Source: Lingula anatina
Taxonomy: Eukaryota; Animalia; Brachiopoda
NCBI GenBank assembly: GCA_051362555.1
Contig: CM120640.1
Location: 23,918,225-23,982,224 of the forward strand
DNA: 64,000 nt
Direction: 5' to 3'
The notes below the pieces were generated by a model, which was not told the origin of the DNA, did no database searches, and worked only from the letters and a program-made list of their open reading frames with translations. Shown here one piece after another: positions 1-64,000 of this stretch. Each line of letters begins with the position of its first letter. Positions within the stretch are counted from its first letter, which is position 1. The position numbers were made by a program, and so were the translations under genes.

Positions 1-3000
1 CACAGTGGAACTCCAGCATCTTGTAGTTGAACCTATCAGTATGACAGTGTACTATAAGAAGGCTGTTGTGCCTATCAAAGTGGACACCATCAATGAGTTC
101 AGTGGGAAGATGGGAGTGATCAAGGTACACAACTTTATGGTGGGATAATTCACCACAGAAATACAATCCAAATGAAAATTTGTAAAGATAAAATGATAGA
201 CAAATGTAAGACATGAACATGTAGCAGAGATTCAAAGTCATTGAAATTTTTCCTGTGGGAACATTGGGTTATAAGATAAATGTTGAGCTCCAGTGTGATT
301 TACTTAAATCGTTGCATGTACTCACATTTGGACATATGCACCCTTTTCTTTTCTATGATTTTTGCCACTGTAGAAAAAATGGAAGACTTTGTAAGATAGG
401 AGAAAGTTTCCTAATTTCCTCTTGAACTTGATGTTACTATCAACCACAAATCTTTTCAAGGTCAATGTCAGCCAGCAAGACATGAAGCTAGCAATAGGCA
501 TCTTGTACAAAAACATAGGCGAGAAAAAAGTCACCCGTAGTGATGTGGTGGAACCCAAGCCCACATCCCCAGAGCTGGACGTCATTAGTGGGGACACTGT
601 GATGGAGGACGAGGGGCCTGATGTCACAGGGAACAGTGACACTGTGAAGAAAGAGATCAGTGCCAATGTGGTTTTTGAGGGAACGGTGCTGACACTGCTT
701 AATGAGGATGATGAAATGAGTGTAAGTTTTCTTGATAATGAGTTATGTATGTGAATATTACCACATAATGTTTCACTCTGGTTTTTAATAGGTTGGTTTG
801 AGATCTAAGTTGATGTTGTCTGTCTGAGTAAACACTTAAAACATTGCATACCGTAGATTGCTTATCCTTATTTAATAGTAAAATACATTGAGTTGGTATC
901 ATAATATACAAGTGATTTTCATCAGATTGTGTCAAAAATGTTTTGTTTGTTTTAGCATGGCTTACCAACAGGAGGGAATGACTGTAATTCCCTGTCCAGA
1001 TTTGAGGTAGGCAAGTTGAATGGTACAGTGGCCATCTACTCTGACAAAGCCATTGATGTCCAAGTGACACTGCAGGAAGTCTCACTTGATGACACAAGAA
1101 AGGAGAGTAACCTAGCTGTGAAAAGGTAGGGTGTTTTTTATGTACAGACACATCATATCTGTACTTATAGCCATCACCTACATTTGTTGTCGCTGCTGTC
1201 ATTGTCGCTGATGTCACTGTGCACTTTCAGAGATAACACGATAAGTGGAACAAAAAGAAAACTGCACATACATGAAGTATAGATTTCAGTAGTGCATAAA
1301 ATATATTTGTGTTATTAACTTATGGTGTGTGAAGTAGTTGTCTGCATAAATTGTTTTTATTTGTAGGATGTTTTTACCTCTGTGGAAAGTCAAGAAGACT
1401 GTAGAGAATGCCAAAGACAGCACAGTACCCATGGTAGATTTTATATACAAGCAAGATTCCGAGGGCAATCAGCATGGTAAGTGCATTATTATAAGTGCAA
1501 CCGATAAATATAAACAATGCATTGTTGAGGGTGGGGAAAAATGAGATTGCATCTTTCTTTTTCAGTTGAAATGACGGTTGAGAGAATCCGCCTTAACGTC
1601 AGCATGCCCTACTACCTGACTGTGATCAACTTCATCATTGCCGCAATGAAAGTCCAGGAGCCTCAGACAAGGCGGGACTCCAGTCTGGCCAGTAATGACA
1701 GATATAAGCGCAGTATGTCTATATCTGTACCACAGCCACAGGTGTCAGAGACCCAGAGGAAGTCCAAGTTAACAGTCAGGGGGAGGGTGAAAGAGCCGGA
1801 GGTGGTGCTCTTTGCCAGTCCTCAAGATGCCTGCAGCAAAGTGCTGTTCTTAAAGGTATATATATGTATTTTCTGTGGCCTTTAGTTATAAAATTTTTAT
1901 TTGAAACTGCTTGATTTAAAGAGTACTGTTCTCTAATTATGTACTTAATTGTCACTCTAATTGCCCTGTTGAGATGCTCTACATCCTTTGTTTCAGACTG
2001 ACATATCCCTGAATTATGATGCAGATGTTGACCACAATGAAATGTCTGCTGCTGCTTCAAATATACAGATTGTGTGCTGTGTGTATGGACAGAAAAAAGG
2101 GGCCAAGTACAGGGTGAGATTTTTAAATTTTTATTTCTGCACACCTTATTTGTGTATTACATTAAGCTTTACAAGTGCTTCACAATAATGTTCTTTCCAA
2201 GATTGTTTTGTTAAAAATGATATCATGTTGACCTTTTAGAAAACCATAAGATATCATCAGAACATAAAGATTTAAAAAGAGAACTACATGAATTTATATT
2301 AAATTTATAGGTACTTCACCCCTGCAACATGGAGTTTTTGAGGAAGGTTGGGGAAGACGGTGCAGTTGACATGTCTGCCATAATGACCACAGTGGACCTG
2401 CATCTGTGTGCCAGCACTGTGCACATACTACTGGATGTCATTGATATGATAAACAAGGAGAAAAAGGTATGAATTTAAAATGTTTTATATTTATTAGATC
2501 TTAAATATATTTTTCCCTTTTTTGCACAAGTATTGGAAGTGTCAACTTAATGCTAAAATACTTTGTTAAACAAAATTTATTTTATGAAAAACACAATTCC
2601 AGTGCTAAAATGCTAGGGAAAATATTACTCAAAAGGGAACCTATGAATTATAGAGTGAGATAATTAAAAATTTTTTTTGTGGTTTATAGGATGGAGAAAA
2701 CACTGAAGATACCTCCCTCATAGCATCACAGGGAGACATCTGGAGGGTGAAGAGTATTACACAAGATAAGTGGCTACAGGATGAAGGTATGAGTTCAATA
2801 CTACTTGGTAAAACAATGTCAAATCTCACTTGTGTCTCCTTGTATAATAATTTCTTCTCTTTGGGGCACTACCTTCCCTGGTTAAATATTCAATTTTCAA
2901 CAATAGGTTTTAAAAAGTGCAGTGTCTCCTTTTTTATGAGTTGTAAGTCATTGACTTTATTGATTCTGTATTGTGCATCACAACAGTAAGTTGTTCTACT

Positions 3001-6000
3001 CTCCAGAGGTGCAAGGCACGGTATCTTTTCCCATCCCCTCTAAAGCCCCTCCAGTAGAGAGCCTAAAGATTGACATTAAGGACGTGAGAGTGATGTTTGA
3101 GGCAGAGAATCTGGACACACATGTCCCCATGCTGTGTCTGAGAACTAAACTGGAGGCTGAGGTCTTTGACTGGTCTAAGCAGGTTAGTCAAAGGGTAGTG
3201 AGTTGATGGTTCTGTTTTAAATAAGCACTGGTAGAGTTATGGTGTGATTGAGACAAGAAAAACTATGTGGGACCAAAATTTTGCTTGAAAATCTAATATT
3301 GCCCATTTGTGCATAGACAGAGAATAATAAGTAGCCAAGGTGTACATTTTCCAGCAAGGCAGATAACAGTATAAATGGCATCACAAAATAGTAATTGCTC
3401 AGACTGATCTTGTACTAGTACTGCACTAAGTAAATTCAAACACAACGTTCCATTCACATTACAATAAAAAGATTTTAAAAATGTTCTTACATCACTGTAG
3501 CTGCGACTGTCAGCAGAGTGTCACCTAGACATGGCTTACTACAGTGACAAGTTGGACACTTGGGAACCTCTCATTGAACCTGTCATGGAGCAAGAGAATG
3601 TCTACAGGCCTTGGGAAGTCCTCATCAAGGTATATCTCCACTCTCTGTATAGTTTACTTTTATGTCAACCTGTGTATATCTGTGTCTCTGTCTAAATGAT
3701 GTAAATGTATTTGTATTCTTAGTTTATTTTTTTCCAAAAATAGTGTACGATTAGGTAATATTTTATTATGTAGAGCATGGTTTATTTCAGTTTTGTAACA
3801 CTTGGGTGTGGCTGTGAAGTATTGCACTATGAACAATTTTAAGGAACTGTTACAATGTCATACATGTATACGATACACTGGATAGCCTAATTAGGACATT
3901 TTGGCGTGCTTCACGATAATGTCAAAAAACAGTGGATCATGGATCCAAGCTGTAAATTGAGTTTGCCATGCTTCCTGAGATGAAGTCATTATAGCATATA
4001 AGCTGTTTTTGCTGAGCTAATTGCATTTAGTTTGAATTGCTGTTAAAAAACTGATTATTTTATCAGCTTGTAGCAGCCAGAGGTCATCCAATAGCTTGTG
4101 ATGTTGAGGATGAGCTAGAACGATCTTTTATAAATCAGGTACTGGGAGGAGAAACATGTACTAGTAGGCAAGGTTACCGCCAGCTAGGTGCAGATTGAGT
4201 TATATGTGGCTTCCTTCTCTAGTTAACCAAAAAGGTGGCAAAATGCAGTGGGATTACCCTGATGGCTGTTGCCCTATAATCCTGCAAGGCATAAGTACAT
4301 GTAATCCCTGTTTAAATTTGCTAACACTGAAAAAAAAATAGAGAAGAGAAAGAACTGGATATGTCTGCAGCTTTGATCTAACACCAAATGTTCCGACCAG
4401 CCTGCTTTGGGGTCAAATATAATTTCCAAGTAACATTCAACCCCTGGATTCATTTACTGGTGCATTTGTTTATATTTATTTTCTTTAAATTTATGAAATT
4501 GCATTTTTTTATTTTAAGTACAGCTAGTTGTTGTTTTATACTCCTATATTATAGAGTAGTCATTTTATTTTTAGACATTTATGTCATATGTAGTGCACCA
4601 TGAATTTGATGTGTTTCAGCCAGCACATATGCATGTCCTACTACCATAGTTTTACTCTGCTAGTCTGGTGTGTGGTTATGTGTGAACATGTTTGATCATA
4701 TTCATGTCTGTATATAACTGAGCATGACACAACACTAATTTCAGATAAACTACTGGAGGATAATGTGCATGCTACAGTGTCATTAAGGACAAAATTTTCC
4801 ACGCGTTCATTTTTAGTGGATTTGTAATTATAAATGTGATTATCTGAAATCAATATGGCCTATTATACAAATATTGAAGAGAGTTAGTGCTTTTTAATGG
4901 GATTTTAGGCTCAAGTAGTGAGTGATGGGCTCATAAGAAATTTGCCAATAATATCAATTGTCACCAAAAATTTAGTGCCATAGATTTAAAAAAAAATTAA
5001 AAATTTATTGGCTAAGATGCACTTAACAATGGTACATTGATTCTTAATTATTATTATTATTTAGATACATAATTGCTGCTTAACCTATATGCTAACCACA
5101 GAATCAGCCACCTTTCCTGAGATTGGAAGCTTATTACCCTCACAGGATTACCTGCACCTCTTGCTTAATGCTGAGCACATGTACAGTAATAATAATTAAT
5201 CATAAACCAAAAACCATCAAATAAATGCGTTTTTAATAACACTCAGTTCTTTCCTCTTTCTTCCACAGCTGATTAGGGCCAAGTCACACCCTATTTCATG
5301 TAACTATGATGAGAACTCGGCCAACTGGGGGGAGTCTGTGGATGGAGAGATGAGCCACTTGGTATGCAGAAGTAAGCCTGTGTCAGACAGCTCAGAATCC
5401 GAGGAGAATGACACAGAGACAGACATGAGGGTGATACGGCCACGAGTGCCCAGTAGAAGGTCAAGGACAGATAGTGAGAAGGCACAACCAGGTATTGATA
5501 ACTTTTTCAGTAAACTATTTTTTGTAAAAATCAGCTGTGTATATGAAACACTATGTACATTATAAAACAATTGGCATTTTACTGTAAAAATGCACTATCA
5601 AGTTAAACTTATTTTTATCCAAACTGACTACTTTTGGCTGAATGTGCTCGCTACCTCCAAAGATGGATTTCTGTGTGACTGTGCCAGGCAGGATAAGTAA
5701 AAGGAATCTGTTTCTTGTAGCTAGAGCCTTTATTGAAACCAACTGCTAACATTGTATACTGATGAGCATGGTCTGGGCAAGGAGCTCTAACAATATTGTT
5801 AGAACTCCTTGGTTGGGGTTTGAGGTTATTGAGGTGAAGGTTGGCTTAGCACATCATAGGTGTGGGGTGCTAGATGTAGTGTCAGCAGTATAAGATGCCT
5901 GGCTTTTTAAATAGCAAAAAAAAGTCATTGTTAAATATTTTCATTAAACTGCTCTAGGTCAGCTTTTAACTCTTAGTTACCTTTGCTCTCTCTGGTGTTT

Positions 6001-9000
6001 CTAATGCATCAGAAAAACCACCAACCCAAGAAAAGGCCACAAAAGAGAGAGTGAATGGCAGCACAGATACTTCTGAGTCTGACAGCTTCCTGCACACCAT
6101 AGCAGCTAAGCTGGGTGGTATCTTTACCAGCAGTGATAGTGATGCTGATGTCAGTGACATTGAGGAAGAAGAGGAAGATGATGTGTTTGGACCAACCTAC
6201 CACAATCCTGTTTTCATCACCTCCAAAGGCCCTATCTCTTTTAACTCTGGTATTTAGGACTCAGCAGTGTTGTTTGGATGTTAGTTTAGCTATGCTAGTT
6301 TTGTTGTTGTTGATGCATCATCTTCACTGCCTTTTGTTTTCAGATGCCTCAAGAATTATCACATTTTTATAGTTCTGTTTTCTTCTACTGTCACTATTGA
6401 GACTGCATGATAGTTTTTCATGTGATTATTCTTATTATGTGTTCTCTGTTATTTTATTATGCACGTCTTTGTTATTTTATTATGCTTAAAAAGTGACTCT
6501 TACAAATGCAAATTTTATCTGTTATATTTTTATTGTCATTTAGTTACTGTACAGTATTTTTTATTATCATTTATAATTCGCTCATGCTACTACTTGTGAA
6601 GTAAGTCACCTTTTCAGAAAATAATTGTAATATATTTTGCATGCTAGTTTGTTAGTTCAAATTGTGTACACTGATCAAATTTTGAAGTTCATTCAGATAA
6701 AATTACTAAATGATAAAGATAAGAACATCGCTAAATATTGATACCAATAGAAATTCCTACTTCATAAATTAAAATGGATTGAACAACTAGAAATTTTTAA
6801 AGTCATAAAAGTTTGCCAGTCAGCTCTGAAACTTGTATATTTCACTTGTTAAAATATCACCCAGTTTTGTTTCATAATTTAGTGTTTAGTTTTTTGGTTG
6901 CAGTTCAAATTTGCAACTATTTTTACCAATTAATAACTTGATGAAGGAATGAAAATTTGAAAAAAAATGTTGTAGGAACTCATATATATCACTAAGTGTC
7001 CATTGTGTAAGAGAGATGACAAATACTTTTCAGTCTTGCAGTTCTTGGTAATATGTTGAGTAACCTGTGGAATTCATATTTACACATGGAATATTTGTAA
7101 TAAATTTTTATATCATCTAAATACTGCCTTTTTCAGAGAATACCACATTTGATGAGGTAGATTATGCAGGAGGTGGAGAGGAGGAAGAAGAGAACTTGTG
7201 TACATACATGGTCGTCAACTCAAAAGATAAACTTCTGCTCAATCTAACACCAGTTGCTATGAATGTAATCAAGGATGTTGCTGGGGTAATGACGGCTGGT
7301 TTTTATACATTACAGTATTGAGCTCTGTTGATGCTGGGCAATGTTTCTCACTAGTGATATAGTACGTAATTATTCTTTGAAGGTTAGATCTAAACTTTAA
7401 TATAAATTCAAATACAATTTAAACAATAATTAGAATATAAATTAGAAGTTTTAAGTGTTATTTCTAGAAACCCATGCCCATAGCTAGGTTCAGGCTGATA
7501 AAAGACTCCATCTAAAATTATTCCAGATTAAATTTACTAACGTGACTTTGGATAGGTACATGTATCTCCAGTCTCTAACAAGAAGAGTTTTGCAGTCTGT
7601 TTTTTTTTTGTTCTTTGGCTACTGCAACAGTACTTTTCAAAACATTTTCTAGGCATTTATGAAGGAAGAACAAACCTTGTTGAGATCAGCCGAGAAGAAA
7701 CCAAGTTTTGAAGTGTACAACCATCTGGGTCTGCCAGTGGAAGTGACTGTCAGTGAGAAAATCAAGGTACGGGAACAGTTTTGATTAAGTTTATAATTAG
7801 AGCTGAAATTTTTATCTTCTGCTACTAGTAAGACTAGTTAGATTGAAATACTGGTACTGATCAAAAGAACATAATTTGAAAGCAGTTTTAGTTGATGTTT
7901 TGTTTATATACTTATGGAAAGGATTTCAATGTTGTAAGGATTATTTTATTAAATATTGTTTAGTAAAATTTCATTTTGAGCATAACCACTTAACTGGGAA
8001 AATAAACAGTAGCTATGATATATTATTAATTCTAGATTCGCAGCAGTGCAGCTCATGGGTGCTCTGTGAAGACAACAAAAGAAGCAGTAGATGTTGATGA
8101 AAGTGAATGGATAGAGGAACATGAAATGTATGTACTGGCATGTAACAGCCATTTAATTTAATTAAAGCCTTTAAATGTACTTAATTAAGTTGCATATTAA
8201 ACAATTTCACTTTTTCACGTTTGGGCACTTCGTACCTCTCCCTAAAGGCAATTAATTCCCTCAATGTAGTTTCTTCAGCAAGTGACATATACACTGTACT
8301 TTTCATTTTAAGAAGGGACATTGGGCTAGCTACATGTAGGTGCACTGTTGTGTAAGTTTCAATATCGTCCACTTACATGTATCTTCAAAATATGAAAAAA
8401 TCATTTTTGTCTTAGGGACAATGAGGATGATGAAGACTTTGATGATGTTGATGGTCTTAGTTTCCTGGCTAATGCTCTAGCTAAGACAGCCAACATGGCG
8501 GCTGCTGGTGTAACTAGTCGAGGACTGCCACTTATTCCTCAGGGAAGTGAGGAGGATGAGCCTATTTATCTGGAACTGAGCCAGGATGAGCTTCATGTCA
8601 AGGTGACTGCCCACAGATTGTTGTACAGTCTTTCATTAACTTCTAAACAGATGCTCATTCAGGTTAATTTCATTTTTCCAAGAAATTCGAATTAATTCTA
8701 ATAATTACATTAGGGTATTTGTTGTTTTGGTTTAAAAAAATTGAGATTTACAAATGTGCCATTTCATTTTTTCCAGCTGGAGGGGTTTGATAATTTGTAT
8801 AATCTATCTCACAGAAGAGACACCTTGAAACTGCTGAAACTTAAGCCTGCCAAGGTATGTTTATTCACTGAAATTATATATATACATGTATAAAGTATTT
8901 TAATGTATGTGAAAATACACATACTGAAAGTTCCTGTTGCTGTTTTTTTATGAGAATGCATATTTTTGACAAAGCAACTTGAATATAATTGTATTTCTAT

Positions 9001-12000
9001 TAGGTGTACATGGAATTACCAGTTCTTCTTGCTTTCTAGTGCAACACTGTGTACTGTGCAGTCTACAATGTGAATGTCAACTATGGAAGAAAAGAGGTTA
9101 TATTACAATCTCCTCTCAAGGTAGGAACACCTCATTTTGACAATTTGTCAGTGTCAAAATTCCAATTTTTCATTATATACTAACTATTTTGAAGTAAGTT
9201 GCAAGTAATTTTTTATGGACTTATTAAAAAGAATAAATCACTGATTAAAATGTGTTTAATGACAATCGTGTGAAATAGCATTAGGGAAATGTCATGTTCA
9301 TCTGTTTCCTGTTAATCCCTCTCCCCAGCTGTGGAACCACATGTCAGTGGCAGTAGACATCTTGTGCAAGACGGAGGATCTGAAGACACACAGCGTGACT
9401 GGAGTGACACCTAGTGACCAAGAGTATACCAAGCTAGCTGAGGTAGCTCCTGATGCAGAATACTTTGTGCCATTGTATGTTGCATACCACTGTAAACTGG
9501 CTGTACAGCCTACAGCCTCAAAGTAAGTATGGGTATCACATGATAAGTATGGGTATCACATGATAAATTGTGTGTGTTATGATATTTATTTATTTATTTA
9601 TTTAACCAGAAAAGATCAGTTTTCACAAGTTTTCTTACCCTTTGTTGCCGTAAGAAGTATTACAAGTTGTTCATAAAATGTAAGGATGTAATTGAGAATT
9701 AAGTTTTTTTTAAAGCAGGGCAGTGTTGTTTTCAGGTGCTCCAGTTTTTAGATTAATTTCTAGATCCACAAATGGTATATCGATCATCAAATATCTAATT
9801 ATTTTGAAGCTTCCAAAGATCCTACAGTGAGCTGTGGTGGAAAGACTTCACTTCAAATGAGAAAATTGGCACCAAATACCTGTCTTGTTTAGCTAAAGAA
9901 GGGAATGAAGAGGCTTTTTATATTAAGGTATTAATCATCAAATCTAGAAAATTATATAGATTATAACATTTTGTAACATTTATTACATCTTGTTTATATG
10001 AATGTAGATGTAAATGTGTCATATTAGAACAGTACGTGTCATTTTACAAAAATTTGATTTGACATATAAGACTGTATTTAGCAGTGTGCTGTACTGGATG
10101 GAGTAATCATCATGGGGTTTCAGAAGAGGTGTCACCCTGCTGATTTTGTCATTGTAATTGATCTCAGGTCTATCAATTGTCTGGCTTGGTTTTCAGATCA
10201 CCTGCAAGCCCTGTGGTCCTGAGATTCAAGATGAAGCTTTGGTGAACTCTGTGCCTCTGTACACTTTCCATCTTGACTCTCCTCTGGTGATCCACAACTA
10301 CCTGCCATATCAGATGACTTACTCTGTGGGAGAGGTGGGTGAATGCTGCTGGACAGAGGAGTTCAGCATAAATACTAAATTGTATAGTAGATAAATACTG
10401 TATATACTATGTAGCACACGTACATGACTTAACATGAACATGTATAATACATTTTGGTGTGTTTGTATTTTGCTAACAGTCATTTAAAGTAGACTGGAAT
10501 TTAAAAAAAAAATCTTGTGGCCTATTTCATATACCCTGTGTTTTGTTTCAGAGTGAGCAGTTGACCAGTGTGGCCCCAGGGGAGACTCAACCTGTGAACA
10601 CTGTAGATATGCAGGTGACTCACAAGCTCAAGATACAGGTAAGGCATGGAGAGTATCAGATTCTGTGTAACATTTTTGTGCATTAATTAATGTTCAAATA
10701 TCATAATATTATTGATAAACACATTAGCTATGTCTTTAAAAAAATTACTAGGTATGTATTGCTTGTTTATATTTATAATGCTGGGTTTCCATTCCTAATT
10801 AAACATATTATTACTCATTTAATTTCAGCTCCCAGACTATCAGGGTGTAGAGTGGAATGGCAGCTTGAACATATCCAAAGACACTTTCAGCCAATCCAAG
10901 ACTAGCTTGTTAGTTCCCATGGAGACAGATGTGAAAACAGTAGATGCAGAACCCAAGCAGCTTGCTCTCAATGTCTTCACCAACAAAATCAACAACATTG
11001 ATCTGATTGTGCATTCTCCTTACTGGATTATCAACAAGACAGGGTTGCCAGTGCAGTTCAGGGTATATACTTTTATATCTCCTTTGTGGCCAGTAATACA
11101 ATATATGTTGTTTGACAATTGGTCAGTTAAGACTGATTTTAATTATGCCAGCACCAAATGGACTTGAACAGTTTTAAAATCTAACTTTCAAGGAAATCAA
11201 TATATCCAAATGATTGGTAATAGTATTTAACTACTCAGTATATGCTGTGATCAAGATATGTGCACTACTTTATTTCATTAGTAATACATAGTATCTTACC
11301 AGATCGTTAGTATTAAAAAAAACAATATGTGTGTTTGTAATATTTTATATTTTATTAATTTTGGCACTTAATTCATGCATTGTGTAATAGTTTTCATAAA
11401 TAAGATGTTGAGTCTTAAGAAAAATATCTTACAGGGTTCTGGGTCAGATGCAGTGTTTGAGAATGATGTTAGTGCAGATCCCATCCTTTTCTTGTACAAG
11501 AAATACAAGAGACAGAAGGTGAGATCCTTATATAAATTGCATAGAACTTTTCCTAATTTTACTAATTGTATGGGATCAGCAGAATATTACGTGGACATTG
11601 ACATTTTTTTGGCTAATTGATTGTGTTAGTATTTATATGTTACTGTTATAACAGAGTTGTTTGCTGTGTTGCAGGTCCGGATGCGAATTTACAATTCCAA
11701 GTGGTCATCCTCATTTAGTCTGGATACAGTTGGCAGCTGTGGAGTAGTCATTTGTAATGACCCAGAAACAAAGAGAAAATATCAGGTATGAAAACCTACA
11801 AACGACCCCTGATGGTTATACTTATTTTAAAGGTGTTTGCGAGTCCTTATGTGTGTACACGTGCACCCACCCAGCCACACACACGCACGCACTATAAGAA
11901 ATATCACCATGAATTATTGTTAACTGATTTTCACTGTATGTCTTCTGTTGTAGTTTATGCTCCAGATTAGCATGTCACAGTTAAAGTTGACCAAGATTGT

Positions 12001-15000
12001 GACCTTGACCCCATACTTCATGGTGGTGAACAGCACCCAGATGGCGCTGAAGTACAGGGAACAAACCAGCGGAGAAGATGAGTGGATAGAGGCTGCAGCA
12101 GGAGACGTGAGTATTGTTGAAAGATTTGAAGACTATGTTGTAACATAGTCAACAGTTACCCGTAATGATAATTTTAGAAATTGATGACTACTTATACATC
12201 TTTTATGAGAATACTTTGATGAATTTTGATAGAATTTGATACTTTGATAGAATTCTTAGAGATGCCAGAAAAATAAAATTAACAGTTATCATGTATTTGT
12301 CTTCTTTTTTAAGTGCCATGCCTTCTGGCCCAAAACAGACAGTATGAAGCTGACAGTGAAGTACCTTGACAGCAACGTGTCTTCCTTCTACTTCAGTATC
12401 AAGCAGACATGCACAACTGTACTCAGGATGAGCAAAGGGGTAAAGGGAGAGGCTTGGTTCTTTCTTAAATGGAAATATCATATTTCAGATAGGACAAGTA
12501 GACAGTTGTAAAATGAAAAGAAAAACATTCGATATCATATTAAATTGTCAGTGACGTACCAGATGCATTACGTATCTTGTAGCAGTTAAGTTCTGTGAGA
12601 TGTAAGTAGTTGCCTGAATGCTTGTTTTTCTTCCAGACTGCCCTAACAGTGGGGGTATCTGGTGGCACAGAGACCCCCAAAACAGTAACATTCCAGGATT
12701 ACAGACCAGGAGATGCACCAGTCAGAATAGAAAACCTCTGTGAGGATGTCTTCCTCAAGATTCACCAAAAGTAAACCATCTCTCTGTCAATCTGTGGTTG
12801 TGTTTTGTGTTGTGTATTTATATTGTATAATCCCTTTCTTTTTTTATTGTAATTAGTAATACAATCACTTTACTGTACTTATGATTGAAATTAATAAAGT
12901 ACATATACAGTAGTATCCTCACTGCCAGTATGTCAATATGTTGAATGGTTGTCATATGCTACTGTTAAACTATAATATGGTGATGTCATGTATTAATAAA
13001 CATTGTCTTTGTGTATTAAATACAGTAAGAATGTATTTTTAGGGACCAGAGCCAGGTTCTACTGTTGTCTGCCAACCAGTCCATGCTTTACACTTGGGAC
13101 GACCCCACAGCTCCCAGAATTCTTCAGTGGAATCTGTATAATAGGAAGAGGAGTGGATATGAGGCCATAATTACCACAGTATGTAACAGACTCAGATCTT
13201 ACAATATTCACAACAAAGTAAATTTTGTGAAAATTTTTTTCTCAAATTTATTTGACTTCAAAGGTTCAATTAAATAATGACATAGCAATTATGATTAAAG
13301 ATACTTTTCATGCCTTGTAGAAATACACTTGTTAGTTTTCATTTCAACATTTGGTGTTGATGGTATTACCAGGATGGTTATGGAGAGGTCAAACTTGATG
13401 TCCAGACAGTAAGGAACAGCAGTGAGGGACACAATGGGGCTTCTGGAGATGCAGTGGACAGCAGCAGCCCAGAAGGTACAAATAGCTACACCAGGTGTTG
13501 TCTGCTGTAGGAAAACAAACTGAATGTTTTGCTATGGAGAAAAATGAGATAGTGGAATTTTGAAAGATTGTTTAAAAAAATAACTAAATGCTGATTTGAA
13601 ATCAAATAAATATTTCATGTACATGTATAAGAGCAAAAAGATTAATGTATATTCAGTCATATAGAAACATTCTGTATTTAGTTTTAACTAACATTAGTAT
13701 CTATTAAAAGATGTCTAAAGACTCATCAAATTTGCTGTCTTGCAGATGATACCGAGCTGGATGATGTTGATTTCCCCCTTATTCATAGAACACGCACAGA
13801 CAAAGTGGCCATGTTCTGGGTGTCCTACCTGGATGGCCTACAGAGGGTGCTGCTCTTCACTCAGGATGAGAGGATTGCCAAGAAAGCTAGGAAGGTGAGT
13901 TATTCATGGAAAACATAAATTTAGTTTCTTTCCTGAAATGTTAGCATCTATTCCAGCATCCTGATAAATTATGCTTTTTTTGTTACTTAAACTTCAGTTT
14001 CTTTTTTCTTTTTGGTTGTTGATCCTTTTGTCTAGTTTTCAACAGTTCACATATAATTTTCCATTTTATATGTTGTATTAGAGCACTTTCACAGTTTTAC
14101 TTCTTAAATAAACCAGGTTCACAAAATTCTGCGTCCGATTCAGGAGGTAAAAAAAAATATATGCTGTGCTTCGTGCCTTCCCTAATGTCCACCTGTTAAA
14201 TATGTACATACAGTGCAGTGTATTAAAAGTTACTGTCAGAGTTTACCAATATAATTTGCCTCAAAGTCCACAACAATTCCACAGCATGCCAACCCTTTCA
14301 ACTTATTTGTATGTGAAATTTACGTCTATTATCTTTTTTAAACCAAGAGATGCTTACCAGTCAAAAGTTTGTACTTTGTATTTTGCATTTGCCTCAATTT
14401 TGAGAGTTCCAGTGTGTTTGAATGGCCTGGCAACAAACCAGTTTTTATTGCCCTACCAACTAGAATGATGTAAGAAGTTTTTTTTAGAATTTGCCTTCCT
14501 GCCTTGAAACCAAGATAAGCAATTTGCATTAGTGAAAATGTTTGAGCTTTTTGTGTTTCAAAGCCTTTGCTAGTGTGGATTTGTGAAAACAACAATTTTA
14601 ATGTTCTATAAGTTGTAGTCACATTATATCTGTCATTTTATTGACTGTTACATGTTTAATTTAGGATTTTCATATCTGAATTACTCAGTATGAGTTTTGA
14701 AGTGTGAGGATTCTCAACAAAATGAATAAAAAATGGATTTTTTTTATTTTTTACAGGCTAATGAGGCAGAGCAGGCATCATTAGCTTTCTTCTTGTCCTT
14801 AGATGGTGTAGGATTGTCCCTGATAAATAAGTAAGTTTTTTAAAACCTATTTTTCATTTCATCAGTTATCTTAAGGTTTTCTTTTAAAAGACAGAATTGG
14901 CTTTTTCTCAAATATATTTGTTCATCATGTTAAAGTTAATCATACACATAATATAAAAACGCGATTATTTTCTTGTTTTTACAGGCAGTATATGGAGGTT

Positions 15001-15528
15001 GCCTTTGTCAGTCTGTCGTCTGCTCCAACTATTTGGGAGGTGGAGGTGAATGGGAAGTGGAAGGCTCTTAATGTGGAGCTAGCCACATGGTTAGAGGACA
15101 AATATTTCAGTGGAGAAAATACTGTCAGTCTAGAAGACTTTGTGGAGGTACAGCAGGATTATTGCAATATTTAATAGATGATATTTACAGATGAAAATGA
15201 GCTGTTTTTATCATTTTATATCAAGCAGAGAATACTCAATATTAAGCAGTAGGTGGAACTGTCTTTTTGCAATCTTTTTACTTTATGATCTGTGAGGTCA
15301 AGACAGATCATGAACTCATTTCCACTACATCTCAGGTCAAGCAAATGGTGTTGTACATTGCTGTTATTTGATCATTAGGCTGACATTGGAGAGGAGATGA
15401 GTATGAAGAAGCCATATGTTGGCGCCCTGAGAAGGACTTGGAGACCAGCACTGTGGTTCATATACAGACAGTCCCAGCACCACATGCATATACATGCCAA
15501 GATACACAGGGTGCAGGTAATACACTTC

Positions 15529-15625
<97 letters not shown>

Positions 15626-18600
15626 ATGTGTGTGTGTGTGTGTGAAACAGGTTTAGAGACCTAAGATTAAAAAATAAATAAGGTAGCAGTTTAGAAATAT
15701 GAATTACTCTTAGTTTCAAAAACGCTTAATTTAAATAAATTTAAAGAAGCAATTTAGAAATTTGAAATACTCTCAGTAATTTCATTTTATGAATTATAAA
15801 AATCATAAGTTGGGTATTAACATTGCTAATTTAATGTTTCATCTTGCTTTGTAAGTAACTCAAGTTTTATTCCTTTTAATCTCCCAGATTGACAACCAGC
15901 TCCCTGAAGCTTACTTCCCTTCTGTGTTCTACCCGTCTCCTCTGCCACAGCATGTGTTGAAGAGAACTGGACCCAAGCCGTTCATTGAGCTGTCTGTGAT
16001 GAGGAGGACTGTGCCAGAAAATGGGGTGGACAGTATCAAGTGAGTAGGGAGAAGATTTTTGATAGCATGTCATGATACATGTATATGGTATTTTATGATG
16101 TGTTTGAGTTGGGCTATGGTGAAAGGGTCAGCTTAAACAGTCAGTTGTTGTGCTAGCTGAATGGTCTTTAGCAGTAGTCTTCAGTTTCGCTCATATTTGT
16201 GTCTTTTGTCCATGCTGTGAGCAAATTTTAGTTAAATTGATTGGTTTATATAGAACTAGCAGTAAATATGTTTACTTTTAATTTGTGTACATATTCCAAA
16301 GAATATTTGAACCCTATGATAACTAGCGTAAAACTCTGACGTTTTCTGTAGGAAACTGAAGGTGCTAATGCAGGAGTTCAATATCAAATTAGACAAGGGG
16401 TTCTTAGTGTCTGTCTATGATGTCATGGCAAATGTGTGGGAGAAGAAAATGGAGGTAAGCAAAATACAATATTGAAATAAATTTTAAGGTAGCAAAAAAG
16501 TATAAAGAAGATGTAAAGGCAAGATATTGTAGATGTATGTGAAGGTAGCAATTTTAGATGATATTAACATTAATGCACAAGGATAAATTCAACTGTATAA
16601 TATTTAGGTTTAAAAACAACTTTCTTCATTGTTTAATTTCAGAGTGTTCAACTACAAGAAGATTTAGATGTTGTAAAGGCTTCTCTCAAAGATACAGTTA
16701 AAAGTCAAGTATCCAGTTCTCCAAACCGCATTGTATTTGAATACTTACACCTGTCTCCTTTGAAGGTAAATTGCTAGTTTTAAAAGAGTTAATTAAAAGA
16801 CTGGCTAATTAATATTTTGATAAAAATAGTGAATTCATTAAATGAGATATACCTTTGTAGAACACTAAATGAAAACTTTCTGATGGGGTTTATGTAGATG
16901 TTCTAGTTGAAAGAGTGGATTTAATGATATTCACAGTCAATGTTACTATGTCAACCTTTGATATATTGCACTTGCTCTGCCTTCCACAATATAAAAGTGT
17001 ACTGAAGTTAGTGTGTTGCTTTCAATCATTATCATTTTAAACTTTTAGATGAGAATAAGTTTCTCTCTGGCTGGGAAGGCTTACAAGACACCAAGTGAAG
17101 AAGAGAGGGGTGTTCTGCAAGAAGTGTCGTCTGACATAGTTGGCTTCTTCTTCCAATCCGTTGGTGTCACTTTGACAGAAATCCGAGAAGTAGAAATCAA
17201 GTAAATGAATTTATAATTACAACAGCTTAGAAATGTATATTGAAGATAGGATTTGTCATATTTTCCAGGGCAAGCAATTGTTAAGAGTATTCTGTAGTTG
17301 TACATGTAGTAATTTACAGATTAATTTAATTAGTCTTATTATACAGAGGTATAATTTTAATTAAAATGACAACAGATTATAACATAAATGTTACTTAAAT
17401 TCATACAAAATTGAAGCTACAAAGATAGAATAAATCCTTTAAACTAATAGACCTCTTTTTTATTAACAATCAAGTAAAACTTGAAACCTCATTGCAGAAT
17501 GGCATATTTTACACTGAATGGTGCTACTCTTACATGGAACCAGCTTGGTGCTGAGATATCCTCTCACTATAAATCTCAGGCCATTCAGCAAGCGTATGTG
17601 TTCATACTGGGGCTGGATGTACTGGGGAACCCCTATGGTCTGATCAAGGACTTCACGGAAGGACTGGGAGATTTCTTTTATGAGCCTTTTTTGGTAGGTG
17701 CTGCTTAGTGACATTCTATTTTCTGCTAATGTATCTTTAAAGATGATGTGGTGATTAAGTTGTTCTTGAGAGGCATGTTCAGTAATCCTGCCAAATCCTG
17801 TCTTGTATCAAAAAGTTAAAATGGTGTCAACTTACTACTTGTTTAAGTATGTAGTTTGATGTTCTAGGTATCATGATCTTAAGTTTTTAACTTTTAGTTA
17901 GATATAACCAGTCTTTGCCTAGTTAAAAAGAATGAATGCTTATCATAGTATTGCAGGTTGAAATTGTTTGACATATGAGATTCCCACTGCATAAATACCT
18001 GTTGTATGTTGCAGGGCTCCATAGAAGGACCTGAGGAGTTTACACAGGGCCTGGTCAGAGGAATAGAGAGTTTAATGGGACACACTGTGGGTAAGAACCT
18101 CTCTTTAAAATCCACAGGGCCCTTTGGGACTCAAATAAGTAATCCAGTTGTTTATCAGATTAATGTTGGAAGGCAAAATTTGTGACATAATTCCAACATC
18201 TGTGTTCACAACTGAATCCTCACAGGGTCCAAACCCAATGATGATAGCAAGTAGTCTAGATGAAAACTTAAAAGATGAAAATATAATTTCTAGTAAATTT
18301 AAAATAATTGCATTGTTTGTAGATAAAAATAAGTAGATGCTAAGATGGAAAACATAAATGAAATACAAAATACTTATACTTCCCAATGTATGTATTAGGT
18401 GGTGCAGCTGGTTCAGTAGCCTTGGTGACAGGTTCTCTGGGCAGAGCTCTGGCTTTCCTCAGTTTTGATGAAGATTATAAGAAGGTGAGTGCTATGTAGA
18501 TGTTACTCACTTGTACATGTGTAAAAACTTAAATATATTTCTAAATCATTTTTTTTTTTTGAATATCAAATTAAGTTAACAATAAGACAAATCTAAACGT

Positions 18601-20840
18601 GGATCTAAACTAAGATAAATTTAAAGCATAATTGAATTTTTTGTCAGAAACGTCGACAAAGAATGCAGCAGCACCCCAAGAGTTTACCAGCCAGCCTGGT
18701 GCTTGCTGGGAAGTCTTTTGTGATGGGTGTGGCTTTGGGACTGTCAGGCGTGGTGGTCAGTCCAGCACAAGGTAAGGTATCTGAATATCTGTCCGTTTGA
18801 TTGGAAGTTGGTTATAAATGATATGTGTGGTTTAGTTATAAGGCAGGCAAAATGCAATTCAAAAAAGCTTAGACCAGTATGTCCATATCAGGTTAATTTT
18901 TCATTAAATGGGTTCCATTTTGTTTTCCCCCTGCTCTTTAATTTAAAAAAATATGACTAAGTTTAGCCAGATGCTTCTATATGTGTTAAAAGGGAATAAT
19001 TACATGTGTATCATGAGAATGTGGAATTTATGCATGGGAAATTAATTGTTCATCAATAGTAATGACATTGGTAAATTTTGATGTACCTGTAGGTGTCAGT
19101 GAAGATGGAGTCGAGGGATTCTTCAAAGGCATTGGCAAAGGTCTGCTGGGTCTACTGACCAAACCTGCTGGGGGCGTGGTGGACATGGTCAGTGTCAGCT
19201 TTGATGGAATCAGGAGGTCAGTGAAAGGAGTGTATACATATTGTCATATTATTATAAGCCCAGTCCAAGAATTTTATAAAAAGGACAGCATTACATTGAC
19301 TGACCCTGTTGTTTAAATTTGCTTACATGTAAATATGAAATATTGAAAATGAGCAATCAAAGTGAACATTTTAAGATTGACATATGCTAACAAGTAAACA
19401 TCGTTATTTTTCAAATTGCTCCTTGTAGAGCTGCTGAGATGGGGGAAGATGTTGTTGTCAGGATCAGGTTACCAAGATACATCAACCCAGTGTTGGTAAG
19501 TGTTAGAGTTATCATTACTTACTGCCAGAAATCATGGCAAATATGTTTTTATGATAAGTCATTAAAATTATCCTTTATCAATATCACAATCCCCACATTT
19601 TTAGCCTACCCAGGAAAACATTTAATTTTCATTGTCAGTGATAACTCAAATGAAATTGCAAATTTTTTCCCTAAGACTTCACATCTTAAAAAGGGATATT
19701 AATTTTGTACAGGGCTTGAAGCCATATTCACCCTACCTGGCCCTGGGACTGAAGCTGCTGCAGAGTCTGGCTAAGGGCAAATACACCGAGTCTGATGTCT
19801 ACATGGCACACGCAGCCCTGTCTGCACAGCAGAATGCTGATGTAGCAGTGATTACAAACAGGTGAGTCACACAATTTTAGTACATTGGCAATAAAAGACC
19901 AGGGAATACTCAATAGAATGAGTGAAAAACAAAAACAGTGGGGCCCTTCTGAAACACTAGCTTTCCTAGGATCCAAACCAGGATTCACAATTTGAATCAA
20001 AGCTCATAAATTGGTGCAGCTGCTGGAAATTCTGTGTTTATATACTTCTCATGTGACTGCATATATCAAATTAATAATAGATGTTTTTATTGTTTACAAT
20101 GTCAGTTAATCGGATTTTAAAAGGGTAAAAAACTTTATCAAGTGTACGTTTGGTCATGTACATGGGAGTTAGTTAAAGCTCTAGCTTTGTGGTAAAAATA
20201 TTCCAGTGCTAACAGACATGTCAATATATGCATTGTATTTCAGGCGTGTACTGCTGCTGGGCAAGTGTAAGTTCTGGGGAGACTGGGACATAGAGTGGGA
20301 CGTCCTACTCAAGGATATTACGGGACCACTGGTCATCACAAATGGCCAGCTTATCATTAATGTCATAAAGGTAATATCAAAATATGATATGAAAATAAAG
20401 AAAGGACTTTCCTTTTAAGCATGAATTTTAGAGAAAATTAAAAGATATACGTGCATATGTCATTAATGGGATTAATTGATTCAGCAGATTTTTGACCTTT
20501 TGGGAGCCAAAAATATGATTTTTGAGATCGATGCAGAGGGCCTCCTGGATTGATGCCATATTTTCTGGATTTTTTCACTAAAGGGCAGCCTCATCCCTGA
20601 TATATACATAGTACAAAATGAGGACAAATTTTGAAATTATTCTCTTTATATATTTTTTAAACTGTGGATTGGTGTGAGAGCAATATTGAGGTACTGTTAG
20701 CATTATTACTTGTTGTATTCCAGGATGATGGAGAGAGCATGGAGGAGAAGGTGATAGTGTGTAAAGAGCAGGACATTCTGGAGTGGTTGGAGAAGAAACT
20801 GGAGAAGGCAAGAAGGACAACAAAGGCTCTCATGATGTAA
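1..20840 (+). CDS. VPS13: VPS13A/C-like intermembrane (bridge-like) lipid transfer protein; multi-exon, 5'-truncated by the window edge
   Basis: Dozens of GT-AG exons in continuous frame, e.g. <1-124, 461-721, 956-1125, 1367-1476, 1566-1855, 3501-3629, last exon 20724-20840 ending TAA. Family motifs: WEPLIEPV (~3560), SPYWIINKTGLP (~11015), WSSSFSLDTVGS (~11702), LTKIVTLTPY, WWE-like WEVEVNGKWK (~15034), QIDNQLP (~15885), YKSQAIQQAYVFILGLDVLGNPYGL...FFYEPF (~17570-17690), GVEGFFKGIGKGLLGLLTKPAGGVVD (~19110-19185). A versus C paralogue cannot be resolved by eye. Confidence 0.95.
15533..15644. repeat. (TG)n microsatellite, ~56 units with a few interruptions, in a VPS13 intron
   Basis: Read directly; it starts 16 nt after the donor GT at 15517. 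Confidence 0.98.
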
Positions 20841-21159
20841 ACTGGCTTGAAATATGTTGGACTTTTTTTGAGAGAGAATTGGTTTGTGTCCCAGTAAAGT
20901 TGTTATTATTTTGTTAGAGTATACAATTATTGTATTTAACCCATATAGAAGGTAGTTTAGAGAATATTCCATGCCAAAATGGTTTATAATACAGTGTTCA
21001 AATGGTTCTGTATTGAGGATATCCTTATCTAATGGATCAAGCCAATTTGTTGAAAATGTGCCCTTTTAATGAATGGCATTTGGTTGAGGGGGCAGCTATT
21101 TTATGTTATTATTTTATTCACTGCTACTATACATATCATCATTTTTTATTGTAATATGA

Positions 21160-22322
21160 AATAAAAGCCAAAATAATTTTTATCATATATTCTAATGACT
21201 GACTCTCAAACAGTCAGTCTGCTGGTAATAGTTCCCATTTTTATTTTCACTTTTATTATATATTATTCTCCTTTGTTGTTTAGCAGTTACAAGCTTGGTT
21301 AAAGGTACTATTCATGGGATTTTAGTGCCAGATATATGAAACAAAATGAAATGATAAATAATCTATAAATATCATAATATACATGTTATGTCACTTATCT
21401 TGACTTGTTTCAAGTTTTAGCCTGGTTGTGAACTGGTTTCATACATTCCTAGCTTTTTCATTTGCTCTAACCTACAGTTTTTCTGATGTTAGAACTATAC
21501 TTGTTATTTGGGGGAATGTATGTAACAATTAAGTAACATACAGGCTACTAAAAACTGTATTGCTCCCATTAAGGCAAAATACCTTGATTTTAACAACAGG
21601 TCATAAAGCATGAACTTAAACATATTTTACCATTTCCAGTGCCACTTTAATTATTTAAGGTCAAATGAAATGTCTATTTAAATTTCGTTTTTCCCTAATT
21701 TCATAGATAATGATAAAAGCTATGTATGAAGAAGTCATCTTTTCAGCTGAACTCGTGCCCATTCAATTTTTTTTGATGTGCAATGCATAATAAATAAGAA
21801 CTGAAAGATTCTTTTGGAATTATTGGCAATTTTTACATGCAAGCAATTTTGTCCTAGTCAGTCATATAAAGTTACAGCATAATTATAATAATACATCATA
21901 ATGTTGTAATAATGGTGCAGTTGTATTGGTGGTCATATTGAAGTGAACCCAACCTTAACCCAAATGAAGATGTGCTATATACAATGTTCTAATTTATCTT
22001 TATGTTTGTGAATCACTTTTTTTAGTAATAGTGTGATAGTAATGAAAGCTTGGCTTTTTTGTAGGAATATATGTAATACATTTAAGACATGGTTGTGGTA
22101 TGGTGTAAAATATTTGCGTGTATTTTGTAGTGCAAAATGTGATTGGGATGAAATTGTTTATGAAACTCATATCCTGGAGGGATATATGATATCAATAAAA
22201 ATGTGTCTATTTCTCTATTTACGTGTTCCTGCAGTGAATGATATCATCTCTCAAATACTTATTTCCAAATGGACAAAGTAGAAATATTTTGTGACAATAT
22301 TTATTGCCATTTCATTAATAAA
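21160..22322 (+). terminator. Candidate polyadenylation signals of the VPS13 3' UTR
   Basis: AATAAA at 21160-21165, 21789-21794 and 22317-22322, downstream of the stop at 20840. Which one is used is unknown. Confidence 0.4.
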
Positions 22323-22470
22323 TTAATAATAACAAATATTTCAAAAATGCACAAGCATTCAACAGGAACATATTGACCTCTTTGTTACCTATCACTTAAA
22401 GATATACTCTATGGGTTTGATAATCCCCAAATGATTATTTTTGCCATCCATAGCTTCTTATAGCACCTTA

Positions 22471-22511
22471 AGAGTCTGGGGCAAACAGTTGATATCTTGC
22501 AGTACAATGTA
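22471..22511 (-). pseudogene. 41-bp relic copy of the MDN1 terminal coding exon
   Basis: 38/41 identical to 36435-36475; reads YIVLQDINCLPQT versus YIILRDINSLPQT in MDN1. Confidence 0.8.
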
Positions 22512-22633
22512 TACACCTTAAAAATGATTTAACCCCTTAAATAATTTTTTCTGGGGTGCACCTGATGTTGATACCTCTATGGGAGTTTGGTAAGATGGCC
22601 GCTGGTTATAATGACTAACCAGTTATTTTGAAT

Positions 22634-22998
22634 TAAATCAACCTTTATAAATCTAATTTAAGGTTGAACTCTAGTGCAGAGTGGGATAAATAAATAATGA
22701 GAATACGAGAAAATTGTGCATTTCCCTGAAAAAGTCCATTTTGACGGGTAAAATCCATTCATTTTAAATAAATGAGGCATTCAGCAATGCCACGATCAAT
22801 TGCACAGTATTCTTACTACCACATAAAACAATGTGCTTATGTGTTTAAACTTGGCAACTGTTAATTAAAGAATAAACCAGTCTAGCATTTAATTTTTTTT
22901 AATCTTGTCAATGTTCTGGACTGAAGCAGTGACTCAAAAATCATTCTCACCAATATATTCAAAATTTTGTGTTCCAAAAATTAACACGATATCTTCTT
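22634..22998. repeat. Diverged direct copy of the MDN1 3' UTR/downstream region (left copy)
   Basis: Colinear with 35912-36315 (taaatcaacc...gaatacgagaaaattg...ggcattcagcaatgccac...ctggactgaagcagtgactcaaaaatcattctca...gtgttccaaaaattaa), with scattered substitutions and two indels. Confidence 0.9.
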
Positions 22999-24090
22999 TT
23001 GTACGCCTAGTTCTAAGGACATAAGCCTACGGATGTATTCAATATATATTAGATGGGGTTGGGGTTTTTTTACCCCTCCTAAAATAAATTTTAAAACTCG
23101 GTCAGAACTTATAATTTGATATTAAATAACTTAATTATAAATTTATAATTGTATATATATATGCATTTAAAAAAGTCATCAAATCATGTTCCAAGACCTA
23201 AATATTTTCGTAATGTACGCCTTATGACACTTGATAACGTTCACGTGATTCAGATGAAGACAAAATGTGTCAAAAATATCTGAAATCGATATTGGGAAAG
23301 GGTTTAAGGGAATGATGTAAGGCACATGAGTAAACTGTGGTCACATAAAGAGATAATTCTAGTTTTTTATGTAATTATGCAAACATTTTCCGACTCATGC
23401 ATGCCTCAAAGTATGGGAAGTTTAAATATTTTAAATATCGAAGGCTTTAAAAATATCCTATCTGGATAATATTTACACGTTTTTAATACTAACAAAAATT
23501 ATACTGCTTTAAATAGGTATTACGACATGCACGTTTATTTTTAACACATTTTGTCTTCAACTTCGGTTGAATTTTTCACAGTGCCTGGTAATGAATGTTT
23601 GCTAATTGCTTTCTAAGAGAATGCAGTTTTTGCCGTTTAAAAAATTTGACTTTTCCCTGTCACCATTTCGTCCAGCTAATCGTGGATGTAACTGAATTAT
23701 AGATTCTATCAATGGCTAAAATATTACAAAAAAACATCAAACAACTGAAAATAATGACCCGCGACAAAAGACACCCCGAAAAGTTTCTTTTTTCAATTTT
23801 TAAAAACCGGGCGACACCTCGAAGGTGGCCGCATTATTGCGTTATTCAAAAAATTCTAGTTATTTTCGGAGACGTTAAAACGTCAGATTTAGTTGCTAGG
23901 CTGATGTAAGTAAAGTTTCACTTGGACAAACAATTCTTACGTTTAGTAATATAAAAAAGATAAATGGGCCTACACATATACTTGCATTATCTTTATAAAA
24001 AATCTTTTTCTGTTTCTGCTCAACTCATAACTCATGTTACTGGTGTGGGAGTACTGATAACCCGACGCCATGAAGGGAGACGTCAGTTGT

Positions 24091-24409
24091 TAATTATTAC
24101 CTAAATCAGTAGACGTTTTGAATATAGACATATACATTCACTCGTTTCGTCTGCCTTGCATTAGTAATATGATCCACTGCTGCTATCTTCCAGGCTATTA
24201 ATTATTACCTAAATCAGTAGACGTTTTGAATATAGACATATACATTCACTCGTTTCTTCTGCCTTGCATTAGTAATATGATCCACTGCTGCTATCTTCCA
24301 GGCTATTAATTATTACCTAAATCAGTAGACGTTTTGAATATAGACATATACATTCAGTCGTTTCTTCTGCCTGGCATAAGTAATATGATCCACTGCTTCT
24401 ATCTTCCAG
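24091..24409. repeat. 108-bp tandem repeat, 3 copies
   Basis: Units taattattacctaaatcagtagacg...gctatcttccag start at 24091, 24199 and 24307. Confidence 0.95.
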
Positions 24410-24890
24410 TTTTGTAAATCAATATAATTTGTCTTTTCATTTTTCAGAATAACAAGTCAGTTGATTACAAAATGTGTCTCAGAGTACTTGGGTGACTGAA
24501 CTCGACAATTCACTACAATCAGAACAACCATACTCCCTCAGGCTGCCTCAAAAATGCAGTCACCCTACGCCAAATTACATTATCCACATTTTGGATCAGT
24601 GTTCAAATACATGCACACTAAAGTAGCCTGCGAGAAGTTCACAGCTACCAGCTTAACGGACATCGTACCTATAAAAATTTTAGGGAGAAGGTATGTTGCT
24701 CAGAAATTTTCATCAAATTTGCCTGCACATTTCACAGACATTGCTTAGAACTTATTACTCTTATTATAAACAAACTGACAGGCAGAATAATCAAAATATA
24801 AAATATAAAAGAAAATGTATATGTTGATAAGATATTATTACCAACTTTGCGCATCACTATCAAAGGCCATCCCCTTTGAACAAGTTGACC

Positions 24891-24972
24891 ATTGGTGACA
24901 ACAAGAACGCCATCATGTGACTATACGTCAACAAAGGTATAAAAGCGCAAAATTTTAAAAGTGCGTTCACTC
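24891..24972 (+). promoter_or_regulatory. RNA polymerase II core promoter (reverse CCAAT, TATA box, initiator)
   Basis: ATTGG at 24891-24895, TATAAAAG at 24938-24945, and Inr-like TTCACTC with A at 24969, 31 nt after the TATA T. Followed by a CpG-rich stretch in otherwise CpG-poor DNA. Confidence 0.65.
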
Positions 24973-25328
24973 AACAGCGGACAGATCTAGAGCAACAGGA
25001 CGGATGCCATGTGCTGCGCCCTTTATCAAGCACAAAGGACACGGGAGTCGACTCCCATTTCTCCGAATCTTCTACTCATCCTACGTCAACGCATCGCTCT
25101 TCGACATATTGTTCCCTGCACACGCAGACGTCTAGACGGTGGATTCGGCGTTTCTCTTAGCTGGCCAGCTAAAATCTTCGCTTCTCCCCACGAGGAATCG
25201 TCGCTCGGTCATCTTCGCAGGATACTTCACCTTTTTGCTGTCGTGGGCTGGAATCGTAGTGTCATTGCATATTCCCATGCTTTCCAGGTTTCTTTTTATT
25301 ACAGGTCTAGGAAGCAGACTGCAAACTG

Positions 25329-26899
25329 GTGGGCGCCACCTGTGGGAATTCGACTACACTCCTTAAGGTATGTAATCTTTTTTTCTTTTTGGAAGGGGAG
25401 TTTGAGAAGTGAAAGAAATCTAATCTCGATTTTATTTCTGTTTACAGGACATGGAAGATGATGGGCGCCACCTGTGGGACTTCGACTACACTCCTTAAGG
25501 TATGTAATCTTTTTTTCTTTTTGGAAGGGGAGTTTGAGAAGTGAAAGAAATCTAATCTCGTTTTTATTTCTGTTTACAGGACATAGAAGATGATGGGCGC
25601 CACCTGTGGGACTTCGACTACACTCCTTAAGGTATGCAATCTTTTTTTCTTTTTGGAAGGGGAGTTTGAGAAATGGAAGAAATCTAATCTCGTTTTTATT
25701 TCTGTTTACAGGACATAGAAGATGATGGGCGCCACCTGTGGGACTTCGACTACACTCCTTAAGGTATGTAATCTTTTTTTCTTTTTGGAAGGGAAGTTTG
25801 AGAAATGAAAGAAATCTAATCTCGTTTTTATTTTTTGTTTACAGGACATAGAAGATGATGGGCGTCACCTGTGGGACTTCGACTACACTCCTTAAGGTAT
25901 GTAATCTTTTTTTCTTTTTGGAAGGGGAGTTTGAGAAATGAAAGAAATCTAATCTCGTTTTTATTTCTGTTTACAGGACAAAGAAGATGATGGGCGCTAC
26001 CTGTAGGACTTCGACTACACTCCTTAAGGTATGTAATCTTTTTTCATTTTGGAAGGGGAGTTTGAGAAATGAAAGAAATCTAATCTCGTTTTTATTTCTG
26101 TTTACAGGACATAGAAGATGATGGGCGCCACCTGTGGGACTTCGACTACACTCCTTAAGGTATGTAATCTTTTTTCTTTTTGGAAGGGGGGTTTGAGAAA
26201 TGAAAGAAATCTAATCTCGTTTTTATTTCTGTTTACAGGACATAGAAGATGATGGGCGCCATCTGTGGGACTTCGACTACACTCCTTAAGGTATGTAATC
26301 TTTTTTTCTTTTTGGAAGGGGAGTTTGAGAAATGAAAGAAATCTAATCTCGTTTTTATTTCTGTTTACAGGACAAAGAAGATGATGGGCGCTACCTGTAG
26401 GACTTCGACTACACTCCTTAAGGTATGTAATCTTTTTTCATTTTGGAAGGGGAGTTTGAGAAATGAAAGAAATCTAATCTCGTTTTTATTTCTGTTTACA
26501 GGACATAGAAGATGATGGGCGCCACCTGTGGGACTTCGACTACACTCCTTAAGGTATGTAATCTTTTTTCTTTTTGGAAGGGGGGTTTGAGAAATGAAAG
26601 AAATCTAATCTCGTTTTTATTTCTGTTTACAGGACATAGAAGATGATGGGCGCCATCTGTGGGACTTCGACTACACTCCTTAAGGTATGTAATATTTTTT
26701 TCTTTTTGGAAGGGGGGTTTGAGAAATGAAAGAAATCTAATCTCGTTTTTATTTCTGTTTACAGGACATAGAAGATGATGGGCGCCACCTGTGGGACTTC
26801 GACTACACTCCTTAAGGTATGTAATCTTTTTTCTTTTTGGAAGAGGGGTTTGAGAAATGAAAGAAATCTAATCTCGTTTTTATTTCTGTTTACAGGACA
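25329..26899 (+). repeat. ~132-bp tandem array (~12 units); each unit = 52-nt exon-like segment + ~80-nt intron-like segment
   Basis: Unit: gacatagaagatgatgggcgccacctgtgggacttcgactacactccttaag|gtatgt...aatctaatctcgtttttatttctgtttacag. Confidence 0.97.
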
Positions 26900-28272
26900 C
26901 AACTGCAAGGAGACACCCCTCATCTACACTTAAGCTACTTCGACCATCCCTTGGAGCCAGCGAGTCCTGCCATGGTCTGTCTACGAGGTGGCGGCACAGG
27001 GGAAGCGTCCAGCGAGACCTGCCATGGACTGTCTACGAGGTGGCGGCACAGGGGAAGCGTCCAGCGAGTCTTGCCATGGTCTGTCTACGAGGTGGCTGCA
27101 CCGGGGAAGCGTCCAGCGAGTCCTGTCATGGTCTGTCTATGAGGTGGCTGCACCGGGGAAGCGTCCAGCGAGTCCTGCCATGGTCTGTCTACGAGGTGGC
27201 TGCACTGATGAAGCGTCCAGCGAGTCCTGCCATGGTCTGTCTACGAGGTGGCTGCACTGGGGAAGCGTCCAGCGAGTCTTGTCATATGGTGTTTCAATGA
27301 GATGGAAACCACTTAAAGGTAAGCCTGACTGCAGAGTGCTGACATAGTATGAAAAGTCATTAATTCATTTTTCTTTCTGTTGACAGAACACAACTGCAAG
27401 GAGACACCCCTCATCTACACTTAAGCTACTTCGACCATCCCTTGGAGCCAGCGAGTCCTGCCATGGTCTGTCTACGAGGTGGCGGCACAGGGGAAGCGTC
27501 CAGCGAGTCCTGCCATGGTCTGTCTACGAGGTGGCTGCACTGGGGAAGCGTCCAGCGAGTCCTGTCATGGTCTGTCTACGAGGTGGCTGCACTGGGGAAG
27601 CGTCCAGCGAGTCTTGTCATATATTGTTCAATGAGATGGAAACCACTTAAAGGTAAGCCTGACTGCAGAGTGCTGACATAGTATGAAAAGTCATTAATTC
27701 ATTTTTCTTTCTGTTGACAGAACACAACTGCAAGGAGACGTCCCACATCTACACTTAAGCTACTTTGACCATTCCTTGGTGCCAGCGAGTCCTGCCATGG
27801 TCCGTCTCTTTGATGTGGCTGCACTAGGGAAGCGTCCAGCGAGTCCTGTCGTGGCCTGTCTACGAGGTGGCTGCATTAAGGAAGCGTCCGGCGAGTCCTG
27901 CCATGGTCTATCTGCGAGGTGGCTGCACTTGGGAAGCGTCCAGCGAGTCCTGCCATGGTCCGTCTACGAGGTGGCTGCACTGGGGAAGCGTCCAGCGAGT
28001 CCTGCCATGGTCCGTCTACGAGGTGGCTGCACTGGGGAAGCGTCCAGCGAGTCCTGCCATGGTCTGTCTACGAGGTGGCTGCACTAGGAAGCGTCCAGCG
28101 AGTCCTGTCCAACGTTTCATGGCAACTGCAAGGAGAAGAGGGCCACGTGCACACTTCCGATACATCCCTCAATCCTTGGTGCCAGTGAGTCCTGCCACGG
28201 TCTGTTGAGGAGGCTGCATTGGAGAAGCGTCTGAAGCATATGGTGTTTCACTGAGGCGGAAAAACCTGCAAG
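26896..28272 (+). repeat. 52-bp GC-rich minisatellite (~15 full copies) inside three duplicated exon/intron cassettes
   Basis: Unit ccagcgagtcctgccatggtctgtctacgaggtggctgcactggggaagcgt. Cassettes start at 26896, 27387 and 27721 and are separated by identical 68-nt introns (27319-27386, 27653-27720). A degenerate copy lies at ~28750-28865. Confidence 0.95.
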
Positions 28273-29572
28273 GTAACCCGTGTTACTGGCGAGAACAATA
28301 CACTAAAATTAATTTTTCAGCAGCAGTCTGTGCCATAAACTTTTCACCCTACTGGCCATTCAGTCCACCTTCTTTCCTAAAAACTAGATATAGATGTCTG
28401 AATCTTGATTCACTGGTTCGAATACAAAGTTCAATAGGACTAGACTGGATTGCATTAATATTTGTATTAACAAGACCTTGACATTTTTCTCGAATCATGA
28501 TGTAACAGTTACATTTAAAATAAATCAAAAGCTCTTTTTCATACTTATAGATAAAATCTAACAGCCATGTCACCAAATTGACACATTCTGGAAATCTACC
28601 GATTCCAACAATTTTTCTGGCTGCAGACTGCTTTTGATATACAATTTTTGAAAACTAATCAAATTTTCCTTTCTATTTACAGAACTCAATTAGGGCAATT
28701 CCTGATAAAGTCCCTCTTTTTTGAAAGAGGTGCAAGAAGAGGGTCACATTCAATCCTTGGTGCATGGTTGAGTCCTGCCATGGTCTGTATGTTAGGGGGC
28801 TGCATGGGGGAGCATCAGAAGCATATTGCGTTTCACAGAGATGGAAATCTATCAAGCCTTAAAAGGTACATATCACTCATGTTTTTTGGGGAAAACAAAA
28901 CACTTAAGTGATTTTTCATACCTTGAAAAACTAAAAACCGTTAGCCACATTAATTTGACAGCTCACATTCAGAAGGCAATGTCTTTTACCCATGACCCAC
29001 TCCTAGGATTAAGATATTTATGGTTAGTAGATTGGATTTGGGTGGGAGAAGTAAAGAGGGAAACTTTTGACTTATAATTTTTTATTTTGTAGTTGAGGCA
29101 GATAGCATTGGGGAGCGCCTGTCCTGATGACGGTCCATTTTAACAAGGTTGACAAGGCTAAAATGGAGAAAGCCATGTCAGCTATATCATATAGTGTTTC
29201 AAGAGCCCTTCAATAGTTGTGATTAGAGAGCATTCAAGGTAAGTTATGGGACAGGATAAGGGTAAATGAACTAGATTGTCATTCATTGTATAGATAATAC
29301 AAACCTTTTATCAGTGCAACTCCAACAAACTGAGCATTTTGTGCAAGGTCTTAGACAATTGTTTTAAGAATGTTTGGGACCTGTCACTCGGTGCAGGCAT
29401 TTGTTTTCCATTTACAATTTACTCTAGCAAATTCAGTGCTCATTTTTCACAGGTAAAAAGCTCTTTTAATTTGTCACAGATGTGGAAAAACCTTATCATT
29501 CATACAAAATATTTGACATGCCATTCGTCAACTTTCAGATCCTCAACAGTCTCGATATTCTGCAGAACGTTG

Positions 29573-29895
29573 TCAATGGTCGAGATTACTTGGAGCTACC
29601 GCCCCCACCACCCACCGCCACCAATGTGACTCTGGGGCGTGGTCAGTGGTCCAGATTACTTGGAGCTACCGCCCCCACCACCCACCACCAACAATGTGAC
29701 TCCGAGGCGTGGTCAGTGGTCCAGATTACTTGGAGCTACCGCCCCCACCACCCACCACCACCAATGTAACTCCAGGGCGTGGTTACTGGTCCAGATTACT
29801 TGGAGCTACCGCCCCCAACACCCACCACCAATGTGACTCCGGGACGTTGTCACTGGTCCAGAAATTGTATACTAGCAGCTACCACCCCCACCTCC
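29573..29895 (+). repeat. 70-bp C-rich tandem repeat, ~4.5 copies
   Basis: Units ccagattacttggagctaccgcccccaccacccaccacc...gcgtggtcagtggt at 29581, 29651, 29721, 29791, partial at ~29858. Confidence 0.95.
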
Positions 29896-29939
29896 AGTGC
29901 TGTGGTTGTGGTAATAAAAGGCCACCGTAGAAGTGAGTA

Positions 29940-30300
29940 TTTATTTCCATCTCTCTACATTGTTCAGATTGTTGGGCATTTTCCTGGTTTATATGCCTCC
30001 CTTTACGCCTCTTATTCTCCAGTCACTTTCTTTTTGTAGAATCTTGGCACTCTCCCAATCAATGTTTTTTTGTGATGGTTCATTGTAGCAGAAGGCTACC
30101 TTGGGCTGTAGTGTATTTTTCCCTCTTCGGGTACCCTTTCTTATTCCTTCCCGTGTTCTTTAACTCTAACGTTCAACTTTCTCTTTGTCTCTCCCATATA
30201 AATCCTTCACAAATTAAACACTTGATGGAATACTAGTACACTCCTCCCGCTGGATCTAGATTGTTCAGGCTTTACTTAAACTTGTCTTTGAGTAGAGTCG
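29940..30300 (-). mobile_element. Degenerate Penelope-like retroelement fragment (C-terminal GIY-YIG endonuclease)
   Basis: Minus-strand translation across stops and frameshifts: LKDK...GGVY*YSIKCLICEG/YMGETKRKLNVRVKEH...NIDWESAKILQKESDWRIRGVK/EAY...NNLN. This matches the PLE endonuclease pattern (KDK; VY-I-C-C; YIGET-R-L--R--EH; IDW---KIL; R--KEAI; NLN). Confidence 0.85.
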
Positions 30301-33300
30301 TTTAAATGCTGTTAGTATTCCTTTTCCTTCGTTAAAACTAATTTGTGCAATACCCCATTGTGACATTAAGTCTGAAGGTCGCCAGTGGCATGTCAAAATA
30401 TTTCGCTTGAATGTTATTTCCAAGTTTGTGACAAAAGTGCTTTTGATATTTATTTCCCATTAAACTGCTGAAACTTTAAAAACACATTTCATATACAAAT
30501 GGTTGACTTTTATTACATTTTGAAGTAATAATTTAAATTTGCAGGCTAACAAAAGTGGTGGATTCTAAAAATGAAGATTGCAACTACCAAACCTCCAGAT
30601 GAAACACTTCTTCAGGATTGAGGGATCTTTATACAGATAACTTTGTAAGTTATTGGGGATCAACAACTTAAGAAAAGTGGTTCTGAATTTTTAAGTATTA
30701 TTATTGGTGTATTATGGCATTTCTTATTATTGACAGTGATCAAAAACTATATCCTATGTAAACAAACAGTAGAATTAGAAGTAGCACAGACAGTCAACAA
30801 TTTAACATGTAGGCTAACATTACAATATTCAATATAGCAACATCTTTTCTTACTTTTTTGTCAAATGTTTGAAATAATTTATTTTTTGAAGACTGCTGTC
30901 TACTTACTCTAAAAAGTTAATATATATATTTCAATAAAGGAAGCATATTTCACTGTACATTTGGAAATAACGCTCTGATCATTTTAAGAACCAAGCTTTT
31001 CATTAATGTTAACGGTGTGTAAATACCAGTGATATACTTTCTTTGTTGCAGTTACTGCAAGCTTTCGATATAGCTTTTCATACTTTTGAGTAAAAGTTGG
31101 ATTTCATTTGTAGGCTACGAATTGGAAGTTTTCCAATAATTACGCCTGCATGATGTCGGATAACGTCGACCCAAGACCAAATGTCCAAGATGTTAAACAC
31201 TGTACAGCGTTAGCAAGGAGCCCTGTGGACACTTTCATCGATGCTCGGACATCCCACGAGTTTTGGTGTTGAAGGACACGGCTTGTTCTGCAAACAAATA
31301 TAGAGAATGTGGAATGGTAATGAAGGCAATATACAGTACTGAATACAGTCTAATAATGTCTTTTAGATGCTGAGAATATTTGGGGTTCATGGGTCACAAA
31401 CATGTCAAGGTGAAATTGCATCAAATTTCATTTGTATTTTATGCCTTATGCAGTGAACCATTTTATTTCAATAACAGAAGAGAAAACTGAGGTTCAAGAT
31501 AATTCTTCATTCCATACAAGATCAATTGCATAAGATGTGTGCTTCTGTAGGAAAAGTCTACCTCTACAGTTGCTATAATTATTATATTAATAAATTTGAA
31601 TATAGTTGCTTTATCCACATTCTGAATGCAGATAGTTTTTTGCTCACAAAAACATTCCCACCACTTGTGGTCGTCTGTGTTTTGTTTCAATCTGAGATGG
31701 TCATTTTTCAAATTTGTGCTTTTGATGATGTGGAGTTGTTTGTCAGTATGGCATTTGAAAAGGTCTTAACCTGCACACTAACCTTACTAACAAACCCTCA
31801 CATCTTTGTAAAATCTGACTTCATGTAAACGCTTTTACATGAAGAGATTTTACATTGATAGATTGTGCAAAATCTGTAATGAAATATTTTACGTGTGAGA
31901 AAATATTTCATTATATTTTTTGTACAGTCTGCTCTTCTTGAGAGATGCTGTCATCTCTCAAGATAGAGATCACATTACTAATATTTAGATTTTCTCAAGT
32001 GTTATAGTTGACAAATACATCCACTTCATCACATATGCACCTTTTCTCCGGATCAAAAAAATTCAGATTGAAATTTATATGGGCGGTCATACAGTGTAAT
32101 GTGAGATCCGAAATATTTTGAAGCAAGCTTGTATCATGCAGGTAGTTGCGATTTCAGTGCAAAGTTACATTTTAGAAACCTGGTATTTTAAGTCGAATTA
32201 TATATCAAAGTTTAGTTGAAATCATTGATATTTCCGAGTTATAATCATATTACTTGTATCTGTTTGCATTTTATCATAAAGAGAACTATAATCAAGTTTT
32301 GAAAGATGCTTGCAGTTGTAAAATGATTAACTTTATTTATGGTTTTAATTCTCCAAGATAAAGTCAAAATGATTCTGTTTAATTGTTGTCTCTTGTTAGT
32401 TTTTTATTGGCTTCAGTGCCTTTTTTTGTAAGAATTACTTTAATAAGTTTTTATGCTTCACCTCGTGTATAGTATATATAGAGAATAGTTAGTCAAGACA
32501 AAGGTTATTCCGTCACACAATGCTGTCTAAAACGGGACGATTCTTGAACTGTACGCAGCGCCGTGCCAATAGAAACCGATTTCGTCATGTTATTCGGGCG
32601 TGGGCACTTTCCCGGCATTCCCCACGAAGGGTTTAGACGGGTTTTTCCCCACGGCCCGAGAGCATCTGGTACCAGTTTCCGACCACAAGACCTGCATTAT
32701 CGGACGCTAGATGAAGACGATGGAAAATCTTAGAACTTTTGATAATACTGCTATGTATTAATTCATTGCGTTTACGTAGTTCATTACTTTTTAAATCAAC
32801 TGTAAATATTCAAAATTGTACATAATAGTTGAATAAAAAATATTCTATAATTTTCTTTCTTTCTTTTTTTTTTTTGTAAAAAAAAGTGGTCGTGTACAGA
32901 TCGCTAAAAAAAGCGAGACTTGCAAATCAATTTAAATGGACTCGCATGTATGCTCGTTTAATCATTAGTAGAAATTGTCCTCTTTCGCCTCTCACTTAAA
33001 CTTTTACAATCTCGTCACTATTTCTGTCACTCCAATTTCTTCCATACCTTAACTTTTTTGTTTAAAAGGAAAAAAATCACACATTTACTTCGGAGAGAAG
33101 AATCAATGTTAGGCTATAATAGTTTTTGAAGGGAAACCACGCATGCCTCTCCCCTAATTGTGATTGACAGTATCCTTGCATCTTGTTGACATGATATCAA
33201 CTTGAAGTTTACTAACCTGCCCCAGGCCGTCATTGAACGACCTTGTCCGCGTACACTGGAACACTTATCCACAATATACACTGATCCACAATGCACTTTG

Positions 33301-34689
33301 AAGAAACTTTCATTTCATATCTTGTTTCACAGATGATGACAATAAAGATAAAGTGATAATACATTTTTGCTATTAATATTTATGTGGAGTTGTCCAGTTT
33401 TTTTGGTTGCTTTGATTTTGCAAGGAGAAAGGATAACGAAAAGATAATATGCTTGTTGTGATTTTTAAATTAAAATGTTTTAGTTACTATTTATAATTGC
33501 TTAAATATTTTAACATTTCTTTGATTTGCTTGAAAGAAGATGGCATGCAGCGACCCATAGTTACCCTATTCACAGTTTAGAACTGGCATTATATGGTTTA
33601 AAAAAACTTTCGCGTGTGTGTGCGTGTGGGGAGGGGGAGGTAGAGAGGTAGGATGCCTCACATTTACCAAGAAGTTATAACTTCTTGCATTTACCAACAT
33701 CGTGGTGAGAGTATTAGCGAGGCAGAAAGTGTTTCAGACAGCACATCTGATTAATTATCTATTGTTTATTATACATTTTTTATTCTCATATTTATATATT
33801 TTGTATAAAATAACTCTTGCATTGCTTTCTATACAAGGTCTTTATCACATACATTATCATATATGAAGTACTTTTTAGGTGATTTATTTTCATTGTCATA
33901 CAGATTATTGGCCATTACTGTTATTATGTGTACTATATTTTCATTTAGTTTTTACTTTTACCTTATCATTATTTTGGTACAATTTATACCTTGTTTATTG
34001 TATGGTTAATGGAAACATTCCAAATAGGTGTTTAGAGTGCTTTAACACATGATTTTTTTTGTGTTACTGTAACAGCCTTTTGCTTTTAGCATTTTTTACT
34101 ATTCTATAGGGCTTTGTACAAAATGTGTATTGGTTAACAATATAATTATTTAGACCAACAAATGCTGGTCTGTGAGAAAAGTTATATAAAATTAATAAAT
34201 ACGCTGATACAAGTTTTTCTAGTTACAAGACTTTTATACAGTTAAGTGAAATCAGTGATGGTTTCTGTGAGAAAATATTGTAATACACCACCCCTCCCTC
34301 TCTTCTCTAGGATTAAAAAAACAAACAAACAAACAAAAAAAACAATTACTTTCCCACATCGCAATTATTTAACATATAACTCTTTTTTTCACCACAAGAC
34401 AAGTTTCATTAGAAAAAATTATTTATGCAATATATATGCTGAAATAACTTGCTCTGATTCATATTAGACTGCATACAACAGGTAAATATGGTTACCTCCA
34501 CCCCCACATATAACTCATTAAAAATAAGATGCCTCAAACGATGCCTCAAACCAAATAATATTTTTTCACACAACAAATATATGCATAAACTTTATAATAG
34601 CAAATTATTAAAAAAATTTGACGATGGGCACTTTGCCAATGGTTATCTGCACTCATCCTTAAATTTTTCACATATCGACATTTTCAAGG

Positions 34690-35860
34690 TGTGACTTTGA
34701 ACTTCCATGGGTTTGAAGACCTTTGCTAGTCTGAATATCCATGATAATTTTATTTCATTATTAAAATTGATGGTCATTATGCATTATGTAATATTGCAAC
34801 GAAAATGAAGAAACCTCTATTTTGGACACTGCTTTTATAGTGACCATTAAAGAAAAACCATGTTACTTACTCTTCTTAAAACTTACAGGAAAGAAACACA
34901 GGTCTAAAATGCAGCCTGTGTTGGAAAAGCAATCTAATTGGTTTCTTTTTCTGTTGTACGTTTGTGAAGTTGTTATCTTTCATATATTGGCATTTTCAAT
35001 GTGGGACTTGGAACTCCCATGGTCATGAAGCCCAGTGGTAATCAAATTTTCTAAATGACCACGTTATTAATAAAAATAAATGGTGGTAATTATAGTTAAT
35101 CATTATGTAATATTGCATCAAAATTGCCAAAAAGCCAACTTCGTGCACTGTCATCACAAACGTTATGATAAAAAGCAAACTGTGTTAGTTATTATTTTTT
35201 TTAGCTTAAAAGAATGATTCTTAGGATTGACATACAGCTCAAATAAGAAAACCAGCTCTATTGGATTATCATTTTTTATTGAATTAACGCAACTTTTTGT
35301 GAAATTCTCATTTTTCTCATTCTGGCATTTCTAAGTATGAACTTGAACTCTCATGGGCCTGCTTTTACTTTCATCGGTATTACCTGTTTTGCATAATTTA
35401 AATTTGATGTTGACTTTGCAGTTAAGCGTAATATATTATTGCATCAGAATTGACAGCATCCTATTTTGTGCATTATTACTTTCTGCTTTTTTTAAGATGT
35501 GACTTATTGGTCTGAAAGACCTTTGAGAGGGTCAGTCTGTAAATTTCCCTTGGGTATCACTAAGCTAAGTTCAGAGTTATAAAGTCATTTGCCTAATTAA
35601 TAGGTTATTAAATGAGATTACATAAAGCACAGTTGTTGATATTTCCCTGTAAACTCCCAAAGATTAAGCCAGTCTGCTAGATTAATAATAAGGAAGCAGT
35701 GATAATTATGCAGGTAAATTTTGCAATATCTCTGGGTCCACTCCTGTTATTGACCATGTTACCTGTTGTACATGATTAAAATTCAGTGTTGACTGACAGT
35801 GCTATTATAAGCATTATTTATTATTGCATCAAAATTGACAAAATGACCTATTTTGCATCT
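34690..35860. repeat. Old, highly degenerate tandem repeat (~315-335-bp period)
   Basis: Recurring ttgaact(t/c)(c/t)catgg at ~34697, ~35008 and ~35343, and attatgtaatattgca..aaaat-like motifs at ~34783, ~35102, ~35430 and ~35815. Confidence 0.5.
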
Positions 35861-35911
35861 TTATTTTCTGTTTTTTGTCTGTACATTTGACAGCTTTGCT
35901 GCCTTGTTAAC

Positions 35912-36315
35912 TAAATCAACCTTCATAAATCTAATTTAAGGTTGGACTCAAGTGCAGAGAGGGATAAATAAATGATTGGGGAATACGAGAAAATTGCGCA
36001 TTTCCCCGAAAAATTTTGGTGGGTAAAATCCATTAATTTAAAATATATGAGGCATTCAGCAATGCCACAATCAATTGCACAGTATTCATATTACCACATA
36101 AAACAATGTTTCCAAAATTACTGTCAGCTGTGTTTCAACACAATCATGCGTTTTAACTTGGCAATTGTTTATTAAAGAATAAAGCAGTCTAGCAATTTTA
36201 AATCTTGTCAATAATCTGGACTGAAGCAGTGACTCAAAAATCATTCTCAGCAATATTTCAATAAAAAGACATACTGAAAGATGTGTTCCAAAAATTAATA
36301 CGATATATTCTTCTT
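35912..36315. repeat. MDN1 3' UTR/downstream region, source (right) copy of the duplication
   Basis: Colinear with 22634-22998; retains the minus-strand AATAAA at 36168-36173. Confidence 0.9.
36168..36173 (-). terminator. Candidate MDN1 polyadenylation signal
   Basis: TTTATT on + (AATAAA on -), ~210 nt downstream of the MDN1 stop. Confidence 0.5.
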
Positions 36316-36382
36316 CCTGTCCCATCCCTCCAGGAGTCAAAACCACATAATATATAGTATGTCCTTTGCCAGTGACCCGTCC

Positions 36383-39300
36383 TCAGCTGTCCCCAGCAGT
36401 GACCAGTTCAAACCACTGTCTTAAGGCATCACTCAGAGTCTGGGGCAAAGAGTTGATATCTCGCAGTATAATGTAGAATGGGAAAGGGAAATGGTCCATG
36501 TAAGATTTGATTTCAGGAATCTGAAAATACAATACTCTAATTTCACAAATCTGCAGATAAACATTTCTCAATTTAGTAATACTCAATATAGGAAACATTT
36601 AACTTGGGCCTTCTTTCAAATTAATGATATTCAAGTAGTTTCTTAATAAGGTGAATGGATATGCTGATATTCTAATTTCAACAACGTGAAGTATGTTTCA
36701 CAACTGAAAAAAAAACTTTTGTTTGCTATTTAATCTTTGAGCCTTGCCTGTCCAGGTCCTTTAAACACTGGCACTTTTATGTCCAGTATAGAGTCCTTAT
36801 TGAGAGGATTATCTATGACCACAAAGACCACAAACACATTGGCCTCCCTGGCCCTCCTGACTGCCTGCTTGACAACCTCCATACCCTCCAGGAACAGGCC
36901 ACGCCCATCAGAGACCACCAGCAGGAGCTGGGAGGTCTCTATGTTAGTGACCACACCCTGCTGTCTGGACCTGGCACTCAGCATTATACCTGTGGCTTGG
37001 TCTAAGAGCTGAAATTGGGGACAGATGATTCATTGCTTTAAAGTACCAACCACTGTGAACACATGAAATTTCAAATTTCTTCCAAAACTGAAATCCATGA
37101 ACACTAAACTTAGGTACAAGCTTTATATGAGAATGTATCAGTATTAGTTTTGTATTATATTATGAGTGAGCAATGAAGATAACATTTCTGGTTTAGGTTC
37201 TGAAAATATGTTTTAAATTAGCAGAAAATTATGAAGAAAAAGTAAAAGTTTCAGATATTTTAATATAAACTTACCTGTGCAATCTTGGTCTTCTTCTGCT
37301 CAAATGTAAACTGCTGCAGGATCCTGGCACCTGATTGGTTGGAAAACTGCTCTTGGAAAGGATGCAGGACCTTCACCACCTCACCAAAACTACAAGAAAA
37401 ATGAATAAATAAAACATCTGTTTCAAATTCTTTACAAAAAGTTTAACAAAAAAAATATTTGTTAACTTACAGGAAATTTTGTTTTTAAAAGCTAATACAA
37501 TTTTAAGCAAATATTACATATATTTTTACAGCATTAATTTCACCAAAATGGGATTTATTTTTATTTTTTGTTGTTCAATGAGACATTTTTAAAGAAAAAC
37601 TCAAATTTACCTGCTAACTGCCAGTTCTCCTGCCTCCAGGGTTGTAAGGGCATTAGCAATAACAGCTAAAGACTCAAAGGCTAGCTGTAGTAATAAAACA
37701 AAACAATGTGAAGATCTGGCAAAACCACAGGTTTTTCTTGAAGATAATTGAGCATCGTAAATTAAGCATTTTTTGTGTGAAGAAAATAAAAGCAGTCTTT
37801 TTAAATAACATGATCAATAAAAGCCTTGGAGTAAACTATTTGTTTTAAAGACTGTGCTACTGGTAACACCCAGCTTATCATACCTGTTTGGAGTGGTTGT
37901 CTGTCATACTTGAAGAGTCGTCCACTGCTAACATGATCTGGTAGTTACGTTTGCTGGGTTTGGTTCTCCTTAGCCAGATCTTGTCTTTCCTGAACTGACT
38001 GGCAATGTACGGGATCACCTTGCGCATGTTGAGTCGCTTGCCTGTACGATAGTCTCCCCTGAAAGTATCAAAAATATTCTTTCTGATCAACTGTTACCAT
38101 ATAAAATTTCCTTAACCTCTCACTCACCATCTCTAAAAAATATTTCTTTGGACACTCTTACTGGTCAACAGAAGTGTGAAGTAGAGCTACTGATACTTAC
38201 TTGAGTTTTGTAGCTTGAGATGGTTCCAGAACCAGCCTCAGCTGTTCACACAGTTCCTGGGACAAACTGCTGGTCAGCATTTCATATCTCTGCCAGGCCT
38301 CCTGTGCCTGCTGCTCCTGCAGGACCAAAATAAAATATATAAAGTAATATGGTTTGAAGGTGACTAAAGAATAGGAATACCAATCTTTTTCCCCCTCCCT
38401 AATTTTCTGCTTCTCCTCACCATTTCAATTTTTTTTTAATAATTTAACAGCCACTAAGACCAATTTATTGGATTGAAACTTACCTCTTCTCTTGAGCCTG
38501 GTTTAGGGTGGCTCCATGTGGTCAACTGCTGTTCAAGTTCTCTTCTTAAACTTTCCAGATCTGCTTCCTGGGCCTGAAAAAACAGAAATATCACTGAAGG
38601 TAATGGACCCCCAATAAAGTGCACTTTTTAGACTGTAATAATTCTGAAAGTTATCAAAATCTTCTACAACGAGTGAAAGGATAAACTGGCAATGAAAATA
38701 TTAAAAAAAATTTCAAACATGGATGTTAATGCAGAACTGCTGGTTACCGTTTCTAAATGCAAATGCTCCAAGGCTGTGTGAATGGAAGACTCCATGGGTC
38801 GCTGAACTGTGGCAGTTTCAATTTTTTCTCCACTGGTCTCCATTGTCTGACCTTTTTCATCCACATCCATTCCTTCCTCATTTTCTCTCTTATCATTGCC
38901 TCCATCTGGTTTCCTCAATTTAGCAGATGATAGCTTGTCAACCTTTTTGTCTTCCTCCTAAAATTGATTTAATAAAAAAAAGGGAATGCAAAGGAGAGTA
39001 AATTGGACATACTAAAATGATTACACAGAAAAGCTGACACTTGGCAAGAATTAAAAACATAAGTATTTTTGGTTGAAAAATTGGTATTTGTATTTCTCCC
39101 TCATTGAAAAATAAAACTTACATGCATTCCAAACCTGAATAAATGCTAACTTTGAAATTATTTCATCAGTCAGGACAACTAACCTGATGATCAGTATCAT
39201 CCAAGGGTTTCATTTCATCATCTTCATTTACTTTTTCTTCTCCTTCCTCCTCATCAAGCTGAGGAATGGGTTGCTGCTCCAGCTGTTCAGCAGTAGCAGC

Positions 39301-42300
39301 ATCCAGTGTCTGGGCATCATAGTGCTTCTGAGAATCCTTCAGGTGTTCAAATAAATCGGCCTGCTCATTTTTGTCCTGTATTGAGAAAGGATGGTAGTTT
39401 GAAGCAAAAATAATCAAATTTCTCATAACTTTTTGGAAAGACAAAATCATATTGCACAATATGAAATGAAGGTTGATGCACTTGGCTTTTTAACTAAGGG
39501 GAAAGTAAAGGAGGAATACTCAGAATACCCTTAACATCATGGTAGCAACCCATATTTTAGAAAACCATTTGCATATTATTATGATTAAATTTTATTACTA
39601 AAAGATTTTACCTGATCCTGGTCTTCATCCTGGCTATTACTGGAAGGATCCATGGTTTGTAGTCTCCTCTTAAACTTGTCTTCTGTTGACCCCAGACTGC
39701 GCTCTCTGTCACTGTGCCCAGGCTTACGCTGCTCCTGTGAGACAAAAAATTGTATTGCTTATAAAATGTTTTCAAAAAAATAACTAGCACAATTTTCTAA
39801 TTAAATTAATTGCCTCACTTGCTGTACCATTTAGTGAGAGGGAATATGGACGAGAGTGACAAAAGATTAACATGGCAACACACCAACACCATGTAAAATA
39901 TACTTCTAGTCAATCTTCAATTCATGGCAATCAAGTTATTGAACTGCTGGATCCATTTTCACATCTTGTCATTTTTTTACCTGCATTAGCACACACTGAA
40001 AAGAAACAGCTTTATTCACCTTCATATGTTCCCCTGTCCCTCCTTGAGTGACCTTGCTCTGAGTTTGACCTTCATGACCTTGCTCCTCCTGAGACTCTGC
40101 TATGCCAACACCTTCAGTCTAAAAATAAATTGTCAAAAAATTACTTTCAAACCAATTTCCAGAAAAAATCTCTGTAATGAAGTAAAACATTTTTTGATGC
40201 AATAACTGATTTTTATGATTCTTAAAATATCTTAACACCAGAAAATGAATCTTTACACTATGTCAATTAAGCTTTACAATTTTAACAAATCAGTTATTTT
40301 GAATGAACAGTAGTGGCAAGACCTAGGTCTTCTAAATTATGACCCAAACCCATGAAGTTCCCAGAGCTCACCTCTTCTTGCTGATTTTCACCCTGAGCTG
40401 CCTTGTCCTGGGCGGCCTCACTCTGGTCTGTACTCTGCACATGGTGCTCCTTCTTCCCATAAGTCTCTGCTGCCTGCACATTTTGGTCATCTGCTCCCTC
40501 TTCCTCTCCAGCCTTGTCCTCTTCTTCATTCTGCTCAGTACCTAATGGCTCATCCTGAGATAAGATAAGTAGGTTTATGAATTTTCATTTAAACATGAGA
40601 CAAGATAAATTATATTTTGATTGAGAAAAAGGACTGCTCTCATGTGGAATAAAGTAAATTTTGCGACAGAACCATACAAATTACTTACCTAAGATTATTT
40701 ACATGATCTGAAGAAACAGATGAGCATAATTTTAAATAGTAATTCCAATATGGATTGCTGAACTATCAGATTCATTCATTGTCAGTATACCTGTGGTTCC
40801 ATTCCTGGCTGATCATCTGGTCTCCCTTCTTCATCTTTTTCCTCACTCCTTTCACTTTTGGCAATTTCATTTTCTTTTTCTTCTTCCATGCCCTGAAAAG
40901 TGTTTAGTCCTTCAATGCAAAAGCTTGACACAAAGCACTGCTACTCAATAATATTCTAAATAGAGAGGACATATTTTACTATTAGCAATTAAAATAGGCA
41001 GTAACAGCAAACAAATCTTATGATATGCTGACTGACCACATTAAAAAATAATGATCCTCAAATCTATAATAACCCTCCCAAAACTTACTTCCACATTTTC
41101 TTTTTCCTGCTCCAGTTCACTTTTGTTTTCCTGGTCTTCTAGTTTCTCTTCTTTGTCGTCTTCTGTTTCATCTATATCTGTGACTTTATCCAAGTCAAAT
41201 GGATTTTCTTCTGTAATTTAACATCATTAATTTTTAATCTGCTGTAAAAAGCTAACAGGACAAGAGATTCCGTCAATACATGTTCTACAAGTTTTGGAGT
41301 AGGATGAAACAAAGAAATCATCTTATTTTTACTAATTGACATTTAATTACTCCTGTTCATTTTCTCACAATAAATCTGTAATGTTACTTCAGTGTATCAG
41401 ATCAAATGATGTCCTTTAAACATGTAAACATGTATAGGATTTTACTATAACACACTTCAAACCAAACTATTTGAAAATTCTGCTTACTATCATTGCCTCA
41501 ATCAAAATTTCACCATTTTCCCACAGAACTATGAAAGGCTCACCTTCACCTTGAACACCTTCCTTTCCTTCCTCTTCCTCCTCCTCATCCAGTTTGAGAT
41601 CATCTGGCAGATCCATGGGTTCAACATCTGGCTGCTCAGGCTGCTGGCCATGATGGGGGTCCACCTGCTCTTCATCATACTCAGTCTGTAATTGGCACAG
41701 TATGGGTCATCATGAAATGAACATCAACCTCAAATATCAGATTTCCCAACACACTTAGAGACCAACACAAATGAAAAGAAATACAGATTTAAAACAAATA
41801 TGATGCAAGTAGTTTAGTTTACATAAGTCCATTACCATATATATTAGCAACTTCAACACAATCATCACCTCATCAAATTCCTCCATCTTGTGAGGTTCAA
41901 CTTCTTCCTTCTCATCCTGTTCCTCAGCCTTTTCTTTTTCTTTCTCACTGGATTCTGACTTGTCTTGGTTGTCATCCTTGGCAACCAATTCACTTTCTGT
42001 CTCTTTTCCAGCTCCCTCTCCAGATTCTTCCCTATCATTCTACAACAAGGAAACAGTTCATAACTATCTTTCACACACAACAGTTTAAAGCCTATAGTTT
42101 TCTAAGTAACAAACATTTTAGAAACTATACCATATTTATTCTGATCAATCATCTAACTAATCATCTTTCTGCTTAATCATTTTAAATTCGTTAAACCCAA
42201 CATGAAAATCCTGTTTAAAGAAATCACAGACTGAGCAAACACTGCTGTGAATCAAGCACACTAGTGACCATGTTTTACTGACCTCTTCCTTGTCATCATC

Positions 42301-45300
42301 CTCATCATCACTGCCCCAGATCTGTTCATCTAGCTTATCTGCCTCAGGGTTGTCTACATCCCCCATCTCTTTGTCAAGTTCGTTCTCCTCGTTTTCATCT
42401 TCATCAGACTCATTGTCACCCTCTACACATAAAACAAGGATAACAAAACTTTTTAAAATATATTCTCAATTGTGACCACAAACAAGAACCAAGGCCTCAA
42501 ATTTGACTTTAAACACAAATATACCTATCTGGCCATAAGGGTAGCTTTCTATAGCAATACATAATTACACTCTCATCTTCAACTTATTAAAACTAACATG
42601 GTAATTTATTGTGTAATACCTTGGGGTTCCAGATCTTGCAGCTTCCCACCAAATTCCTCAGACATTTCTATTGCATTTTCTTCATTTTTTAAATCTGGTT
42701 CATTTGAAGTATCCTCTTCTTGTTTTTCTTGTCCTTCCTTCTGTGCATCATAAAGCTAGAAATACAGAGAAGGTAGCTATTATAAATGTAAAGTGATAAA
42801 CCACATCCATACTTAATGCAGCTACCTTTTGTTAATATATAAAACTGACTGATGGTAAGCTGCTGACAGATTGAGCAGACTTCTGAAATGTGTGATTCAT
42901 ACCTGGTCTTCAGTTTCAATCTGGTCACTGACATCCTTGACGCCCTCTCCTTCCCCTAGACCACCACCCTCAATGTCTCTGAACTCTGTGGATCCTTCAC
43001 CTTCCATCTCATCTGATAATTCAGGAGGAATGCAAAAACCCTGAAACAAGGTACAAAATCAATACAAATATCCCTCTGCATGCAAAGATGGGAAGCATCC
43101 AGCTACAAACCCACAACACTTATTTTTAAATCAGACATGAGCCTAGGTTAAAAAAAACTCTGAACATTTATAGAATCTCAGACAAGACAAATCTCAGGAA
43201 GCATCAGAATTGAATTTAAAAATGCAGAATTCCACGTTTCCGCAGAAAAACCTCATGTCTGTTAAATTTACATATCATGAAGATAGTTAACAACCTAATT
43301 TGTCACACACATTAACTCAGCTAAAATCAAGGACAAAACAACCAGTTTATGATTTGCACTTTTTTTTGTTTTATTCACCTTCAGAGTCAGCTCAGTGAAC
43401 ACTCCCAGTAGAACAGAGAGTAGTTTGGCTGTGGCTCTGTGAGTGGCAGCCATTTCAGTGACATGATACTGTGCCAGCTTGGTGTACTGGTCCAGTGCTG
43501 GGATACAGAGAGAGAGGAGGTCACACTTGGGGTTCAGCAACTGTGACATTGCTGGGGTGGTCTTGACTTCCATCAGGAGATACTGAACACTGGCGATAAC
43601 CTGTATTAGGAAAATTCATGAAATCAAAATTATCTGCTTAATCTCAGTGTTTTGCTGTTTTATTTTGACTCATTATCTTATCAACGGACCTTACCTTTTA
43701 GATACCACAGAAAAAAAGGAACTATCAGTGAATGAAAATGATACAAGGAGGGAGCAAAAAACAACAGTTATGTATTTCCTAGACTTGCACCTAGGTTCAA
43801 TATTTCTCTGAACATTTATCATGGGACAAAACACTGGGGGGGGTCCCTATTTAGTGATTCCATGGAAAAAAAGCTTATCTGTGTATCAGATGAATGCTAG
43901 AAAAAGAAATCTGACCCACTTCCAACTTACCTTTTCCATTCCAATGTTCTCAACAGCTTTCTCCAACTTTGCTTGAAGTTCTGTCAAATGACCATCTTTC
44001 AAATCAATTCCCTCATCCTCCTCTTCTCTCTCCTCTTCACCCTCCCCCATTGCTTCATTTCCTATTAACTTCACCAGATTTTGCACGCCAAGCAGTATGG
44101 TTGTAATAACATCATTCAACTTAGTTCTAAATGTTCTGATACTATCTTGTATGGTCTCATCTGAGAGCTCTTCCCATGATCTTTCTTTGTTGAGCCAAGC
44201 TGAGTATGCATTGGCTGTGTTTGTGATCTGCTGTATTAAATAGTTCAGTGACCTGTTCAAACTGTTCAAAGCACCACCGGGAGCAGAAAATAATGCAGCT
44301 ACTTCACTCAGGGTTGGCACTAGGGATGACAGTTGCTGAAATGCTGCACTAATTCTATCCACTTTGCCTCTGAAATGTAGTTTAAAAAGCTTTCAGACTG
44401 TTTTTATCACACACCAACAGTCTGTTAAAAAACGTACTTCACTAATACAAAGAGCACTCAAGAGACGATAAAACAGAACTCTACACTGTTTTAATCCATT
44501 AAACATTAAAACCTTAAGTTCATATTTCAGAGGCTAGGATAGTAAGTGTAATTATATAAGCATTATATATAAACCCTACTTACAACGACACCAGCTCAGC
44601 TTTATTTTCTGTCCTTGCTTCTTTCGTCACTTCTTCTATTTTATTTATTATGATCTGTGTAAAAAAAAAAAAAAAAAATGAAAGTCATATTCAACTTTCA
44701 GATCTATAATTTTTTATACTTATTCAGTGGGCCTCTTGATGCATATCTTTATTTAAATACTCTTAATATCTCCAATCATTAATACATAAAAACATGGTAT
44801 TTGAATTATTTTCCCTGAAAGGAGGATTTTTGATCTCACCTGCAGTTTGTCCACGGTTTCAGTCCATGCTCCATCCCCCTTGCACATCAGTGCTATGCCA
44901 GCTAGGTGCTGTGAGGGGAGCACAGAGGGGTAGACAGTGTCCCCAGCACATTTCTCTGGGCAGCAGTGGAGTAGAATATGGACCTGCTGCAAGGTCTCCC
45001 AGGCTGTGATCAACAGGTCATCTAGAGCACCCTGAAAGTGATTTGGTTCAATTCATTTCTATCTTCAGACTGTGCAGTATAAGTTTGTCATAAGTAGAAA
45101 TATTCATATTTTAACTTTCATTTGCATATTATAAAATCTTCACATTTTATATAGCATTTTAACTGTAAGTTATTATGGATAAAAAATCATCCTTTCTACA
45201 CCTTTAATTCCAAATACCAAATTCGATAACAGTGCATGCTTACCACCCAGTGTTCTGCATCCTTTTGGTCTGGTAAAGCAGGTACATGTTCAGGCAGAGG

Positions 45301-48300
45301 ATGTTTGGGCAGGCAAGTAGACAATGTACTGTAAAAGCACCTGCAAGAAGCAATAAGAAGTGTACATCTAGGTTATTTTTTCTTTCTTACCATGATTTTA
45401 TTAAAACAGTTTAAGTCCCTCTGCCTTTTATGGGATTTTTTTTATGGGTTGCCATTATCAACTATAAATTCTATGGATAAGTTTTATCTGTAACTTTTGC
45501 AGTGGTCAAATATAAGACAGTATTAAAAGCAATTTGTGGTTGGTACAAATAATTGGGTGGTTCTATTTCGTGGTTTGGTCATTATCTATTGAGTCATTTT
45601 TTTTTAGGAAATGATAAGTTGGAATGACTTAATTACCATTAATTTTAAAAACAGAAAAAAATAAAATCTTTGAAATCTAAGTAAAGTAATGCTTCCTCTC
45701 ATTTAGTCATGCTTGTTCATTTTTTTAAAAATCAGAAATACTTCAATAACTGACAAACATACAAAAGTGCACCACTCCAGAAGTTCTACATTCAGTCACT
45801 GAGAGTAATGTGAGATTGATCAAAAATGTTGCTCGTTTGTGCCCCCCTCCCCCCCAAAAAACAAAATTGCATTAAACAAAATTTTAGACGTATTAAGTGC
45901 TGAAAATACACAGGGTTAAAACAAACTGTCATCCTCATGAGTATCATTTCAAGTCAGAAATAGAATTACTTCTGATAAGGAAAAACATCCTGTATAATCA
46001 CATCCTAGGTATTTTTCCTCCTCATTTAAAGATCTAAAAACTGGAAAATAGTGAGTAAAAACAATGATAAATTAATTGTTTCCTGTCATGAGTCAGTGTT
46101 GTTGATCATGTGAAGGTGAAGTGAAGGTCATTTGCTGGTTATAAATACTCTGAGCTTCATGCTTAGTGCCCTATTACGCAGTTTTGTTACATGCATAATG
46201 GCAATTGTTGCAATGATGTGCAATTTTGTAATTTGCTCCCTGGCTTTTTTGCTAATGACTGCAAGCAGAAATGAAGCCTTTGGTAAGTACATATGATAAA
46301 AACACAAAGTTGAGTTCTCTTAGCTTAAATTTTGTTCAGTATGGATACTGTAGCACAATTATAACTTACAAGATGTTTTCTGGCAGTATTTTGTAATTTA
46401 AATTTCATTTCCAAAGACTGGATATAATTTAATTGTACTGTTTTTTGATGCAAAAAATTCAACAAACAGTAAGTACCATATAGGCATTAGCAACTTTTTT
46501 TTAGGTTTTTACATCTTTACAAAGTCTTACATTTTAATTAGTTTTTACTTTTTTTTCGAGTAAAATTTTACAAGTGGTTTGTAAAAGTGTCTCGCTCTCT
46601 CTTCAAAAGATATATCTACTGACTTGATAAATTATGAACTTTGACAATGTCTTTATTCAAGAAGTAAAAATCACATTTCTTTTCTTTTGACTGGTAATTT
46701 GAATTTTCATCCAATGCAGGCAACCAGTGTGGTGGCTCTATGTCAGGAAACTGTTATGTAGATCCTCAGAACTGCGAGGGGTGTGACAACAAAGAAGCAG
46801 TTGGCAATAGTTACGTGTGCTGCCCAGGTTGCGCAGAGAAACCCAAAGTGACAACAACAACTTTCCAATTTTTTCACATGCAGTATAGCTTCAACAGTTG
46901 TCAATGCCCAGCTTTAACAAATGAAGTGCAGGTATGTGGCAATATAAGGCTGTAGTTATATTTAAGTCATCACAATAAACTAGGTTCTTCTTAAAAGCAT
47001 ATCACAACATTTAAAAAAGGGTAAATATGAAAATTTTAAATCAATCTGAAATCACTGTTCATTAATTGCGTGTTTTGCCTTCTTTTTGGACTCAAATTAG
47101 ATGTTAATACATTTCTTTAAAAAAGATTATATGGACATCACAATCCGTCCTGTTTAAAAGGATAACAACCGATTCTTTTGGTCATAAATCAGATTTTCCT
47201 GGGGAAAACAACCATTTTCCCATACTTATAATCACTGACGGTAAATGAATCCATTCTGACATTCAAAGTTAGTAAATGTTTTTTTTGTAATAAACTCTTA
47301 AGAGATTATTACTGAGGTATTATGAAGGTCCATGTGGTCTGGTGGGAAGCACAGATTCCAGAATAATTGCAGTAACCACAATTTTGATGGTAAAATGGAG
47401 TTTCTCATATCTGAGTTGTTTACAGTGTTTTATGGTAAAATATATATAAATCTACAAACAGTTGTTATCCCTTTAAACAAACCTGCAGCATGAAATTTTT
47501 TGCTATTGTCAAGTTATGTAACCTTTATAGTAGTGATCCTGCCAGAAAGATTTTATCTGCATGTGATTTCAATGTTGTTTCAGGGTAATTGTGAGCAAGG
47601 TCAAGTATGTTCTGCATCCCTGAGTGCCAAGAGAGCCCAGCTGGATGGAACTGCCATGTGCTGCACCAGCTCTCTGGGAATTCGTGCATTTAGCTTCAAC
47701 AAATATATCAATGGCACCCAGCAAATCACACGTTTTTGTGAATGCATGAATTGCTAAACATATCCTGTCTAATTACTTTCAACTCAAAAACCAACAAATG
47801 ATTCTGAAATCATTTAGTAAAAAACTGAGCTGGATTCTGCTGGAGAAGTGATAAAAAACTTCACATCAGCCACAAGGAAAATCTCAACTTAACTCCTTTT
47901 CAAGGGCTGTTAATTCAGATTACACAACTAACCTTAACTTTACCACCTGTTCAGCTGTATTGGCAAGTGTTGCTCTTTGCTGCTCCAATACTTTCATCAA
48001 GTGTTCAGTGAACCCTTTGCAGCGATCTAAATTTGCAACACCCAATTCCTGCAATGAAGTTTGAAAACAAATTCCACTTGTTTAACTCAGTTCAATTTTG
48101 ACCATCCAACCTAAGAGTAAACCACATAAAACTGGCATTGTGGAGAATGTGAGTTGAATATAACAGAAAAGAAACATATTTGCTTTAAATATCAGGACTT
48201 ACAATATATTCACATATGTTTTATTGCAAAACTGTTTAATAGAGATTCTAAGAAAATCATTGAAATAAGTGATAAACTGGAAACATAATTATCAGCAATT

Positions 48301-51300
48301 AAATTAATGCAAAAATATTACCAGGTGTTTCTTTTTGGTTACTAGTATTCTTTCAACTTGGCTTTAAAACCTACACATAGATATCCCATACCTGAGATGG
48401 AGTCTGCAGAGCAGTATGGAACAAAGCCCTCCTAGCAACACATCTATAAATGTATTTTTGGCAACCTGCCCAACTGAGAACAGTATCCGTATCACAACTA
48501 GAACAAAAACAAGCAAATACATGAGAAAGGTAATGCTTTGCTTGGGATGAATAACAACATGAAGAACTGTTGTGGTTTACCATCTTGTTTTCTATCTACA
48601 TGAAAATTATAGTCTTACATCTTGAGGTTAACCAGAAACCACAAAGACTGACTTCTTGTAACAGAAGAATTTTCCAAAAGAATTTTTTTCTTATTTTTAA
48701 AAATTTTTATTTTGTCTTTTTTTTGGGGGGGGGAGGGGGTTATTTTATTTAAAAATAATAACTACACTCAAAGATGGGCAAGGAGTTGTACTTCATGTTT
48801 GATTTTTCCATCCATTTAAAACTGAAATCCTTCTTCAAAGGAAAAAACCAAAACCTAACCTGCTCTCCACATCATTATCTAAAGCTACATCCAGGTCAAG
48901 AGGTTTGCTGTTCATGACACTGTCAACATCTGCAGGTGTCTGGAGCATGTTCAATCCTCTCCTGTAGGACAAACCTGCCCAAAAAAAAAAAAAAAAAAGA
49001 AACACATCTGAAACCACGTTTAAACCTGTGATTCTGTGAGGATCATCACAAAATGAAAAAAATGTGTAAAACGTGGAATTAGATAATGAGATTAGAATAA
49101 AAGATTTTCCAACATAAACTCTGCAAATTTGCAGTACCTTCTTCTAGAAAAAAATATGAGTACACTTTAACCTTAAATCACATCATTTTGGGAAAAGATA
49201 TCTGTAATATTTTTCACTGTTCATTAAAGCCCCCTTTACACTAGACGGCGTCCTTTCTGCGTCCAGCAGTACGGCCCCATTTGAGAGTTAAAAAATTATA
49301 TTTTACATGCCGACACTTGGCCGATCATTGAGCATTCATTCTGATACAAAATCAATGCTTGTGCCTCCTTATTAAGACCACAGCGATGCAAATTTCATGG
49401 TCGCAGAAAGGACGCAGAAAGGACGCCGTCCAGTGTAAAGGGGGTATAACCAAGCAAACTTAGGGCAATATCTTCCAAATATATTAAATTCATTAATTTT
49501 ATTTTATCTTATTTTTGCAAGTATTTTCCAAGTCTGATTTTTCATCCAAGCAATATTTTATAATACAAAGTCACTTACCAATGGTGGTGAGGTACTTAAA
49601 TAAGTCAGCTAATGCCTTGCGTTTTCTTAGGTTGATGTTTTTGGCTTCCCTTTTTTGTTTCTCTTTATCATCTCCCTGCAAAATATTAACAACATGAAGA
49701 TTAATTTTGATGCATCATTCACATCTTTTCAGAAATTTATATTAAAATAATGAAAATTTTCTCAAATACCAAAGCTGTGAATAAAATTTCTATACTTATC
49801 TTTTCAAGCAACAAATAACAGATGAATATATAAAAAAAGATACAATTTATTGAGTGCACATTCCATGTATTAAATTTACTTTTCCATAAGCTTTTCATTA
49901 TCACCTTTATTACATCCAAAACTTGTAATTCCTGAACAGTGCTGACTATATCACCTGAAAAAGATAAATAAACATGGTCAAATCTCATTTTTCAAAATAT
50001 ACACAGTAACATACCTGCAATATGCTCATATGAAAGATCCCTACTTTTTATATCATACACTTTTTCACATTCTCAACTATAAGTTATCCATGGACTTTAA
50101 AAAAATAAATCCTCAGTTCAAAACAATCAGGGAACACTCGTTCATAAAAGAACTTTTTATCAACATCCTGCCTACCAGTCAACTCATCCACAGCTTGAAC
50201 CATGTCTCCATAGCAACTGCCTCTCATGGTCTTTCTGCACAACTTCCTCATTTTCTGATACATGGCAGGAAGCTTGGAGAACAAGTCTCTATCTTCAGTA
50301 CCACCACTGTCCAAAAGTGAGGCCTCTTTCAGCCAAACCTAAATGGCAAGATAAAAATCTAAACAGTTACTGCTTTTTTCTTCTACCTTTTTCTGATCAA
50401 GTCTTCTATCCTTATCAAGAAAATATCACAATCTGTGCCATGATGTCTCACTTCTGGGGAAAATATTATAAAATTACACTTCAAACTCACAATTTACAGC
50501 TGCATGTGTCAACAATTTTGAAACAAAAACCACAATTAGTACATACCTTCAAAGTATCATCTGATATAAAGTGGTTTATAATGGGTTTCCTAACCACATC
50601 TGAGGGTGTCGTCTGCTCAACACTATCAGCAGTGTCAGTTAACAACAGTCTCACTGGCTGGTGGACTACAGTCTGAAAATGATGCCAAATGTCACCTTTA
50701 ATTTGGTTTATCAATCAGAAGGTTTTCAATTGTGTATACAATATAAATAAAATTACCAGAAAGATTAAAAAAAAAATATATTAGAAAAATTTGAAGGTTG
50801 CCAACCTCAAATTGTTTCCTGTATTTATGCAGAGTCCTGTGAGTCTTCTCTGCTGCCTGCTTCATTGCCCAAAAGTTGCTGTCATTCCATCTAGCAATCT
50901 TAACAAAACCCTGAAAAATACAGTAACAATAAAAAAAGTTTGGTGTTTTACTTTCTGACATCTTGAAGTTTCCAAGAACGTATCGAAAATGAGCATTAGC
51001 ATTATGAACATCATTTGAAACTATTTATAGCAACTGCTGAGAAGTTTTTATCCTATTTTCAACTCTTTGTTAGTAATAACATGACACATACCTTGAGGTC
51101 TCTCTCAATAGGAGCCCTGAGCTGAGCCAGATGTCTTTCCACATTAGGCAAGAATTGAGAGTAATACTGGTATACATTCCACAGCAGATTTAACACAAGC
51201 TCTATAATAAAAATCCATAAGTAAATATGGACCCGATTTTTACTTTCATGTCAAGCAAATTTATTATTATATGGCAACAGATTAATTTGCAATAAATTTA

Positions 51301-54300
51301 TCTTAAAGACCTATTAATATATGTTCAAAACAAACATGCACTTAGTTTAGTTCAGAATCTGGTAGGATTTCATTCTAACATTCGATAACAAAAGCAATTT
51401 CAGTATATAAGTGTCTTGAGTTTTTAAGCAAAATATAGGGCAATCATATCTGCTCCACCTTGCTGAGGAGTTCTGTCCATGTTAGCAACCTGGCAATGGA
51501 AGGCATACAACAGGTTCAACTTGGCCTTGTAATCTCCAAGAATGCCTGATTCCAGGAACTGCTGCAGTGACTTTTGAAACTCAAATCCATCTTCTGTGCT
51601 TTGTTTCTAAAAATATTACAAATATAATCATTTTTCATAAAATGTGCTCAATGTGTCAACCCCTATTTAATATGAAAATTTCTGCATCTGAGAAATAAAA
51701 AATGTTAAATACAGGCCTGTATTCTAGAAATCATATATGATATAAAAATAATTAACTGTTTTATAAAAAAGAAAAGGAAAAAGAGCAATCAAGCTAGAGC
51801 AATTACACTACCTCTTCATCAGGACTCAGGAAGGCTTCAATAAGCTGGTAAACGTGAAACCACCATCTTGATGTCTTCTCCTCTACTTTCCACATCACTG
51901 TATGCAGGCAAGAACTCCAACATCTAAAACAAGATAAAAAAACCACTGAAAGTTTTAAACTATTAAAACAAGTAAAAAAATTAACAGAGATCTGAAAAAA
52001 TCTTAAACATGTAATCAAATACTTGATAAAATTTCTATTTCATTAAAAGAAACAACAGAAAACAATCTAAATTTTACTTCAACTCCAGTTTCCTCCATTG
52101 TATGACAAGAGCTGTGACCTCTTCAATATGGCTTATCAGCGAAACATGGCGGGCTGCATTGGACTCCCACTCCTATAAACAGAGACAAATATTAATACAC
52201 CAGTTACTGGGAGAGAATACTGTGTCATCTATTCAGATCTCACAATAGAAATGGAACAATTATGCTGAACCGGTCCCCCTTTCCACCTACAAAAACACTT
52301 CTACTTGCCTGTGCTTTCTGCAACAAGACTTCCAGTCCAGTTACAAACTTCATCAGAGCACTGGTGACAGGGAAGGACAGTAGCCGGTCTATGACCAGCA
52401 GGATCTGAAAAAGTACAGTCACACCCGTAGTGTCCAGTAGCAGTGTATCTTAATAACCTGCCTCTTAATTGTCTACCTAATAAGGTACAATAGGTTAAAA
52501 CGTGTATAGTGTAACTTTGTATCAACTAGAAAAAATGACAATGTCATCAAGTACTATGAAAGATCTGGACAGGTAGCAAGAACCAGAACCATTCACAAGG
52601 AGAAGCTTTAATACTTTTGGGCTTGACTGAGACAAAAAATACCTGTTTCAGTGTTGGATGGTCAGGCCAGTCCTTCAGCAGTGCTTTAACTCCAGCAGTA
52701 AACCTCTCTAGTACAGGCCTGCACTGGATGACCTCTGGGACATTAGAGTCGTGATAGATATCATACGGTTTGTCAGCCCTGCTCACTAGTGGGTCTGCTT
52801 CCTGTAAGAACGATGAAATCCTGTAGAAAAACTTCTAAAAGTATGTTCAGTAATATACATCGAGCTTCTGTTTGGTACATGAAGATCTAATACAATTCGG
52901 GACGAAAAAGCAAGTGCTTACCATGAGAGAATCACCCTTAATTGTGGTTTGAAGATGACCACTGGCAAGTAAATGGGCTCCAATGAGATTCTGGTCAATA
53001 CTGCCATCTGAAAATGAGTCAGATGCATTGTAAAATTCTAAAACTTCTTTTTTAGTAAACAAAATCATATACAAGTTACATATATGTCATCAATTATCTT
53101 GTACTGTTTCCAAAACAAAATAGCATAAAATAAAACTTCCTCTTTCAAGATACTAAAGATAATGTCTTTATAAAATGCACAAAAACATAAACAAGTAGAC
53201 CACTCACCCAAGGCTTTGCTGCTACTACAACACAGATCCTTAGCTGCTCTATAACCAGGCAACATGGCATCCACATAATTCACACTTTTCCTAGCATCTT
53301 TACGACGGTCAGGTAACCAGTCAGTAGTGGTGAGAGTGGAGAACAAATAACTATGTAGTCTGCAGATTTCAGCCATTTCCTGCTCAGTGAGAGTTGTGTC
53401 AGTCACACCTGTGCTGTCAGCTTCATCAGATGGCTGCTGGGATGTTTCCGGCTCCAGTTTACTTTCCAGAGTGAACCCAATACTGATGTCTTCAAAATCC
53501 TAAAATATGATTATGATAAAAGTAGAGCTAGGTGTAATTCATGCTTCAATTTGCAAACATTTGGGTTTTAACTGTGACTGTAACACATATTCTATGATAA
53601 ATATCAGATGCATTTATGAATTAGTGCATTGATGGTCAAAAGTACAGTAATTTAGAAACAATCCTCAAAAATATAATATAAATCAACATAAAACACACCC
53701 AAAAACTGAACTCTTCATCATGATACTTACCTTATCAAACTGAGGGAATGACTGCTTAAAGTCCAGTTCTTCTCTCTCTTCCTCCGTCAGTTCATCACCA
53801 TGAGATGTGGGCTTATACCTGTAAAGACTTGCTTCTTCCAGTTCCTTCTGTTTCTTTCTCTCTTCTGCTTCTCTCCATGATGTTACAAAATGGTGGAGAA
53901 CCTTGGACAGTGTGTACAGTACTTTGCTGTCCAGCCGTCCAGACACCAAGGCATAGTTTTGAAGATGTAGCAAACAGCACTTCAGTAAGCTGATTAGAAT
54001 AATAAAACAAACATTGGTTTGTACAGACGTAATTTAACATATTCAAGTAAGAATGCAACTCTCATTTCTTCATTATGACCTTGGGTATATTCTCATCAAG
54101 TCTTGTAACTAATCAAGTGAACAGAAGTGTAGTTTGATTTGGAATAATTTTGATACATTCTAATCAAAGAATAAATGTCACAAGCTGGATTTAATCTAAA
54201 GATTTAACAATTCAACATACAACCATGTCTTCAACTTACTTAGCCTGGAGACTAAGGTTAGAAGCAAATTTATCATCAGTTGACCTATTTGACAGTGTCT

Positions 54301-57300
54301 GTACTACAGCCATGTTTGTGTCTTTCAGGAGATGCTGGGCCACATGGAGTGAACTTGGAAAGTGTTCAGTGATGAATGGGAAACTACAGAGGCTTAGAAT
54401 AAGATTTTCTAAGTATGGTGTCTGGAAAAAGACATGAAAATGTATGTAATCATTTAGCTACAACTGACAAATACTTAACAATCTGTATCAGTACACTAAC
54501 AATATTATGTTAATGCAAAATGATTGGTTTTCCAAAACACACACACCCACACATTCTTTATTCTCTTGAAATATCATACAGACTAATACTTTTAAGTACA
54601 ATCTTCTGCATTTGAAAAAAATCTAGACATATAGATCTATAACCTCACCCTCCAGTCCAAATGTGGGAACAATGTCAGTCTGTTCTCTTTCATGTCAACC
54701 ATGTCACACATCCTCCTCAGTCCACATACCACCTGGAATTAACAAATTGTATCCTAAATTTGAATAGCCCAAATATTAAATTTTAGAGAAACATTGAGTG
54801 ATATGATTAGTCTAATTTCATTATTTCATACAAGTTACTGCACACTGACAAGTTGTAAGATGGCATTTGAGGTCACAGTACAAAATTGTTCATAATTTTG
54901 CTTATTGATCACCTGAGCTACTCCTGCTAGGAAGGGTCCCAGTAGGTCCCTGTACAATGGATACTGCTCCTCCATCCTATGCACAAAGTGCCAGGCAGTG
55001 GCTTGCCAAGCTCCCACTTCCCTCAGACATCTTTTCATTTCTTGCAGTTCCTTGTCAGAAGACTGTGTGCTGCTCCAGCAGACCTGAAGCTTGTTCAACA
55101 TGGAGGTGACCTTCTCTACTGAGCAGACGCTTTGTAGAAATTGCCTGACATCTTGGAGCAGGACTGGGAACTAACATACAATAACATAAACATATATGCA
55201 GAGCAACCATCAAATCAAGTGTAACTACAATCTTTCTCTCGTTTTCCTAAAATGAACAACACGAAACTTGTCACTCTGAAGACTTGTGATCTATGTTCCT
55301 TATTCTTGAAAGCAATGGCAAAAAATATTATGCTGATTCATGCCCTGTAATAGCTTCTAATCAAGAGGAAATGAGAAAATAATATCTTAAAACATACCTG
55401 TGAAGGAGTAGGTCTTGTGGCAATCCTCTCTCCTAATTTATCTGCCTTGTTCCTCAGTAAGTCTCCTCTCTCAGCCAGATATCTTAATCTGGGATGTTGG
55501 TGTGCTACTGATTTCACATCCCATAATAAGCCGGTCTGCAGTTCATGGTTCCACTTTCTCACCCTCACCTCAGCGCCAATTTCATCAAGCTACAGGGAAT
55601 GAAATACAATTTGTACATGGCTGGCTGCTATCTAGTTTGTTTCTAGATATAACATTTTTCACTCATTAAAAATAATAATACATTGGTAAAATGCAGTAAT
55701 GTTATCTTTTGTCCAAGTAAATAGCATCAAACTACTTTTTCATTCTTGCTGCTAGATGCAAATTTTCAATTATGATAACATTATAATGTATTCATTTATG
55801 TATCATTGAAAACTCACCTCTTCTCCTATGTACTGTAACTTAATGGCTTGCTTTTCTATGGGATCTACAGGTCCCTGGGGAGCCAATAGAAAAACTTGTA
55901 ACAAGCCAACATAGGCTAGAGTACAAGAACAGGAAAACTCTTCATCTGAGTCCAAGAAATGTGTGACAGCAGTATGTACTGCATTGCCACAATCCTGCAT
56001 AAGATATGATTTTTTGGCGTGGACACATCTCTCCTTCTCTACGACAAATCTTTTGGTAATATCTTCCAGTAAATTCAAGACTGAGACTGGCAAAACTTGT
56101 TGTGCATTCAGGTCCCTGATTACAGACAATGCTGCTTTCTTGTTTATTTCTTTGGTGTCATCCTTGAAAACTTCAAAAATGGCATCTTCGAGATAACTGT
56201 GGTGCTCACCAGATGACAGAGAAGTCAGACATTTTAGAATCATCTTCAGTGATGAGGTCAACCACTTGTTATCAAGACAACTGGAAAATGAAAAGAAAAA
56301 TATTTATTGCTGGTTTGAATATCTCTTTCAGAACAAAACTGGTTTTGTAAATATAGACTAAGAAGTATAGAATCAAAATGACAATTTAGTTAACTCTGAG
56401 GATTACTCATGGTACTCAAAATATTTCTCTATGGAAACTAATTTATGAGTAATAAATTATGCCACAAGGCTATCCAATCTCTATGACACAGAAAAGTTTT
56501 CAGCAAGAGGGGGCTTGGTAACTTTTTCAAAGGGCAAAAACAATCACAACTTTGTGAAATCTAAGACAGTTACGACATAATTTATCAACAGTATAAATGC
56601 TTATATGATGAGATATCTAATCCAATTTACCATCTGTCCCAGTCCTCTGTGGCTACATTAGCTGCATGTACCCACAGCTGTCTGGAAAGTAACCTCATCT
56701 GGGCCACTTTCTCCTGAGACTGCCCAGCAGTGGCAGGAATCAATACGGCCGACATCTCGGTTCCACTGGCCCCTGGATGGCCCAGGTCATCCCCTAACAC
56801 CAGTCTGAAGACAGAGAAGCTCAATGATGGAGCACATGAGCTTCCGTGAGCCTGAAAGATATTTTTAAAACAGACCCTTAATAGTGAGATAAGGTCATTG
56901 AGAAATTGAGATTTTAATATAGTCTAATAATTAAAAAATGATTTTGCTGGTCTGTCTTTTAATTATCGACAAATTCAGAAAGACCAGGCATGAAATAACT
57001 AGTGAGTTACTGAATCTATATTCAAGAACGGAGACCACAGAATGGGATGTTTATCCCCAGTTTTTGAGACCTGAAACAACTTAGTTTCCACCCTTCCTGG
57101 GAAGGATACTAGTCTATTGAAGCCACTTCTCAACACACTATGCTAATTTGAACCCACTTGTTAATCTGGGCAAAGAGAGACACACATAGGAATTATGCAT
57201 AACAGCAACCATAGAACACAACAAAGATTGGTAAAAAACACAATAAAAAGATGCAATAAAAGGCATGACAAATAGAAAAAGCAATCATTAAATTCAACTA

Positions 57301-60300
57301 GATTTGTTCAAAGCTTTTCAATCTGAGATAATGAAGGTATGGAGCCTATAGTTCAATCACTGGCCTAACAATAACAAATTGTAAGTCCAGCTGCAATTTA
57401 AAGGTCAATCAAGGAGGTTAAATCCTGCTCTGAGGAAAACTATCAAGTGAAAGATTTTACACATTGGGTCTTGTGAACACTGCTATTGCTGGGTATCTGT
57501 TCCAGGGGATTTCCAGCATTTGACAAACTCTTGGAAATGACTAACAACCTGGTTTTAGTTTCTGTAGATATGCAAATTCATTGCCAACTTTTCTTTATTC
57601 ACTCACAGATATGGAAATTGGACAACAGCAATCACATTGTGGTTATGTGAGGAAATGTGGGTGAACCATGCCCTGACCATTTCTTCAGTTCCTTTAATTT
57701 GGTAATGTTTTGATTCGATGAAAATAACCCTGTCAAATCTTATATGCTCTTACAACTGAGTCACAAAAGATGTAGGTGGAAGAATCCAGGGTATAGATGA
57801 AGACAGAACATGTAGGAGCCTTTTGTCACTAGAGGATCAGAGAGGCGATACCGCCTCCGAATATTGTACCACCAGCTGGAGCAAGCGCATTCGTATAGAC
57901 CCCCACATACACAAAATAAGGGGTGCAGCCACCAGTCTTGTGCTTGACAAGCTGTAAAAATGCAATCAACAAGAATTTTCAAAATATGCAAAAAATATAT
58001 ATAACTAAAAATGGTGCAATCAAAGTTAAGTTCATTGTAAGGTAGGTCAAAGGTCAATTTCAAGGTCACAGTAAATTGCCAGTATATGACTTCCTATCCA
58101 ACTTCAATAGTAACTATGGACCTATCTCTGCCAGTTTTGGAGATAAAAGGGAAGCAAAATTTGCAAAGTTCAGTTCATGGTGAAAAGTAGGTCAAAGGTC
58201 AATTTCAAGGTCACAGTAAGATTGCCAGTATATGACTTCCTATTCAACTTCAATAGTAACTATGGACCTATCTCTGCCAGTTTTGGAGATAAAAGGGAAG
58301 CAAAATTTGCAAAGTTCAGTTCATGGTGAAAAGTAGGTCAAAGGTCAATTTCAAGGTCACATTTAGATTGCCAGTATATGACTTCCTATTCAACTTCAAT
58401 AGTAACTATGGACCTATCTCTGCCAGTTTTGGAGATAAAAGGGAAGCAAAATTTGCAAAGTTCAATTCATGATGAAAATTAGGTCAAAGGTCAATTTCAA
58501 GGTCACAGTAAAATTGCCAGTATATGACTTCCTATGCAAGTTCAATAGTAACTATGGACCTATCTCTGCCAGTTTTGGAGATAAAAGGGAAGCAAATTTT
58601 GCAAAGTTCAGTTCAAGGTGAAAAGTAGGTCAAAGGTCAATTTCAAGGTCACAGTAAAATTGCCAGTATATGACTTCCTATTCAAGTTCAATAGTAACTA
58701 TGGACCTATCTCTGCCAGTTTTGGAGATAAAAGGGAAGCAAAATTTGCAAAGTTCAGTTCATGGTGATAAGTAGGTCAAAGGTCAATTTCAAGGTCACAG
58801 TAAGATTGCCAGTATATGACTTCCTATTCAACTTCAATAGTAACTATGGACCTATCTCTGCCAGTTTTGGAGATAAAAGGGAAGCAAAATTTGCAAAGTT
58901 CAGTTCATGGTGAAAAGTAGGTCAAAGGTCAATTTCAAGGTCACATTTAGATTGCCAGTATATGACTTCCTATTCAACTTCAATAGTAACTATGGACCTA
59001 TCTCTGCCAGTTTTGGAGATAAAAGGGAAGCAAAATTTGCAAAGTTCAGTTCATGGTGAAAAGAAGGTCAAAGGTCAATTTCAAGGTCACAGTAAAATTG
59101 CCAGTATATGACTTCCTATGCAAGTTCAATAGTAACTATGGACCTATCTCTGCCAGTTTTGGAGATAAAAGGGAAGCAAATTTTGCAAAGTTCAGTTCAA
59201 GGTGAAAAGTAGGTCAAAGGTCAATTTCAAGGTCACAGTAAAATTGCCAGTATATGACTTCCTATTTAAGTTCAATAGTAACTATGGACCTATCTCTGCC
59301 AGTTTTGGAGATAAAAGGGAAGCAAAATTTGCAAAGTTCAGTTCATGGTGATAAGTAGGTCAAAGGTCAATTTCAAGGTCACAGTAAGATTGCCAGTATA
59401 TGACTTCCTATTCAACTTCAATAGTAACTATGGACCTATCTCTGCCAGTTTTGGAGATAAAAGGGAAGCAAAATTTGCAAAGTTCAGTTCATGGTGAAAA
59501 GTAGGTCAAAGGTCAATGTCAAGGCCACAGTAAGATTGCCAGTATATGACTTCCTATTCAACTTCAATAGTAACTATGGACCTATCTCTGCCAGTTTTGG
59601 AGATATAAGGGACTAAATGTTATAATTTTGGAGTTACCATAATGTGCCATAAATTTCCTACAGAAAAAATTAATTAAAATAAAGAAAAGGTCATTTTGGT
59701 CAAAGTTCTTGAAATGGGAGGTTCTCTGAAGTTGCAGAAGTTTAAATTTGATAAAATAATGTCATTTTTGACCACAAGTTGTCTGCTTTGCCAAGCATTA
59801 TGTTTTATTTTTCCGGAGTTCAAAATTTATTATCCATTACCGTACTGCACATTTTTACGGAAGCCGACTGGTGCCATATGTTGAAAAAAAAAATTATCTC
59901 GAAATTTCGAGATAGCATTTTTTTTGTTCAAATTTCAAAATACTATCTCGAAATTTCGAGATAAATTTTTTTGCTCAAATATCAAAATGCTATCTCGAAA
60001 TTTCGAGATAATTTTTTTTTTGTTCAAATTTCAAAATGCTATCTCGAAATTTCGAGATAAAAATTTTTTTTGTTCAAATTTCAAAATAGTATCTCGAAAT
60101 TTCGAGATAATTTTTTTTTCTACATATGGCACCAGTCGGCTTCCGTACATTTTCCTTTCACCACCAATATGTACTTTCTGATACAGCGTAACTCGAAAAC
60201 CGTATGGAATACAAAAAAACCGAGACCACCTCCAGTGTTGGGCTTTACATGCTCTACAAAATGCAAAAAAGAATGGGTCTCTAGCATTAACGGTTCCCGA

Positions 60301-63300
60301 ACTAGAGACAGTTTTCAGTTTCAGTATCTTATGGCCGCTACTCCTGTGAAAATGCACCGATTGACCCCAAATTCACGGAGATGAAAGATGACCTGAAGGG
60401 TAACACTTTCCAATAATATTATTGGTTAAGTCTGTGTGGCGTCTGAATAACAGGGCAAAAAAATTTTTTTCGTAAAAAATTTCATTTTTTTGAAAATTTT
60501 GACCCATTTGACCTTGAAGTAAAGGTCAAAGGTCAAATCCGAGGGTATATTTGAAATCTACACATATGACTTTTGGAAAGCCGTCTATAGAAATTTTTCC
60601 CGTAACTCCTTCTGTAGGGTAGATAATTAGCATTTAATTTTGCCATTTTTAGACAAGGGTGCATTGCAATGAGTGCCACACCCAGACCCCAATACCGACA
60701 AAGCCCAAATTTTACGTGGAACGAGTTGAGATTATAGGTGACCTAAATCCATGAGATGGGTACGGGGGCCCTTACCGTCCCAGGAGGAGAAGCGGTAACG
60801 GTAACATGGCGGCGGAGCCGGCGGAACGGACCGGACGGGACCGAAAATGGTGCAATCAAAACTACTAAAGATACCCACGCTAACGCTGGTGGTAAATTTT
60901 TTTGTTCAAATTTCAAAATAGTATCTCGAAATTTCGAGATAATTTTTTTTTCTACATATGGCACCAGTGGGCTTCCGTACATTTTCCTTTCACCACCAAT
61001 ATGTACTTTTTGATACAGCGTAACTCGAAAACCGTATGGAATACAAAAAAAACGAGACCACCTCCAGTGTTGGGCTTTACATGCTCTACAAAATGCAAAA
61101 AAGAATGGGTCTCTAGCATTAACGGTTCCCGAATTAGAGACAGTTTTCAGTTTCGGTATCTTATGGCCGCTACTCCTGTGAAAATGCACCGATTGACCCC
61201 AAATTCACGGAGATGAAAGATGACCTGAAGGGTAACACTTTCCAATAATATTATTGGTTAAGTCTGTGTGGTGTCTGAATAACAGGGCAAAAAATTTTTT
61301 TTTCGTAAAAAATTTCATTTTTTTGAAAATTTTGGCCCATTTGACCTTGAAGTAAAGGTCAAAGGTCAAATCCGAGGGTATATTTGAAATCTACACATAT
61401 GACTTTTGGAAAGCCGTCTGTAGAAATTTTTCCCGTAACTCCTTCCGTAGGGTAGATAATTAGCATTTAATTTTGCCATTTTTGGACAAGGGTGCATTGC
61501 AATGAGTGCCACACCCAGACCCCAATACCGACAAAGCCCAAATTTTACGTGGAACGAGTTGAGATTATAGGTGACCTAAATCCATGAGATGGGTATGGGG
61601 GGCCTTACCGTCTAGGAGGAGAAGCGGTAACGGTAGCCGTCCGGCGGAGCCGGCGGAACGATCCGGACGAGACCGAAACCATGTGTACCGCCAGCGCTAA
61701 CGCTGGTGGTACAATTATCATTTAGACAAAAGGAGGTGTTTCTGAAGGAGACAGGGTAGTTGTAATTTGCTACAAAGAAGCAGAGGAATGAGCTGATTAA
61801 TTACAGAGACACTTGTTTCAGAAAATTGGGATACTCACGACCTGTCTAATTTCTGTCTCTTCAATATCAGCTCCAGCCCCTGACATCTGTATCAATCTCT
61901 GTACCATGTGATCAAAACTGGTCATCTTTTGCTTCATCAACTGCAGACACATTTGACTTCTTAATTCCAAGAACAAGTCATCCTGAAAAATTAATGATAT
62001 GCCTAAAACATTAAACCAAAATACTGGCCCTTATTCATGACTCAGCAACAGTGAAAAGAAACCTCCAAAGATAAACATTTTTCAGATGGTTAACTTAAAT
62101 GCACTACCATTTATTACCTTTTGGCCTTCACGTAGAAACAGGGCATATGGTGCAATATGGTTGGCTTCCGCTGGTAAAAATGTCAGGCAATATTCTATGA
62201 AGGTTTGTATTTCTCCTTTGTTCCCTCCAGTGGTCAAATTTAACAATATCTTCTGCTCCTGTAGGAGTTCAAAATACAAACACACTGGCCACATTGCTAT
62301 CTTGGTGAGAAGACTGTCAGCTTTGAATGCCAATGGTTCCAGCGGTGTGTCCAATTCCATAGAGCTGGAGTGTGGAGTATATAAACTGTGCTTTGTCAAT
62401 TCCACTTCCAGCTCTGCAATGGCTTTATTGAAAGTTTCTGAAAGAGAAATTGATGACTTTTGAGTATGTTTAATGTCTTAAAGCTGTTAATTTTTTTCCT
62501 GACCACTCATCTTTGCATTACCCTATCCATGGCAAAAATTGACCAAAAAAGAAAACATTTCCAACACAATAAAATAAATCACCAGTCTTCACAAATACTT
62601 CAGCTATTATTTCAGAACAATCAATTCATCAATTCCTTGCATAAATCCCATTGCCAAGCAGATACCTAAATAGATAATAATATTTAGTTTTTTCTATATT
62701 GCACATTTATTCATTCATGTCAGTAATTCCATAGCTTTGGTGCACATATTTTGAATGCTCGATAACCATAAAATTTGTAAACTTTAGTCTTAAAACAGAA
62801 TGTTCTAAAAGTAAATGATTGAAAGTGGAACTTACCCAAATCAGCATCCTCGGATTGGCAATAAAGATCAGACATAAGCTGCACCAACTTATGCCTCACA
62901 GGTTCTCCATACTGGCACAGATAACAGGCAATCCTCTTCTCTTTTTTTCCAACATCTCCAAGTTGCACTCCTCCTGTGTTTAAACTGAGTGCTCTACTTA
63001 TGGCCTCCACAGACAACACAGCCCTTGCTGCTTCTTCAGATTTAAAAGGTCTAGGGCAGCCAAAGACCTTACTGATCTTCTGCTGGACTTTGCTGGCCTG
63101 GTTGTCCATGCTTAGGATGTCATCTAGCCTTCCTGTCACAGCCTTTAATTCTGCTGGAATACTGAAAAACCAAAATACAGCCAACTTGTTGAAATTGAGA
63201 ATGCTGCTTTGTACAAATTATACAATCATATTTTTGTGATACATCTAGTCAATTCAGAAGGAAGAAAGTCATTACTGTTTTTTGTGTGTTTGTTTTGTTT

Positions 63301-63740
63301 TGAAAATCAGTCTAACTCACTTATATGTAAAATGGTTTAAAGTATACTCACTTGTTTTGTCCAAACAACTGAAACAGTGTTTTCTCACATAGCCATCCCC
63401 AATGTAACGACAGCTGAGCCAACATGGTATCCATCTTTTTGTAACTCGTTTTGCAAACTTGGATGAAACGTGAGCGCCACAACAATGAAACCCAAACCTA
63501 AAATCAAAAATTCTTAATAGAGACCAAAAGGTTTTAGCAACATATCATTGTATTAACACGTTTATCAGAAAAATTCATAATGTTGAAGTGTCAGTCTAAG
63601 ATATTTACCTTTTGGAAGTGGTCATCAGTCAATTGTGTCAGAGAAGCAATCAGCTGCTTCAACATCTCATCTAACACATTCAGGAATGGTGCTAAATGTA
63701 ATAGCACAGGGTGGGGGACAGAGTTGGCATCTTGCCTTCC
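36383..63740 (-). CDS. MDN1: Midasin (MDN1/Rea1) AAA-ATPase ribosome biogenesis factor; 3' portion (linker, D/E-rich tail, MIDAS domain), continuing beyond the window
   Basis: Last exon 36383-36520 IPEIKSYMDHFPFPFYIILRDINSLPQTLSDALRQWFELVT. MIDAS exon GDYRTGKRLNMRKVIPYIASQFRKDKIWLRRTKPSKRNYQIMLAVDDSSSM (~37885-38058). LLLVVSDGRG (~36900), acidic tail exons 38.5-43 kb (MGDVDNPEADKLDEQIWG), FVKIARWND, DWPDHPTL, PQGPVDP. Many spliced exons up to ~63609-63740. Confidence 0.97.
46140..46147 (+). promoter_or_regulatory. TATA box of the nested gene
   Basis: TATAAATA 58 nt upstream of the ATG at 46198. Confidence 0.55.
46198..47757 (+). CDS. Nested antisense gene: uncharacterised small secreted cysteine-rich protein, 156 aa, 3 exons
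   Basis: Exons 46198-46282 (MAIVAMMCNFVICSLAFLLMTASRNEAF, signal-peptide-like, G|gtaagt), 46720-46931 (cag|...CAG|gtatgt) and 47584-47757 (cag|...TAA). Phases 1 and 0 join in frame, with 16 Cys after the leader. It lies inside an MDN1 intron (~45342-47946). Confidence 0.85.
49228..49446. mobile_element. PIF/Harbinger-type MITE, 219 bp, in an MDN1 intron
   Basis: TIR ccccctttacact(a/g)gacggcgtcctttctgcgtcc (~35 bp, one mismatch) at both ends; 3-bp TSD TAA at 49225-49227 and 49447-49449. Confidence 0.85.
58015..59612. repeat. 146-bp satellite, 11 copies, with a 4-unit (584-bp) higher-order period
   Basis: (t)aggtcaaaggtca recurs at 58043, 58188, 58334, 58480, 58626, 58772, 58918, 59064, 59210, 59356 and 59502. 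Diagnostic variants repeat at 584 bp (atttag 58361/58945; cctatgcaag ~58531/59115). Confidence 0.98.
59856..60147. mobile_element. TIR MITE (292 bp) with 6-bp TSD, IS3EU-like termini and an internal palindrome array
   Basis: Perfect 26-bp TIR tacggaagccgactggtgccatatgt; TSD CATTTT at 59850-59855 and 60148-60153; repeated internal palindrome tatctcgaaatttcgagata. The superfamily call rests on recalled TAY..RTA termini and 6-bp TSD and is tentative. Confidence 0.8.
60061..61712. repeat. ~832-bp tandem duplication inside the Helentron-type element
   Basis: 60061-60893 and 60894-61712 are near-identical (matching ORFs offset by 832: 60070/60902, 60357/61189). Copy 1 ends in a truncated subTIR cgctaacgctggtggt. 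Confidence 0.93.
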
Positions 63741-64000
63741 TAGAATGAACATGGTTTTTAATCAATGAATTGATCAATCTAATCATCATCAAACATACAA
63801 TATGCACTTTTCTTCATTCAAGGAAAGGCTCACTAAAGTAATCTGCACATCATACTGAATTTGACAACTTTTAAATTTTTTCTTAAATTCATTTCAATCC
63901 TCTAATTAAGAAAAAAAGGGAAATCTAAAAATGGTCTATGTTTGATCTAGCATTCATACCAACATTTTATAATCTTTAATATGTCCTGAAGTCATGCATT

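Follow-up and report, generated by a model that had tools for sequence, protein, structure and literature searches.

To our knowledge, non-coding RNAs built from repeats have so far been described almost exclusively from mammals and flies, and the origin of the repeats in such RNAs is usually obscured by age. In Firre, a repeated unit named RRD is reported to make up 7 of 13 exons in human and 11 of 23 in mouse; the unit is 156 nt long, binds hnRNPU, and causes nuclear retention (PMC4820808). Tandem UACUAAC repeats in Gomafu/MIAT are reported to bind SF1 and to slow splicing in vitro (PMC3116199). The occurrence of several tandem-repeat blocks in one RNA has been proposed as a pattern that functionalises lncRNAs (PMC6316617), and U1 motifs were reported to retain reporter RNA on chromatin, in mammalian cells only (10.1101/310433).

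The transcription unit analyzed here, located at positions 24891 to 29932 of a 64,000-nucleotide stretch of the Lingula anatina genome (the window), resembles each of these systems in part. As in Firre, the RNA is multi-exonic with one repeat forming many exons, the repeats are largely confined to the locus, and divergence is fast; unlike Firre, the newest unit measures 52 + 80 nt, its introns mostly stay in the RNA, there are paralog loci, and any protein binding or nuclear retention is putative. No sequence homology between the two is claimed. With Gomafu/MIAT, the Lingula RNA with its retained introns shares tandem branch-point-like motifs, here accompanied by donor and acceptor, but in Gomafu/MIAT the repeats are 7-mers within exons, with conservation as far as chicken, whereas those of Lingula are whole, partly functional introns with putative factor binding. 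Several unrelated tandem-repeat blocks are combined as in Xist and Rsx, in an RNA that differs from them in having no stable hairpins, a length of about 4 kb, and multiple loci; the likeness is one of repeat architecture, not of sex link, cis coating, or silencing. Like U1-retained chromatin RNA, the transcript is polyadenylated and carries unspliced 5' splice sites, but the introns it retains form a tandem series of 12 near-identical copies, and its retention on chromatin is putative.

The unit is real and transcribed. RNA evidence came from poly(A) or oligo-dT reads of six of nine runs (X1, X2, X4, X5, X7, and X8; X3, X6, and X9 were left out), and expression was observed in four of the six, runs X4 and X5 yielding 2 and 4 reads. 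Exon 1 was covered at a depth of 8 to 19 in runs X1 and X2 (about 8 to 12 RPKM-like) and of about 1 to 2 in X7 and X8. The first mate mapped to the minus strand for nearly all reads of X1 and X2, and 0 to 4 antisense reads over the unit were found versus 100 to 190 sense reads, so that the poly(A) and oligo-dT runs together describe a long, polyadenylated, strand-specific, and spliced transcript. An absence of transcripts or junctions, which the preliminary description had named as evidence against itself, was not found: transcription followed the predicted strand from the predicted promoter, and the unique junctions that had been predicted were in use. The predicted core promoter (24891..24972, plus strand) combines a reverse CCAAT box, a CRE-like TACGTCA, a TATA box, and an Inr, with ATTGG (the reverse CCAAT) at 24891-24895, TATAAAAG at 24938-24945, and the predicted start A of the Inr at 24969. 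The CCAAT/TATA/Inr promoter claimed earlier is thus present as motifs, its TATA box being the one among 39 TATAAAWR sites in the window to have an Inr and a CCAAT box together, and plus-strand read depth climbed from 2-4 to 8-19 past 24965. No sharp start site appeared among the listed read data around 24969.

Exon 1 (24969..25367) contains a 119-codon open frame from 25009, named "uncharacterized protein" in RefSeq (LOC106172600). It is followed by the 132-bp array (25368..26895; ×11.9 copies, 96% matches), in which twelve introns of 79 to 81 nt, each with a consensus donor, a branch-like CTAAT, and an acceptor, alternate with eleven 52-nt exons. A 52-bp minisatellite sits in three fresh cassettes: cassette exon 1 (26896..27318), with a head, six modules, and a tail, its module being transcribed on the plus strand; cassette exon 2 (27387..27652), with three modules; and cassette exon 3 (27721..28272), with six modules joined to an older one-module cassette (28123-28272) and a donor at 28272 used by 19 reads in run X2. 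A 68-nt intron is predicted from the sequence at 27319..27386 and in a second copy at 27653-27720. Further downstream lie a decayed cassette exon (28683..28865; 78% like 28162-28262; junctions with 19 and 14 reads in run X2), the oldest cassette-derived exon (29093..29238; 61 to 70% like the cassettes, z about 8; junctions with 14 and 28 reads in run X2 and 2 in run X5), and the last predicted exon (29539..29932), which ends at a predicted donor and holds a C-rich 70-bp array (×4.3) and an AATAAA at 29913 that may terminate the RNA. All of these features are on the plus strand. The three repeat families of the preliminary description were thus recovered, measuring 132 bp ×11.9, 52-bp cassettes ×3, and 70 bp ×4.3, as were its consensus splice bounds, with GT..AG at the ends of every internal segment. 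Donor-like motifs occur at 3.0 per kb in the unit versus 0.6 to 0.7 in the flanking genes.

Divergence is layered, with exon-plus-intron units 96% identical, cassettes 89 to 95%, and decayed exons 61 to 78% and still spliced. The 68-nt intron shares homology with the 3' end of the 80-nt intron and with that of the 410-nt intron, which relates three intron classes, and in the old copies intron and exon have decayed at similar rates where alignable (78 to 85% ungapped). The proposed duplication of whole exon-plus-intron units finds support and goes back further than had been recognized, as the decayed copies at 28123-28272, 28683-28865, and 29093-29238 and the homologous intron 3' ends indicate. 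Such arrays would grow by unequal crossing-over.

The predicted unique junctions 28272^28683, 28865^29093, and 29238^29539 were all confirmed by RNA reads, and the three unique 3' introns (227 to 410 nt) were spliced at 78 to 99% in run X2. The twelve array introns were spliced at about 9 to 12% in the same run and at 3 to 36% across runs (about 3 to 12% in two runs and about 30% in another), estimates that take one array unit as target and 6 to 26% of each run, and in which alleles and paralogs may be pooled. At array joins of runs X1, X2, and X7, 5, 18, and 8 reads were spliced and 44, 63, and 2 unspliced, and depth at intron position 25429 was 140, 185, and 20 versus 130, 190, and 29 at exon position 25453. 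Array depth was about 12-fold that of exon 1, as expected for 12 retained copies, and reads passed with loose ends from the retained array intron into the head of cassette exon 1. In run X2, single-unit depth reached 113 to 190 for the 132-bp, 193 for the 52-bp, and 166 to 174 for the 70-bp repeat, against 13 to 29 for unique exons; the 70-bp unit had a depth of 0 in runs X7 and X8. The preliminary description had expected a mature concatemer of short modules, 52-nt exons included. Since 189 back-joins were recorded at the 52-bp module in run X2, 52-nt concatemers would be detectable; they proved to be a minority form, and because the array introns are mostly retained, the main RNA keeps its 132-nt array of splice signals whole and is not a clean concatemer. 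Acceptors 7 or 10 nt inside the 52-nt exon, which would give in-frame exons of 45 or 42 nt, were rejected, the listed spliced joins beginning at the annotated acceptor. A hint of short-intron read-through in the paralog model P0039 consisted of a 6-residue match alone (z 3.6) and was not counted.

The reading that we tentatively prefer, and regard as quite possible though short of probable, is a Lingula-specific family of local-repeat non-coding RNAs that are likely retained in the nucleus through their kept mini-introns. Such an RNA would offer RNA-binding proteins many copies of splice signals together with short repeat modules. Binding of U1/U2 factors to the twelve donor/branch/acceptor sets left unspliced would hold the RNA on chromatin, and any copy that was exported would be a target of nonsense decay because any frame opened in exon 1 meets its stop before at least three of the spliced junctions. 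The introns of the flanking genes measure 138 to 382 nt in seven of the nine that could be placed, and the poor splicing of the array introns would stem from their length, far below that of the usual introns of this genome. Retention may be a functionless side effect of small intron size. A bolder extension, distinctly unlikely in our estimate, treats the tandem mini-intron array as the working unit, whose regulated retention would let the RNA serve in the nucleus as a tunable scaffold, or sponge, of spliceosomal factors with copy number as the dose.

No stable fold was detected in the 17 exon and intron segments folded (z never below -0.87), a result that counts against the preferred reading, and none of 4227 Rfam families matched at gathering score. 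These results bear on a further alternative, a single-strand piRNA-type precursor whose repeated modules would each yield the same small RNAs over and over. The transcript resembles piRNA precursors in coming from one strand, in being restricted to some samples, in its poly(A) tail, and in its poor splicing; we nevertheless judge this origin very unlikely, given the missing Rfam match and hairpin, the scarcity of antisense reads noted above (0 to 4 vs 100 to 190), and the lack of transposon protein fragments in the 11 frames tested.

The statement in the preliminary description that no long ORF survives splicing was wrong, as the spliced model contains a 153-aa ORF from 25009, annotated by RefSeq, and a 148-aa repeat ORF. 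Exon 1 could accordingly encode a de novo, Lingula-only microprotein of 132 to 153 aa, with the arrays serving as an oversized, partly spliced 3' UTR whose retention gates export or decay, and with broken reads stemming from pseudogenised paralogs. Of 2000 shuffles, 98.9% gave a shorter frame than the 119 codons observed and 1.1% reached that length, and the RefSeq model is protein-coding. The frame is intact to about codon 95 in the window and in RefSeq isoforms X1 and X2, the latter differing from X1 by two deletions, both in-frame. Near-identical reads kept the first ~95 codons, with 4 of 6 variants synonymous, and most frame-breaking changes fell in diverged, paralog-like reads. Among 40 of the 60 listed rows of exon-1 read variants, 12 of 23 were synonymous in the ATG frame (P 0.008), an excess confined to that frame among the six; away from indels, however, it falls to 8 of 19 (P 0.10). 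Against a microprotein stand also an upstream ATG that opens a 43-aa frame ahead of the ORF, a C-terminal reading frame that is not the same in the window as in the RefSeq allele, and an ORF stop that precedes three or more spliced junctions. Many reads carried defects, namely, loss of the start (3/6, 2/2, and 2/7), a 1-nt loss (10/17 and 5/9), a 7-nt loss (6/16 and 3/15), and a stop in 5/5 reads of run X7. Individual exon-1 reads showed as many as 14 letter differences to the window and modules varied by sample, including variants absent from the window, which fits weak constraint and counts against the preferred reading as well. No domain or homolog was recognized; the Protein Atlas gave no usable feature match, with all structure rows at TM <0.5 by query, and the Atlas model of the ORF had a pTM of 0.16. 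On this balance, we consider the microprotein unlikely.

Several candidate protein matches were discarded. FERM_M on the reverse strand of the 132-bp array (25.1 bits vs a cut-off of 23.8; 11 frames tested against Pfam) was rejected because the score is summed over repeats, the frame is broken by changes in T-run length, and that strand is untranscribed; none of the stretches passed alone. The P0028 match (E 1e-7, 35%) was rejected as the translation of an unrelated repeat, for which tblastn gave no match in the window. A repeat-alignment search of longer proteins scored 0 of 7996, which is weak evidence; four pattern matches to viral contigs yielded no confirmed one, and of 233 stretches compared with metagenome contigs a single one passed, its match of 18 residues being put down to chance.

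VPS13A/C and Midasin enclose the unit, each with its 3' end toward it. Its locus is LOC106172600, of which isoform X1 differs from the window by one residue over positions 1 to 95, and two diverged L. anatina paralogs, LOC106164805 (52%) and LOC106153014 (48%), were identified; all three are automatic RefSeq protein-coding models named "uncharacterized". No credible relative outside Lingula was found among 1.84 billion representatives, and the translated search returned L. anatina matches alone. A description of the locus, or of any Lingula lncRNA, was not found in the literature searched, whose coverage lay outside subscription journals; it mentioned none of four locus and paralog identifiers, and none of five occurred in one supplement of a lophotrochozoan shell proteomics paper. 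Another array near the unit has a 108-bp period (×3). Part of the Midasin 3' end recurs in rearranged form at 22424..22998 (no strand assigned) and matches 36390-36475 and 35904-36312 at 74 to 77%, so that the unit sits in a block flanked by two old direct repeats. This setting, together with paralog copies of the unit on at least two other scaffolds, would suit a mobile element of non-autonomous type, of which the unit would be the interior, or else a repeat-protein gene in decay, the latter already raised in the preliminary description. Either is extremely improbable: no transposon or other domain passed in the 11 frames tested, no terminal repeats bound the unit among the repeat families shown, viral contigs held no relative, and the 52-nt period, which 3 does not divide, shifts from copy to copy through all three frames, in P0038 (a paralog model) as in this unit, which makes a protein origin weak for the arrays.

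The CpG observed/expected ratio was 0.98 in exon 1, 0.86 over 1.9 kb of upstream sequence, and 1.49 between 32.5 and 33 kb, compared to 0.16 to 0.18 in the flanking genes; the CpG richness earlier ascribed to the first exon is therefore not peculiar to it. In another, rather unlikely alternative, the unit is a by-product without function: a locus of recent origin, equipped with a promoter and set in an unmethylated, duplication-prone block, whose minisatellites happen to hold splice sites and whose RNA is idle. It is consistent with the high variability of reads and samples, including the module variants absent from the window, the missing 70-bp unit in runs X7 and X8, the lack of a fold and of relatives outside Lingula, the neighboring arrays and old duplications (108 bp ×3 and the Midasin 3' copy), and the similar decay of introns and exons in old copies. 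A canonical promoter with about 10 RPKM-like expression in two runs argues against it, as do splice sites used efficiently in cassette copies merely 61 to 78% alike and the cassette layout still present in paralogs at ~50% amino-acid identity.

The locus displays the growth of a repeat RNA in layers, from 96% identical units through cassettes at 89 to 95% to exons decayed to 61 to 78% and nonetheless spliced. It also provides a natural series within one RNA, in which equally good consensus sites bound introns of 80 nt that are retained and of 227 to 410 nt that are removed; the influence of intron size and tandem splice-site dose on nuclear retention is thereby open to direct testing. If the unit were merely a transcribed minisatellite, three RefSeq "uncharacterized proteins" would still be doubtful. 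If the array does act as a tunable mini-intron sponge, it would be the first functional lncRNA described from a brachiopod.

The transcription unit predicted at 24891..29932 on the + strand is real and transcribed, and its anatomy holds as given in the preliminary description. It lies between the converging 3' ends of a VPS13A/C-like gene (+ strand, ending near 20.8 kb; PDB sequence matches to VPS13C and VPS13A) and of the Midasin gene (- strand, ending near 36.4 kb; 26 matches among 187 candidates, the best being clam midasin, 76%). The promoter motifs sit at the positions described: counting both strands, the window has 39 TATAAAWR sites, of which three have an Inr at the correct distance and one, the unit's own promoter, combines TATA, Inr, and CCAAT box. 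The CpG richness attributed to the first exon (24969-25367) was confirmed but is common to the whole intergenic block rather than peculiar to the exon, with o/e of 0.5-1.5 around the unit versus 0.16-0.18 in both flanking genes.

Nine raw RNA runs with the same species label were available, and six poly(A)/oligo-dT runs among them were mapped with 6-26% of each run sampled. Reads were recovered on 24410-25499 (X1, 216; X4, 2; X7, 44; X2, 279) and on 28044-29640 (X2, 532; X7, 50; X8, 56; X5, 4), and the stranded runs X1 and X2 placed the RNA on the + strand, as predicted. Read depth climbed from 2-4 upstream of 24965 to 8-19 over exon 1, and thus the predicted promoter is in use, with some read-through from upstream; no sharp start site was seen among the positions listed for mapped reads (24410-25499). 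The RPKM-like level was about 8-12 in X1 and X2 and 1-2 in X7 and X8, with almost nothing in X4 and X5. The poly(A) RNA driven by the TATA promoter is sample-restricted and measures about 3.9 kb, the sum of the 2.9-kb spliced model and the 956 nt of introns left in place. Antisense (-) poly(A) reads directly upstream of the promoter (24410-24740; at 24410-24483 they reach depth 14 in X1 and depth 6 in X2), heading to a 108-bp array, likely represent divergent transcription. This fourth array (24090-24409; x3, 97%), outside the unit as first delimited, has two pyrimidine-rich AG sites per unit, and loose read ends at 24498-24501 indicate an insertion in the sampled alleles.

In the predicted model, 18 segments are separated by 17 GT..AG introns. 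Twelve of these measure 79-81 nt and two 68 nt; the remaining three are 410, 227, and 300 nt long. The three arrays are real. One is the 132-bp array of 52-nt exons and their introns (25368-26895; x11.9, 96% matches) and another the 70-bp array (x4.3). The third, built of the 52-bp module, forms three fresh cassettes of 6, 3, and 6 full units (exons 26896-27318, 27387-27652, and 27721-28272), and the module also occurs as older single copies at 28183 and at 28770. In X2, the 410-, 227-, and 300-nt introns were removed at their predicted ends by 19, 14, and 28 reads, respectively, with depth of 0-6 in these introns versus 13-29 in exons and an estimated 78-99% spliced. In the same run the 80-nt introns, measured with a single array unit as mapping target, were largely retained, and the expected mature concatemer of 52-nt exons was mostly not formed. 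Their depth was 140, 185, and 20 versus 130, 190, and 29 in the exon (X1, X2, and X7), spliced exon-exon joins numbered 5, 18, and 8 and unspliced unit joins 44, 63, and 2, giving splicing estimates of about 3-5%, 9-12%, and 29-36%, which are rough in that joins are not tallied in the way depth is. The first predicted junction, exon 1 to 52-nt exon, was present in one X1 and three X2 reads. Missed detection was ruled out as the cause of the few spliced joins, since 189 back-joins at the 52-bp module were found in X2 by the same method. Array depth was about 12x exon-1 depth, the expectation for 12 retained copies. The RNA carries three repeat blocks, and most molecules keep most of twelve intact donor-branch-acceptor sets. 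Donors matched the U1 consensus at 8/11 positions in retained and 6-8/11 in spliced introns; because length differs between the two groups and donor match does not, small size is the plain candidate cause of retention, in a small sample. Seven of nine placeable flanking-gene introns measure 138-382 nt. The 70-bp unit (29556-29640) reached depth 166-174 in X2, about 6-7x the upstream exon, including unit variants absent from the window; it had no reads in X7 and X8, though both contain the 52-bp module, and the cause may be that alleles differ, that paralogs are involved, or that the 3' end lies earlier.

The claim that no long ORF survives did not stand, as a 153-aa ORF opens at 25009 and extends across exon 1 to the leading 52-nt exons. 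That this frame encodes a microprotein is unlikely, although its 119-codon frame occurs in just 1.1% of 2000 shuffles. Among the 40 of 60 variants listed, 12/25 were synonymous (P 0.01-0.03), and the 23 unique-region variants showed a synonymous excess in the exon-1 ATG frame only, of six frames (P 0.008), falling to 8/19 (P 0.10) without four indel-adjacent variants. RefSeq isoform X2 of LOC106172600 differs from isoform X1 by two in-frame deletions, and frame breaks occur mostly in diverged reads. Against coding, the start codon was lost in 3/6, 2/2, and 2/7 reads, losses of 1 nt (10/17 and 5/9 reads) and 7 nt (6/16 and 3/15) shortened the frame to 39-47 codons, 5/5 reads of run X7 carried a stop, and the C-terminus of the RefSeq allele lies in another frame than in the window. 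No Pfam family was found in the frame and no credible homolog beyond Lingula among 1.84 billion representatives (two matches, one an unrelated repeat), and the Atlas model of the protein had pTM 0.16 and pLDDT 0.46. Since the common variant of the 52-nt exon meets a stop in all three frames, the arrays themselves are non-coding. An origin as a mobile element, or as a protein gene in decay, is highly improbable.

Judged from its copies, the unit grew in successive rounds. Cassettes 1-3 are mutually 89-95% alike, and older copies (28123-28272, 28683-28865, and 29093-29238; 78% and 61-70% alike) retain splice sites still in use in X2 reads. At their 3' ends, the introns of 80, 68, and 410 nt share homology (z 5.7-10.8) that was not found for the 227- and 300-nt introns. 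Inverted-repeat pairs at 23252-23562, 28305-28649, and 31807-31930 look like small transposon insertions, of which the second may account for expansion of a 68-nt-type intron to 410 nt. Because old intron and exon copies are equally diverged where alignable (78-85% ungapped), stronger protection of exons was not evident among them. A neutral transcribed minisatellite is rather unlikely but has an appreciable chance.

The module also occurs in two further Lingula gene models (52% and 48% amino-acid identity; 2/26 candidates), and the paralog model P0038 runs through the same three frames, hence sharing the 52-nt period. None of 11 module or intron motifs from reads was found in the window. Exon-1 reads carried up to 14 differing letters per 150, far exceeding the heterozygosity of 1.6% reported for Lingula (PMC4595640), so alleles and paralogs are probably mixed among them. 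In its exon-1 frame the window corresponds to RefSeq LOC106172600 of Lingula anatina, isoform X1 having one difference from the window in the first 95 residues, which places the window in that species or a near-identical form. Because substitutions as well as deletions separate its two isoform models (P0027 and P0029) inside exon 1, the RefSeq assembly has two exon 1 copies, through tandem duplication or because haplotypes were left unmerged. The end of exon 1 (25305-25331) is similar to the beginning of the 68-nt intron (82% across 28 nt), and nine X2 reads depart from the window at 25323-25328 into 68-nt-intron-like sequence. The last part of exon 1 may be a decayed intron that a deletion fused to a 52-nt exon; use of the consensus acceptor at 25304 was not seen in mapped reads.

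Several features were noted around the unit. Segment 22424-22998, adjoining the VPS13 3' end, is a rearranged partial copy (74-77% alike) of the last Midasin exon with its 3' flank (35904-36475), its two pieces in swapped order. Degenerate repeats directly past the Midasin 3' end (34663-35876) form four copies, 70-75% alike, spaced about 310-400 bp, and Midasin introns contain an array of 146-bp units (x10.9) as well as a duplicated block that includes a 49-bp array (58021-59612 and 59885-61216). A second promoter-like patch (32540-32760; CpG o/e 1.49, CCAAT and GC box) has no long ORF downstream and includes two sites resembling NF-kB motifs.

Folding of 17 segments gave no support for structured modules (best z -0.87), and no Rfam match was found; a small-RNA precursor is very unlikely. 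Our tentative preference, at somewhat below even chances, is a non-coding RNA retained in the nucleus via its unspliced mini-introns. Unspliced donors would keep the RNA nuclear by binding U1, and exported copies would meet nonsense-mediated decay, the established fate of such RNA. U1 motifs are described as holding reporter RNAs in mammalian cell nuclei (10.1101/310433). The retained branch points could also collect splicing factors, a predicted likeness to Gomafu, whose tandem branch-point repeats are described as doing so (PMC3116199). In architecture only, the unit resembles Firre, where a local repeat described as a nuclear signal supplies 7/13 human exons (PMC4820808), and it fits the repeat-expansion model proposed for Xist and Rsx (PMC6316617). 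Searches on four identifiers of these loci returned no paper, no listing described a Lingula lncRNA, and five identifiers were absent from one supplement of PMC13425148; the locus is undescribed in the literature searched. Distinctive in the unit is that the repeated piece is a whole mini-intron plus exon, with the introns staying in.
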